The position numbers and the translations under genes were made by a program. The notes below the pieces were generated by a model. That model saw only the letters and a program-made list of their open reading frames with translations, had not been told where the DNA came from and searched no databases. Shown in pieces: positions 1 to 64,000 of a stretch of 64,000 nucleotides of DNA; position 1 is the stretch's first letter, and each line of letters starts with the position of its first letter. Origin of the DNA: Vitrella brassicaformis CCMP3155 (lineage: Eukaryota; Protista; Chromerida); assembly GCA_001179505.1 (NCBI GenBank), contig CDMY01000388.1, forward strand, positions 1-64,000. Direction: 5' to 3'.

Positions 1-410
1 GAGCCTGTAACCAACAGGCTGAAGGGCTCACGCGTCACTCGAGTGCCTTCAAGTGACGTGACATACGTTAACTCATAGCGCAACGTTAACGGCAGGCAGA
101 GTCTGTCGGTCTCTCATGAAACGAACTGCGTCAACATCGACCAACCCTCAATCATGCGACAAACATGCCAGCACCATCCTCAGCGCCCGCCTGGCGTATC
201 TTCCAGCGGCGCCGCCCACCACGCACACACATATGAGTGCCTTCAAGTCGATGAACCACCCCCTCCCTCCCTGCCGTCTGTGCGTGTCTCTTTCTCTCTC
301 TCTTCTGTCTCTCAGCCACCCAGCCAGCCAGCCAGCCAGCCATCCACACACGCACACAAACGTATGCACATCTCTGTTTCCGTCCGTGTGCTGGTCAGAA
401 GACGCTCTCC

Positions 411-2052
411 TCACCACGCAACATCGTCACCCTCGTCTTCGTCTTCGCTGTCGCTCCCCTCGCTCCATAAGAGCGAACCGTCCGTGTCAGACTCCGCACT
501 ATCCGGCGTCCACTCATCTGAGTCGTCTGATGTCTCCAGTTCGTCTGATGTCTCCCATTCATCTTCGGTCTCTGGCGGCAGAGGCTGCAGCTCCGGCTGG
601 TCGGCCCCCTCTAGGGGCACCTCCACTCCCACAGCCTCAAGCAAAGTGCGCAGCCTGGACTCGGCGCGGTCCCTGGTGAGCTTCTGCCTCTCTTTGTCGC
701 GCTGCATCTGCTTATCCTGCTTCCCGGTGTCCTTGACCCCATTGTGTCGAAGCTCGTTGGCCGCTTCACGCCTCTTGCGCATGGCTTGGATCCTCGCCCG
801 GCGGCCCTTCTTTCTCTTTCTCTCTTCCTCTCTGTTGTCCTCTCTTTGTACTCTGCTGGGCTCCTCCCTTAGGGGGGCGCAGCAGTAGCACTGGCCCAAT
901 GGAGAGAGAGGCGAAAGAGAGAGAGACATGCACACAAGAGGACTGCCTTTGGTCAGGCAGAGTGCTCACCTGGCCGAAGAGCCCCCTGGCCAAGTCGTAT
1001 TTCCGCTGCTCGAGGAACTTGTCGATGGGCTCAGGAGACCCGCCGACAGACTTGGCCCACTCGTCCCACAGTTGCTTCTCCTCCTTTGACTGTTTGAGCA
1101 ACTTGTCGAGAGCCTCAATTCTGATACGTATGAGTCAACGACTGACTGGGGTGTGTCGTGTGTGTGGTCTTCTCTTCGTGTAGCCTAGCTGGGAGGGAGG
1201 CACTGTGAGCCTGCACGTAGCACCTACGTGCACGCGATGTGTGTCCGCGGCTCGCGGAGGAAGTCGTGGTCCATGTCCACCGCCATGCACTGCCACGGCG
1301 CCACACATCGGCTGTGCCACCGCTCCGCCGGTCCCCATGTGCACTTGGTGGCTGCCCACAGGCACACACATCAATGGATGGACTGTCATGGTGGGCCTTC
1401 GAGTGGCTGAGGGAGGCATATAGAGCTCACGAGCATCCAGTTGGCAGTCGAAGTCCGTCACTGCAGACATACAGACAGACGTGCAGCCTAAGCTTGCCAC
1501 CATTCCATCGTGTGTGCGTGGTCTGCTCTGCTTACTGACCCGGTTGTGTGTCTGACGGAGTGTCGTTAAGGAGATTGTTGACACTGAAAGCCCCGGCGGC
1601 AGATAGAGACAGCGACGCGCCTGCACTCACTCACTCACTCACACAATGTCATGCAAATGGTGATTCAACAAATGTCCCAGCCTGGGGATGTGGGTGAACA
1701 GGGCAGGGCCTCCCCCGCTTCATTCTNNNNNNNNNNNNNNNNNNNNNNNNNNNNNNNNNNNNNNNNNNNNNNNNNNNNNNNNNNNNNNNNNNNNNNNNNN
1801 NNNNNNNNNNNNNNNNNNNNNNNNNNNNNNNNNNNNNNNNNNNNNNNNNNNNNNNNNNNNNNNNNNNNNNNNNNNNNNNNNNNNNNNNNNNNNNNNNNNN
1901 NNNNNNNNNNNNNNNNNNNNNNNNNNNNNNNNNNNNNNNNNNNNNNNNNNNNNNNNNNNNNNNNNNNNNNNNNNNNNNNNNNNNNNNNNNNNNNNNNNNN
2001 NNNNNNNNNNNNNNNNNNNNNNNNNNAAGAACATCTTCTTCGTTGCCGCCAT
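411..2052 (-). CDS. Putative secreted Cys-rich protein with basic coiled coil and acidic tail, copy 1 (multi-exon; exon 1 crosses the N gap)
   Basis: Splice phases are consistent with copy 2: MAATKKMF..|GASLSLSAAGAFSVNN..|VTDFDCQLDA|..KCTWGPAERWHSRCVAPWQCMAVDMDHDFLREP..|IEALDKLLKQSKEEK..YDLARGLFGQ|CYCCAPLREE..SDSEDEDEGDDVAW*. Confidence 0.6.
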
Positions 2053-2859
2053 TGCAGAGCCCGGCTGAGCTCCTTCAAGAAGGACTCAAGGAGGTTGTTG
2101 CACCGAGGAAATACGATGGATCCGCTGCCGAGTGGGGGCTGCACCAAGGGGAGACCGTCTGAGACGCCCAAGCCCCCAGGCCCTTTTGCATGCAATTGCG
2201 AGCTCGATGAGCTTCCACAACGTTCACTTCACTGCCCCTCTCCTGGCAAGATGCTGTGGTCACTGCGTTCACCTCACTGCCAGATGACACACATTCGCCA
2301 TTGCACCGCTCGCTTCAATCCCATCGATAACGTAAGTCAGACAGGGGGGGCGCCCTTCGTTGTCTGTCAGGTCAGGGAGTGCAGCATCGTGGATGGGAAG
2401 ACCCTCCATGTGTGTGTGTCTGTGTGTGTGTGTGTGTGTGAGTGTACGTGAGCCTGTAACCAACAGGCTGAAGGGCTCACGCGTCACTCGAGTGCCTTCA
2501 AGTGACGTGACATACGTTAACTCATAGCGCAACGTTAACGGCAGGCAGAGTCTGTCGGTCTCTCATGAAACGAACTGCGTCAACATCGACCAACCCTCAA
2601 TCATGCGACAAACATGCCAGCACCATCCTCAGCGCCCGCCTGGCGTATCTTCCAGCGGCGCCGCCCACCACGCACACACATATGAGTGCCTTCAAGTCGA
2701 TGAACCACCCCCTCCCTCCCTGCCGTCTGTGCGTGTCTCTTTCTCTCTCTCTTCTGTCTCTCAGCCACCCAGCCAGCCAGCCAGCCAGCCATCCACACAC
2801 GCACACAAACGTATGCACATCTCTGTTTCCGTCCGTGTGCTGGTCAGAAGACGCTCTCC

Positions 2860-4281
2860 TCACCACGCAACATCGTCACCCTCGTCTTCGTCTTCGCTGT
2901 CGCTCCCCTCGCTCCATAAGAGCGAACCGTCCGTGTCAGACTCCGCACTATCCGGCGTCCACTCATCTGAGTCGTCTGATGTCTCCAGTTCGTCTGATGT
3001 CTCCAATTCATCTTCGGTCTCTGGCGGCAGAGGCTGCAGCTCCGGCTGGTCGGCCCCCTCTAGGGGCACCTCCCCTCCCACAGCGTCAAGAAGAGTGCGC
3101 AGCCTGGCCATGGCTTGGCGCTCCTTTCCCACCTGCCTCGCTTTGTCGCGCTGTCGCTGCGTCCTGCGCTGCATCATTTTATCCTGCCTCCCGGTGTCCC
3201 TGGCTTCACGCGCCTCGCGCACGGCTTGGATCCTCGCCCGGCGGCTCTTCTCTCTCACTCGCTCTTCCTCTCTGTCATCCTCTCTTTGTACTTCGCTGAG
3301 CTCCTCCCCTAGAGGGGCGCTGAGCTCCTCCCCTAGAGGGGCGCAGCAGTAGCACTGGCCCAATGGAGAGAGAGGCGAAAGAGAGAGAGACATGCGCACG
3401 AGGGGACTGTCTTTGGTCAGGCAGAGTGCTCACCTGGCTGAAGAGCCGCATGGACAAGTCGTGTTTCCGCTGCTCGAAGAGTTCGTCGTCGGGCTCAGGA
3501 GACATGCCTATAGACTCTTTAAACGAGTCCCACACATTGTGCTTCTCCTCCTTTGACTCTTTGAGCAACTTGTCGAGAGCCTCAGATCTGATATAAGGCA
3601 ACGACTGGCGTGTGTCGTGTGTGTGGTCTTCTCTCCGTGTAGCCTAGCCGGGAGGGAGGGAGGCACTGTGAGCCTGCACGCCTACGTGCACGCGATGTGT
3701 TTCCGCGGCTTGCGGAGGAAGACGTTGTCCATGTCCACCGCCATGCACTGCCACGGCGCGTGACATTGGTTGTGCCACTGCTTGGCCGGTCCCCATGTGC
3801 ATTTTCTTGCTGCGCACAGGCACACACATCAATCAATGGACTGACTGTCATGGTGGGCCCTCGAGTGGCTGAGGGAGGGAGGGAGGCATGCAGAGCTCAC
3901 AGATTCCGAGTTTGCAATCGAAGTCTGCAGTGAACATACAGGCAAAGCGGCACAGGCAGGCAGGCAGGCAGAGACAGGCGTGCAGCCTAAGCTTGCCTCC
4001 ATTCCATCGTGTGTGCGTGGTCTGCTCTGCTTACTGACCCGGTTGTGTGTCTGACAGAGTGTCGTTAAGGCGATTGTTGACAGTGTAAGCCCCTTGCTTG
4101 GATTGAGCGGCAGACAGAGACAGCGACGCGCCTGTACTCACTCACTCACACATCCAGCAAAGGGTGATTCAACAAATCTGTTACATAGCCCGGGGATGTG
4201 GGTGGGCAGGGCTTCCCCCGCTTCATTCTCACCACCGAGAAGGCGCAGCACGACTAAGAACATCTTCTTCGTTGCTGCCAT
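2860..4281 (-). CDS. Putative secreted Cys-rich protein with basic coiled coil and acidic tail, copy 2 (six exons)
   Basis: GT-AG spliced ORF: MAATKKMFLVVLRLLG|GASLSLSAAQSKQGAYTVNN..|DFDCKLGI|SRKCTWGPAKQWHNQCHAPWQCMAVDMDNVFLRKPRKHIACT|SEALDKLLKESKEE..RLFSQ|CYCCAPLGEELS..DDVAW*. The hydrophobic N-terminus resembles a signal peptide, and indels relative to copy 1 are in frame. Confidence 0.65.
3295..3342. repeat. 24-bp tandem duplication (APLGEELS x2) in copy 2 only
   Basis: gctgagctcctcccctagaggggc occurs twice in succession. Confidence 0.9.
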
Positions 4282-4579
4282 TGCAGAGCCCGGCAGAGCT
4301 GAGCCTCCCTCAAGAAGGACTCAAGGAGGTTGTTGCACCGAGGAAACACGATGGATCCGCTGCGAGGTGGCGGCCCCGGGAAGGGGAGACCGTCTGAGAC
4401 GCCCAGGCCCCCAGGCCCTCGCATGTAATTGCGAGCTAAGAAAGAGCTAAGAAAAACTTCAGTTCTGAGCTTCGACGACGTCCACTTCACTGCCGCTCTC
4501 CTGACAAGATGCTGTGGTCCCTTGGTCGATATATCAGCTCAACGAGTGGTGCTGGGGTGAGGTGAGTGAGGACTGAGTG

Positions 4580-5699
4580 ATGTCGTCGGCATATCGGCAG
4601 GGCAGCACCCAGGACATCTCGCAGGCCCGCATCCTGAGCGTCCAGTCCCACGTGGTCAACGGCTACGTGGGCAATAAGGCCGCCATCTTCCCTCTGCAAC
4701 TGCTCGGCAACGACGTCGACTTCATCAACAGCGTCCAGTTCGTCTCCCAGTTCGTCCACCAGGGCCAGAAACTCAGCGGCGAGGAGCTGAGGACGCTCCT
4801 CGACGGACTGCAGAAACACAACCTCGGCAACTACCAGTACTTCCTCACCGGCTTCATCGGCCAGCCGTCCTTTCTAAGGGAGGTGCTGGCCTTCATCAAG
4901 TCGCAGAAGGCCAACCCTCCCCTCTCCCTCTCCCCCTCCCCCTCTGCCCCCATATGGCTGTGCGACCCTGTGCTGGGCGACAACGGCAAGCTCTACACGG
5001 ACGAGGCGCTCATCGACATTTACCGGACCGAGGTGCTGCCCGCGACCGACATCATCACGCCCAACCAGTGGGAACTCAGGTGGCTCACCGGGCTGCCTGC
5101 CGACACACTCGACGACCTCATCAACTGCTTCCAGCACCTGCACGTCAACGGCCCGCGCATCATCGTCGCCACGAGCGCCGCCATCACCACGCCCCAGTGC
5201 GAGGGCGACCAGGGGGGCGGCATGGTGCCCTCGTCGCTCTATCTGGTCGCCTCCGAGTACCGGGGCGCTGGCGACGATGCGGCGCTCGAGCACGGCGCTG
5301 ACGGGCGGAGGCGTGTGAGGCGAGGCGACATGGAGTGCTGGTCGCTCAAGTTCCCCAACCTCGACTTGGCCTACTACGGTCAGGGTGACCTCACGGCCGC
5401 CCTGCTGCTTGCCAACTATCACAAGTACAGGCGCAACCTCGCAAGGACCATCGAGGTCACCCTGGCGGCCGTGCAGGTCAGCCAGAGCAGGAGTGGACGA
5501 CGGCGGGACGGGGATAGAATATGGTGTGCGGCGCTCTCTCTGTCTCTCTCTCTGTGTGTGTGTGTGTGTGTGTGTGCAGGGTGTGATAGAGCGGACTCTG
5601 AGGCTGGGTGACGATCGCGTGAATCTGGACATAACGGGTAGCCAGGCGGAGATCCTCAACCCGACCGTCGTACACAAGGCCGAGAGGATACCCACCTGA
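4580..5699 (+). CDS. PDXK: Pyridoxal kinase (PfkB/ribokinase family), 2 exons (4580-5476, 5580-5699)
   Basis: Motifs ILSVQSHVVNGYVGNKAAIFPLQLLG, LTGFIG, CDPVLGDNGKLY, ITPNQWELRWLTG and GQGDLTAALLLA. Intron gtcagc..tgtgcag restores GVIERTL..*. Confidence 0.95.
5530..5579 (+). repeat. Representative intronic microsatellite ((CT)n(TG)n) abutting a 3' splice site; the pattern recurs throughout the window
   Basis: ctctctctgtgtgtgtgtgtgtgtgtgcag. Comparable (TG)n/(TCTG)n tracts lie in most introns. Confidence 0.9.
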
Positions 5700-6634
5700 A
5701 AACGACAGACATGATGTGATGGATGTGACCTTTCTGAAGAGACAGACGGTCTTGCTGCTGTCCGAAGGCCATTGGGGGGAGGAGGGCTTTTGAATCAATG
5801 ACAGAGAGATGAGACGGACGGGAGGAAATGTATTGTTGTCATTGACGGGGATGGTATTGGGGGAGAGGAGAGTGGGGTTTTGCGAGTGCGCTTGATTTGC
5901 GTGTGTAGATTGAAACCAGTCGACCGACTGGACTGACTCAATCAATGTCCGTGTGTGATGCTGGTGCCTTCCGGATCTCGATGCTCTGTGCTTTGTCCGT
6001 GTGTCGCAACCAGCATCACATGTGCTCGACCACAGAGTGCGTGTGGTTCAGGCTGCGGCGCAGGGGTCAAGTACAGAGCCGAGAGTCTAGTTGATGCTGA
6101 CGAGTACTTGTTTGCCTAATGCTGTGGTGGGGTGCGGGGCGGTCTGGCGTCCGTGCCCAGCTGTGCCTCTCCTCGGCTGGCAGAGAGACACTGCAACTGT
6201 CGACATGAAGACTCGTGGATGGACCGTGCTTTATATAGACGACAGATTTGGGTAGGGTGGTGCCAACTGACCACTGCATTGCATAGCTAAGATACAGAAG
6301 ACTGACTGACATCATGAAAGGAAGAGTCTCACAAATGTCACACGTCAGCATCAGCCAGCCACTCAGAAGATATGCCTGGCTACATACATGAGAGGCGCCG
6401 CGCCCTGTATCAACTCCTTCCCTCCCTCCCTCCCTACTCACCCTCTCGACCATGAGCATGTGTGCATGGCTCGATGCACCACCAACACATCGCGCGATGC
6501 GATTGTCACGCCCATGCAGACGTACTCAACCAACCGACCGACCGACCGACCGTTGTTCACACCCTTCGGTTGCATCGCACCGCATCCATCACGTCAGTCA
6601 CTTCTCTCTCTCGATCCCAGCCAGCCATACTCAC

Positions 6635-9600
6635 TCAGTCGGGTCTTCTCGCCTTGGTGGAGCAGTCAAGGAGCTTCGAAAGCTTGCGGCTCAGAGGTTT
6701 CTTGAAGTCATACTCCACAGACGAGAAGGTCTTCTGCGCCCGCTCCAGCCACTGTTCCGACTTCTGCCAGTGAGGCCAGCCCTCCTTGTAGTCACACGCC
6801 TGCCATGGTTCAACCAGCCCATGGGGGTGGTGTGGGTGTGTTGTTGGAGGGGGGTGGGGGCGTACTGACTGTACTTTGTATCTTTCGAAGTGAGCGTCTG
6901 CGAGGTGGTAGCAGGCAAAGGGGAAGAGGTAGAGCTCCCGCTTGACGCTCGACTGAAGAGGCAGCAGCTCACGCTCCCACAGATCCTATATTCGAGTGAC
7001 ACACAAACACGTATGTGCGGTGCGCCGATGTCCATCTCTCTCTCTCTCTCTGTTGTATGTGTGTTGCATATATATGTGTGTCAGAAGATACCTCCAGCGC
7101 GTCTGCGTCTGTGTGGTTGCGCAGCTTGATGAGCTTGCCGCGCAAAAACACCACATACGCCTGCACGTCCACACACACACACACAGACACACATGCCTCC
7201 TTCCTTGACTCACTTGTGTGTGCCCATCCATCCGCCGACCTGCATGTCAGAGTCCTGTTGTGCGTCGACTTTGGCGGCGGCCTCATCCAGCAATCGCTGG
7301 GCGTTGTCGAAGTCGCGACACCTGGAGAGGTTATAGGCCTGGAAACACAGAGACTCCACCTCGGAGAACCCTCCTGCTCCGTGGGCAGTGCAACATACAC
7401 GGAGAGACAAGGAAGCATTGCAATCGTTGCGTGCACATCGCGGCGTGGCGTAGTGTGGGCTGGCAGGGCAGGCTGACCGCTGAGGTACTCGTCGGCCTTC
7501 CTGGCGGCGAACTGGTCGTATGAGTAGTGCGGCCTCTGCCAGGGCTTGACTTTGCGCATCAAGTCGGCGCACTTGTCTGTGTTGCCAAGCATGTGGTGGC
7601 AGAAGGCGAGCTGCATGGCGCACCAGGCCCTGTAGGTGGTGGACTTGTGCCTCTCCAAGAACCACTCGAACAACTGACACAGACAGACAGACAGACGAGA
7701 CACAAACCGATCGTCAACCGATCTGTCTGTCTGTCTGTCTGTCAGTCTGTGTGTCTGTCTGTCTGTCTGTGTGTCTGTCTGTCTGTCTGTCTGTGTCTCC
7801 GTGTGTCTGTCTGTGTGCGTGTGAGCTCGGTCACCTCAGCGGCTTCCTTCCAGTCGTTGAAAAGGAAGACGCACCAGCCCTCCTCGTACGCCCCAATGAC
7901 CTGCAGCGGCTCCAGCTCCCCGCTGGCCTCGCGCATCCCGCGGAACATCTCACGCGCGTCGCGAACTCGCCCATTCACACGCAGGCAGTACCCCGCCAGA
8001 AAGGCCAAAAGGGGGCTTAGCTTCAGATGCTCGTGTGCCTGTGCGTGTGCCTTCCCCCACGCCCAGCCTTTCTGGAGAGAGGCGAGGAGGCCTTTGGTCT
8101 CGTCGAAGTCCTCGTAGAAGAGCCCGTTGATCCACAGGAGCAGGCTTGCAGACCAGGCAGCCCTGCCGACACCGCACTCTGCACACCACACATGGATGGA
8201 TGGAAGGTCATGTATCAGGGTGAGTGTCTGTGTGCGTGTGGCTGACTCATGGAAGTGTGCAGCTGTTGGAGGCCCTTCTCTCTGTCGGGGGTGAAGCCCA
8301 GGCCCTGAGCTATCCACGTGAAGCCCTGCACACAGGCAGGCAGGCAGGCAGGCGTCATATATGTGTGTGTGGGCCTGACAGGCTGACCGATGGGACGAGT
8401 GAGACGAAGAACTTGAACGCGCCCGCACCGAAGAGCGTCGACGCCTTCAGTGTCGCATCCACAGGCAGCCCCTCAGCCTACACACACACGCATGGAGGGA
8501 GATCTGTCCCATCCTTCCTTCTCTCCACATATAGATCTTCTGACCTCATCTTGTTGGATCCTGGCCTCCAGTTTCTCGTAGAGCTTCCATGCTCGCCGGA
8601 GGTTGATGGCCCCGACCGTGAAGTTGCTGATGCTCCCACTCTTGAACTGAAGCAACGCCTGCACACATGACCATGACACGAATGACATCGCACACACACA
8701 CACACACGTCGATGTGTCACAGTGTACATGGCAAGTGAGCCCCCACCGCAGCCACCTGCCACATGAAGGCCTCCGCCAGCACCACACACCCCTCCAGGCC
8801 GTAATGCGCCAGCGCGTTTGGAGCCTCGGCGAGGTCCCCCGTCTTGCTCAGCCTCTCCTGCACGAACCCACACACACTGATGGCCACCCACCTCAATCCA
8901 GGGCACCGCGCCCACCTAACCTTCAGCCACACCTTGGCTCGACACATGGCGTTCACCATGGCCCGCTTGGGGCCGCGGCGAGCACGTGTGCAGTTACACC
9001 TGCTCTCGACCAACCAAACCAACACACGCATACATGCAGGATGCCTTCCTCCCTCCCTCCCTGCTGCTGGTGTGCCGACATACCTACCGTGCCTTAGCGA
9101 CGAGGCGGACCTTCTCGATGTCGTGCATGAACCCCCTGGCGCCGCCAGCCTCATCTTGCAGCACTGCGCGCAAAAATCCTGCAGACCGACCGACAGACAG
9201 ACAGACAGACATACAGACAGACAGACAGATGTGTCGGTGCGTTGGGTCTGGTGCTGTGTTTGATGTTCGCCCATCGACCCACCCCAGCCAACCACATACC
9301 TGTTTCGACTTTCAGCAGATACAGCATGAGGTCGTCGGGGTGCCTGCCCGTCTCCTTATGCACTTCGGCATACCGACAGTCGAACAGCTTCCGATGCACA
9401 TCATCTGCAGGCAAGTGAGTGACACAGATGCGATCGAGGCATCCAAACGCGCCGCACCGCGCCCACAATGCATTGCACACGTGTGCGTGCGTGTATATGT
9501 GTGTGTACCTTTGAAGACGAGATGGTACTTGGCAACGGCGTTGTCGATGGTGCCCCGCCGCCTCCTTTGCCGCTCCTCCATCTCAGTCGTCACGTCCACC

Positions 9601-10313
9601 CCAGACGCAGACGAGATGAAGATTCGCGGACAGACTGACCCACCACCGCCCCCATCTTGCGGCAGCTGACCTCTGACGCCATCCATTGGCTCCAAGGACA
9701 CACTGCATAACATCACCACCAGCATGAGAGAGATAAACTGTTTGACTTTGACTGGCTGACCTTTCGATGCCCAATGGTGGTGCGTCGTCGACGGCATCGT
9801 CCGGCGTAGACGGATGCTCTGTGGGGGGAGGGGAGGAGGCAGGGGAGCCTGCAGGACACAGACAATCTCACACACAATCACACAGCTATGGATTGGATTG
9901 GATGCATCCACACATTCGTCCATTCCTATCCCCCAGGCAGACAGACACCCATCTCACCCACCTTGTGTGGCGACGTTGGATCTTGGCCCACCACCCACCG
10001 ATGGCTGCTTGAGGGGTGACCACCCCTCCCCCTCACTAGGCACCATCGGTGACGCTGGCTCGCTCTTGTTGCCATGAGGCGTCATCTGATTCATCCCATC
10101 GCTCACGCCCTCGCCCTCACCCCCACCCCCGCCTTCCGACTGGGTCGCATACGACGCCCGGCCGCCTGCCTCCGAGCAGCTGACGATGCTTGCCGCTTCT
10201 GGGGGGATGGTGCTGGAGGCCTCTGCATGCCGGCCTGTACCTGAAGCGCCGAGGTCGCTCTGTGCGCCGTCGGCGGCGTCGAGGATCTGTTGCCGCCCGC
10301 AGCAGATTGGCAT
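6635..10313 (-). CDS. TTC39: TTC39/Iml2-family tetratricopeptide repeat protein (many exons; true start uncertain)
   Basis: Exons ALLQFKSGSISNFTVGAINLRRAWKLYEKL, SPLLAFLAGYCLRVNGRVRDAREMF, GAYEEGWCVFLFNDWKEA, YRAWCAMQLAFCHHMLG..YDQFAARKADEYL and C-terminal WLERAQKTFSSVEYDFKKPLSRKL match the TTC39 pattern. Confidence 0.8.
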
Positions 10314-10337
10314 CGGCTGGTGGCGGGGATCTGTAAG

Positions 10338-13300
10338 ATGGAAACCTTCTCACGTCGCTCGCCTAGGGAGATCAGACGTGAATGGCATTCTAAGCTCGCA
10401 AGAGGCGCAAGGGGGGGGCAGACCGATCTGAAAACCTTTGACCTCAAAGGAGCTGACTTGTCCGCTTCTGTTTTTACGCGTCATGACAGCATCAGGCTCC
10501 GCCCTCCTGTGTACCCAAACATCAGCAGCACGCCGAAGCCGCCTGCCCTTCCACTGCCCCCAAGCCATCTGAGCGTCGAGGCGCTCTTCGACCACACACA
10601 GCCCGATTCCAGCTCTGCAAGCAGCATGATCCCATCTCGCAGCCCAACGCACGACTACCACCATCCACACACCACACAGGAGGCCTCCTACCAGCGGATT
10701 GGCTCAGGCTTGCCGCATCAGGTGCCGAATGCGACCCCTCCGTCACTCATGCGGCCGGCTGCTCAGAGGGCGGCCACGACGCAGATGGCGGGGGGCCCGC
10801 CGCGATTTGGGCGGGAGAACACGAGGGGGAAGGAGGGGAAGAAAGAGGCTGACAACAAAAAGCCGACGGGGAAGCAAACAGGGCCTCCGACGCCGCCCAG
10901 CAAGCCGTGAGACAGAGGGAAATGTAGGCACATACATGCACTCACTCGTGTGGTGCTCTTGTCTCCCTTTCACCTACCTTGATTGCAGTCGTGACGTGAC
11001 CCCCCCACGTCAGCATCCGTCCGCCGCCCCTCCGGCAGGCACCCCCATCCCATCCTTTGCCAACAACAGCGCCAAGCCACCAGCTGGCAATACTCATGCC
11101 AAGGCGTCGAGACCGGCAAAGCACTTCCTCCCCGACCCCCTCCAGTCGCCAGTTGACGAGGGAGACGACATTGATCTGCCTGTGGCTGGGCTGCCATCGC
11201 CGAAGACCACCAGACAGCGGCTGACGAACCTCATCAACGACATGGAAAGCCTCAAGAAAAACGCTAGAATGGTGGCAGGGAGAGAGGAGGGGTGCAAAGG
11301 TGGAGGGTGGACATGCATGGGTATATGTGTGTGGGTGTGTGGGGTGGTCAGGCGATTGAGCGATTTGCGTCCGGGAAGAAGATGCGTGTGGACGCCTTAC
11401 CTGCCGATCACCAGCTGTCGTATGACGACATATACGACATGGTCATGTGGCTGCTCGAGAAGAACGAAATCGGTCTTCCCGTGCCTATGAAAGGTGACTG
11501 ACTGGACACACACACACACACACATCCATTCATCTCCGGGTGTATCGTTGGTGCACACACTTATAGATGCGATTGAGCGTGTGTGTTGGAAGTATGATGT
11601 GGATGCGCGGCGGGAGGCGCCGCTGGAGGCCTTCCAGGACATCTGGCGGTTCACCCTCTGCCACATCAGAGACACACACTTCCCACTCAAAATGAAGTCA
11701 GCGGACATTTCTTCCAACCTCTCACTATGTCAATGAATGCTGTATGTCTGTGTGTCTGTCTCTTTGCCCCTCCCTCCCTCTCTGTTTGTGCGCGTGAAGG
11801 TTCAAGCGTGAGGTGTTTGTGGGGCAGGCTAAGTACGGCAACCTTGAGCAGGTCTACAAAAGGGAAGAGAAACTCGGACAAGGACAGGTGAGCCAACTCA
11901 CCCAACAAAGAGAGAGGAGAAAGAAAGGCCGCACCCACCGCCCCTTCCCTCGCATGTGTGTGCCTGTAGTTCGGTCTGGTGTTCAAAGTCCGGGACCGCG
12001 TCAGCGGCCACCTTCGTTGCTGCAAGTCGATCGCCAAGTCGAGGGTGCTGCCCTCGGTGTCCGTCGAGCAGGTGGCCACGGAGATCACCATCCTGCGGCA
12101 GCTCGACCACCCCAACATCGTGCGCCTCAACGAGTGCTTCGAGGACCAGAACCACCTGTACCTCATTTTCGAGCTGATTGAGGGATACGACCTTCTGCAA
12201 GTGAGTGTGGTGCATTCTTCCCGTTTCTCTCTTCCTTCTGATGCCCCTTTTGGTCTACAGGTGCTGCTGAAGATGTCCCGGGAGGGCAAGTCGTTTTCGG
12301 AGCGGAAGGCGCGCCGCCTGATGCGGTCCGTCATGAGCGCTCTCGCCCACTGCCACTCGAGACGTGTGATGCACAAGGACCTCGCACCCAACAATATCAT
12401 GATACTCAAAGACACCAACAGCAACAGCAGCGGCGGAGACACCAGCAGCAGCAGCAGCAGCAGTGAGGGCAAGGAGAAGGGCGAAGAGCGGTCATCTGGG
12501 AAGGGCAAGAAGGACGAGAAGAGGGGGCTGCCGACGCTCGAGCAGCTCAAGGACTTCAAGGAAAGTGAGTGCATTAGTGGGTGGGAGGAGTGTATGGCTT
12601 GGAAGGGGCCTTTTCTCTGTGTGTCGTGTGACCGCTCCGTTCCTGTGCAGGCAACATCAAGGTGATAGATTTTGGCCTTTCTGAGATGTTCATCCCCGGC
12701 CAAATGTCTACCATGGAGGCTGGCACGCCTTACTACATGGCGCCAGAGGTCCCACACCTTCCCACTCCACAGACAGAGACACCACACGCACACACATGTC
12801 CGTCTCTCCATCTGTCCGTCAGGTGTTCCGTCGTCACTTCAACTACAAGTGCGACGTCTGGAGTGGGGGCATCCTCCTCTACCTCCTCCTCACCGGCCAC
12901 CTGCCCTTCGACGCCCCCTCAAAGGAGGAGTTCATCCGCCTCGTCGCATCCTCAGCGCCCCCCTTCCCCGACTCCCTCTTCGGCCACATCTCCGACCAGG
13001 CCGTCCAGCTGCTGTCCTCCATGCTCGACAAGGACGTCAACAGGCGGCCAACCGCCTCACAGGTGCTGTCTCACCCTTGGTTTGCGCTGAGCGGGACGTC
13101 GCAGGACCCGGTGCTGCAGCATGAGGGGCGGCGGATGAGCAGGGTGGGGGTTGGAACGGACGAGCGGTCGAGCTCGCTGATGCTCTACTCGGGCAACCCT
13201 CTGAGACACGTCACGCAGAGAGGATCCGCGTTTGTCAGATTCGCTGAGGTCGGCAAGCCCCCATTGAATTCCCTGTGTCCCTGCTCACAATACATATGTC

Positions 13301-13881
13301 TCCCTCTCTCAGGCGTCAGCATTGAAGCGCATCTGCCTCAATCTCGTAGCGATGCACCTGGGTTTCGACGCCGTCAACCGCGCCCCACAGGTGTTCACGG
13401 CCCTCGACACCGACCACGACGGCCTCCTCTCGTCAGCGGAGTTCGGCAAGGGCCTGCGGTCGATCGGCGTGCCCGACGACATGATATCCAAGATAGTGGA
13501 GGCGGTCGACCACGAGGGCCGCGGCCACGTGGGCTACACAGGATTCATCGCCGCGCTGCTGAGCGTGGGAGACGAGGAGGTCGAACGCAACATGTGGAAC
13601 GCATTCAGACAGGTCAGTGAGACACCATGACATACACAGGGGAGGGAGAGACACGTGTTTCCCGTCTGTGTGTGTGTCAGTTTGATGTCGACAACGATGG
13701 CGTGATCAGCCGGACTGACCTGCAGACGCTAATGAGACGGGGCGGCCTCAATCTGGAGGGCATCGCGGCGCCCGGCGGCCGACGGGCGTCTGTCAATGCC
13801 GACCAGATCCTGAACGAGCTCGACACTGACAAGGACGGCAAAATCACGTTTGAGGATTTCTGTGCCTTCCTGAGAACATGA
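10338..13881 (+). CDS. CDPK: Calcium-dependent protein kinase with long N-terminal extension (apicomplexan CDPK6/CDPK2A-like architecture)
   Basis: Spliced motifs LGQGQ|FGLVFKV, RCCKSIAK, HPNIVRLNECFED, HKDLAPNN, IDFGLSE, AGTPYYMAPE and KCDVWSGG, followed by a junction and four EF-hand loops (DTDHDGLLSSAE, DHEGRGHVGYTG, DVDNDGVISRTD, DTDKDGKITFED). Upstream exons (WKYDVD..FQDIWRFTLCHIRDTHFP) splice in frame. Confidence 0.9.
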
Positions 13882-14446
13882 TCGATCACATGGATGTCTG
13901 CTCGCTTCATGTGTTTGTGGATAGGGAGGTGGCTGCATGGATGGATGGACGTATGCGATGGATGGATGGATCCGTGTCGACTCGACGCTGTTTGTTGCTC
14001 CCTGCACCGCACCCAGGATTGTCTTTGCGGAAGGCATTCACCGTGCAGTGAATAGCCTGCGTCTCATGCGCATACACACGGACGGATCGACAGAAATATG
14101 CTCACATCTCGCTAACCAGTCTCCAACCAACAAACTAACCAACAGGCACAGCTAGCTAGTACTAGCCTAGAAGTGCCGGAAAGCACGGCACATCGGCCGT
14201 GCTGACCGGCACTCCGGCATGGACCGACCCTGCAGACAAAGGACATGACACGCACAGATGCAGCCGTACATACGCACAATAGTTTCCTCCTTCCATCCTC
14301 ACCATCTCTTCGTACACCTCATGCATGCCGTTGGCGTGCACGCAGGGGGCATGCGCAAGCAGCGGGCCTGGGGGGAACCTGTGTGAGACACACAGCACCA
14401 CACACAGGGCCGTATGCGTCTACATGGCCACGGCTGGTTGATGAGC

Positions 14447-15909
14447 TTACAGGTGGAGGACGTCGTCGATGTGGTCGACGATGACGTCATAGGCGTCCCA
14501 CATGTCGTCCTCTAGGTCCTGCAGCGGCCCAAAGGGCAGTCCCGTCACCAGGTCGTGCAACGCCGTCACCCGCTCGGCAAACTCATTGCCAACAAACACT
14601 GAAGAGCCACATACGTGAAGCATATGAAGATAGATAAGATGGGCAGGCAGGAACTTCTTTCTTTCTTTCTTTCTTGATGGATCTTACCTGGCAGCTCAGT
14701 GACGCGCTCGGCGATCCAGTCGTTGAGCCCCCACCTACGAGCATTGACGTACTCTCTACACAGGTGCGTCATTGTGGGGCCGTCCTCGTCGTTCATGTAG
14801 GCATCATTCCACACATTGTTGAGCTCCATCAGCTCCCGCTCGGCCCTCTCGATAAAATCCTCACTCACGAGTTGCAGCATCGTCCAGAAACACCCCACAA
14901 TGTCTTCACTGCACAGGAAGGACAAGACAACATGAGGGAAATACACCAGTGAGTGCGTCGAGACGTGAAGGTCTGTCTGTGTCGTTGCAAATACCGACCG
15001 ATACGACGGCTCCAGGCCCATCAGCGACCAGTGCGACGCGTATGCGAAGGTGCTCCGCATGCTCTCATACCGGCCGACGAAGCGGGGCTCCGTATGTGTC
15101 TGGTTGCCAATATAACGTGACCGGCAGAAGTCGACGAACTGTATGCGGAACTTGCCGTCACGCGGCAGCATGACTGCACACACAGAGAGAGAAAGGAACA
15201 CACAGGCAGAGGTGAGTTCCTTTCTTTTCCTGTCCGTGTGTGTTCCTGTGTACGGTTGCGAGGGTTCTGGTCGCCGTGGATATGGCCCGTGGCGTGGATC
15301 AACTTCAACGACAACACCTGAGAACACAGCCAAACACACAGACACGCATGCATACATGCATCCATCCATCCCACCCAGCCACCCGTCCATCCATTGCAAA
15401 GCCTTCCTTACCGCCTCACGCATGAGCTCAAACATGGCCTTGACAGGGAAGAGCCCGCCCTTGCCCCACCACCCCTGCGCCACGCCCTGGAGATCCTTGA
15501 GGCAGGACTCCATCACCATCCCCGCCATCCCCTGCCCCACCACAGTCCACCCCTTGAATGCCGGCACCGGCATCACATCCCTCCCGATCCCCTGCCGCTT
15601 GAGGTCGTCGAAGATGCGGTTCAAAGTCCACGCCTCCTCCATGATGTTGGTGTTGAAGGCAGCGGCATGCGCTGTCTTGATGGCGGCCTGCTCCCCGTCC
15701 AGGTATCCGACGGCTTCGTCGACGCGCCCGTCCGTGCCACTGCCGTAGGGGCTGCCGAGGACGTACAGCTTGGGCTGCACATCGGGGCTGGCCGAAAACG
15801 TCGGCAGCAGGGCGCCTTCTTGCGGCCATGGCGGGCCCGACGCCGCCGCCCATCGGAACACATGCCCAATTACGTCCCTGTCGGATGCATTCAGCTCCGT
15901 GACATCCAT
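14447..15909 (-). CDS. Divergent CK1-like protein kinase (K1), multi-exon
   Basis: G-loop YGSGTDGRV, beta3 AAIK, alphaC MEEAW, MVMESCLKDL, catalytic loop IHGDQNPRN, FVDFCRSR and CK1-type STFAYASHWSLMGLEPSYR|SEDI. The 3' end is approximate. Confidence 0.75.
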
Positions 15910-16250
15910 CGCCGTCGAGTTGGTGAACGAACAGTGCAAACAGGCTCCTGCTTGCACTGGAAAATGGTTCGTTTTACGGAGCCATCCGCATGCATCACCG
16001 AGCTCAGCCCCCCGCTTCGATAGATTTATCGTCTCTTCACGTCGAATCGCCGCCTCCGCCAAGCGAAGGATCTTCTGCGCGCGCGTGCATTCTCACACAG
16101 CAGCTGGTAGCAGCTGGTAAGGAAGCCTGGTTTATGGATGGATGATTTTGGATGGCTGAATGGCGTATGGAGTGGATCACCCGCCCAAGCAAGGGATACA
16201 TTGAGAGGCCAGCAAGTTTTGCAATGTACCTCTTCTCTGTGTATTGGTCA

Positions 16251-16700
16251 GAATCTGTTTGCGGGCCGGGGCGCTGAGTTGGGGATGGGATGCCTCTCAT
16301 CTTTTTTAGGGAAGAGATAATTGACAGATGGCATCCATGCACTCGCTTGTCCAAATGCCTCTCATCACATCATGTGATGGTTCCTCCATGACTGTTCATG
16401 TTCATGTTCCTCCATGCTCTCGCGTATATGTTCCTTTCGGCAACACACTTGTCTGTGTATCCGGGTATATGTCATGGCTGACATGCTGTGTTGTGTCTCC
16501 AAGCCATCGATGTCAGTGAACGGACACGCCAAAGAACGAGACAGCAAATATAAAATGGAGGCAACGACTACCTCTTCCCTCTACTGTCCAACCGGGCAGC
16601 GAGGAAACCAAGCAAGCAGACGGCAAATATACAATGTGAACACCGATTCCTCCTTCCTCTCCCCCCTTCCGCCCGCCTTGACGCCTCTGCACAGGCGGGG
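16251..16700. repeat. Dispersed non-coding repeat, copy 1 (homologous to 48738-49100)
   Basis: A 26-bp exact match gaatctgtttgcgggccggggcgctg occurs at 16251 and 48738. It is followed by colinear similarity, including two internal aaatat/caaaatg units and gattcctccttcc. Confidence 0.85.
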
Positions 16701-16874
16701 CCGTGTGTGCCGGTGAGGTCACCCACATGCACAGCGAGAAGGGTTGAAAAAGCTATGCAATAGCGGCAGATGGCTGGATGGTCGGAAAAGCTACGATTGG
16801 CTACAGTCCACCTCTCAAACCCTCGTACAGCCCTCGACAACCTGCACGCGACCGACCCGACAGCTAGCTACACA

Positions 16875-19465
16875 CTAAACAGTGATGTTGCACCGCTTGC
16901 GGCCCACCCCCTTGCGACTCTCCCCATTGGCCCACGCCAGGTCATCCTCACCCTCGCTCTCGTTGCTGTCGCCGTCCCTCTCTCGCGGCTCGTTGATGCT
17001 CTTGTCGTAGCGGCAGGGCTTGAGATTTCTTCGGCGCCGCTTGCGGGTGTGTGCGGCTTCCTCCTCCTCGGTGCTGGCGCTGGCACCAGAGCTGCTTGGG
17101 TCGGACGGTGGGGCCCCCTCCCACTCGACGTCCATTCCGCCCTCGCCCGACCCACCATCTCCGCCCGCTGCAATCCATTTTTTCCATGCAAGCATCATCT
17201 GTCTTCGGTGTTTCTGCTTACCACGTTGTCGGCCTCCCCTCGGCCCTCTCCCTCCTCTGCTGTCGCCTGCTGCTGGGGCAGGGGCGGTGGTGGTAGGGGC
17301 TTCGGCACGACAAACCCCTGACAGACACACAAACCCCTGAGGTGGGCTGTGTGCAGGAGTGTGTGCCGCCATGCTCACAGCCTGCTCAAAGGCTGTCTCT
17401 AGATCGTCCTTGTGGTAGGTGTCGGGCCCTTTGTCGATCCTGAATGGACGAGAAGGCACACAGAGAGGCAGACATTGTCCATTTGTGTCTCTGAATTCCC
17501 CTCCTCCCTCCCTTTCTTACTCGTCGACTATCATTTCGATGGTATCCCCGAAGAATTTCGACCCATAGGGCGTCATGTCGCCCAGCCCCAGCAGGTGCTC
17601 CAGCAGCTCCTTGACCTCACCAGCGGTCGACTCTTCATCCATGAATGCATCAATCAACACAAATGTGGTAGCACTGCATCAGTGTCCCTCACCCACTTAC
17701 TCACCCACCCACCGGGCAGCATTCCATAGATGTCGTCCACCCATTTCTTGTCTGCCTTAAGTTGCGGGCCTTGAGGTACTTCTCGGCCGCCGCCACCACG
17801 ATGGGGCGGCACGAACGAGCACTCGTCCACAAAGTGGAGGAGCTCTTTGAGCCACCACTTGAAGTCCGACGCCGTGGACTCTGAATGAAAGAATGAATGC
17901 ATACGTCAACCAACACATATAGCTGTGGTCAGGACAGCACAAGTTTCATCATGTCTGTGTGTCGTCCACCCTGGTCAGCATGCCGTAGATGTCATCTATC
18001 CACTTCTTGTCCGCCTTGTCTGCCTTGTGCCGGGCCCGCCACGGTGGGGTGGTCCTTGCCGCCCGGCCGTTTCTTCGCTATGGCCTGGGCCGTCGCCTCG
18101 CTCAGCGCCCTTGAGGCGGCGCGGAACTCGTCGCCCTCGAAGGCCTTGGTCGTCACCATGGCCAGGCAGGTACGCACACCAGCACACAGGTCCTCTCTGA
18201 GAGGACATCGCGAAGACAGGCGATGAGATGAATATCGTGGCTCCTTCATTCGCTTACCTTCCGTTCCACATGAGGCCTTTGAACGTGTGGGCGCTCGCGA
18301 AGAGGTTGGTCCCTCGCATCGACCAGCCGCGGCCCACAAAAGGCGCCTTGGCCTCGCCCTTCCACCGATGCGGCTGGGGTCCAGGGAGCGGGAGGCGTCG
18401 ATGACTTTCGGCAGGAACGGCACCTTCTCGCTAAACATAACGTTGCCCATCTTCAGGTCGAAATGGCCCTTGCCCGCGGCGTCGAGTTTGGGTTGATACG
18501 CTCCAGACAAATATAAAATGTAGACAACGATAGTCCATCAGCACCTCTGTCTGCTTCGCGGCCGACGAAGATTGGCTCTATCTGCCACCGCTGGACCTGG
18601 ATGCCCTCGACGCATCGATCAGCTTGGGCATGAAGGGCACCGTCAAGCTAAACATAATGTTGCCCTTGCTCAGGTCCTGGTGGGCCTTGCCGGCGGCATG
18701 GAACTGCTGCAGGGCACAAACCTGCATGCATGCACACACAAAGACATCTTGTAAGACAAGTTCATCCTTTCTTTGGCGCGTGAGTCGTACCACGCCACCC
18801 CATCGCCGGCGCTGCAGCGCGACGATCTGCACACATATATACATCCATACACACACAAACAGCCGACAAGTCAGAATGCATCCGCATCTTCGATCCCTCC
18901 TTTCTCTCTTTCTCTCTTGTTGCATGCATCATCCATTCATACCACGTGCTCACACAACTGCAGTGCCGCCTTGATGGGCAGCGGCCGCCCCATCTTGGCC
19001 TGGTACTCCCTTATCAGGTCCTTCAGGTCGCACTGAAACTTCTCCATCACCAGGATGCTCATCGTGCGCCAGCCCTCGGCCTCATACTTGGTAACGCCCA
19101 TGACCTTGGGTACCAGCGGCTTCTCCCTTGCCCTCATGGCCGCCTTGTAGACCGCTGTCAGTTTTTTGGCGTCGTTGGCGAGGGCGTGATCGCCGTGGTG
19201 GTAGCTTTTGCCGACATAGCTGCTGCCGTCACACCGCCGTCTGCACCCTTTTTGAGGGCCTTGTCCACCTGGAGCTCGAGCGGCTCTTCTCCGATGTCGG
19301 CGGCGGATTGGAGAAGGACTCTGGCGCCGACAGGGGGGTGGCAGAGCGCATCGGCGGTGTCGGCAAAAGGGCGCCTGCTTGCCGCCACGGGCCCTACGAC
19401 GCCGCCCATGTGAAAACCTTCTCCAACACCTCCCTATCAGATGCGTTCAAGCTCCTGACATCCAT
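16875..19465 (-). pseudogene. Disrupted paralog (K2) of the divergent CK1-like kinase
   Basis: Begins MDVRSLNASDREVLEKVFTWAAS* (K1: MDVTELNASDRDVIGHVFRWAAAS). There is an in-frame TAG at 19394-19396 and frameshifts before and after the G-loop (KKGADGGV / SYVGKS). Later exons read HQDLSKGN..LIDASR, HFDLKMGN..VIDASR and EVKELLEHLLGLG. Confidence 0.7.
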
Positions 19466-19622
19466 CGCTTGCTGGGTGAACGAAAGAGCGCAAACAAGCT
19501 GTTGCCCAGGCAATCGGTTGAGAACGGGCCGCGGGTTCGAAAAAAAGAAAAAGCCCCCGTCTCTCATTTTGCCGTCTCACTTTCTCGACACGATATATCT
19601 CGCCTTCTCTGCTCATTTGGCA

Positions 19623-21544
19623 ATGGTTCCTCGGCCACGCTACTCGAGCCTGCAGCGTGACATCCGTGGCGTGCGGCAGGGCGCCATCGATGAGGCCAAG
19701 CGGAAGATCTTCGGCCACCTTTCCGGCAAGGTGGGAGAGAAGTTCTTCACGCGGCCGCTGATGGCCAAGCAGCTCAACAGGTGGTACTACCCGGCTCGAT
19801 TCCTGCTGCTCAACTTCCACGTCGAGCACTACTTCCAAATGCAGGTAGGTGCGTGCAAAGGTCATGGCTGATCTTGCCTTGCGTGTGTGATGAGATGAGA
19901 TGAGATGTGATGTGTTCGTTCGTTCGTTTGTCTGTTTGCCAACAGGCCCAGCGGTTTGCGCCCACTGCTGCGCATCCGTCGATGGCGTACCTGTCCAAGT
20001 GCTTGGATGAGGTGTGCCGGAAGCGGGATGCCATCCGGGAGCTGTTTGGGCAGATGGACGAGAAGACCTTCTCGAACAACCCTTCACTGCAGGACCTGTA
20101 CAGGTAAGTGAGAGGGACAGAAGAGAAGACAAGAGATGCAGGCAACATATGCATTGGATGACTGCTTATCTTGCGTGTCGTGTGTGGGTGTGGGTGGCTG
20201 CAGCTTGTATCGGACATTGCAGTCCGACAATCCTCTGCCCTTTGAGCCTGACCCACGGCTGTGGCGCGACAACGGCTTCAACTGGTACAACATGAGCACT
20301 CACACGCCTGAAGACGCCAGCAAAGGTACCACCTGACCCTCTCCCTCCCTCACACCACCACACCCACCCATCAATCCATGTGTGTCTGTACGCTTTTATG
20401 CAGCTCTCACCCTCCTAGAGTCGTCTTACCGCGAAGACCCCTCCCACAGCAACTGGGCACAAGACCTAAGGTCGCTCAAAGAGGCCCCCTCCCCCGCCCA
20501 CCTCTCATCCTTGATCCAAGACAAACTCGGACAGCGCCACCAGCGCGCCACTGCTGACAATGGCTCCAGTGACAGGAGGCTGGGCGCTCGGCTGATGAAG
20601 GCCAAGACGGGCTTCGACGTCAGCTACACCCAGCTCACGGACAAGCCGATCGTCGACGCGAGGCAGCGATGGCGAATGCGCGACGACAGAGAGAAGGAGG
20701 TCCGGATGAGCAAGGCGAGGGAGGAGCGGAGAGAGGAGAGGGCGGCGCTGGCGGCGGCAGAGGCCAGGAAGACCACCACCCCATCAGCAGGAGGCAAGGA
20801 GGGCCGGTACCAGCTGCCGACCACCACCACTGGCCCAGCCGCCCCGGAGGGCATCGTGACGCAGGAGGATGAGGAGCAGGAGGCTGTTGATGAGGCAGAG
20901 CCAGAGGCAGCAATGGACCCAGAGGCTCTCAGCCAAGGCGTGCAAGAGGGGGAAAGGGAGGGGGGCACACTGGGAGAGGGGGAGGGAGAGGAGCACCCTC
21001 CCACGACACCAGAAGGCCCGTCCAAGAGCGGCGCTGAGGCGCAGTGGGAGGTCATGATGCGGCTCGTCGACGACAAGGACCTCGCCAACCAGCAGAGAGT
21101 CATTGGTAAGCGATGAAGGCAGAGGGGGAGGGAGGGAGGGAGGGAGGGAGGGAGGCACGGACACTCATCGATGGATGCCTTTATCTGTGTGGTGTTGTGT
21201 TGGTGCAGACGAGCGGCGGCATGAGCTTGAGAGTGCGTTGGGTCGCGACCCCCGGCTGCGGGCATACTACAAGACACGCCACAGGTTCTTCGAGCCCCTC
21301 TTCCGCCGACGACGCATCGCATACCTCGACAAGTCAGTCAGACACCCTCCCCCAACACACATGTGTGCCATATGGACGTGTGTGTGTGTGTGTGCGTGCG
21401 TGTTGCAGGTTGTCCCGCGGTCGCATCAAGCATGAGAAGGAGAAGAAGTACCACCGTTACATGGAGGACCACCCGGACGAGGCCGAGGTGTGGCCCCACA
21501 ACAAGGGATCCATCACCGTGCCATGGCCGTCGCCATTCAACTAG
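19623..21544 (+). CDS. Extended mitochondrial ribosomal small-subunit protein, mS33-like N-terminus
   Basis: IDEAKRKIFGHLSGKVGEKFFTRPLMAKQLNRWYYP resembles the MRP-S33/Rsm27 signature (IFG...K/R..L.....WYP). Phase-consistent exons run to ..WPHNKGSITVPWPSPFN*. Confidence 0.6.
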
Positions 21545-21824
21545 CCCACAGACCGACCGAGCGCGACTTCCTCTTCGACAATTGTCGTGTAGACCGAACG
21601 CGTTGATGGCTTCTGCCTCCAGGCTGATCAGCCTGGCTGATCAGCCTGGAGGCAGACGCCGTCAGCGGTGCGGATGGTGAACGCGACAACCGGAGAGAGA
21701 TCACGAGGGGGATGGTTTGCGCTTTACTGATCGCTCACAGCGTGTCATGTATTGTATACAAGCACTTCCCACCCACGTTTTCTGTGTATGGCTGTCGAGT
21801 GCTACGTTGCGGGTCCCTTGCGTG

Positions 21825-22267
21825 TTCATCGGCTTGCCCATGTCGCGGGCAAGACGGTGCGTTCGCCGGGGAGCCGCGACGCCCACAGGCAGCCACACAG
21901 ATATGGCTGTGTGTATGTGTGAGGAAGGACCATCGTCCGTTCGATGCGATGCGCGCGTGATATGCGGCATTCTGCCTGAGACCGTTCGTTTGGTGAGGTG
22001 AGCTTGTTCGTCTATCGACTGATCGCTCGGTCTGGGTCACCATACACATGCTAACACAGATGCATACAGACAGGCAGACTAGTAAACCCACTCACACAAA
22101 GCCAATATTGTGGCTGCCGTCAGCCATGCTGCACCCATGCCACCCATCCACACCATCGTCTGTACCAATCAAATGTTCGCCTGTACCTACCAGAGATGAC
22201 GTGTGGCTGCCTGTGTAGCGTCCCAGCCGCGCAGATGGCAAGCCCGAGTCACGGGCAAGCCGATGAA
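21825..22267. repeat. Imperfect inverted repeat in a convergent intergenic region
   Basis: Two perfect 15-bp complementary blocks: 21884-21898 with 22201-22215, and 21825-21839 with 22253-22267. Confidence 0.8.
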
Positions 22268-23002
22268 TGCACCACGGGTCGGCAGCGCGACACAAGGCAT
22301 CCGCACACAGAGAGAGAACTTACGTAGGAACACCATATGTGGGTGGGCACCCTTTGTGTTTTCCTCTCTTCGCTCTCTCGAGGAAAATCGCCCCGACGTA
22401 CGTACTAACATGCCAAAAGAAGCCTCAAATCATAACTAACCATCACATTACCAAATCGACGTTTCATTCTACCTTCCGTCAGCCTGCCTGCCTGCCTGCC
22501 TGTGTGTCAGCTGTTGGTGTCTCGTGAGCTCCAGTCCCCCGACACTTTTGACAACCAACGCCACTTGACACGTTGGCCATCCAGGTACCGGGCACAGACG
22601 GCATTCACGAGGCACTGCCAGCAGACACCACCTAGCAGGAAGCAGTACGTATGTATGTCTGTACCAATCCGGTCTCTCTCCCCCATTCATCGCTCGCTCG
22701 ATGGAAGGTGAGTCAAATCGTGTCAGCTGAGAGCCCCCCATCTCCGCCAATCATCAGGACACAGGCATCCGATGACTGAAGGAAATGGAGGCGATTCTCA
22801 ACACGACGCGACACACGTCCGATCGAGGATTCGCTTCAGGAGAGAGAGAATGGGAAAACCACTGACTTAACATCACACAGAGACCAACAGCCACCCGAAA
22901 AAACACAGCCGCCCATCCATCCATCCATCCGACCACGCACAACTCATCGATCTAGGTATCGATGTGCGTATGCACATGTCTCTCTCCCTCGTGTGTGTCG
23001 AC

Positions 23003-24212
23003 CTAGGTGCTCTGTCGGCCGGCCTTGATTGCCTTGGTGACGTTGGTGAAGTACTTGCCCTGGTGCTTGGCCAGCGCCAGCTCCTTCTCGCTCGGCATCC
23101 GGCTGCCGTCAGCTCCAGCGAAGGTACCTACACACACACACACACACAGGGGGTGGGGTGGGTGGACGGACGGAAGGGTGGGTGGGCGTGTGAGGGTCTC
23201 TCATCTCATCTCACCTGCTCCGTATGCCGATCCGCCGTGTATCTCGCTCATGTCGAACTGCACCTCCCCGAGTGTGTAGCCGATGGGCACGAAGATCATG
23301 CCGTGGTGGGTGAACTGCGTCAGGGCCGTCAGAGCTAAACACACACACACACACACACACACACGCATCGGCCCTGACGATGACAGCACACACACCACAG
23401 CTAGGCACTTTTACTTACCGGTAGTCTCCTGTCCGCCGGCCTGTGTGGCTGTCGAGAAGAAGATGCCAGCGGGTTTGCCGACCAGCTTGCCGCCCTGCCA
23501 CAGACCCCCCGTCGCATCCCACATCGCCTTCACTGCACACACACAACACAAGACATGCACACAAGTGAGCATAAGCACAAGCAGCAGTGTCGGGAGAGAT
23601 TATGTGTGTGTGGTGCTGACTCTGTGCACACATGGCGCCGAAGCGAGTGGGCGTGCCGAACAGAATGCCGTCCGCGTCGGGCAGCGTGTGCACGTCCACC
23701 ACGGGGATCTACGACCACGACAAGCGCAGCGCACACACGCATACCAACCAGAGCATATATCAGATGGTTGCTTCCCCATGTGGCTCACGTCTGTGTCTTT
23801 GGGCGGTGCGGACATCTTCTTGAGCACCTCATCCGAGAGGGTCTCCGCCACCTGCACAGCACAAAGACGGACACACAGACACACAGACAGACAGACAGAG
23901 ATCCCTGGCTGGGATGTGGGCATGCGTATTGCCGTGTCGCCAGTCAGTCAGTCAAGTCAGTCACCTGGTACAGGAGGCATTCGCCGCCGGCCTCCTCGAC
24001 GCCCTTCTTCATCTCCTGCGCCAACGCACGCACGTGGCCATACTGCACACACAACACAACACAAGACAGTCACACATGCAGCACACCACGAGCCAGCGCA
24101 TGAATGTGTGTGTGTGTCTGTGTGCGGACGGTGGGAGATGGCGTGATGCCTCTTTCCCGCCCCGCTCGCCCACCATGGAGTAGAAGACGATGTAGACTTT
24201 GGGTTTGCTCAT
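23003..24212 (-). CDS. wrbA: WrbA-family NAD(P)H:quinone oxidoreductase (flavodoxin-like), 7 exons
   Basis: [13 protein letters not shown]|[89 protein letters not shown] and GGSAYGAG|[16 protein letters not shown]. Confidence 0.95.
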
Positions 24213-26214
24213 GTTGCCGCCTCCAAGCTCCTGCACACGTATCTCGTCGTCGATGCCCCTGAGCTTGGTGCCTTTGGTGGGCAGGCAGGGGCAGCAAGAC
24301 ATGCACTCACTGCGCACGCAAGGAACGGACGCACAGATCCCTGAAAGAACACGGCTCGAGTCGGGCGCGAGGCAGATCCGCTTTCGGCCGTTGTACGGGC
24401 AGATATGGGCCGAAAGCAGATCCTACGGCACAGACAGCTTTGGCTGGCTCCATCGAGTGAAGCAGGCCATTCAGAACACGTGCTGGGTCCGACATGCTCA
24501 CACATTTATTCACTCATGGAGGTATCGTCCGTCCGTCCGTCCGTTGCCGGCCTTGTTGCCCTGGCTGATCAATTCTGATACACAGGCAGGTAGGCAGGCA
24601 GGCGGGGAGGCAGACACACAGGTGGATACACACAAACACACAGAGAGTAGCCCGTCCGCGAGCCACTCACTGAATTCCAGCCAGGCAGCCAGGCACACAC
24701 CGCGCATAAACACGCTCTCTCACGCACACACTCACGGGCACACGCCATGGGATGTTTCTTAAAGCACCAACGCACCCCTTCACAGCCATCCGCCCATTCG
24801 CCCGCCCAACCAATCCGACCGGTCAAAGATGGATGGAGAAAAATCTGCCATTCTGCACGTCACACGCAGCATGAGGGCCATATACGCAGCCACACACCAG
24901 CAGCACGGCAAGTCAGACAGACAGACAGACGGTGAGAGAGAGGGCGAGAGGACGAAAGAAAGACATACGGCGAGAGAGGAGGAGGGAGAAGGGGAAGGGC
25001 CGCGGAAAAATCAACCACTTCATGCATGCTGCACAGGTGAGTGGCGCGCGCGGGTGCGCGGGAGGGCGGACACCCACACATCATTCACAAGACAACACAC
25101 TGAAAAAAGGAAAACGGAGGCACGGCAGGAGGAAGGAAGGTTTCGCCGTCGTCTGTGAAAAATAACTCCCGTCTCATACGCCTTGTGTGGCGTGTCCGCC
25201 CACTCGCCTCCCCACGACTGACAGACAGACTGTACACACACACACACACACACGAGAACTTTCATGGGCGCCCTTTCAGAAAAGGGACGAAAAATGGGAA
25301 GGAACATCGCACGCACACACACACAGAGGCACAGAAGGCAGGTATAGGGGGTTCTCTCGTCCCCAGCCTGTCATGTCTGTCTATGCGACTAAGTGAGTGC
25401 CTGCACGCCGGCCCGTGAGGTGCTGTGCGGCTTCCCCAACACACACACTCCACACACACGCATGACTCCACGCAACACAGCAAGCAGGTCTGTCTCTGTG
25501 TACGGGGGCTAGCTCGGGCTGTACATGACGTTTGTCGCTCTCCCTCCCTCCCTCTCCGTCTGTCTGGTTTGTGCGCACCCCCCCACTCGCAGCCAACAAA
25601 AGCACTTCTTCTGTCTCTTCTTTGACGGCTTTGCCCATAAGTCAGTCAGTTAGTCGAGCCAGAGAGAGGCCTCCAAGATGTCAAGATGATCCCACCTTTC
25701 TGTCCGCGGGCTTCATTACCGTAGCCGAGGCCGACGCCAAAAGGTGCCCATTGCAACGCAACAGTGGGCACCGTGCGGACTCGGCCACGCATACGAGAAT
25801 GAAGACACACAAGACATGTGGGCAGACACGGCGACAAATAGCCCTCGGCCAGCCCCCCATTGACATGGCATCCACTCATATATTCGAGCACACACATTCA
25901 TTTCACGCCACGCGTCAAAAGCGGTCAGCCACTGGCAGGCATGTCGCTCCAAAAGTTCCCTCCTCCCTCCCTGTCTGTCTGCAAAAGTAACCCTCTCACA
26001 CACACCATACATATCACACGCATACACACAACAGACAGGCGACCGACAGCCGGCGGCCAGAAAGAAAGAAAGAGCAAGCCCGGCCCGGCCGCGCAAACAA
26101 AAAATTGCAAAACCTTCCACTCCACTCACACACACACGTGGATATGCAAACACTTCCGCACCCACACAAAGCACGCCATCGATCCAGCCATCGATTAGCC
26201 CGCTGGTTTGTCTA

Positions 26215-27673
26215 TCATTGTGAGGAGTAGATGCCGCCCTGTCCAGTGGCCGTGCCGTCGACATAGGGCGTGAGGTCCTCTTCGGCAGCAAACCCATCCA
26301 AAGGCGTCGACTGATGCTCAAACGTGTCACCTCGAGACCTGACACACAAACACAAACACAAACACAACGACTTCTCCCTCTCCGCTATCTCTCTCTCCGC
26401 CTTTCCTTTCTGATGCACACACGCACGCACCCGTTGATCCAGTATCGCGGCCCCTGTGCCAGCCCATGTTGCCTCGAGGACTGGAAGGGCGCGTGAGAGC
26501 TCTCGGTGTCGCCTCGCAGGTCGGGCGGGCCGATGTCTGGGTGCTGGTGGTGCTCGGCCGTGAGCGGCACGGGAATGTTGGCGCGGCCCTTGGTCGACAC
26601 TGGATGGTATGACACCAGGCCGTGCCCTGTGCGTGTGCCAGGCAACAAACAAAGAGAGTGGGGGAGTGTGCACATGGTACTGTGTGTGTGTGTGTCTCTG
26701 TGTGTGTCTTTGGCGGTATTACAGTAGTTGAGCATGAGTTCGTTCTCCCTCTGGTCGCCCAAGCGGTTCAGCAGAATGTAGGTGTCAGTGCCATACCTGC
26801 ACAACACAACACAACACAACACAACACACGATACATGTACCACACCTTCTTTCTCCCCATCTCCTTCCCTCCCGCCATCCCCTCACCCACCCAGCAACGC
26901 TGTGTATGTTGAGGTCGCCCCCGAAGTACCGACAATAGAGGCGCGACAGCGGCAGACCGAAGCCATAGCCACCCACCTCCTTGGGCGTCACCAGCCCGCC
27001 CACCGGGCTGCCGTGTGCGGCCTCCCCCGCTGCGCCGGGGGGGACAGTGCCGTTGAGCGGGTTGAGGAATGAGGGGCTGGGCTGCTGGTGGTTGTGATTG
27101 TGATTGTGCTGGTGGTGTGTGGATGTGCACTGGCTGCTGTCGTGGGTGCGCTGGTGGCCGACGGTCGTGTAGCCGTACCGCCAGATGTTCTTGAGCAGAT
27201 CTGATGACACATCAGAGACAAACAAACAGAGAGACCGACAGACAGACAGACAGACAAACAGCGGGTGGGTGTGTCGTGGGTGTCGGTCGGATCGTGTGCA
27301 GAATGAATGAAATGGCTATTACTTGATTCCATGCCGCCCCCTTCGTCCGAGACCTTGACCATCACGTCGTAATGCCCCTTGTGCAGACGAACACGCACCT
27401 GATCAATAACCAACACACACACACATACACGCCATGAGACAGACACCCAGATGCCCACCAAACGGACCGACCTTTGGTATGGATTCGTCGAAGCAGTCGC
27501 TGTTGGGGAACTTCCTCAGGTGGTTCTCGACGGTCGCGCGCATGCTGTTCTTCATGATCTCAAAGAGGATGAACTTGACGTGCTCCGGGATGAAGGAAAA
27601 CGACAGATCTAAGTCGCCCTCCAACTCAAACTGAGGCGACCGCCCGTACACCCATATCCCGATCTGCACAGAC

Positions 27674-27705
<32 letters not shown>

Positions 27706-28699
27706 CACCAACACGCAGCCAGCACCCACACACACACACACACACACACACAGCCAAGTGACCGGACCGCATCAGCGCCCTCCCGCCCCACCATGCCAAG
27801 CCCAGCCCACCCACCTGCGACACGCGATCAGCGACGGCCTGGATGAGCGGTGCCGGCCTGAACTGCTGGTGGATGATGCCCACGTACGGCCTCTCCGGGT
27901 CGACAGCATCGTCGTCAGACGGCCTCGACGAGGGGGACGGCCGGCTGGGGGAGGAGGAAGGTGTGGATGATGGGGGAGATGACGGCGGGTCGGCCTTGAG
28001 CGCCTCCAAGTCACGAAAGTGGTCCTCACGCACAGCCAGATAGTGCTCTGGACGAACAAGGAGGACATAGCGTCAGCACGGCAGTGTGTGTATCTGGTCC
28101 TCCGTCGTACCTGAGATGAGTCTGTTGCCGATGCGGGTGTTGAACAGCCGGTCGAGAAATCGGTCTAGGGCGATGTCGGGGTAGGACGCGCGCAACTCCA
28201 CAACACCCTTTTGCATGAGACTGGTTACCTCGGCATGCTCAGAAACCTGACACAACACACACACACACACACAGAATCCTCGTGTGTGCGTGTGTCAGTC
28301 TGTCTGTCTGTCTGTCTGCTGCCTCACCAGCCTCGCCAGTGTCCTGGCAAAGTGCGCCTCGGCCCTCTCGTCCCGAACGTTGCCCACCCCGCTAATCTTC
28401 TCGAACGCATCGGCATACATCGAGTACACCCTGTGGATGTGCTCGTTGCCCGTCACGACATACGGCAGCCTGTTGAAGTCGTACAGCCGGTGCGCCAGCC
28501 TCACAGGCAGCTCCCGTTGGATCCAGTTGGCCGCCCGCACGAGCGCCTCGGTGCCGGCGCCCTCGCCAGTGCGGCTGACGGCGCATGCCTTGGCGTGCCG
28601 CATCATGTCGCGTATCGATATGGGCGTCACGGCCTGCTGTGCGACCTTCTCGATGCGATACAGCAGAGACCTCGTCAGACCTGAGATGCCGCACTCCAT
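26215..28699 (-). CDS. Mitochondrial alpha-ketoacid dehydrogenase kinase (PDK/BCKDK family, GHKL ATPase)
   Basis: ELPVRLAHRL, LDRFLDRLFNTRIGNRLIS, N box ILFEIMKNSMRATVE, G1 box VKVSDEGGGM and G2 box GGYGFGLPLSRLYCRYFGGDL..GYGTDTYILL. Confidence 0.92.
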
Positions 28700-29000
28700 C
28701 TCAGTAGCTGGTGTTGAGAGAGGTTGCTCCGATGACGTCCGCTGTTGCTAACTAGCGAAAGACAGCTAAGCACGAGCCTTCCACATGTGCCTCACAACAA
28801 CCCGTACGCGTCGCGTTTGTGTGGGTCGCCAACAGCTTTCAGGGTTTGGTAAGCTCGCAGGGTTTTTGATTCTAGCTCGCTCGGATTTTTTCATTCCTCT
28901 CATTTTCATCCCTCTCCAAGGCCGCCTGAGTCGTCCTGATGCTGTTTCTGACACGCTCTCTCGATGAACATCTCGACTGACTCATCCGCCGCCAAGCAAC

Positions 29001-32000
29001 ATGGATGAAGGCAGCGACTCAAGCAAGCAGTCGCCCAACGACACTACAGAGAAGAGCAGCAGCGCCTCCTCTGTCCACCCTTCGCTCAACTTGCCTCAGA
29101 ACGGCTCTCACATCGATCCCAAGGCTCAGCCGATGAGTGATCTGCCGCTCGACGCTCAGGGCGAAGCAGCAGCGTCTGCCGGCTCAGCAGAGGACAGCAG
29201 TGGCCAGCAGGGCGCGGCAGACGCCAAGCAGGATGATGCGATGGAGAGGCTGGCGGCGTATCTGCTGAGCATCGCAAAAGACTCACCCGAACACAAGCAG
29301 CAGCGACCGGAGCAGCCCAACCCCTCCCCCCTCTCAGCCAAAGACGACACAGACACCGCAGGCGAGCCCTCCCCACTGACCGTCGCTTCACAGCAGCAGA
29401 ACCAGGCGGGCGGCACTGCGGGCGGGGCGGCTGAGGGTGCCGGTGAGGGTGGTGAGGGCGGTGGCGGTGAGCAGCAGGAGAGTGGTGATGGTGACGGGAG
29501 TGGGGATAAAAAGGACGGCAGTGGTCAGGAGGGCGGGGCGGGAGGTCAGGAGGACGATGAGGAAGACGAAGACAAGCACCCGTCCCCCAACGGACCACAA
29601 GAAGAAGCGGTGAGTGAGTGAGTGAGTGAGTGGTGGGTCGGTTGCACGAACTGGATGCGTCTCTCTGTCTGTCTGTCTGTGTGTGTGTGTGTGTTCAGGG
29701 CTGTCTTCTGCTGCAGGTTGGGTATGGCCGCCTCAGCTCGCTGCGCCTGCCGTTTCGTGTCGGTGTTGGCAAGGAGTACGAGGTGCAGTCCATGATACAA
29801 GTTCACAACCATACGGCACAGGCCACTGGTGAGTGAGCAAACAGCGGCGACCAACACGAGCACAAACCGTCACAAACCTGTTCGTTGTATCGTGTGTGTC
29901 CTTCAGTCGTGTCGTGGGAAGACGGCAAGAAGCTCATCTGCCAGATGGTACACCGCCCATCCATCCATCCATCCATCAACACATTGTTTGTCTTGTCGTC
30001 GGTTTCAGGCGCGACCCTTCGACGTGCCGTCGCTGCTCTCCGATGTGAAGAAGAACCTGCCGTGGACCAAGGGGGGAGGTGACAAAGAGCCCAACAAGTC
30101 CACCAAAGAGCCCAACAAGCCCACCAAGACCCTCCGTCATCATCTGGCTGAGGCGCTAGGGTACAAGTTCAAGTTCGACATCGGTGCTGACGCCATTGTA
30201 GCTGACACTGGTGGTGGTGGTGATCGTGAGGGGCAACGCGAGCGTGTCTGAGGACCAGAAGGCCGGTGGTGACAACGACACGGGCGGCAGCAGTGCCAGC
30301 AGTGGGGATGAGGGCAAAGGAGGGACGGGCGCGTCTTCGTCGGCGGGGTCGGGTGGCGACTCGCCCTTGTCGTCAGACAGCCCACCGCCTCCCCCTCCCC
30401 CGCCCCCGCCACCGCCAGCAGGAGTACGGCCCCAAGACCTTGTTCGATGCGCTGGAGTCCCATCAGTTCGGTAGCCTCGCCCGCCAGCAGTTCGTGTACC
30501 AATACCTCAACGGTCAGCAGTACACACACCTCATCCATCCATCCATCCATCCATCCCTCCATCTCTCCCTTTCTCAGCCTCTGCCAAGCTCAAGATCTGC
30601 CCCGAGCCGGTGTACCACGAGCGCGTCGTCGACCTGCAGCAGGCCAACTTTGGTCGTGCTGACGTGGACTTCTTCATCAATGAGCGGCTGGACTGCGATC
30701 TGGATGCGGTCATGCGGTATGCCGAGAGGTGGGAGCAGGCGCAGAGTGAGCACCTGGAGCGGTCACGGCCCACACGGGGGGGCCGCGACAAACTGGCGCA
30801 CAAGAGACTTGCTCTGGAGCTAATGATAGAAGCGGTAAGGAAGATAGAGTGCACACGTGTCATGGATGTGGTCTATGAATGCAGTCCTGCCTGCCTGCCT
30901 GTGCAGGTCAGGTCCTTCCGTGAGCTTCACTCGCACGGACTCGTCCACGAACACGTCAAACCTAGAGTACGCACGCAGACAACATTACACACACACACAC
31001 CCCAACCAACCAACCACGCAACTCTCCTCCCTCCATGTGTTCAGAATATGATGGTCAAGTACGGCCACGGCAAGCGTGTGTATCTGGTGGACCTCAAGCA
31101 GTGCCGCCCCGTCCGCGCCAAGCCGACCGACGACGAGGAGACACTCAACAGCCTGCGCCGAGGATGCCCAGCGCACACCCTCGACTTCATGCCCATCGGC
31201 ACACACGACTGCCACCTCTCCCCACCGGCATTCAAGTGAGTGAGAGTGGGTGGCCGACAGACTGATGCGTCCATCCTCCACAACACTCACTGGCTCGAAG
31301 GTGCATCGTTTCTGTCTGTCTGTCTGTCTGGATGTGTGCTGTGTGCCTTGCAGGGATGACCTGGAGGGTCTGGCGTATGTTCTCTTGTGGTTGAAGGGCC
31401 CCCTGCCGTGGATGACCAAGCAGCTGCACAAGCACGGCATCCCGAGGCCCTGGCTGACGACTCCCACGAGTCAGCGCAACGAAATCTGTCAGTGGAAGGA
31501 GGAGATGGACGTAGAGGAGGCGTGTGCCGGGCTGCCCGGTAGGGAGAGAGATCGGTGAAGACAGGTGGACGTAGCTCATTGGTCTCTCTCTCTCTCTCTG
31601 TGTTCGTGTCTGTGTGTGGGCAGGTGCTGTGTGTGAGTTTGTGAGGGAGGTGCGGAGCTACGGCCAGTTTGATCTGCCGCGATACGACCACCTCATAGAG
31701 TTGCTACGAACAGCCATCGACCAGTGAGTGAGAGAAGACCACACTGAGGATGGATGGATGGATGGATGTGCCAATGTCATGTTCCCTCTTGCGTCGTGTG
31801 TGTGTCAGATTGCCTGCATCTGAGCATGTGCGTCGGCTGCCCTTCTTGGATGAGGCCCTCACGCCCCCCGGCTGCCGCATCGCACGACACTTCACCGACC
31901 AACACAACCTCACACGACTCAAGAAGCTCGCCACCCTGCCGTCCTCCGCCACCGGCACCCGCAGCGGCACCAGCACCACAGCTACGCCACCCCTCCCCTC

Positions 32001-34348
32001 ACCCACCGAGACCGAGGCATCGCCAGCACACGAGCCAGCTCCTCCCAGCCTCTCGGCCGCCGAACGTGCACGGAGTCTGGCGTGTCTGCAGTCACCGGAC
32101 GCGAGTCGGTTTGCTGCCCTCGTGACACCGAGCGAGATCACGCTTCTCGGCGAGTTCATGCTGTGGGCGACTCAGCCGGACGGCAAGTGGTACCGGCTGA
32201 TCAAGAGGGTGGGCGAGAGGGGCGGCGAGGGCGCGTCGGCGTCTGTCCCCGTGACGCTGGCGGGTCTGCCGGAGAACTGTCTGTGTCGTGTGACGGACTT
32301 CATGACGACCCTCGAGATCATTGGCCGTGTGGGCCTGTGGGCAACTGCCTTCCGCTCCCTCGCCATCAGGCCGGAGTTCCACACGCGGCTGACCATCGCC
32401 GGCGAGCCGCAATGGCACCGATTCGACCTCACCGTGTCGAGCCTGTGGGCGCCGCGCATGACACTCATCTCGACGGCCGACATCAAACCCCCCCTACCAC
32501 TCGTCCCCGACAAGACGGAGATGCTGGTGGTGACGGCACGTACCAGCAAGCAAGTCGGCGACCCCCAAGTGCGGTTCGACTTCCGCCCAGGCAGTGCTCG
32601 CGCGGTGTCGCACATGAGCCCCTCGCCGCCCTTTGACAGTGTCAATGACAGCGCCATGACGCTGCCCTTCGCCTACCCCCTCTCGTCGATTCTCACTGGC
32701 GCCATCCGGCCCCCATTCATCCCGCCCACCCTCCCGGCCGTCAAGTACTACCCCAAGCCGGCGTCATCCTCGGCCAAGGGCCCCTCCCTGGCCAGCAGCA
32801 GTGGCCAGCAGGAGGGAGAGGTGAGCAGCCGCGAGATGTACCCTGACGTGGCGGCGTATCTGCTGAAGAAGCATCCCAAGGCCGACCCCACAACCAAGCA
32901 GCAGCGACCGGAGCAGCCCAGCCCCTCCCCCCTCTCAGCCAAAGACGACACAGACACCGCAGGCAAGCCCTCCCCACTCACCGTCGCTTCACAGCAGCAG
33001 AACCAGGCGGGCGGCACTGCGGGCGGGGCGGCTGAGGGTGGTGGTGAGGGTGAGGGCGTTGGTGGCGGTTGTGATGAGCAGCAGCAGGGGCGCCGTGTGG
33101 CCAAGAGCCCCCTTCTGCGCAAGTTCGAGACCACCGGCAGCGTCCGCACCATCCTGCACCCGCGCGAGCCGCACCTCAAGCCGTTCGCCATCAACGGGGT
33201 GGTGGGTGTGCTGGAGGCATCGCACGCGACGTTGGCCGAGCTGCGTGTGCGTGACGGGAGGGTGGACCTGCCGGAGGTGCCAGCGGCCTACGGCTTCAAG
33301 CCGCCCCGTCCGTGTGGCGTCGATCGGTCCGGTGACGCTATGCTGGAGTTCCCGAAGCTGACGACTGTGGTGATGCCATCGGACAAGGCCAACATCAACG
33401 GATTCACCAAGGTGAGGGACAGACAGAGGCACACACTGGCGGCCCATTCACGTGTGTGTCCCTCTGTGTGTGTGTGGTGGGTGGGCAGGTAGCCTATGTG
33501 TGTCGGTGGTCTCTGCCGAATCTGACGTCTCTGACGGTGTCGGGCGACTGCCGCGAGCATGCGGCCAGCAGATCGCCAGACGACCCTAGCTTCTGGCGCA
33601 GCCAACTCCGCTCCTGGAGGGCTCTCGCCAGCTCAGACAGCCCCTTCAGACACCACACACAAGTGCCGTACGACGAGGCCACGCGCATACTCGAGCACGC
33701 AGGGGCCGAGCGTCAGAACAGAGACAACCATCGGTAAGACCACACACGCACACACGAGATGAGGCTGGCTGCCGGTCGGATGGCATGGCCCATGTGTCTG
33801 TCTGTGTGATGTGTGTGTGTGTGTCTGTGTCAGTGGGGAGATCCTGGGAGTGTACATTGGTGTGTGGATGATGAAGGCTGAGAACATCGATACCATCAAG
33901 GTGACCGGCATGCCGGTAAGTAAGACAAGACAGCCGAGCCGAGCTGAGCTGACAAGACACCACCGACAGACACCGCCATGCACACGCTCCCCTCTCTTTG
34001 CCCTCCGCTCATCCCTGCCAGGTTGACGTGTTGACGACCGCGCTTTCGCTGCGCGCCAGGCTGCCCCAGCTGCGCCGCCTGATCGACGCCATCAGCCCCG
34101 CGGCCACCCAACAGACCCTCATCCAACTCAAGACCCTCCTGCAGCAGAAGGGCGCGCCACTGGCCGACAAGATCGTGGTGCCGCTGACAGACGACGACAG
34201 GGACCACGACAGTGACAACGAGGGTGAGGAGGAGGGCGAGGAGGACAACGGTGGTGGTGGTGGTGGTGCAGACGGCGGGGAGGGCCAGCAGCGCAGCAAG
34301 ACGAAGCGCAAGGTCATCCCGTATGTCGACCACTGCATGACCCAGTAG
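29001..34348 (+). CDS. CK1-like pseudokinase fused to F-box and LRR-like module, copy A (complete)
   Basis: Kinase-fold exons (FINERLDCDL, LHSHGLVHEHVKPR|NMM, VYLVDLKQ, DDLEGLAYVLLWLKGPLPW, PRYDHLIELL) are joined by a phase-2 intron (31724-31808) to QLPASEHV. F-box-like LAGLPENCLCRVTDFMTTLEI..FRSLA and LRR-like FPKLTTVV / LPNLTSLTV follow. Confidence 0.8.
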
Positions 34349-35234
34349 ACAACACAAGATACCGACCAACTAAGCAGGAGGGTGAGGAGGGACGGGGGGA
34401 GGGAGGGCGGGAGGGAGGGAGGAAGAGGCCACAGAGGCCGTGGATGTGTTGTGTTGTGTTGTGTTGTGTGTGCAGGTGGGGTGGCAGGATGGGATGGACG
34501 ACGACAGGACGACAGGACGACACACAGGACCACTGGTCTGTCTGGCTGGCTGGCTGGCTGACTGACTGCATCACGACTACTGACTGACTGACGGCATGGA
34601 TGCATCACATGTGTGTATCTGTAAGTACCGACGTGTGGATAGCATACACAGACAGACAGACTGACCGACGGATGGATGGATGGATGGTCGACTCGATCTA
34701 TATGTTGCTTGTCTGTCGGACGCTCTGTACCGTACGGCGCGCTGATTCGCCTTAATACTTACACAAGGACTGCCTCCATCTTTATTGTCCATTCTGTCCG
34801 TCATCGCACACACACACGCACACACACACACACACACGGACAGAAACCGTTCAATAAACCATGGCATCTGTCTGGTTAAGCAGCAGTATACATGAGCTCT
34901 CACGTCAGTGTGACTCCTGCAAGCCATCCCATCCCTCTAGCTATCACTGGTCGGCTGGCTGGCTGGCTGGCCGGCAAAGCCACGCTCAATCAGCATGCGC
35001 ACAGCACAGCACAGCCCAGCCTAGGTACGAAAAACCACAACGCACGAACCACACGAATGCTCAAATGCAGGCCCCCCCTCCCCCCCCCACACACACACGA
35101 GGTAAAACAAAACCTCTGTGCTGTCTGTCTGTCTGTCTGTCTGTTTCCCCACCCAATCACACCCACACCACACAGAGACAGACAACAACACCGCCTTCCT
35201 TCCTTTCCCCCTCTCCCCTACTAAGTGACCCAAC

Positions 35235-37493
35235 TCAGCCCAGCCCCAGGGCCTCCCCCACCACAGCTTCCAGCGCCCCCGCCTCACACATGTTCCGCCC
35301 CAAGTGGAACGTCTTGGAGCGCTGCGGCCCCCTTAACCGCCCCAAAAGCTTCCGGTGTGTGCCGGTTGCAGGCGGGGGCGACCGGGGCTGCTGTCTCTGA
35401 GCTCCAGGCGGCGATTTGTGTCGGTGGAGGTCGCAATGGCCGCCCTGAATGGCGAAGATGTTGCCCGCTGACGTCTTGGTGGGCAATTCTGCCTCTTCAT
35501 TCTCGTTGTTGTCTTGGTTGGTGTCGTCAGGCGCGGGCGGTGGTGGTGATGGTGGCGGCAGGGGTCTCTTGGCCCGGATGACGGTGTTGATGCGCGCCCA
35601 GTTGGCTATGAAGTTAGTGGGGTTGTCCTGGTTTGGGTCGTTTGGATCTCTGTAAAGGTAATCGTCGAACTGGCAGTCATACATGAGCCGATCCATCTCA
35701 AAATACTCGGCCGCTATCACCATGCGACCATTCACCTGAACACACGTGGGGATATGTCTGTGTGTGTTTGTGGCGGTGGGGAGGGGCCGGGCTCTTACTT
35801 CGTCAAACCCGCTGACGAAAACGCCAATACTATCCAGCTTCTCCTTGACCTTATCCATCGACATTCCCGCAAACGGCTGATCTGCAGCCATCCATCCATC
35901 CATCCAACACACGCATACAGGGCAGGGCAACAGACTCCTCCCCCACTCTCTGGATGTGATGTGTTGCTTTGCCCTCCCGCCTTGACTCACTCATTCACCC
36001 ACCCCCTCAGCCACTCACCCTTTCCATTGAGGTGCACCCTGACGTTCATCGGCGACCAGATGACCGTGGGCGTGAACTCGAGGCGCGCTTCTCTGATCTG
36101 GTAGTCAAACTCGCCTGTCGGCGTCTCCTCCTCAAACCCCATCGTCACTGAACACCACACACACTCGTTATGTCGTGTGTCTGCAGGGGGGGGTGTGTGT
36201 GTCTGTAGGGGCGTGTGTGTGCGCGCTTACCACTGAAGAGCACGTTGCCCAGTATCTGCTTGCCCGAGGGGGCCATCCGGAACTTGGCCCAGATCTGACC
36301 ACGGTACTTGTGGTGCTCGTAGATGCACACCTTGTCGCTGAAGCAGATGTGCCTTTAAGCGAGACAGAGACAACGTTAGATTGAATCAACGGGCGGGTGT
36401 GTGCGTGCATCTAACGGTCTGGGCCTCTGGAATTTCATCAGCACGAGTCCCGTCCCCACCACTATCAGCAGCTTGCTGCACAGCGACTGCACCGACAGAA
36501 TGATCGTCCCTGTGGGGTCCTGCGGACCATACTACAACACTCGACCAGAGAGAACACAGCATAACACACACACACACACACACACATCCATCCATCCGTC
36601 TGTGTAACGCCCATTGCTCACCGGTCCGTCGACGCCCATGAAGTTGGCCAGCGAGATGGCGAAGGCCCAGATGAAGTCTTCGTCAGGCAGGTCGTCGAAG
36701 CCGAAGAAGCTGTCGGGGAAGGCCATGATGACCAGCCCAAAGACAATCGAGAAGGCAACGCTGATGGCGACGACCAACCCGAGAAGGAAGAACCAACTCG
36801 ACTGCACATGATGTGGAGGATGACAGAATGAATGGCTTTGATTGATGCGTGTGGCTGTGGCTGTGTCTGTGTCTGTGTGTGTCTGGCGTCCCGTCCCACC
36901 TCTGCCAGCCATCTTGTGGGCGCAGCGTCGCGCGGCTTGTTGATCGTCTTGACCATGAAGCCAGGGTCTGACGTGAACTGGTTGATCCTGCTCACGACAC
37001 ACAGCACACGATCCATGACACTGACAGGGCAGTTGCATTCTCCCTCCCTCCCTCCCTCCCTCTAAATTGCTCACTTTGGTGCCTTGCGCACGAACGGGTT
37101 GCTGTAGATGACATCGAACGTCTTGAGCCTGTCCATCTGGCTCTCGCTCCTCGTCGCAGACGTGCCCCTGCTGATGCTGTTGCTGAACCGCGTCCAGCTC
37201 TTCTGCAGCGGCCGCATCAGCGCCTTCCAGTTGATACGGGTGCTCAGCCGCCGGAAGCCATCGGGCACTGCTGCAGCTTCTCCTGTGGTTGACTGAGAGT
37301 TTTTCGGCTCCATCACGACAGCACGCATCGAGCACGGAGTGGCACTGCGTCGCATGATCTCTCTGGCCTCATTCTGTTCTGTTGCTGCTGCTTGTGAAGC
37401 GTGTGGAGCTTGAAAAGCGGCAGGTGGGTCAATGCCGTCGTCGAGCTCCGGTGGCGGCGAACGGCTGTCTGTCGTAGGGCTGGGCATTGCCAT
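35235..37493 (-). CDS. Inward-rectifier (Kir/KirBac-like) two-TM channel with cytoplasmic IRK C-terminal domain
   Basis: TM1 SSWFFLLGLVVAISVAFSIVFGLVIMAF, pore helix FIWAFAISLANF, TM2 IILSVQSLCSKLLIVVGTGLVLMKFQRPR, then VFSDKVCI, IGVFVSGFDE and YFEMDRLMYDCQFDDYL. Confidence 0.75.
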
Positions 37494-37991
37494 TTGCTGT
37501 TTTGTTGTTTTGCTGCAGATCTGCTGGTTTAAGCTCGCGTGTGACGTGGCTCAAGTGTTGAAGCCACAGACGTTTTGTCTTTGCTCCCAGAATGGCTGGC
37601 AGCAGCGCTTCAGATGAGGACCAGGCACCACCGGGCACACTGCAGTTGCTTTGCAGTGTGCCTGGGGCTGCCTGGTGCTTATCTGAAGCGCTGCTGCCAG
37701 CCATTGGCTCTTCACTCATCGAACAAAAGCAGACACGACTCTCTGTCTGACAAGTGTCGTTGTGCGAGGAGGTGCAACCGACTCGCTGTCCGTCTGCCAC
37801 GAGATCCACCCCGCCAGTAGATGTGACGGAGTGGATTGCGTGTCAGAAGCAGAAGGAATCACTCCCACCTTCTCACTCACGCGACAGACACCCACAGCAC
37901 AGCACCTGTCAACTCAACAGGAGCTAAAGGTACACTTCAGCGATTACACAAAGCAGAAAGAAGGCACCTTCCCCACGACCCACAGTCTGGT

Positions 37992-39504
37992 TCACGCGCC
38001 TTCGACGCCCCGCCATCCGCCACGCACAAACCTGAGTCTCTCCTTCCCGGGCGGAAGGGCGTTTGAGGGCACTGGCTCGGCGGCTGGCGGTGGCTGTGGG
38101 CTGCCCGTCTCCTGGCTGAGTCTCTCGAGGTAGGTGCGGCGGCGGTCGACGGCCAGCTCCCGCGCCTTGTCGAAGCCATGCACTTCAGCTGACAAACATG
38201 ATAGACAGGCAGTCAGAGGCAGGGAATGGGCAATGTGGGAGAGAGAGAGTGGGGCACCTGGTGAGTTCTGTCCTTACCGCAGAATGCGCGTGTGCATGGC
38301 CTTCCGTTCTCGCGGTACCAGGTGACCCACGATGAGAGTTTCTCGTCCCACGTGACCCCGTCAATGCCGCTGTCGTAGTGGGGCTTCGACCCCAGACGGC
38401 CGTCTTGCTGCACAGACACACACATACACAGAGAGAGAGAGGGGGGGAGAGTGGCGCCTGGCCGGGTGTGTGTAGGTGTGGTGACCTTGAGTTGAGTGTA
38501 AAACATGAATGCCTCTCGCTTGGCGGCCTCGACGCCGTATTTCTTGACGGGGAACGGCTTGGCCTGGAGCTTCTCGTGCTCGTACCAGTACACTTCCCAC
38601 GCCTCGTTCAGATCCTCCCATCTGCACACGTCAGACACACAGACAAGACACACGGCCACACAGACACACGGCACTATGGTGCGAGTGTGTGAATGTGTGT
38701 GGCGCCATGCGTGCAGACAGACGTACGTGACGTTAGGGTTGCTGCTGTCGTAGTAGTCGTTGCGGAGGGTGATCTCCTTGGGATGCGGGTGGTGCACCGG
38801 ATGCTTCCTGCACTCAACACAACACAACACCACACCACACCACACACGTCAGCCATTCCATTCCCCCCTCTCCTCTTTCCCTCCGTCCCTCAGTTCCCCC
38901 TCTCACACCTGTTGTATCGCCTGAATCTGTTGCCAATCCCCCAGTTGAAGACCCTCTGGTGGTGCGTGTCCATGTCCCCCCGAAACACCTCCCGCAGCGG
39001 CGGTGGGTCCCCCTCCCGCCGCTCCCGCTGGTCATAGTTGGGCCGCACGTCGGGCGGCGGCGGGTGGCGCAGGTACAGCCAGTGCTTCCCGCGGGGCATC
39101 TCGAACCCCTCGCGCATGTAGAACTCCCTGTCCCGCTCGGGCAGCCCATCTGTTCTGGTGAGGGCCTTCTGGTGCTCAGGGTCTTCCTCTTTCGCTGTGG
39201 GTGTGGGCGGGGAGTCGTTGAGGTATTTCTTGACGGCCTCTGCTGCCTCGTCTGTCCGGTCTCCGTCGTCGTAACCCCTCCTAACGATGCCGCGCGACAG
39301 CTTGTTGATGGCCTTCCTGGCTCTTGTGTGGACGCTGCGGCGCGGCACACACGGCCATGGCAAGGCTGCATTCGTGCTGCCGCTGGTGGGAGGGGAAGAG
39401 TGATGCGGCGCGGGTGCTGCACCACAGAGGACGGGGCAGAGGCGGGGTGTGAGGCAAGATGACAGCCGTGACGTAATGTGGCAGATCCGGCCCATTTTCT
39501 CCAT
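37992..39504 (-). CDS. ApiAP2-type protein with two AP2 domains and a mitochondrial-presequence-like N-terminus
   Basis: AP2 repeats YDSSNPNVT|WEDLNEAWEVYWYE..KPFPVKKYGVEAAKREAF and YDSGIDGVTWDEKLSSWVTWYRENG..RAFC|AEVHGFDKARELAV. The N-terminus is Arg/Ser-rich and acid-poor, containing RRSVHT. Confidence 0.8.
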
Positions 39505-39626
39505 TTGCCGTGAAGATTCAAGAGAAAAAGGGCCACTTGTCGGGCAGGGTATGAAACCCTGCACATTTGACTCCACGAGCTCGCCATTTCAGGATCTGCC
39601 CGTGTCTTTGTGCGTCTTTCTGCGTC

Positions 39627-40615
39627 ATGATGCCGTCCACGCTGACCTCCGTCACCGCCCTCTCCTTGCTGCTGTGCGTTGCATCTTCATCTCCATCGCT
39701 TCCTCTGCGTCGCACCAGTGTGGCTGCCTTTGCACCGCCACATGCACCAACACCAACAGCAGCATCAGGCTCAGCCCAAGGAGCCCTCTTCGGCAACTCA
39801 TCATCACGCAGCCTGAGCAGGGACAGTGGTGTGGCTCGACGGGCAGCCGCGACGCTCACCACTGAGGCCGACAGGGATGTCGAGACGCTGGAGGAGAAGA
39901 AGCAGATGGCGGGGCTGGAGAGGTGGGACCCACAGGTACGTGTGTGTGGCCACCTGCAAGTGGTGTGTGCAGCACCCACTGGCTGAGCGTCGGGTGTCTG
40001 TCTGCCTGCCTGTCTGTCTGTCTGTGTGCAGGTGTGGGTGGCGCCAGCGGTGCACAACAGGAACAGCGTGCGGCTGCTGGCCTTGCTGTCCACCCTCCTG
40101 CTGGCCTCGGGCTCCACCGTCTTCGTCTCCAAGCAGCTGACGCTCTTCGTCCACTTGCTGGCCTATGCCACCTGGCTTGGCAGCGTCATCTACACCACTT
40201 TCGTTGCGGTATGCACACACACACAAAGAGAGAGAGAGGGAGAGAGAGGGAGGGAGAGAGGGAGGGAGGGAAGGGGGAAAGGAGGGAATTGGCCAGTGTA
40301 CGCCCCTGTCTCCCTCTTGTGGTGTGATGGTTTTGGTGTTTGCCAGGGAATCACCATGTTTCGCAACCTGCCGCGCAAGACGTTCGGGCGGCTGCAGTCG
40401 AAGCTCTTCCCGCTCTACTTCCAGCTCTGCACCGGGATGCTGATCGTGCTGCTGACCACAGGCGGGGCGAGCGTCCTGCCCAATCGGGCCATGATGGCCA
40501 ACCTCGCTGTGGCTCTCGTCATGACGCTCGCCAATCTTTTCGTCCTCGAGCCGAAATCCACTGAGATAATGTTCAAGCGGTAGACGCAGGCAGACAGGCT
40601 TGATGGTGTGTTGTC

Positions 40616-40646
<31 letters not shown>

Positions 40647-40813
40647 TGTGTAGGTATGAGATGGAGGACCAAGGCAGGAAGGACGACCCGGAGTATAAGG
40701 CGCTCGCCAAGGGTTTCGGCAAGTTCCACGGGCTCTCTTCGCTGACCAACCTGATCGCCTTGTGCGGCGGGGTGGCCCACGGGTGGACTCTCGCCTCTCT
40801 CATCGGAGCATAG
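39627..40813 (+). CDS. TMEM205: TMEM205/DUF4149-like membrane protein with a bipartite (signal plus transit) leader, 4 exons
   Basis: HLLAYATWLGSVIYTTFVA|GITMFRNLPRKTFGRLQSKLFPLYF, LANLFVLEPKST and FGKFHGLSSLTNL. The leader is MMPSTLTSVTALSLLLCVASS..VAAFAPP. Confidence 0.85.
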
Positions 40814-41420
40814 CACAGCACCGAAGGAGCGAGAGAGTGGTGGCCGAGCCAGAGGGTTTTCTCGGTCTGTGTAGCTGTAGCGTTGTGTATCACTGTCTTG
40901 GGAGTATCTCTCTATAGGGCCTGGCCTGCTGCCGATGGGCGGCATACGCCCTGTTTCTTGTGTGTGCGAGGGAGATCGGGTGCTGGCTGAGTGGAAAGGA
41001 AGGAGTGGGCTAAGCCTGCTGATAGATGAACAGACAGACAGACAGAGAGACGGACGGACGGACGGACGGGAGGAGGGAGTGCTGCTTGAGAGAGTCAGTC
41101 AGTGGACGGCCGCCGCACAGCCCCATTCCACGGTGGTGGCGCACGGGCGCAATGGATGCAACCACCGTCCAATTGCAGTCGTGTGTCACATGCACGGAAT
41201 GCCGCTGTGGGATGGCTGTCCGAGACACAGAAGAGAGGGCAGATTGGTGTTGCTGTGTGCAGAGTACGAAGCAAATCTCTGAGCCGTTGACGATATTGGA
41301 CAAATCATCCATGCATGCTGTCCATCCCGCAATGAATGACGCGCAGCAGCATTGGATCGTAACGGACTGCAACGGATCGCGAGGCGCGAGCTGAGACAGG
41401 AAAGAAGCACGGAACCTGCA

Positions 41421-44267
41421 ATGTCGGCCGCTGACGTGTCGGCGGCTGTGGCGGCATGGCCAGGCCCCCTGGAAGAAAACCCCTTCGAGGCCGCAAATCT
41501 CCGCCGATGGGCCCGCTCGGCACGCCAGGAGCTGCTCAAAAACCGTTCCAGCACCCCACTGCAAAGGGCACTGGCCACCAAGAGAAGACACCATGCCTCC
41601 CGCGTGAGCATGATGCACAGGAAATTCAATGAAACCACAAAGCGAAGTCAACGGCATGTGATTTCTATCAGATGACCACACCGTCCGATGCTGTCGTTCC
41701 TGACGACAAGCAGCAGCCCCTGGGGCAACCGTCCCGCCCCTCTCCCACCCCGGCAAGCCCCAGGACGCCCCGCAATGCGATTCATCAGCCAGCCGGACAG
41801 AAGCTCACCATCCAGTATCTCGGCGAGTTCCGTGGTGCGATGGGGGTACTCGCGCAGACGCTTGCCCTCACCCATCGCAACACACACGCCCCTCCCACGC
41901 CGTTGCCTCAGCACCAGCGCCCCACGACCGCCCCTCAGCCTTCTCATCAGCTCGGTCTGCCGCTGTCGCCGAGGAGTGTGCGGTTCCACGCGTCTACGGA
42001 GTCGTCGAGGGATGCATCGCCTATGGACTCGGTGTTGGGGTCACCCAAAGGCATGGGAGAGCCGAGAGAGAAGGAGGGTGGGGAGGGGGAGGGGGAGGGG
42101 CTGATGTCGGCGAAGGAGGTGCACAGCTTGTGTGTCCACGTTGTGAACCAATCGATGGGCAGGTACGGTACCTGAGGACGCGGAGCTTCTCTCTGTGTTC
42201 GTTCCATCATGAATGTTGGTCTTTCCCTGTTCTGCATCTGATCTGCCCCCCCCNNNNNNNNNNNNNNNNNNNNNNNNNNNNNNNNNNNNNNNNNNNNNNN
42301 NNNNNNNNNNNNNNNNNNNNNNNNNNNNNNNNNNNNNNNNNNNNNNNNNNNNNNNNNNNNNNNNNNNNNNNNNNNNNNNNNNNNNNNNNNNNNNNNNNNN
42401 NNNNNNNNNNNNNNNNNNNNNNNNNNNNNNNNNNNNNNNNNNNNNNNNNNNNNNNNNNNNNNNNNNNNNNNNNNNNNNNNNNNNNNNNNNNNNNNNNNNN
42501 NNNNNNNNNNNNNNNNNNNNNNNNNNNNNNNNNNNNNNNNNNNNNNNNNNNNNCCCCCCCCCCCCCCCCCCAGGTGGGTGAGCGGCAGCAACCCACGAGG
42601 CACCCTGCTGCACCCTCTAAAGCGGCGCGTACCGAGACTCAACCTCTACCTCACACACCAACCGTACGCACACACACACACACACACACAGATACGCGCA
42701 GTCACGCTGTGTGCATCGAGATGTCGATGTCTGGATGGATGTGCATCGGTCATGGTATGTTTGGTTGCAGTCCCTGGGTGGCGGCCCCGCTGCCCCCGGA
42801 GGAAGCCAACCGTGACGTGAGTGCCGTGCTGGGCAAGGAGACACGGAGACAGGACAGAGAACCGAGGAGACGCATCACACGGCCGGAAACTGCTGGTGCG
42901 GTGAAAGACAATCGACAGAGGTAGCCGCTGGAGACCATCCTTTGTGTGCGCAGGAGGGCATCTGTTCAAGAGCCGCACATCCAGAAGGGCGAGGCCGACC
43001 ACTACGCGGCCGTGCTCTCCATCAGCGCAGACGGCCAAAAACCCCCCAATCAACATCCCCTCCCTCCCCGAGCAGCCCTTCCCTCCCCCAACAGCCCCCA
43101 CACCCACACCCACACCGCCTCTGACGATGCACATCCACACGCAAACAAGGCCCACCACCACCAGCACCAGCAGGGAGAGAGAGAGATGGCACGACAGAGG
43201 CTGGATCAAGACAACCAGCACGGAGACGGGCAGGGAGGGCTTAAAGGAGCTGTCCATCCCCCTTCCCCCTCCCCCAGAAACGGCGAGAGACCTCACAAGA
43301 AGGCTGGGCCGGCCGAAGGAACACCCGGACGCATGGACGCCCTCCAAAGTGCGGAAGAGGGAGGACTCTGCCGAGAGACACCCACCTACGCCCTCGCCCA
43401 CCCCACACGAGCTCACGGCCGAGCGGATACGGACCCCCTCTTTCTCAGACAGGATCGTCGGCCTTTTCCAGAGACCGCAGACGGCCCCTGAAGTGTGTGT
43501 GGAGATCGAGCGGCCTGAGACACTCAGACCCGAGCAAAGGAGGTGGCTTTGCGGGGAGGAGGGAGCAATGGGTGTGAGGAAACACCCCCCAAACCACCCT
43601 AACAACAACTCGCCCGTCACGGCCTCGCCCGTGAGTGTGGTCAGCATCCCCAAGGCCACGTCGGACAGCGACCATGACGCCGCCAACATGACTCCTGTAC
43701 CTGCTTCTGCGCGGCCTTATGCCCATCCTCACCTCGGCACAAGGCCGGAGATAACGCTGACGTCACAATGGACGGCCAGGAGCGAAAAACGAGCAGAACG
43801 AGAAGGCCAGGCGATCGCAGCGAAGAGGACAGAGACCGAAACGACCGATCGGCCGCGGGGAGACGAATACGCCGACAAGGGGGCGATTGGCATTGGGGAG
43901 AAGTGGGCATCATCAGGCAATGGTTGCGAGTTTTACCTGGAGTTTGTGCAGCAGAAGAGGAAGATGGGCCTCGCTGAGAGGGAGGACCTGCAGCTGAAAT
44001 CCATTGCGGCCACGCTGCTGCCGACACACCCCGCTGAGGAAGTGGACGAGGCCATCGCTGAGGCGGCAGCGATTGGCGAGCCGGTCGAGGGACTGTATAT
44101 TCCGTAAGCCCCGTGTGTTTGTGTGTGTATGTGATGAGATGACATTTACGTTGGTGTGTTTGGTGTTATGTTTGTGCAGGCCTCCATCTTATTTGCGGTC
44201 GGCAGGGGAGGGGATAGCTCTGCGGCATGACCGGAGGACGCCGAATGCGTGGGCTCTCATGGCATGA
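41421..44267 (+). CDS. Hypothetical Pro/Thr-rich low-complexity protein (interrupted by N gap)
   Basis: Long open frames at 41421-41606, 41672-42170 and 42944-44104 bounded by GT/AG signals. No recognisable domain. Confidence 0.4.
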
Positions 44268-44558
44268 TGGATGACACGATCACATTGCTGCACCCAGTGT
44301 TGGCTAAAGTTAATTAGGAGCGTTGATCGATCCATGTCTCTGTCCGTGTCGTCTGTCTCTCCGTGTCTCTGTGTAAGGGCAGGTCTTAGACATGTGACAG
44401 ACAAAGAGTGCCATTCATTCACAAGATGTCAACCAGATGTCTCAGTCGGACGTCAAGAAAGCTCAGTCTCCATCACACACACACCACCTCGCCCGTGACA
44501 GTCACATTTAGATAGGTAGCCATACCCTCACGACGACGGCCTCCTTGTCTCTCTCCCC

Positions 44559-46157
44559 TCATCTGAGTGACCACCTGGGCGGTCTTGCTTTTGCTCTGGT
44601 GTAGCTGGTGTGGGCGCTTGTGTTGATGTCAGCCTCCTGCTGTGACAGCAGCTCAACCTCTGACTCAAGCTGATCACACACACAGACATAGCGAGACCCG
44701 TGCAGATGAGATGTTTTGTGTGAGGCAGGAGTGCGATCCGATCGCACCTTACCTTGGCAATCAGCGAGTTCTGCTGCACTATCTGCTTTTCCAATCTGCC
44801 GGCGCACACAGACACACATGCGTGGGACAACCACCCTCCCAGCCATGTATGTCACCTCTTGCACTCCTTCAACAGCCCAATCATCGCCGCGTTCTCCGCC
44901 GTCGGCGCCAACCCGTCGATCCCATCAAATGCAGACATTATCGGCGAAGAAAAGGCCGTCGGGGGACGCCTGTAACCACCCCCACCCTGAGGCTCTGCTG
45001 CGGCCCTGGATGTGGTTGTGGATCTGCCTCTTGTCCGTTCGTATGGCTGGCCGGCCCTGCCGACGTCGTGCCCGCACCGCTGGCAGATGAAGGGGGGAGA
45101 GAGGGGGCGGCGAGAGGGGGGGAGAGGTGGGGAGGGAGGGAGAGGGGATGGCACAGCACTGCAAATGGCCACCGGCACAGAGATGGTGAGAGGGAGCATT
45201 GCGTTCCATGCGGCGCCGTGTCTCTTTGTCTCCTACTCCGTATCCGTGTATCTCGCGGGAGGCTTCTGCGTCTCATGGCCGACGCGCATCAACCGGATTC
45301 CCACGCCACTTGGCACATCGTGTCTCGCGGCCGTGGGCTGCTGCTGCTGCTGGACTGGTGCTTTCCTTTCTCCCATGAACAGCTGACTGGGCCAGGCCCT
45401 GGTCTCTTCACGAAAGTGACGAACAGGATGGTGTCCCGAAGCCGCCAAGTCGGGCAATATCGTGCTGCATGCCAGGGAAAGAAGCTCATGGACAGTGAGT
45501 TCTCTCTGTGTGCGCCTCGCCTCGCCCCGCCTACCTGCACGCCTCAGCGTCAGATGCACCGACTACCACCATCCCTTCATCCACCGTCCCCCTGGCTCTC
45601 GGTCTGGGCTGTCCCGGATCTTCCAATCGCTCTGGCGGCTCAGACACGACCCGGCAGTGGTAGGAATCATCTCTTGGCGCCCTCCAGATGCTCGTGTCGT
45701 GGTAAGACAATCGCTGTTGTCTCCCTCTCTGATGCTGCTCGTTAACAGGGGGCGGAGAGGGAGGGGGAGGCGGCCGCCAGTAGGCCGGGGGCTGCCGGGT
45801 GTGTGTCGACGGGACTGGGGAATCCTGAAAGGGCTGACTCTGACCGACAAGGCAACTCCGCTCTCTCTTGTCTATCTGCAGACATGGGCACACCACACGC
45901 AAAGCAAAGGAGAAAATCGCCATTGCAATGCAACGACGCAACAGCGGCTTGCTTACCACCTGATCTCCCCCAGCAGGGACTTGAGCAGGCGCCTCCCTCC
46001 CCGCCCTGGCCAGCCCCACGACTGTTCTCCCCCTCTCTGCGAGCATCTCATCGAGAGACGCACGCAGAGACACCGACGAATGCTGTCGCTCCTGACTGGC
46101 GGCAATCAGCCGGTCAATCGACTCCCCTGCCACATCCAACAGGCTCAGAGCCTGCAT
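44559..46157 (-). CDS. Hypothetical protein with C-terminal coiled coil
   Basis: Exon-like frames MQALSLLDVAGESIDRL.., ..AAMIGLLKECKR|LEKQIVQQNSLIAK|LESEVELLSQQE. The middle exons are uncertain. Confidence 0.4.
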
Positions 46158-46231
46158 GATTACTGGCAGCCTCAAAGACAGGGGGGGCAGTGGGGGCCTG
46201 ATTGTCTCGCTCGCAAGATCCAAAGGCGCAA

Positions 46232-48697
46232 ATGGCGGCGAGTGACAGCGCTGACGAGGCTGTGGGAGGCCTTCTCGTTCCACAAGATGAGGCCAACTCC
46301 TTGACCCTCCTGTCCGCCCTGCTTCGTGTGTGGGAGGATCAGAAGGAGACCCTCGGTTGGGAGGAGGGGGGCAGCAATGTGGAGGGGATCATGATTACCA
46401 GCGTGCGGCAGGAGCTGTCGCAGTATGCGGCCATCCAGCAGCTCAAGCGGAAGAAATTCGCCAGGCTGCTGCAGGTAGAACGACCCACCTCGAGGGAACT
46501 TACCTACACAGATCTCTCTGTCTTCCCTCCCCCTGTGCCTTTCTCCGCCTTGTGTGCAGGAGGCCTTCCTGCTTCCGGACGGCCATCCATCCAAGGCGGC
46601 CCTCGAGCACACACCCGTTGATTTCCTGCGCTACTGGAGCGGGATGGAGATGCTCATTCTCTCCGCACGAAGGGTGGCCGTCGCCTCGGGGTGGCAGCCG
46701 GCAGGGGACCCTGAGGGCAGCAACAAGGGGAATGAGGACGGCATCGACCTGCTTAGAGGCATACGGGCGTTTCGAGATGGTACGTAGAGGGGATTCTGCT
46801 CAAGTCTAAGTCATACTTAGTCTACTCTCTCTATTTGGGTGTGTGTGTGTGTTTGGGGTGAGGGGACTCAGCCATCCTTCGTGTGGCTTTCAAGTCGTCG
46901 CCTCCCCGGGAGGCGCTGCTTGCTTCGGAAGTGCTGTGCGCACTGCAAGAGGCCAAGTGAGGCTGCTGGCCCCTCCACACTCGGATGTCTCTGATGGTGG
47001 GGGATATGCAGGTCGGTCTCCCGCCTTCACAATGAGTACTGGGACGAGATCGCCAGCGGCGTGTCAGAGCCCAGCGGCTCTGCTGAAGGAACGTACGGGG
47101 TCTCACGCTCACTCCACTACCTGGGTTACCTTCCTGTCTGCATGCCTGTGTGTCTGCAGTGTGTGGCATTTGTGGGAGCTGGCCAGCTGTGTGCTTGATT
47201 GGGTGCGGGAGTTCCTCGATAGCGTGACCACAGACGAGGAGGAGGGGGAAGAGGAGACGCCATCGCCGCGGCGAAAGAAGGGCGCTGGGGCGGTCAGCGA
47301 CGCGCCGGCAACGGACACGGAGAACTCACACAGAGGTGCCCTGCGAAGTCAGCCCACAGCACACACAAGATGCATCAATATGCCAGATGCTCATTCTTGA
47401 GTGTCTCCCTCCATCTGCCTCCAGCATGTGACACGGACGTTGAGTCCTCCGCCATCTCAGTGGCAGACATCCCACCACGAGACACCACCAGCGCCCCCGC
47501 CCCTGCCCCCGCCGCAGGGCCCTCCTCCCTCTCCCGGTTCATGGCCACGCTTGCAGAGAGATCACACAAACCAACAACACAAGAGACGACACAACGGCAG
47601 CAGAGACACCACACCGCCGCCGCACCCAAGCCATCCCGCAACGCGTCCCACGCCACAACGGAGGAGAGCCCTGCACCGATGAAGGGCTGGAAGGTGCGGG
47701 CGGGTGTGCACCACGTGGCCTTTCTGTTCGGCGGGAGGGTGCATTGGGCCTTCACGCGGCTGCTCACACACGGCAGAAGAAGGGCCAAGACATACGGAGA
47801 TGGAGGGGGTCGTGGTGAAAGGGGCGGGATGGCAGCTGGAAGGATGGCGTCTGTCGGACAGATGAGAAGCGATGGAGAGGCCAGCGCGTCCGATAGCTAC
47901 GGTTGGGTTGTTTGACCACTCTGTATGATGCTCGTATCTCTCTTCTCGTCTTCAGATGAGTGTGCGGCTGGCCCATCACAGTCACAAGGACACGCGAGAC
48001 ACACTGCTGCTGCTGCTGCTGCTGCTGTCGCTGCCGTGTTGGAGCAGGCAGGTGTCAGCGGCGAGCAGCTGCAGGAGCTGTGGAGACGACGGACTCTCCT
48101 GCCACTCACGTGAGAACCACTAGCCTTCTCCTTCTCACGATAGACATCCCTCTGTCGATGGGTGCAGGTTAGCCGAGAGTGTCACTCTCTGCCTCAGGAG
48201 ATATTTCGGCACCTGGCGGACGCATTCATGGTCAGCAAACGTCTCACGATCCCATTTGCCGGCCCTTGCATCCACCGCTTCTCCCTTTTGTCCAGGCGCC
48301 AATTGATGACGGTAGCGTCGTCGCAGTCCGCACCCTCCCGCCTCACTGCCGCCAAGGCTCCTGGTGGGCCAGGCTCACCCAACCGATTTGCGTGGGCCCC
48401 GCCTGCTGTGGTCAGCCACACATCCAGACACATCGGGGGGAGACACACACACACAGAGGGAAGGTTTGTGTCTCGGTGTGTGTGCAGGCGACGGACTCGC
48501 CGCATCCCTCGTCATTGTCAGAGTCGTCGCGTCATTCGTCTGACGAGAGGCACCAGGCCGCTCAGCCGCAGCAGCAGCACCGTACTGTGGGGGCAGAAGC
48601 AGGGCGTGACAGGATGACCAGACGGTCGCTCGAGGAAGAGCTGCAAATACTGGTACGGGGGTTACATTGCACTTGCCAGGGTGTGGTGTGTGGGTGA
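46232..48697 (+). CDS. Hypothetical multi-exon helical protein
   Basis: MAASDSADEAVGGLL..RLLQ|EAFLLPDG..RDG|AILRVAFKSS..|..LHNEYWDEIASG|VWHLWELASCVLDWVREFLD.., with GT/AG boundaries. The 3' end is uncertain. Confidence 0.45.
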
Positions 48698-48737
48698 TGT
48701 GATGTCTCTGTGTTGTATGTTGTGTGTGGCAGACTGC

Positions 48738-49100
48738 GAATCTGTTTGCGGGCCGGGGCGCTGGCGTTGGCGATGGGATGCCTCTGATCATGTGATATAT
48801 GGTCCATGGACCGATGTTATGTGCTGTGAGTTGAGCTGGACAGATTTGTTGGGGCGTTTGTGTTGCGAGAGAGCGGTTACGTTGCGTTGCAATACAATGC
48901 CAAGGCATGTCTCGTCCAGCCATCGAAGAGGTGTCAAACAGCGCATGAGTATCAAGCAATTAGACACCGAATATAAAATGCAGGCAGCGATGGCCTCGAT
49001 CCCTCTCCCTTCTGTCCAGCCGGGAAGCGAGGACACCAGAACAGCAGACTGCAAATACAAAATGTAGACAGCGATTCCTCCTTCCCCTCCCCCCATCCAG
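48738..49100. repeat. Dispersed non-coding repeat, copy 2 (homologous to 16251-16700)
   Basis: Same 26-bp exact block and the same duplicated aatat/caaaatg..cgattcctccttcc units as copy 1. Confidence 0.85.
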
Positions 49101-49139
49101 CCGCACCAGCGCACTTAGCCAGCCTCTCCCGGATGGGAG

Positions 49140-49689
49140 AGGCAAACTCCCACACGCACACGCACCCCTCACCCAATCGAATGGCCCGGGCGAGGCCCAC
49201 AGCAGCAGCACAGCCACGTCCACCAAGGGCGACGGATGGTCTCGGCGTCTTCCTCAGCCTTTCGCAGCTTCTCAATGATCTTCTGCAGTGTGGCCTTCTC
49301 GCGGCCCCGAGATCAGCTCTCAGCTTGTCGTTGGCCTGGTACTCTGCGTACTCGCTCGCTGCAAGGAACCTGATCTGGTCCTCTTGTGCCTGGAAGAAGT
49401 CAGGGCAGCCACACAAACGACACGCCATACGAGACACGAATGCATTCGCTGATTCTGTGACGATAAGTGTGCATTGGATAGAACGTACCTGCATGTCGAC
49501 ATGGAGCCGATGGATGATCTCGGTGTCTTCTTCCGCCTTCCGCTGCGCCTCACTGACTTGGGCCTCCAGATGTGACACTCGAGTGGCTGTCGTCTCGGGG
49601 TCTTGCTGATTGCCCGTGTCGGGATCGTCATCTGGCTTGTCACCGGGGCTGCCCCCTTCCCCTGGCGCGCCCGGGGCGGTGCCAGCCAT
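49140..49689 (-). CDS. Hypothetical coiled-coil protein (ends uncertain)
   Basis: MAGTAPGAP..RVSHLEAQVSEAQRKAEEDTEIIHRLHVDMQ|AQEDQIRFLAASEYAEYQANDKLRADL, with a gtacgt..ccag intron. Confidence 0.4.
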
Positions 49690-49974
49690 CCGCCGGCAGA
49701 AGCCGCTGGGCAGAGGGAGGGGCAAGCGAGGCCCAACAGGCCTGACGCAAACGAACAGGCAAGACGACACAGCTCTCTCTTGATGTCTGGTGTTCTCCAT
49801 GCAGGTGTAGGTGGATGGATGAGTCACTTACCCCTGTCGGCCGCCGCCTTGTCTTCTCTCTGCGATGGGGCTGTCGTCTCCTCGTGGGCCGTGTCTGGCG
49901 GGGGGCTGCCTGTGGCTGGGTGGGGAGGTGGCGGGTCGACAGGGGCGGATGCTGGTGCTGCACTTGACGATGAC

Positions 49975-51190
49975 GGTCTGACGACACGTGACACAGAGGT
50001 GTGGTGTGTTTGTTTGTTGGTGGATTTTGGGTTTCCTTACTCGCTGGCCGGCTGAATCCCCCGCCTGATCAGATCCTGTCAGAAAAAGACCACAAGCTTT
50101 ACAGGGCATCAGCCAACTTGCGTGTGTAGTTAACCGCTGCGTCGAGGACGACTCGACAGGCATCCCTCGCCTCTCCGCTGCCAGTCATCTTGCAGTAGTA
50201 GCCGGACCGTTTGGGGACAGGCACCCACTCGATGGTGCACCCTGAGGCTGCTCTGGCCGCATTAAGATCCCCATCCGTCAGCTGGGCCATACAATGGGCC
50301 CAGCCGACGTTGGGGTCAGGGGGTGACGGCGGCTGCAAGAAACACAGCTCAGAGTCCATCACACGGCTCCATTGTCTTCCCTGGCACTTACCGTGAGCGG
50401 GGGAAAAGGAACGCCTGCCCGCTGCTTCTCCTTCTCCTCGCCTGCCTGTTTCAGCGACACATCACAGATATATACCCCGATACACACATGCGCTTGCATG
50501 TCTCTGTCATGTAGCCGTCAAGGCGTGTGTATCGGCATGCTGACCAGCCTGCGCGAGGAGGGAAGGGGCGAGGGGAGCGGCGAGCAGGCTGGTGCGGCGC
50601 CCATGGAGTTCGCCGCTGGTGGAGGGGCGGCTGCTGCGCTAGACGCTGACGGCCTGACGACACGTGACACAGAGGTGTGGTGTGTTTATCCGATGGTGGA
50701 TTTGGGGTTTCCTTACTGGAGTGTTGACTTCGCCAGCCTGTTTTGGTTCTGTCAGAAAAAGACCACAAACTTTACAGGGCATCAGCCAACTTGTGTGTTT
50801 AGTTCACCGCTTTGTCGAGCAGCTCACAACAGATGTCCCTCAAATGTGGCGACCCGGTGAGTTTGTACCACCCTCGTGTCTTGGTTCGCCTGAAAGCAAC
50901 GCACAACCGTGACCAGAACAGCAATCAAGCCATTTGAAGTCACCCTTACTCGACTGAGCAGTCTGACCCCTCGGCGGCCTCGTCTAGGTCCCCATTCGTC
51001 AGCTGGGCCGCGTAAAAGGCTTGTTGAAAACGGGGATGACGGGGTGGCGGCGCCTGCAAAAAACACAGCTCAGAGTCCATCACACGGCTCCATTGTCTTT
51101 CCTGGCACTTACCGTGAGAGGGGGAAAAGGATCGCTTGTCTGCTCCTTCTCGTCGTCCTTGGGCCGCTGCTTCCCGTTGGCCTTGCCGGA
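49975..51190 (-). repeat. Tandem duplication (~680-720 bp offset) of an exon encoding a degenerate KH-like domain; the higher-coordinate copy carries stops
   Basis: Shared blocks acgacacgtgacacagaggtgtggtgtgttt (49981/50658) and cagagtccatcacacggctccattgtc (50350/51070). The intact exon reads GDLNAARAASGCTIEW..YYCKMTGSGEARDACRVVLDAAV. The other copy has several in-frame stops. Confidence 0.75.
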
Positions 51191-52245
51191 TCCCTGCATG
51201 CCGCCCCGCAGACGCAGGAGTCGACGGATCAAGATCATGAACAGTCACCTGCCAACAACAACCACACATTCCAACTTACGGGTCGGCGGGCCGGCTCTGT
51301 GTCTCACCGCTCTCATTTCCTTAATAGATGCCTCATGCCGTCTATCTGTGCGCCTCGTCTCGCTCACGGTGGCTGCGGTGCCAGTGGTAGTTGCGGTTGT
51401 GGTGGTCGTGTAGCTGCTGGACACCTGCAAGCACGCACACGCAAACAGGAAGTCAGTCATTCATGCGTTCCAATGTGTGTGTGGTCGGTGTGATGGGCGT
51501 CGACCTTCGTTGTGAACGGCAAATAGGTGGAAGGCAGCCGGGGCGCAGTACAGATCCAAGTTGTACTGCGACATAGCCATCGACGCATCCATCCATCCAC
51601 ATATGTGTCACTGTGGGTGTACCGTGGCCTCGCTGGCTGCAGCGCACAAACACGAAGACACTCTCGGGTGTGTGTGTGTGTGTTGTGTGGGTGTCATTCT
51701 TCGACGCCTTGTTGGGCTTGCTCTTGGTGGCCGCCGAAGCGGCCAAGTATGCGTAGGCAAACAGGGAAAAGAGGCGAGACATGAGTCAATCTTCATGACG
51801 TTCTTTTCTCCTTCACTTACGTACCTGTGACGCCGCCGGGGATACCACACTTGGATGAGGTAGGTGCATCGCAGCCGTGTAGGGGAAAGGTCCCAAAGAT
51901 GTAAAATGTAGGCAGCCATCGATCTGCACACACAGCAGCCAGCACAGACAAGAGCACAGAGACACCAAGAGCTCTTCTGCAATCGCCTGGAGGAGTAATC
52001 GACTGAAGGGAAGAGCCCGTCCTGAAACCAAGAGAAAGAGCAATTGAGAAAGAGGAACCAGTCGAAAGGTCACCAGCGAGAGTCTGTAGGTGCTCACTCA
52101 CCAGGCACATCTTGAAGTGTTTGAACTTGATGGTCTCGTAGGAGTTGATGGCCGCAAAGCCCAAGTCCAACGGAAACTGTGTGTGTTCACGCACCTCGAC
52201 TTCCGGCTCCTCGATGACAGGTATCTCAGGACTCATCTGTCATAC

Positions 52246-52298
<53 letters not shown>

Positions 52299-53325
52299 TG
52301 GCCATGACTGCCTTCATCCCCTGATCCACTGACCGTTGTAACGTAGTTTTCAGTGGCCCCAGAGATGAACAGAAGAATAGCCGGGATGTTGCTTGGGCTT
52401 GGCCTGTGGGGAGGTTGACGGATCGGGATCCAATCCCACTGCAAACACATGTACGGACGCAAGATTCACGCTCTATGTGCATACGCGTGTTCTTTCCACT
52501 GGTCAACACATACCGGTCACCCAGACGCGAATATATGGGGGGATTGCGGTCGACTGTACAGCGTGCAAAGGAAATTGACCCATTTTCTGACATCGAACCA
52601 AGGGGATCGCTTTTTTGCAAAAGAGCAGACAAGGACATTGATGTGGGCATTGACGACACTCAATGAGGCGCTTACCAACCTCACCCACCTGAAGAGATGT
52701 GTCGAGAACAAGAGACGGGAACAAAAAGAAAAAGCCACCCGTTCATCTGCACGCACAAACGTGGCAACAGGAGGCATCTGAGCACACCCATGGCAACGAA
52801 ATGCATCACACATTCATCCCTACACATCATCCACACACCACACCATCACCGCACCCAAGACACATGACGCACGAGGCCACACTCATATGTACTCACCTGT
52901 TGGAGGTCGGTTTGGGCAAAGAGAGGGCGCGTGCGCACTCTGCACTGAGTCTGCAGGCGCCAGGCAGTCGCCAGCCGCTCCGCAGATGGCAGGGCGCCAC
53001 CAGGCATCGCCTCGCCCGGGGCACGGCGGTCGAGGAAAAAAGTGGCGGATGACAACCGGACGAGTTGGGAGGGGTAGAGGGAGATGCGGCGGACAACACA
53101 AGCCAACAACCAGCCGAAAAGAAAAAGAAACGGAGGATCTGTGGCCGAAACAAGGCTGCAAAGCCGAACTGGGACGAAAAATGTGAAAATTGGCCCGCAG
53201 TCTCGTAAATCTTTTCTGTCTCCGTCTCAGCTCGCGAAAATCTCGCCGCATTTGCATTTCGCTTTCTGCGGACGACGGCAGGCCATAGAAGCAGACAGAG
53301 GCAGAGAGGATGGCTGCTGCCGCAG

Positions 53326-53859
53326 ATGAGGTCAGATCGCGTGAAATCCACTCACTTTGATGGAAGTTTTTCACTTTTTGGCCGGCCAGATGGGGCGCCA
53401 CCGACGCAGCTGACAGCTTCAAACATACGGACGACGAGCTCATCACGGACGTCTACGGCGAGGGGTAGGTGCACACACGATGACGGCATAAGTAACAACC
53501 ACTTTCGGACACTGTCTGCCTGTCTGTTGTGCGTGTGCGCGAGTGACGTGCAGGCACGGAACGACTGAGGAGAATCCCTTCGTCATGAAGCGTCTGACTC
53601 CGCCGCCGATATACAATATTGTAAGGACGCCATATGGATGGATGGATGGATGGATGGATGGGCACCTGTCTGTCTGTCTGTCTGTCTGTGTGTCTGTGTG
53701 TGTGTAACCATTCATTGTGTACCCACCAGAGAGGTACCCGGCCAGGTCGCCGGAGCAGACAAAGCAGCGCAGCGACCGGGTGATTGGAGCCAGCAGTCAT
53801 TTGTCATTATTTATTTGCCATCTGAGTCATTTTATAGCCGGCCGGCTGAGCCGACGTAG
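53326..53859 (+). CDS. Small orphan spliced ORF (4 exons; last exon frame uncertain)
   Basis: Phase-consistent MR|WGATDAADSFKHTDDELITDVYGEG|HGTTEENPFVMKRLTPPPIYNI| with canonical GT-AG introns. Confidence 0.35.
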
Positions 53860-54573
53860 ACTGAATTGATGACGTGGACTCTGTGCGTGTGTGTGCTTGT
53901 GTGTTTGTATGTGTGTGTGGTATGGCTGTGGTGGTGCTGTGCTTCGGTGATGACTATTTCTTGGTGTGCATCGCATAGCGGGCTGTCTGTCTTTGTGTGT
54001 GTGTGTGTGTGTGTGTGGCTCTCCCATTGTGGCGTGCGTGTATAGCATAGCAACCGGGCAGGCTAACTGACTCCCTGGACGTGACGTGGCGTCTGTGTGC
54101 GTGTGGCTGGGCTGACATAAATGTCATGTCAACAGCGGATTTGTCGGTGCAGTCGATGCAGTCAATGAAATGAATCCAGTGGATGAAAAAGGAAGCACCA
54201 CAGCGAACGAACTGGACATTCACTCCTCAGGCTGTACACAGTGGTCCTGCTGCCCCTCCCTCCCTGTCTGTCACCCCACCCTTCAGATGATCTGCACACA
54301 GACAACAAACACACACACACAGTGCTCTCTGCCTCATCCGATCGGTTGGCGCAGGTCAGTCAATCAGTCAGTCAGTGAGATCAGCGGTCGGTCCTGTCAT
54401 CCCTCTCCCCCTCTCTTATCGGCAGTCCCACCCTGTCTGTCTGTCTGTCTGTCTTGTCTGTCACCCAACGCCTGCAGACACAACACACACACACACACGC
54501 ATCCAGGTGCCGATGGGCAGTCATGGTGCCGCACACAAGCATTTCTTACCCCATCAGTGTCTTTCTTGTCTGT

Positions 54574-56909
54574 TTAAGGGTTGTGGCAGCGATCCGCATA
54601 CTCCCGCCTCTGTCCGCTGCCCTCACCCTCACCGCCGTCATCCCCACTGCTGCCGTCGGACGTCGGCGCCGCCATCAGATCGGCCAGCGGTGCTCCCTTC
54701 TTGTGCAGGAGTGCCCTGAGCTGGCGGAGTGTCTGGTCGGTGGCATCTGGGCCGCTGGTGTCGGCGAGGCGGTTGAGGTGGGGCAGCCCGCCGTCGGGGG
54801 CGATGGAGAGGGCGGCCTTCAACACGTGAACCTGTCAAGAGAGGACAGCAGAGGGAGGGAATGGATGGACTCTGTGTGGTGTCTTCCCTCACCCACCGGC
54901 ATGTCGGTGGCCTCAACCGATTCGATCTTGTCGGTGTTGTTCAGCCAGGCGCCCACATACACACCCAATGTCTCACCGCTGACAGACAGACAGAACACAG
55001 ATCGGTGTGGCTGTCTGAAATGGGTCTCTGTGCGTACCGAAACTTCTCCCTGTTGATGTGTTCGGATGTGCTGCTTTCGAGTATGCGAGTGGCGTCCTCG
55101 TGGGCCACATCGGTGTGGTGGCCACCGGCGAAGTGGGCGCTGGTCGTCACGCTGCGGCTCAGATGAGGGCGGCAGCCGCCCGTCACCGTCAGAGACGTCA
55201 GATTCGGCAGAGACCACCGACACACATAGGCCACCTGCCCACCCACCACACACACAGGGGGACACACATGACCGGTCGGTCTCATTCTGTCTGTCTGTCC
55301 CTGACCTTAGTGAATCCGCTGAGGTTGGCCTTGTCCGATGGCACCACCACAGTCGTCAGCTTCGGGAACTCCAGCATAGCGTTGCCAGACCGATCGACGC
55401 CAGGTGGGCGGGGCGGCTTGAAGCCGTAGGCCGCTGGCACCTCCGGCAGGTCCACCCGCCCCTCACGCACACGCAGCTCCGCCAACGTCGAGTGCGATGC
55501 CTCAGCACACCCACCACACCGTTGATGGCGAATCGCCGGAGGGAGGGGCTGCGGGGGTGCAGGACGGTGCGTGTGCCGCCGGTGATGTGGGCCTTGTGCA
55601 GCAGGGGGCTCTTGGCCGAGAATATGGAGGGCGGGTCGGCGTAGTGCTTCACGGCCGGGAGGGTGGGCGGGATGAGTGGTGGCCGGATGGCGCCAGTGAG
55701 AATCGACGAGAGGGGGTAGGCGAAGGGCAGCGTCATGGCGCTGTCGTTGACGCTGTCAAAGGGCGGCGAGGGGCTCATGGACGAGTCGATCCCACGCACA
55801 GCGCCCCCGCGCCCCCGCTGCTTCTGCACAATTATGCGGGCCTTGTCGGGGAGGCTTGGGAGGGGGGGCCTGATGTCGGCCGTCGAGATGAGTGTCATGC
55901 GCGGCGCCCACAGGCTCGACACGGCGAGGTCGAATCGGTGCCATTGCGGCTCGCCGGCGATGGTCAGCCGCGTGTGGAACTCGGGCCTGATGGCGAGGGA
56001 GCGGAAGGCGGAGGCCCACAGGCCCACACTGCCGATGATCTCGAGGGTCGTCATGAAGTCCGTCACGCAGCACAGACAGTTCTCCGGCATTGTCGACAGC
56101 GTCACAGCGGGTGGCTCGCCGCCCCCCTGGTCGCCCTTGGCGGCCCTCTTGATGAGCCGATAGGCAGGCGGCTGTGTGGCCCACAGCAGGAACTCGCCAA
56201 CCATCGTCATCTCGCTAGACAGCCACACACGGCGCTGCCGGGGGTCCATCAGCGCACCAAGACAGAGCTCGTCCAGCGACGGCTGTGTGGCCAGGGCCCC
56301 AGCCATGGTGCCCCCACAGGGACCTCTCAGACTCTCGGCAGCCGATCCCGGAGGCTGGGAGGTCATGGCCCGCCCCAAGGCGCCCAAGGCAAGAAGGCCC
56401 ATGCCCCTCAGACGCTCCGTGACGCCATGCATGCGTCGGTTGGCCACAGGTGGGGGCGACGGTGGCGTGTGTGGTGGGAGGGGCGGTGTGGGGGGCGGGG
56501 GAGTGAGGTCGGTCTCTGTGAAGGCGCCGGGGGGGCTGGCGAGTTTCTTGAGTCGTGTGAGGTTGTGTTGGTCTGTGAAGTGCCGGGCGATGCGGCAGGC
56601 GGGGGGCGTGAGGGCCTCATCCAAGAAGGGCAGCCGACGCACATGCTCGGAGGCTGGCAACCTGACACACACCACAGGAGACGGAACAAGACATTGGCAC
56701 ATCCATCCATCCCTCCGTCCACCCTACTGAGTGTGCTCACTGGTCGATGGCTGTTCGCAGCAAGTCGATCAGGTGGTCGTATCGCGGCAGCTGCAGCCTG
56801 CCGTAGCCCAGCACCTCCTTGACAAACTCACACACACCACCTGACCACACAGAGATACCAGTGAGTTGCTTGGGTCTGCTTGTGTCGCCTCCCTCCCTCC
56901 GATTGCCTA
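54574..56909 (-). CDS. Pseudokinase-F-box/LRR family, copy C (last kinase exon plus full F-box/LRR part; 5' part lost in gap)
   Basis: VCEFVKEVLGYGRLQLPRYDHLIDLLRTAID|QLPASEHVRRLPF..LSTMPENCLCCVTDFMTTLE..EFPKLTTVV|VAYVCRWSLPNLTSLTV..KKGAPLADL..*. Confidence 0.75.
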
Positions 56910-57209
56910 NNNNNNNNNNNNNNNNNNNNNNNNNNNNNNNNNNNNNNNNNNNNNNNNNNNNNNNNNNNNNNNNNNNNNNNNNNNNNNNNNNNNNNNNNNN
57001 NNNNNNNNNNNNNNNNNNNNNNNNNNNNNNNNNNNNNNNNNNNNNNNNNNNNNNNNNNNNNNNNNNNNNNNNNNNNNNNNNNNNNNNNNNNNNNNNNNNN
57101 NNNNNNNNNNNNNNNNNNNNNNNNNNNNNNNNNNNNNNNNNNNNNNNNNNNNNNNNNNNNNNNNNNNNNNNNNNNNNNNNNNNNNNNNNNNNNNNNNNNN
57201 NNNNNNNNN

Positions 57210-60200
57210 CGATGAATGGGGGCCGGATGGCGCCAGTGAGAATCGACGAGAGGGGGTAGGCGAAGGGCAGCGTCATGGCGCTGTCGTTGACACTGTCAAA
57301 GGGCGGCGAGGGGCTCATGGACGAGCTCATCTCACGCACAGCGCCCCCGCCCACCGGCTGCTTCTGCACGATTATGCGGGCCTTGTCGGGCTGGCGGGGT
57401 AGGGGGGGCGTGATGTCGGCCGTCGCAATGAGTGTCATTCGCGGCGCCCACAGGCTCGACACGGCGAGGTCGAATCGGTGCCATTGCGGCTCGCCGGCGA
57501 TGGTCAGCCGCGTGTGGAACTCGGGCCTGATGGCGAGGGAGCGGAAGGCGGAGGCCCACAGGCCCACACTGCCGATGATCTCGAGGGTCGTCATGAAGTC
57601 CGTCACGCAGCACAGACAGTTCTCCGGCATTGTCGACAGCGTCACAGCGGGTGGCTCGCCGCCCCCCTGGTCGCCCTTGGCGGCCCTCTTGATGAGCCGA
57701 TAGGCAGGCGGCTGTGTGGCCCACAGCAGGAACTCGCCAACCATCGTCATCTCGCTAGACAGCCACACACGGCGCTGCCGGGGGTCCATCAGCGCACCAA
57801 GACAGAGCTCGTCCAGCGACGGCTGTGTGGCCAGGGCCCCAGCCAAGGTGCCCCCACAGGGACCTATCAGACCCCCGGCAGCCGAGCCCAGAGACTGGGA
57901 GGTCATGGCCCGCCCCAGGGCGGCCAGGGCGACGAGGCCCATGCCCCTCAGGCGCTTCGTGACGCCTTGCATGCGTCGCTTGGCCACAGGTGGGGGCGAC
58001 GGGGGCGTGTGTGGTGGGAGGGGCGGTGTGGGGGGCGGGGGTGTGAGGTCGGTCTCGGCGAAGGCGCCGGGGGGGCTGGTGAGCTTCTCGAGTCGCCTGA
58101 GGTTGTGTTGGTCTGTGAAGTGCCGTGCGATGCGGCAGCCGGGGGGCGTGAGGGCCTCATCCAAGAAGGGCAGCCGACGCAAATGCTCGGAGGCTGGCAA
58201 CCTGACACACCACAGGAGAAGCAACACACGATTGGCACATCCATCCATCCGTCCGTCCACCCCACTGGGTGTGCTCACTGGTCGATGGCTGTTCGCAGCA
58301 AGTCCATCAGGTGGTCGTATCGCGGCACCTGCAGCCTCCCGTAGCCCAGCACCTCCTTCACAAACTCACACACACCACCTGACCACACACAGAGACCGAT
58401 GAGCTGATTTGGTCTGCTTTGCTGCCTCTCATCCTCCGATTGCCTACCAGGGAGTCCCTCGCAGGCTTCGTCTATATTGGTGTATCTCTTGGCGTCGGCC
58501 AGTGTGTTGGAGTCGGCCTGACTCATGTTGAGGACTGGCGTGGGCAGTGCTGGATTGCGCATCCACGGAAGGCTGCCACTCAACTGCCAGACCAAAGAGT
58601 AGCAGAGCCCCTCCAGATCGTCCCTGCACGCCGTACATCGACTCACGTGTACTGGATATCTCTGTCGTCCCCCNNNNNNNNNNNNNNNNNNNNNNNNNNN
58701 NNNNNNNNNNNNNNNNNNNNNNNNNNNNNNNNNNNNNNNNNNNNNNNNNNNNNNNNNNNNNNNNNNNNNNNNNNNNNNNNNNNNNNNNNNNNNNNNNNNN
58801 NNNNNNNNNNNNNNNNNNNNNNNNNNNNNNNNNNNNNNNNNNNNNNNNNNNNNNNNNNNNNNNNNNNNNNNNNNNNNNNNNNNNNNNNNNNNNNNNNNNN
58901 NNNNNNNNNNNNNNNNNNNNNNNNNNNNNNNNNNNNNNNNNNNNNNNNNNNNNNNNNNNNNNNNNNNNNNNNNCCCCCCCCCCAAATCAGTCACTCACTT
59001 GAAAGCCGGTGGCTCGCATGTGTGCATTGCGATGGGTGCGAGGGCAAAGGAGTGCACGAAGCACCCTCGCCGCTTGTGGCGGAGTGTCTCCTGGTCGTCG
59101 GTCGGCTTGGCGCGGACAGGTCGGCACTGCTTGAGGTCCACCAGGTACACACGCTTGCCGTGGCCGTACTTCAGCATCATGTTCTGAACACACGGAGGGA
59201 GGGAGGAGAGTTGCGTGGTTGGTGTGTGTGTGTGTGTGTGTCTGTGTGTATTGTCTGCGCGCGTACTCTAGGTTTGACGTGTTCGTGGACGAGTCCGTGG
59301 GAATGGAGCTCCCGCAATGAACGGACCTGCGCCCCGCGGCATAAGAGAGAGGACGTGAGAAGCCGACACACAGCCCTCCCAGCATGTGTGTGTGTGCATA
59401 CCGCTTCGACATAGAGCTCGAGTATCAGCTTGATGGGCTGCCCTGGCATCTGCCCCACCGCCCACTGCCGGGCGTAGCGTACCACGCTCTCCAGGGTGCC
59501 GTCCATCCACTCGTTGACGTAGAAACCCACACGGGTCCTGCCGAGCTCGCCATCCTTCACAAGCCCCTGCTTGACGAACCTGGTCTCCTGATACACCGGC
59601 TCGGGGCAGATCTTGATCTCGGCAGACGCCGCAAGGGGAAGGAATGGATGGATGGATGGATGAATTAGGTTCCTGCTGGCTGTCTGTGTGTGTGTTGGTC
59701 ACCTTTTAGGTACTGGTACACAAAGTTCTGGCGTGCGAGGCTGCCGAAGGGATGACAATCGAGTGCGTCGAAGAGGGTCTTGGGGCCGTACACTTGCGGC
59801 GGCGGCGGTGGGGGAGAGGGAGTAGGGTCCGATGAGGACGGCGATTCGTTGCCCGGCGCTGCAGATGCATCCGTCTCTCCCTTGCCTTCATCTCCACTGC
59901 TGGCACTGCTGCCGCCCTTGTCGTTGTCCCCGCCGGCCTTCTTGTCCTCAGACGCACCGCTGCCGCTGTTGCCCGACCCGTCCATGCCATCCGCGGTCGT
60001 TTGCGCCTTCTTGTCACCTGTCGCACCAACGGCGGACCGGAAGGCCTCGAGACGGTCACGGAAGGAGAGGGCAGCTGCGTCAGGGTCGATGGAGCCGTCC
60101 TCGTGGCGGCCGGGGATGGGTGGAGCGCGTTGCTGAAACGAAAGCAACAGACAGGCCAGGCCACCCATTCAGTGTGTGGATGGATGGATGGGTGCTAGGT

Positions 60201-61368
60201 TACACACGTGTTGGGTACGGTACTCTACCTACCATCTGGCAGATGAGCCTCTTGCCATCCTCCACATCCTCGTCCCACGACAGAACTGAACTCACACACC
60301 AAACGAAGGTGACTGACCATCTATCTCAGGCCAGTCGCCTCCTTACCTGTGCCCTGCAGGGTGAGCCGGTGGGCTGACATCATCGACTGCACCTCATACT
60401 CCTTGCGAGCACCCACACGAAGCGGCAGGCGCAGCAACTTGAGCCGGTTAGACGACACGCCCAGAATGAACACATCCTGACCAGACCACATAGATCACTC
60501 ACACACCACAGATGCACTTCTAGACACACATGTGGGTCGCCTTTCACCTCACCGCTTCCTCTTGCTTCACGGCAGCAGGCCGCCGGTCAGCCTCTTCATC
60601 CTCGTCCTGATCACCACTCCCGTCACCAACCTCCTGCTGCTGCTCATCAGCACCACCCGCACCAGCACCATCACCCGCAGCAGCAGCCCCGCTCAGCGCC
60701 CTCGCTGTGTCCTGGTGTGCAACGCCGCTAGCCTGATCTTGGTGCTGCTGCAGTAAAGCAGCGAGGTCCGGGAACGACTTGGCGCGCCGCAGCAGAGGTG
60801 CCGCGTCGCTGTCCTCGAGCGATGGGTGGCCGGCGAAGGAGCGGCTGCGCTTCATCTGGTGCTTCTTGGGTGGGGCGGCGGCCTCTGGTCCCTTCTGGCT
60901 GCCTTGTGTGCTGTGTATGCGGCGGACGGCCTCCCTCACCAAAGCCACCAACACACGCTCCATCACGCTGCCGCTCGTCTCGACCTTGACCGCCACTCCA
61001 TCGAGCTGCTTAGCACCAGGCTCCCCCTCCTCACCGCTGCTGGCCTCCTCAGTGCTGTGTATGCGGCGGACGGCCTCTCTCACGAGCGTCATCAACACAC
61101 GCTCCATCACACTGCCACTCGCCTCGACCTTGGCGGCATCTCCATCGAGCTGTTTAGCACCAGCCGCCCCCTCCTGACCATCGCTGGCCTCCTCCGTGTT
61201 GTGTGTGCCGTGTATGTGACACACCGCCTCTCTCACGAGCACCTCTAACACACGCTCCACGACGCTGCGAGCCGCCTCTCTATCGAGCTGCTTGGCGTCT
61301 GCCGCATCATGCTCTCCGCTGCTTGCCTTCGCTGCTCCACCCTGAGGTCCTATTGGCGGATCGCTCAT
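57210..61368 (-). CDS. Pseudokinase-F-box family, copy B (pseudokinase complete; F-box exon runs into gap)
   Basis: GARKEYEVQSM, GKRLICQM, FGSLARQNFVYQYL, LHSHGLVHEHVKPR|NMMLKYGHGKRVYLVDLKQ, DDLEGLCYSLVWQLSGSLPW and LLRTAID|QLPASEHL via the same phase-2 intron as copy A. Confidence 0.8.
60904..61310 (-). repeat. Three intragenic ~144-bp repeats encoding AKQLD..SV(M/V)ERVLxxLVREAVxxIH
   Basis: gctgtgtatgcggcggacggcctc occurs at 60910 and 61054, with a diverged third unit at ~61208. The translation shows the 48-aa repeat. Confidence 0.9.
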
Positions 61369-61757
61369 CGGCTGAGCCTTTTCGTCGATAAGGGAGCCGT
61401 TCTGAGGCGACGAGAGCGACTGATGGGCAGGCGGGCGCTGCTGCTTCCCTCCGTTGCGTCGTTGAGTGGCTCTTTGATTGGGCTGTTCTCGTCGTTCATC
61501 TGCCGGCTGGCGATGAGGAGGGCGATGAGTCAGTCGAGACGTGTCGAGACGATTATAGAGTGAACGAGGCAGAATGAGAGAGAAATAGCATCAAGACTAC
61601 CTGTGGGACCTTGCGAAGGAGGAAAAACAATAGAAGCGTAAAGCCGCCTCAACAAAACCGTTTCACGCGACCTACCCCGCAAGCTCGGGCGGGGCAGACG
61701 CTTGTGTGTAGTCACAGGCCTCGAGGTCCATTTCGTCAACAAGCGCCCCCATCAGAA

Positions 61758-63993
61758 ATGAGGGTCTTCTTGGTTTGTGTGGTGCTCACCACTGTGACTG
61801 CGGTCTGTCCCGCTGACTCCAGCTGCAGCACCCGCCGTTCACTGCAAAGCACCACCGGCCCTTCAGGCACTGCAGCTCCCCTTGAGAGCATCTGGAATGT
61901 GAGCAGGACGACAAGAACACACGCGACATGCACTGTAATGGTCCTTGTTCATTGCAGGCAACCAAGGCCGTCAAGGACATGATCAAGACCAAAATCACCG
62001 GCCTGAGTCGCCTGGCAGGGCATTCCCACACCCACAGCCACGGCCGCCGCGCTCGGCGGCTGTCGGTCCCACAAACTTTGGCGAACGATGCGGCGCCGGC
62101 CAAGGACGCCCTCGGCCGCATTCGCAACATGACCAAAGCCCTCGTCAATTCCGCCAAGGGCGCGCTGAAGGGGTCATCGGATGGCAGACGTAGGAGGCTG
62201 CAGATCCCGCAGGGCCCAAACCCACTGCTCTCGATACAGAACGAGACGCAGAGTGTCAAGGACATCATCAAGAGCAGGCTGGGAGGATTGGGGCGGAGAA
62301 TGCAGGAGACAGCCTTCTCTGACAAGTATCTGGATTCGCTTAACCTGACAGAGGCCGTTAAGGAGCAGATCAGGAGCAGGGTGCCCTTCACGAGACGTCG
62401 ATTGCAGTTCTCTGACGAGGACTTGGATGTCCTGAACCTGACAGAGGCCGTTAAGGAGCAGATCAGGGGCAAGGCGCCCTTCACGAGACGTCGACAGCTG
62501 CAGAGCAGCAACGCAACCACCACCACTACAGCGACGCCAGCAACCACCGAAGCTCCCGAAGCCACAACGAATGATGGCCCCTGCCAGAGCCCTTGTGAGT
62601 CAGCGCCAACGAATCCACATGCCCGCCGTGTACGTGACTTTGTCGGTGTGTGTGCGTCCATACAGGCACGAGCAAGCAGTGGGGCGATTGTGTCGTCAAG
62701 CCAGCTGACTTCGCGGCGGAGATCGACATGCTGGCTGGTGCTGACCTCCGCGCGATCGCCAACCAGACAGCGTATTGTCGGCACTTCACTTCTCGCGACT
62801 GCCCGGAGAGCACAGGAGACTGCGAATACAACAAAGACGACGAATGTAAGCCGATTCCCGCAGGCATGGGAAAAACACAGACCTGTCTCTCTGTGCGTCG
62901 TCCCTTGTCCTGTTGGCTGTCAGCCCGCGATGCTTCGGACAAGTACCTCGACCCGTTCTGGGGACCGGCCACGTGTCGGCCCACCATAGACTGCGGCATC
63001 CACGGCGACGATGACAAAACCGCGTGTGAGGCCATTTCGGGCTGCAAGTGGCACGGACACGAGGGCAGCGACAGCGGCGAGGGCGACTGCAGGGCAGAGT
63101 GGACAAGCGCTTACGAGGACAAGCTCGTGGGCGAGGCAGCCGTGTGCAAGCAGTTTGTGCCGCTTTTCTACTGCGAGTCGCTGCCAAAGGCCGAGTGCGA
63201 CGCGGACCAAAGTAAGTGAGCCTGCCTGCGGGACATATGTCTCCATGTCTACGTGCATGTGCCATCCAGATTGCGAGTATCGGGCCTGGGGTGAGGATGG
63301 CGAGTGTGCTGTGAAGGACTCGGTTGAGGAAGCCCTGGAGCGAGAGATGGATGACATCAGCGACCTCTCCATGTGCGGCCCTCACGTGCGTTGCCGCCAC
63401 ATCGGCCTCTCGCTCCAGGAGACCTGCGAGGCGGACCTCGCCTGCGGCTGGTATGCCTTCGGCCCCGACGCACCTGGCTTGGGGGTCTGCTTCGCACACC
63501 CGGCGGTGCTCGTTGCCCATCCTGACTTTGTGGACTTGTCGACGGACGCTTGCAAGGCCAAATATGGCTTCCATGCAGTGCCCTGGAACTGCATGTACCA
63601 GAGTGCTATGGCGAATGATGGGGGGAAGACTTGCTATGCTGACGGCGCGTGCACTCTCCTCTGCGAGGAGTGGACCAGTGGGGGCCTCTCGTCGTGCACG
63701 GCCAATGGTAAATGAGTACAACTGATGGATGGATGACCCAATACAGCCTCTCGCTCACTGTCATTGCCGCTCCACCCACAGAGACTTATCTGTACCCCAT
63801 GCTCTTCGGCGAGGAATTCTACAAAGCACGTACGTCACCCATAGGGCACGGAGACATCATGACACGGATACGTCCTTCCTCCCTTCGTTGGCCCTTCCCT
63901 TTATGTGTGCTGCAGTCGACATGGTCGACCGAATGGACGCATGCCAGTCTCAAGTTGACGACCAAGCCACGTCTCCATACGAAGAAGAGGTGA
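61758..63993 (+). CDS. Secreted protein: signal peptide, five Arg-Arg-delimited helical repeats, Thr-rich linker and Cys-rich repeats
   Basis: MRVFLVCVVLTTVTAVCPADSS. Introns at 61899-61957 and 62595-62665, plus later ones, keep the frame. Cys-rich units include CEAISGCKW and CEADLACGW. Confidence 0.8.
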
Positions 63994-64000
63994 CCACCGC

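Follow-up and report, generated by a model that had tools for sequence, protein, structure and literature searches.

Two adjacent open reading frames on the + strand of contig CDMY01000388.1 of Vitrella brassicaformis CCMP3155, at 29001-34348, raise the question of whether a kinase-like and an F-box-like sequence belong to separate genes or to one, and of what kind of protein they would encode. We examined this region within a window comprising the first 64,000 nucleotides of the contig (Table 1), searching the window exons singly and basing whole-protein analyses on the public models P0003, P0152 and P0153 together with the transcript ORF P0001. The reading that we consider probable is that of a single spliced gene from a species-specific family, combining a probably dead CK1-like domain with a divergent F-box-like motif, and with a conjectural link to SCF ligases.

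Table 1. Coordinates of the features discussed, numbered along the window.
Feature	Position	Strand	Basis or description
5' part of the gene, public 340-aa protein P0002 (NCBI)	29001-30251	+	P0002 mapped to exons
P0002 exons	29001-29609, 29699-29828, 29907-29947, 30009 to TGA 30249-30251	+
Exon with two frame shifts (one exon in paralogues)	30009-30512	+	three-frame translation, DNA alignment with C576 and copy 2
Kinase-like exons of P0003	30308-30512, 30578-30834, 30907-30966, 31045-31235, 31354-31538, 31624-31723	+	exact exon translations
Catalytic-loop His-Glu-His, where CK1 has His-Arg-Asp	30946-30954	+	alignment with 41 CK1-like kinases; VRK1 alignment agrees
Asp-Leu-Lys in place of Asp-Phe-Gly	31090-31098	+	kinase alignments
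Intron	31724-31808	+	85 nt, GTGAGT...TGTCAG, phase 2
Long exon: linker, F-box-like motif, conserved region, self-derived insertion	31809-33411	+	residues 334-867 of P0003
F-box-like motif (LAGLPENCLC...HTRLTIA)	32257-32400	+	profile-profile comparison, BLASTP, ESM-Atlas
In-frame insertion duplicated from exon 1 of the same gene	~32772-33112	+	self-match; gap in paralogues
Last three exons, C-terminal region	33489-33733, 33834-33915, 34022-34348 (TAG)	+	P0003 exon mapping
Paralogue copy 2	57208-61480	-	last exon base 58279, next exon starts 58201
Paralogue copy 3	54577-56864	-	junction 56741/56661

Two reading frames, one spliced gene

A single multi-exon nuclear gene of V. brassicaformis occupies 29001-34348, and the two reading frames are its exons, as the first-pass annotation had proposed when it joined a pseudokinase and an F-box ORF by an in-frame splice. 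The public protein CEM08872.1 / A0A0G4F8K1 (1084 aa, from the same strain; model P0003) maps onto the window with 10/10 exons found exactly and GT..AG at every junction. Read unspliced, the kinase-like exon ends in ...AIDQ and then a TGA (31725-31727) that is located inside the splice donor (cca/GTGAGT, the slash marking the exon boundary). With 31723 as the last exon base, and the next exon beginning at 31809 behind its acceptor (TGTGTCAG/att), the split codon CA/A encodes Gln and the frame continues as LPASEH. At the third position of this split codon, where the downstream exon begins, the present copy has A and the remaining ones have G, a synonymous difference. The junction recurs in the public paralogue models P0152 and P0153, and the RNA-derived MMETSP transcript ORF of a paralogue (P0001) reads AIDQLPASEH across it; the junctions of the last three exons (33489-34348) are also present in this transcript ORF.

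Donor, acceptor and phase are common to six genomic copies. Three of these lie in the window, in agreement with the earlier count and with minus-strand positions within 1-2 nt of the earlier numbers, while three further copies are found on other contigs (C576, C746 and C189). The intron measures 85, 77, 79, 77, 83 and 79 nt in the six copies, differences that are not multiples of three, and a six-copy alignment places 12 gapped columns in the intron and 0 in both flanking exons, with a mean pairwise identity of 85% in the intron versus 92% and 94% for the two exons. Since the non-triplet indels and the lower identity are confined to the intron, the sharing of this junction reflects more than chance. 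That the kinase-like frame instead ends at 31725-31727 and is followed by an independent F-box gene, as the unspliced stop and an in-frame ATG at 31750 in the downstream frame might suggest, is highly improbable given this indel pattern, the paralogue transcript ORF that crosses the junction, the splicing of the intron in three public gene models, and the recurrence of the same stop-in-donor arrangement at another intron of the gene (31236-31353).

By sequence comparison, the family comprises at least six copies and is found only in Vitrella brassicaformis, which upholds the suggestion of a repeated family. Within the window, copy 2 is interrupted by assembly gaps (58674-58973 and 56910-57209), and copy 3 is visible solely from the last kinase-like exon onward. 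The splice and the gene model are not new in themselves, as CEM08872.1, CEM24028.1 and a third model (P0153) already carry the junction. What is new is the domain content of proteins that carry no more specific name than "unnamed protein product" or "Casein kinase I", namely a CK1-like domain that is probably dead and, after it, an F-box-like motif not detected by Pfam; a literature search did not find a description of this Vitrella CK1-like/F-box-like family.

Upstream of the P0003 model, the 5' part of the gene encodes a low-complexity N-terminus and remnants of a kinase N-lobe. The full-length paralogue P0152 (1358 aa) holds P0002-like and P0003-like parts in one chain, and the two parts therefore belong to one protein. 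Its order is a low-complexity N-terminus, a degenerate CK1/VRK-like domain, a linker of ~150 residues, the F-box-like motif and a further ~550 residues.

A CK1-type domain with a degenerate catalytic site

Sequence similarity and structure prediction together assign the first domain to the CK1 group (CK1/VRK-like) of kinase folds. A phmmer search against PDB matched VRK1 and CK1 (CK1gamma) at E 1e-5 over residues 26-207. Searching 1.84 billion representatives gave 707 matches; among the matches listed, all those outside the family fall within query residues 10-295, i.e. the kinase part, and the ten non-family matches that were checked (E 1e-12 to 1e-9) are bona fide proteins passing Pfam Pkinase. 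The Vitrella domain itself falls below the threshold of that model (PF00069), scoring 15.0-19.6 bits where 31.7 are required, with a match limited to the surroundings of the catalytic loop, and Pfam scans of single exons gave no Pkinase match. An AlphaFold model of the paralogue segment P0152:255-735 is confident for residues 190-480 and of low confidence over its first 180 residues, where the N-lobe strands are expected. Foldseek matched this model to VRK1 and CK1delta at E 1e-12 to 1e-13 (TM by target 0.55-0.67). This structural support is partly tied to the sequence evidence, as the alignment behind the model included CK1-like sequences.

Several C-lobe motifs of CK1 and VRK are kept, including the catalytic-loop Lys and Asn, the DDLEGL...LPW block and the C-terminal PxY...L helix. 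Unlike in these kinases, the catalytic-loop HRD is replaced by HEH, with loss of the catalytic Asp, a change shared by P0001, P0152 and P0153; the DFG motif reads DLK, retaining the Asp and losing Phe-Gly; and the alignment places Gln at the alpha-C Glu position. It also points to a possible beta-3 Lys (EYGPK), although for the N-lobe both alignment and model are unreliable. Because of these three substitutions, the domain is probably a catalytically dead pseudokinase, and the earlier call of a CK1 fold with a degenerate catalytic site is supported by the VRK1/CK1 similarity, the paralogue fold model and the HRD replacement. The N-lobe is degenerate and broken by a long low-complexity insert, and the protein continues with a 750-residue extension, both departures from CK1 and VRK.

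A divergent F-box-like motif beyond the reach of Pfam

Profile and sequence comparisons identify the LPENCL segment of the long exon as a divergent F-box-like motif missed by Pfam, and here too the first-pass annotation is borne out. Compared by hhalign with 12 F-box-like domains of the same genome that pass the Pfam cut-off, the segment reached a probability of 94% and a score of 35.3 over 47 columns, i.e. nearly the whole F-box-like profile, far above column shuffles (9.1 +/- 1.9) and above the maximum among 172 other window ORFs (17.3). This probability was 90% without the closest template and 68% without the two closest. BLASTP linked the motif to a Pfam-certified F-box ORF of the same genome at E 7e-4 over 81 residues. 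ESM-Atlas feature matches to F-box clusters score 0.92-0.96, and when this language-model search was run with the 66-residue motif alone, F-box clusters came first. As in substrate receptors of the FBXO class, a long C-terminal region follows the motif.

Several observations would instead suit a lineage-specific pseudokinase scaffold, in which the LPENCL segment merely resembles an F-box, does not bind Skp1, and belongs to a family unrelated to SCF ligases. Pfam F-box (PF00646) and F-box-like (PF12937) gave no match even at E 10, whether queried with single exons, with whole proteins or with the 66-residue motif, and a genome-wide six-frame search with both models did not list the family loci. 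A PDB profile search with the motif and the C-terminal module returned no F-box or LRR protein, and an AlphaFold model of the C-terminal module (from a five-sequence alignment) has a mean pLDDT of 27.6. Unlike in known F-box proteins, the motif sits mid-protein, ~480 (P0003) to 920 (full-length paralogue) residues from the N-terminus and behind the kinase-like domain. The family also evolves fast, and constraint on the long exon, where paralogues match at 65-74% identity, is weak given a dN/dS of 0.5-0.7 over most of its length. The F-box-like motif is, however, the best conserved block of this exon, with a dN/dS of 0.2-0.44 in the F-box core. This conservation, the hhalign score against its shuffled and background controls, the BLASTP link and the language-model search all weigh against a mere resemblance, and we regard such a scaffold as unlikely.

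Downstream of the motif, the LRR-like segments reported earlier were not recovered. Pfam scans at E 10 gave no LRR family match in the Vitrella proteins, a genome-wide six-frame search with PF24758 (LRR_At5g56370) did not list the family loci, and just a few LxxLxL-like strings can be seen by eye; the PDB search described above likewise gave no LRR protein, and the C-terminal model, at its low pLDDT, lends no support.

A possible link to SCF ligases

If the motif is a functional F-box, it would dock the protein on Skp1, for which genes are present in the Vitrella genome. The protein would then either serve an SCF ubiquitin ligase as its substrate receptor or itself be under SCF control, with the catalytically dead kinase-like domain acting as a binding module. 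In a more specific version, which we put forward only tentatively, the family would consist of SCF substrate receptors, specific to Vitrella and multiplied recently, in which a dead CK1-like domain selects or gates substrates from within the same chain, i.e. a pseudokinase inside a cullin-RING adaptor. One might even imagine the dead domain as a phospho-substrate or nucleotide sensor for the ligase.

Tribbles proteins are pseudokinases of the CAMK type and use a C-terminal peptide to recruit the ligase COP1. In the Vitrella protein, by contrast, the putative link to a ligase would be provided by an F-box within the polypeptide itself. The two systems would be alike in using a catalytically deficient kinase fold as a binding module tied to protein degradation, the Tribbles family being described as pseudokinases used as adaptors for ubiquitin ligases (PMC8198994). 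The architecture had initially been presented as an unrecognised one; a protein that combines a kinase with an F-box is, however, already known in Dictyostelium MEKKalpha, which also carries WD40 repeats (PMC5666861). Both proteins thus combine a protein-kinase fold and an F-box or F-box-like motif in one polypeptide. MEKKalpha is, however, an active MAP3K whose F-box/WD40 part controls its own stability, whereas the Vitrella domain is CK1-type and probably dead, and no recognised repeats follow its F-box-like motif.

Should the motif bind Skp1, the family would be a rare instance of direct coupling between a pseudokinase and an SCF ligase, and would illustrate how quickly lineage-specific novelties can arise in the free-living relatives of apicomplexan parasites. 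The broader importance of the family is probably modest, because it occurs in one species only, is under weak constraint and includes damaged copies.

State of the 29001-34348 copy

The 5' end of the copy at 29001-34348 is either disrupted or wrongly assembled. Two frame shifts, one near 30225-30245 and the other in a poly-Pro run near 30400-30420, create the TGA at 30249 within an exon whose counterpart is open in a single frame in C576 and copy 2, and it is because of these shifts that public annotation splits the gene into proteins of 340 and 1084 aa. An intron from ~30221 to ~30419, joining exon 4 to exon 5, was considered and rejected, as no donor/acceptor pair fits the phases and the paralogues are coding there in one frame. 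Further downstream, the long exon contains a 327-bp insertion derived from the gene itself (32849-33087 matches 29251-29480 at 87%), which is a gap in all paralogues compared.

Given the two frame shifts and the insertion, this copy may be decaying. The stronger possibility that it is decaying or dead and yields no full-length protein, leaving the paralogues alone functional, would also account for its being the most divergent of the family (55-74% protein identity) and for the failure to find its transcript ORF among the MMETSP sequences searched. We nevertheless judge this outcome a serious but minority possibility. Both frame shifts fall within low-complexity sequence, a frequent site of assembly errors, and GT..AG is kept at 9/9 downstream introns. 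The copy retains 1041 whole open codons, an outcome that neutral drift would be very unlikely to leave at this level of divergence: with random substitution set at 8%, no more than 2/2000 simulations remained free of stops. Moreover, the confidently folded kinase-like part lies entirely within the downstream model.

Gene structure and splicing

A single spliced gene encodes a protein that combines a CK1-like fold lacking the catalytic Asp with an F-box-like motif. The window, eukaryotic DNA rich in GC, has short GT..AG introns. Translation in the three forward frames revealed a series of coding blocks across 29001-34400, each meeting a stop no more than a few codons from a GTGAG-type donor and restarting past a TG-rich tract that ends in CAG. 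The AIDQ block meets a TGA inside the donor cca/GTGAGT, its last exon base being 31723, and the acceptor TGTGTCAG/att opens the next exon at 31809, where the split codon (CA+A) reads as Gln and translation runs on as LPASEH into the long exon. Frame translation, splice signals and split codon agree that the in-frame AIDQ to LPASEH splice proposed in the first-pass annotation is correct as described. Another intron of the same gene behaves likewise, its unspliced frame ending in a TGA within the donor. These stops are a by-product of phase-2 GTGAG donors and not a gene-end signal; because of them, lists of unspliced ORFs break at introns and adjacent exons mimic separate genes, a general trap in the Vitrella brassicaformis genome.

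Nine hand-derived exons gave whole-codon translations that were exact and in order within P0003 (CEM08872.1, UniProt A0A0G4F8K1, 1084 aa, UniRef name “Casein kinase I”), a model recovered by exhaustive search. Hence, the proposed junction already exists in public annotation, and the gene model is not new. The tenth exon of this model, its first, is confirmed by an ATG and by the length sum; all its junctions are GT..AG and its exon lengths total 1085 codons including the stop. The AIDQ/LPASEH junction is also present in the paralogue models P0152 (CEM24028.1, 1358 aa, contig C576) and P0153 (1382 aa, contig C746). For whole-protein work full-length sequences came from database records, while exons were queried individually. 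The long exon, used as query in a word search, retrieved two proteins: P0002, listed at NCBI as an “unnamed protein product” of V. brassicaformis CCMP3155 equal to the first four exons of the gene, and P0001, a paralogue ORF from an MMETSP transcript.

Positions of the gene, its features and related copies (in the window unless a contig of the same genome assembly is named)
Feature	Position	Remark
Gene under study	29001-34348	plus strand
Source of insertion, first exon	29251-29480	87% match to 32849-33087
Exon, single and in one frame in paralogues	30009-30512	
Frame 1 to frame 2	near 30225-30245	
TGA resulting from frame shifts	30249-30251	
ATG of P0003	30308	
Frame 2 to frame 3	near 30400-30420	inside poly-Pro run
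Second intron with TGA in donor	31236-31353	
In-frame TGA directly after exon	31236-31238; 31725-31727	phase-2 GTGAG donors
Focal intron	31724-31808	
Long exon	31809-33411	1603 nt
F-box-like motif	32257-32400	
F-box core	32257-32500	
In-frame insertion	32772-33112	~327 bp
Copy 2	57211-59506 (stretch compared with P0001)	minus strand
Assembly gaps	56910-57209; 58674-58973	break two tandem minus-strand copies
Copies adjoining contig ends	C189:1-3036; C746:1-801	
Isolated fragments (L015, L030)	C688:149423-149827; C688:159557-159661	~70% identity to linker before F-box-like motif

Kinase-like domain

Pfam Pkinase scored 15-20 bits against a cut-off of 31.7, matching at the catalytic loop only. 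More sensitive tests agree on a predicted kinase fold of the CK1 group: searching PDB sequences with phmmer retrieved VRK1 and CK1gamma (E 1e-5, P0001 residues 26-207), and Foldseek with an AlphaFold model of P0152 residues 255-735 retrieved VRK1 and CK1delta (E 1e-12 to 1e-13). Confidence in this model was high from the EYGPK segment onward (pLDDT mostly >85) and low over the first 180 residues, which include the putative strands of the Gly-loop along with an extended insert rich in Gly, Ser and Pro. An exhaustive search of 1.84 billion representatives yielded 707 matches at E <= 0.001; all listed non-family matches sit on query residues 10-295, i.e. the kinase part, and the ten best of them all pass Pfam Pkinase.

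Aligned with 41 such kinases, which display the textbook CK1 consensus, the family proves to have preserved Lys and Asn of the catalytic loop, the DDLE.L...LPW block and the final helices. In the same alignment, His-Arg-Asp is changed to His-Glu-His, Asp-Phe-Gly to Asp-Leu-Lys, and the alpha-C Glu position holds Gln. Since the catalytic Asp is lost, established kinase enzymology makes an inactive domain the likely reading, and the earlier description of a CK1-fold pseudokinase stands, its fold through phmmer and Foldseek and its likely inactivity through the HEH in place of HRD.

F-box-like motif and C-terminal region

Even at E 10, Pfam F-box and F-box-like matched nothing in the exons, the 66-residue motif or the complete proteins, and no family copy was listed by genome-wide six-frame searches with these models. 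We instead aligned the motif from four family copies and compared it, using hhalign, with 12 aligned non-redundant domains of the Vitrella genome that pass the Pfam F-box-like cut-off, most of which pass F-box too. This gave a probability of 94% (P 1e-7, score 35.3) in an alignment of 47 columns that spans almost the entire domain; the probability was 90% without the closest template and 68% without the two closest. By comparison, the reversed motif scored 8.7, 80 column shuffles 9.1 +/- 1.9 (maximum 14.3) and 172 other window ORFs of at least 120 residues 10.0 +/- 2.1 (maximum 17.3), and scans of full-length P0003, P0152 and P0001 picked the same place every time. BLASTP linked P0001 to an ORF on contig C447 that passes both Pfam F-box models (31% identity, 81 residues, E 7e-4). 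In ESM-Atlas feature searches, taken as a lead and not a test, F-box clusters matched residues 345-815 at 0.93-0.96 and were the first matches (0.92) of the 66-residue motif alone. Taken together, profile comparison, controls, BLASTP and ESM-Atlas suggest a divergent F-box as the best reading of this segment, bearing out the motif called in the first-pass annotation.

The LRR-like segments also claimed for this region found no tool support: neither LRR nor any other family was detected in the rest of the C-terminal half by Pfam or PDB profile search, and a few LxxLxL-like strings are seen by eye only. AlphaFold, run from a shallow family alignment, gave the C-terminal module a mean pLDDT of 27.6. 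Among the best 150 of the 707 exhaustive-search matches, the whole module had no relative outside Vitrella and occurred in only two clusters at 50% identity, both from Vitrella.

Proposed function and known relatives

The F-box would dock on Skp1, genes for which are present in the Vitrella genome, while the flanking domains would recruit partners; the protein could thereby serve as an SCF substrate receptor, or its own stability could be set by SCF. The latter has been reported of Dictyostelium MEKKalpha, a kinase with an F-box and WD40 repeats (PMC5666861), which is the closest known kind for the kinase-plus-F-box layout. CK1/VRK kinases, FBXO-class F-box proteins and Tribbles-type pseudokinase adaptors of ligases are also among the closest known kinds. 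Our literature searches found no description of a probably dead CK1-like domain paired with an F-box. A role of the probably dead kinase as a sensor of phosphorylated substrates or nucleotides, as proposed in the first-pass annotation, is possible but purely speculative.

Family copies and transcript evidence

Querying the 72.7 Mb assembly (1064 contigs) in six frames with the first part of the long exon identified three copies in the window contig, all inside the window, one each on C576, C746 and C189 and, on C688, a weak fragment. Across the six aligned junction regions, donor and acceptor sit at identical positions and the phase is the same, so that the conservation noted for the three window copies extends to six. 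The introns measure 85, 77, 79, 77, 83 and 79 nt, with 12 gapped alignment columns against none in 100 + 120 flanking exon columns, and a mean pairwise identity of 85% versus 92% and 94% for the exons. Immediately past the acceptor, the copy under study has A and the others have G, giving CAA or CAG, both Gln.

P0001 reads through the focal junction and all seven other junctions that it covers. It is a mosaic: against copy 2, identity is 99.7% for residues 210-540 and only 78% for residues 55-117, while it is 99% to C746 over residues 660-726 and 97-99% to C576 or C746 in other exons. To judge from these identities, it may be a chimera assembled from paralogous transcripts, or it may derive from a copy absent from the genome assembly; whichever its origin, spliced RNA of the family exists. 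Protein and transcript ORF searches found no transcript ORF close to the 29001-34348 copy.

Assembly gaps break two tandem copies and others adjoin contig ends. The assembly has probably collapsed the family, which makes six copies a lower bound. The isolated C688 fragments, near which our searches detected no kinase-like exons, may represent a relic copy.

Condition of the 29001-34348 copy

This copy is the most divergent family member. Two frame shifts in the exon that is single in paralogues produce a TGA, and public annotation divides the gene at this exon into P0002 (340 aa) and P0003; the shifts could be real mutations or assembly errors in low-complexity runs. The long exon also carries an insertion copied from the gene's own first exon and absent from every paralogue compared.

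Downstream, nine of nine introns keep their signals and 1041 codons are open, whereas a neutral simulation with 8% random substitution left 2 of 2000 sequences without stops, which argues that this part was kept open by selection or gene conversion. Synonymous divergence from the paralogues is 0.17-0.34. For most of the long exon dN/dS lies at 0.5-0.7, and within the F-box core at 0.2-0.44, indicating weak but real constraint. Synonymous divergence is 0.13-0.19 in the F-box core versus ~0.30-0.34 in the wider F-box part, and is also low (~0.17) in the distal part of the long exon, a pattern that hints at conversion among the gene copies or at constraint acting on the DNA as such.

What the first reader, a model, noticed from the sequence alone, without database searches (positions are those of the whole stretch)
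61758..62520. Prohormone-like precursor: five N-glycosylated amphipathic peptides separated by RR sites, three with a G-RR amidation signal
After the signal peptide the sequence is cut into units by RRSLQ, G-RRARRLS, G-RRRRLQ, G-RRMQ, RRRLQ and RRRQLQ. Every unit contains an N-x-T sequon followed by a basic amphipathic helix: WN|ATKAVKDMIKTKI (the sequon is created across the splice junction), RNMTKALVNSAKGAL, QNETQSVKDIIKSRL, LNLTEAVKEQIRSRV and LNLTEAVKEQIRGKA. Dibasic cleavage, Gly-Arg-Arg amidation and N-terminal Gln (pyroglutamate) are established hallmarks of peptide precursors, and RxL/RRL processing sites are known in diatom wall proteins. A protist precursor that releases ~27-47-aa peptides plus a Cys-rich body would be a candidate signalling, antimicrobial or wall-assembly system (inference).
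Basis: partly seen in the sequence, partly recalled or inferred. Interest (0 to 1): 0.8.

Follow-up and report, generated by a model that had tools for sequence, protein, structure and literature searches.

The report
Secreted algal protein with Arg-x-Leu-punctuated pro-region
The alga Vitrella brassicaformis, a free-living relative of malaria parasites, expresses an orphan secreted cysteine-rich protein whose front part is five sugar-tagged helical repeats, each ending in an Arg-x-Leu motif that looks like the cutting signal of the parasites' plasmepsin V/ASP5 protease rather than a hormone-type dibasic site; cutting itself is untested.

Summary
Window 61758-62594 holds exons 1-2 of an expressed 14-exon gene of Vitrella brassicaformis. 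The product is a 1048-aa protein identical to public model P0001. It has a signal peptide, then five degenerate repeats, each with an N-x-T sequon, a short helix and an Arg-rich site. A Thr-rich linker and two ~400-aa orphan Cys-rich modules follow.

The prohormone reading is only partly supported.
- No kexin/furin P-domain or pro-domain was found in the genome.
- No site-1-protease domain was found.
- The only copper monooxygenase carries a DOMON domain, which makes it DBH/MOXD-like rather than PAM.
- Across the three paralogs the shared core is R-x-[L/M] followed by Q/S/H/M, not the dibasic pair (RRSLQ aligns with IRTLQ; RRRQLQ with LRQLQ).
- An N-terminal Gln requires a cut after Leu/Met.

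The genome does encode a clear plasmepsin V/ASP5 orthologue (E = 4e-39 to PDB 4zl4), an STT3 and two glutaminyl cyclases.

My best reading is a pro-region cut at TEXEL/PEXEL-like or diatom-RXL-like sites. Cleavage is inferred, not shown.

Searches of about 5.8 and 1.8 billion proteins found no relatives outside two paralogs in the same genome. The scan has already noted RRL motifs in other secreted proteins of this genome, at least 14 times. Those notes are leads, and I did not test them.

The parts
61758..61898 (+). Exon 1: start codon, signal-peptide-like N-terminus (MRVFLVCVVLTTVTAVC), first site RRSLQ, ends in Asn47 of the split sequon
   Evidence: hydrophobic h-region judged by eye (no SignalP available)
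61833..61847 (+). Site 1, RRSLQ (residues 26-30); paralog 2 has IRTLQ here
61899..61957 (+). Intron 1 (GT..AG, phase 0), between N and AT of the first sequon; position conserved in paralog 2
61958..62594 (+). Exon 2: five degenerate repeats (sequon + helix + Arg-x-Leu/Met site), Thr-rich linker, first Cys of the body
62045..62065 (+). Site 2, RRARRLS (residues 77-83)
62186..62203 (+). Site 3, RRRRLQ (residues 124-129); paralog 2 has RRRMQ, paralog 3 has VRRLM
62294..62305 (+). Site 4, RRMQ (residues 160-163); paralog 2 has VRRLH
62393..62407 (+). Site 5, RRRLQ (residues 193-197)
62486..62503 (+). Site 6, RRRQLQ (residues 224-229), the boundary to the linker; its LQ is invariant in all three paralogs (RRRLQ, LRQLQ)
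62315..62494 (+). 93-bp tandem duplication (1.9 copies, 88% matches) that made units 4 and 5
   Evidence: DNA and RNA contigs break here
62504..62578 (+). Thr/Pro-rich linker (SSNATTTTTATPATTEAPEATTNDG), mucin-like
62666..62845 (+). Exon 3, start of Cys-rich module 1
   Evidence: (joint 62594>62666)
62924..63211 (+). Exon 4, Cys-rich module 1
63270..63707 (+). Exon 5, Cys-rich module 1 (query of the large HMMER search)
63782..63829 (+). Exon 6
63916..64000 (+). Start of exon 7; the gene runs on beyond the window to the stop at C388:65839-65841 (exons 7-14, module 2)

Best explanation
Shown: this is the 5' part of an expressed 14-exon gene of Vitrella brassicaformis. The product is a 1048-aa secreted orphan protein. 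Its parts are a signal peptide, a ~210-aa pro-region predicted to have no fold, a Thr-rich linker, and two ~400-aa Cys-rich modules with no known fold. The pro-region holds five degenerate repeats, each with an N-x-T sequon, a short helix and an Arg-rich site.

Inferred: the sites are Arg-x-Leu/Met motifs (RSL, RRL, RRL, RRM, RRL, RQL) that are cut after Leu/Met in the ER or Golgi. The most likely enzyme is the plasmepsin V/ASP5-type aspartic protease that the genome encodes. In Toxoplasma ASP5 cuts RRL|xx, and in Plasmodium plasmepsin V cuts RxL|xE/Q/D.

Cutting would free the Cys-rich body from its pro-region. It would also chop the pro-region into 32-53-aa glycopeptides, most of them starting with Gln, which the genome's glutaminyl cyclases could turn into pyroGlu.

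My odds: about 0.95 that the architecture and expression are right; about 0.5 that the sites are cut at all; about 0.3-0.35 that the PMV/ASP5 orthologue is the enzyme. I cannot say whether the functional product is the body, the peptides or both.
For: Gene model and expression.

Position of Arg: it sits three residues before the putative cut at all 15 aligned sites of the three paralogs, and four residues before it at only 8 of 15 (read).

Behaviour of the sites across paralogs: Leu and Met swap between paralogs at sites 3 and 4. The dibasic pair is lost while R-x-L is kept at site 1 (IRTLQ) and at the last site of paralog 3 (LRQLQ). The RR of site 3 and the LQ of the last site are invariant in all three paralogs.

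Location of the sites: they lie only in the N-region (RR[LM] 4 against 0 in the body). Most lie between predicted helices in a low-confidence, unfolded model.

Candidate enzyme: a PMV/ASP5 orthologue at C688:~132.6 kb has E=4e-39 to PDB 4zl4/8tyf, against 3e-7 for the next aspartic protease. It has both catalytic motifs (DTGS and DSG) and the FPCxxCxxCGxH insert.

Other candidate enzymes: no kexin/furin P-domain, S8 pro-domain or S1P-specific domain was found.

Literature: ASP5 cuts after RRL at N-terminal, internal and C-terminal positions, and possibly twice in one protein (PMC6212819).
Against: There is no protein-level evidence of any cut.

The two close paralogs are 58-66% identical, so conservation of the sites is weak evidence. 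The helices and sequons are at least as conserved as the sites.

Met at the residue before the cut (RRM) and Ser or Gln at the residue before that are not established ASP5 substrates. Site 4 lies inside a predicted helix.

Plasmepsin V is known to cut one site near the N-terminus, not six in a row. No multi-unit polyprotein is a known ASP5 substrate.

The absence of kexin and S1P domains comes from six-frame, exon-by-exon searches that introns can defeat, and the control for PF16470 rang nowhere. About 70 S8 exon matches show many subtilases of unknown specificity.
Confidence: 0.4

Rival explanations
1. The region is not cut. It is a flexible, basic, N-glycosylated spacer or interaction region in front of the Cys-rich ectodomain (for example wall or polyanion binding, or oligomerisation through its helices). 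The Arg clusters would then serve charge, not cleavage.
For: The helices and sequons are as conserved as the sites. The region is attached to a large folded body. The repeats arose by duplication, which by itself spreads any motif. No cleavage data exist.
Against: The Arg clusters always end in Leu/Met followed by Gln/Ser/His/Met, at the same end of each unit, and that order is kept where the number of Arg changes. The motif is absent from the 819-aa body. Units 4 and 5 are not basic outside the site. The AF2 model shows no packing of the helices.
Confidence: 0.3
2. The region is cut at RRxL/RxL by another endopeptidase. This could be a subtilase with site-1-protease-like specificity, as in plant RALF precursors, or the still unidentified RXL endopeptidase that trims diatom silaffin, cingulin and frustulin precursors.
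For: RRSL, RRRL and RRQL fit RRxL. The plant S1P cuts RALF23 at RRXL (PMC5258720). The units of silaffin Sil1p end in RRIL/RRNL, and an RXL motif follows its signal peptide (PMC4557024), the same grammar as here. The genome has many S8 subtilases.
Against: The S1P-specific domain MBTPS1_3rd was not found. Arg sits four residues before the cut at only 8 of 15 sites, against 15 of 15 three residues before it. The diatom enzyme is unknown, so its presence here cannot be tested.
Confidence: 0.17
3. One reading: kexin/furin-type cleavage after the dibasic pairs, removal of the basic residues by a carboxypeptidase, and Gly-directed amidation at three sites. This would give hormone-like or antimicrobial peptides.
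For: There are RR runs at all six sites and G-RR at three. G-RR is kept at two of these three sites in paralog 2. One Cu2_monooxygen gene exists. Glutaminyl cyclases exist.
Against: No P-domain or S8 pro-domain was found. The monooxygenase carries a DOMON domain, the DBH/MOXD architecture, and it is the only such locus. The dibasic pair is not kept at site 1 of paralog 2 or in paralog 3. A cut after RR leaves Leu, Met or Ser-Leu in front of Gln, so there would be no N-terminal Gln. The helices are only modestly amphipathic, and two of the five units are acidic outside their Arg tails.
Confidence: 0.08

Closest known systems
TEXEL/PEXEL substrates of Toxoplasma ASP5 and Plasmodium plasmepsin V
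   Same: Both have a signal peptide followed by RRL / RxL motifs. The first motif lies about 10 residues after the likely signal-peptide cut. The organism is the closest free-living relative of apicomplexans and has a clear PMV/ASP5 orthologue. ASP5 cuts RRL at any position in a protein and possibly twice in one protein (PMC6212819).
   Different: This protein has six sites in tandem at repeat boundaries. Met precedes the putative cut at one site. There is no host cell to export into. The protein has no homology to any GRA or PEXEL protein, and cleavage is untested.
Diatom silaffin precursor Sil1p and other RXL-processed frustule proteins
   Same: Both have a signal peptide, an RXL motif just after it, and then tandem basic repeat units that each end in RR-x-L, which is removed on maturation (PMC4557024). 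Both belong to the SAR supergroup (my own knowledge).
   Different: The units here are helical N-x-T glycopeptide-like segments, not Lys/Ser-rich silica-precipitating peptides. A large Cys-rich body follows them. Vitrella makes no silica (my own knowledge). There is no sequence homology.
Plant RALF and related propeptides cut by site-1 protease (SBT6.1) at RRXL
   Same: A secreted precursor with a dibasic-plus-Leu site in front of a Cys-containing product (PMC5258720).
   Different: Plant precursors have one site, not six. No S1P-specific domain was found in this genome. Arg three residues before the cut fits better here than Arg four residues before it.
Kexin/PC-processed multi-copy prohormones (yeast prepro-alpha-factor, animal neuropeptide precursors)
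   Same: A signal peptide, an N-glycosylated pro-region, tandem units separated by basic sites, and Gly before the basic residues at some sites.
   Different: No kexin/furin hallmark domains and no PAM-type enzyme were found. The conserved core of the sites includes the Leu/Met. An 800-aa folded body is attached.

Membership tests
Kexin/PC-type peptide-hormone precursor | Dibasic (KR/RR) sites flanking each unit | tested here: met
   There are RR runs at all six sites, but the pair is lost at site 1 in paralog 2 (IRTLQ) and in paralog 3 (LRQLQ).
Kexin/PC-type peptide-hormone precursor | A subtilisin/kexin convertase (S8 domain plus P-domain) in the same genome | tested here: not met
   PF01483 gave 0 matches and PF16470 gave 0 matches (its control rang nowhere). 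S8 domains are plentiful. The search is six-frame and exon by exon, so absence is not proven.
Kexin/PC-type peptide-hormone precursor | Amidation machinery (PHM + PAL) for Gly-extended peptides | tested here: not met
   The only Cu2_monooxygen locus (C193) is DOMON + Cu2_monooxygen + Cu2_monoox_C, which is DBH/MOXD-like. PAL was not searched.
Kexin/PC-type peptide-hormone precursor | Detected mature peptides | not testable with these tools
   This needs peptidomics.
TEXEL/PEXEL-type substrate of a plasmepsin V/ASP5 protease | Entry into the ER through a signal peptide | tested here: inconclusive
   MRVFLVCVVLTTVTAVC has the n/h/c look of a signal peptide, and both paralogs have one too. No signal-peptide predictor was available.
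TEXEL/PEXEL-type substrate of a plasmepsin V/ASP5 protease | RRL (TEXEL) or RxL (PEXEL) motif | tested here: met
   There are 3 RRL, 1 RRM, RSL and RQL. Arg sits three residues before the putative cut at 15 of 15 aligned sites in the three paralogs.
TEXEL/PEXEL-type substrate of a plasmepsin V/ASP5 protease | The protease is present in the same organism | tested here: met
   The C688:~132.6 kb ORF has E=4e-39 to plasmepsin V structures, against 3e-7 for the next family. It has DTGS and DSG motifs. Its clade assignment was not checked on a tree.
TEXEL/PEXEL-type substrate of a plasmepsin V/ASP5 protease | Cleavage after Leu that depends on the protease | not testable with these tools
   This needs N-terminomics, an enzyme assay or an inhibitor.
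Diatom RXL-processed polyprotein (silaffin Sil1p type) | RXL after the signal peptide and RR-x-L at the end of each repeat unit | tested here: met
   RRSL lies 26-29 residues from the start, and the units end in RRL, RRL, RRM, RRL and RQL. The comparison rests on PMC4557024.
Diatom RXL-processed polyprotein (silaffin Sil1p type) | Lys/Ser-rich units that precipitate silica; sequence kinship | tested here: not met
   The units are helical and N-x-T-bearing, and two are acidic outside their Arg tails. No homologue was found outside this genome.
SRCR domain protein (automatic UniRef name of P0001) | Match to the SRCR profile | tested here: not met
   Pfam gave no family at E<=10 for P0001, P0002, P0003 or P0009, apart from one chance-level toxin row. 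No fold match was found.

The most novel reading that the evidence does not exclude
In the free-living ancestor of apicomplexans, the plasmepsin V/ASP5 protease served as a general pro-protein and polyprotein convertase for secreted proteins. This gene would be a natural multi-site substrate that releases pyroGlu-capped N-glycopeptides (signal, wall-assembly or antimicrobial) together with a mature Cys-rich wall or surface protein. The parasites' PEXEL/TEXEL export signal would then descend from an algal pro-peptide processing code, shared in spirit with the diatom RXL and oomycete RxLR motifs.
Probability: 0.2. Interest if true: 0.8.

Novelty: new variant of a known kind. Interest (0 to 1): 0.5.

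Why it matters
Where the PEXEL/TEXEL cleavage signal comes from, and what plasmepsin V/ASP5 did before parasitism, are open questions. A free-living chromerid with a clear PMV/ASP5 orthologue and secreted proteins punctuated by conserved R-x-L sites gives testable natural substrates. This gene offers six sites in one protein and a paralog for comparison.

If the sites are cut, it would link three motif systems in the SAR supergroup that are usually treated apart: apicomplexan PEXEL/TEXEL, diatom RXL and, from my own knowledge, oomycete RxLR. It would also add a new type of polyprotein.

If they are not cut, the gene is simply a lineage-specific Cys-rich glycoprotein with a basic repeat spacer.

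This instance adds less than it would alone, because the scan has already noted RRL motifs in many other secreted proteins of this genome.

Tried and rejected
- Pfam on every exon and on P0001, P0002, P0003 and P0009 gave nothing above noise. The weak rows were PSI, MCM3_WHD and Dehydrin.
- The large HMMER search with exon 5 returned only self and two paralogs. P0004-P0008 are Cys-poor bacterial repeat proteins with no RR[LM], and I rejected them as spurious.
- Word searches of the N-region, both as part of P0001 and as a 212-aa stand-alone query, found only self and P0009.
- The ESM Atlas search by features gave a best score of 0.75, which is chance level.
- For the Cys-rich module, Foldseek against the PDB found no match at E<=0.001. 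The ESM Atlas search by shape gave TM<=0.31. VIA wide gave a best Z of 3.5. All were rejected.
- The weak own-genome hit at C405:176546 (E=0.235) is an unrelated protein without a signal peptide.
- The look-up of encoding contigs for P0001 has no record.
- The 'cationic amphipathic antimicrobial helix' idea fails because the hydrophobic moment is not above shuffles and two of the five units are acidic outside their Arg tails.
- I considered a genome-sample test of RRL enrichment after signal peptides. I dropped it as underpowered without the proteome.
Whole-protein steps used P0001 as returned by the library search; it is identical to my 14-exon model. The joined step of my own model was left out.
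Full report
**Where and what.** The window is contig C388:1-64000 of a 72.7-Mb, 1064-contig genome. Two protein searches name the organism as Vitrella brassicaformis CCMP3155. The flagged stretch is the 5' end of a plus-strand gene. Exon 1 (61758-61898) translates to MRVFLVCVVLTTVTAVCPADSSCSTRRSLQSTTGPSGTAAPLESIWN.

**Gene model.** I built a 14-exon GT..AG model with frame continuity, ending at a stop at C388:65839. The large library search then returned a public 1048-aa protein, P0001, that is letter for letter this model. Logan contigs of run X4 are spliced exactly at introns 2, 3 and 4 and at introns 9-13. One contig piece starts at the first base of exon 2 with 206 further letters unplaced, about the size of exon 1 plus a 5' UTR. 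So the gene is transcribed and spliced as read. Whole-protein steps used P0001 as the tool returned it, and the joined step of my own model was left out.

**Architecture.**
- Residues 1 to about 20 look like a signal peptide. This is judged by eye, as no predictor was available.
- Residues ~21-229 form an Arg- and Leu-rich region (12% R, 0.5% C).
- Residues 230-254 are a Thr/Pro-rich linker.
- Residues 256-656 and 656-1048 are two copies of a ~400-aa Cys-rich module (7.4% Cys; alignment A3).

**The body is an orphan.**
- Pfam finds nothing on the exons or on the whole proteins. The automatic UniRef name 'SRCR domain-containing protein' is therefore not supported.
- A HMMER scan of 1.84 billion representatives with exon 5 finds only the protein itself and two paralogs. 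Five further rows are Cys-poor bacterial repeat proteins, which I regard as spurious.
- An AF2 model of the module (pLDDT 69.6, pTM 0.60) has no match in the PDB by Foldseek, in the ESM Atlas (TM<=0.31) or by VIA-align (best Z 3.5).

**The family.** The genome holds three members: the window gene and two tandem genes on C688.
- Paralog 2 has the same N-region with four units instead of five, and the same phase-0 intron inside the first N|AT sequon. Its public annotation is split into P0009 and P0002.
- Paralog 3 (P0003) has a shorter, sequon-free N-region. Its annotated start misses the signal peptide.
- Word searches of 5.8 billion proteins with the N-region find only self and P0009.

**The repeats.** Cutting at the Arg-rich sites gives units of 53, 46, 34, 34 and 32 residues. 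Each has N-x-T followed by x-[AS]-[VL]-[KV]-x-x-[IA]-[KR]. Units 4 and 5 come from a 93-bp tandem duplication. Motif counts far exceed composition-matched shuffles, and the sites are confined to the N-region. AF2 gives no fold for the N-region (mean pLDDT 42.9). It shows isolated helices with most sites in the gaps between them, although site 4 lies inside a predicted helix. The helices are only modestly amphipathic (hydrophobic moment 0.57-0.58, not above shuffles). Units 4 and 5 are acidic outside their Arg tail. The 'basic amphipathic peptide' picture therefore holds at best for units 1-3.

**What the sites really are.** Aligning the paralogs is the most informative step.
- Site 1 is RRSLQ against IRTLQ.
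- Site 3 is RRRRLQ against RRRMQ, and VRRLM in paralog 3.
- Site 4 is GRRMQ against VRRLH.
- The last site is RRRQLQ, RRRLQ and LRQLQ in the three paralogs.

What is always kept is an Arg, then any residue, then Leu or Met, followed mostly by Gln, Ser or His. Arg sits three residues before the putative cut at 15 of 15 sites and four residues before it at only 8 of 15. The dibasic pair and the preceding Gly are not always kept. Between the two close paralogs, identity is 0.70 at sites, 0.83 at sequons, 0.76 in helices and 0.44 in spacers. Conserved units and sites with free spacers is the pattern of processed precursors. With only two sequences at 58-66% identity this is weak evidence, and it fits a functional uncut region as well.

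**Enzymes in the genome.**

| Enzyme class | Search | Result |
|---|---|---|
| Kexin/furin | P_proprotein domain, S8 pro-domain | No match; the control for the second rang nowhere |
| Site-1 protease | MBTPS1_3rd domain | No match |
| S8 subtilases | Peptidase_S8 | About 70 exon matches, specificity unknown |
| Copper monooxygenase | Cu2_monooxygen | One locus (C193) with DOMON + N + C domains, the DBH/MOXD architecture, not PAM |
| Glutaminyl cyclase | Plant-type family | Two loci |
| Oligosaccharyltransferase | STT3 | Present |
| Aspartic proteases | Asp | At least 10 loci |

One aspartic protease locus, C688:~132.6 kb on the minus strand, matches plasmepsin V structures at E=4e-39, while the next family scores 3e-7. 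It has the DTGS and DSG motifs and the Cys-rich FPCxxCxxCGxH insert. All absences come from six-frame, exon-by-exon searches and are not proof.

**Comparison with known systems.**
- Toxoplasma ASP5 cuts after RRL (TEXEL, RRLxx) in the Golgi, at N-terminal, internal and C-terminal positions, and probably twice in GRA44. Plasmepsin V cuts RxL|xE/Q/D (PMC6212819).
- PMV and ASP5 form clade D of the apicomplexan aspartic proteases. Vitrella and Chromera sequences were included in that tree (PMC8540915).
- Diatom silaffin Sil1p has an RXL motif after its signal peptide and seven basic units ending in RRIL/RRNL that are removed. An RXL endopeptidase is postulated but not identified (PMC4557024).
- Plant S1P cuts RALF23 at RRXL (PMC5258720).
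- The grammar here is closest to Sil1p, and the available enzyme is closest to PMV/ASP5. I found no paper that treats PEXEL-like processing in chromerids. The chromerid genome paper mentions PEXEL only for Plasmodium.

**Verdict.** The prohormone/amidation reading is partly supported in layout but not in enzymology. The best-supported mechanism is a pro-region cut at R-x-L/M sites, most plausibly by the PMV/ASP5 orthologue, releasing a Cys-rich body and Gln-started glycopeptides (overall confidence 0.4). The rivals are no cleavage (0.3), another RXL/RRxL endopeptidase (0.17) and kexin plus amidation (0.08).

**Earlier notes.** Earlier notes of this scan report RRL motifs in many other secreted proteins of this genome, and a PMV-type protease. 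I reached the R-x-L/PMV reading before reading them and did not test them, so they are leads and not support. They do mean this gene is one more instance of a theme the scan has already found on other DNA.

Noticed in passing
window 60544-61368 (minus strand): A 274-aa ORF just upstream, divergent from the gene. It contains a 144-bp tandem repeat (60908-61208, 2.1 copies, 85% matches) that encodes repeated ...AKQLDG.AVKVE.SGSVMERVL..LVREAVRRIHST... units.
   Followed up: no
L004:5238-6500 (C388:66238-67500), minus strand: A convergent neighbour gene with seven CT..AC (minus-strand GT..AG) introns. Its transcript contig is fused with the 3' end of the studied gene in run X4 (contig depth 1019 against 39 for the studied gene's 5' contig), so the 3' ends overlap or abut.
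   Followed up: partly
L004:3467-3527 (C388:64467-64527), intron 8: Contigs of runs X1 and X4 branch here, with 255-letter loose ends on both sides. This may be an allelic indel or a dispersed repeat inside the intron.
   Followed up: no
L005 (C688:280863-285800) and L013/L005 (C688:276970-280624): Public annotation of the two paralogs looks faulty. Paralog 2 is split into P0009 (298 aa, N-region) and P0002 (622 aa). Paralog 3 (P0003) starts at MIKRL, although an upstream in-frame MMARLDLCFFSLVSLVALS signal-peptide-like start exists. Only paralog 3 ends in a hydrophobic tail (LAALHLGIAVLFLSVFVVA), which may be a GPI signal or a membrane anchor.
   Followed up: partly
L023 (C688:131100-134591), minus strand: A plasmepsin V/ASP5-type aspartic protease gene (E=4e-39 to PDB 4zl4). 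It lies on the same contig as the two paralogs, about 145 kb away.
   Followed up: partly
L014 (C193:115335-118763): The genome's only detected copper type II monooxygenase. It has DOMON + Cu2_monooxygen + Cu2_monoox_C and a hydrophobic C-terminus, so it is DBH/MOXD-like rather than PAM.
   Followed up: partly
P0001 (whole protein): The UniRef automatic name 'SRCR domain-containing protein' is not backed by Pfam or by fold searches. The ~400-aa Cys-rich module, present twice per protein, has no detectable relative outside this genome.
   Followed up: yes
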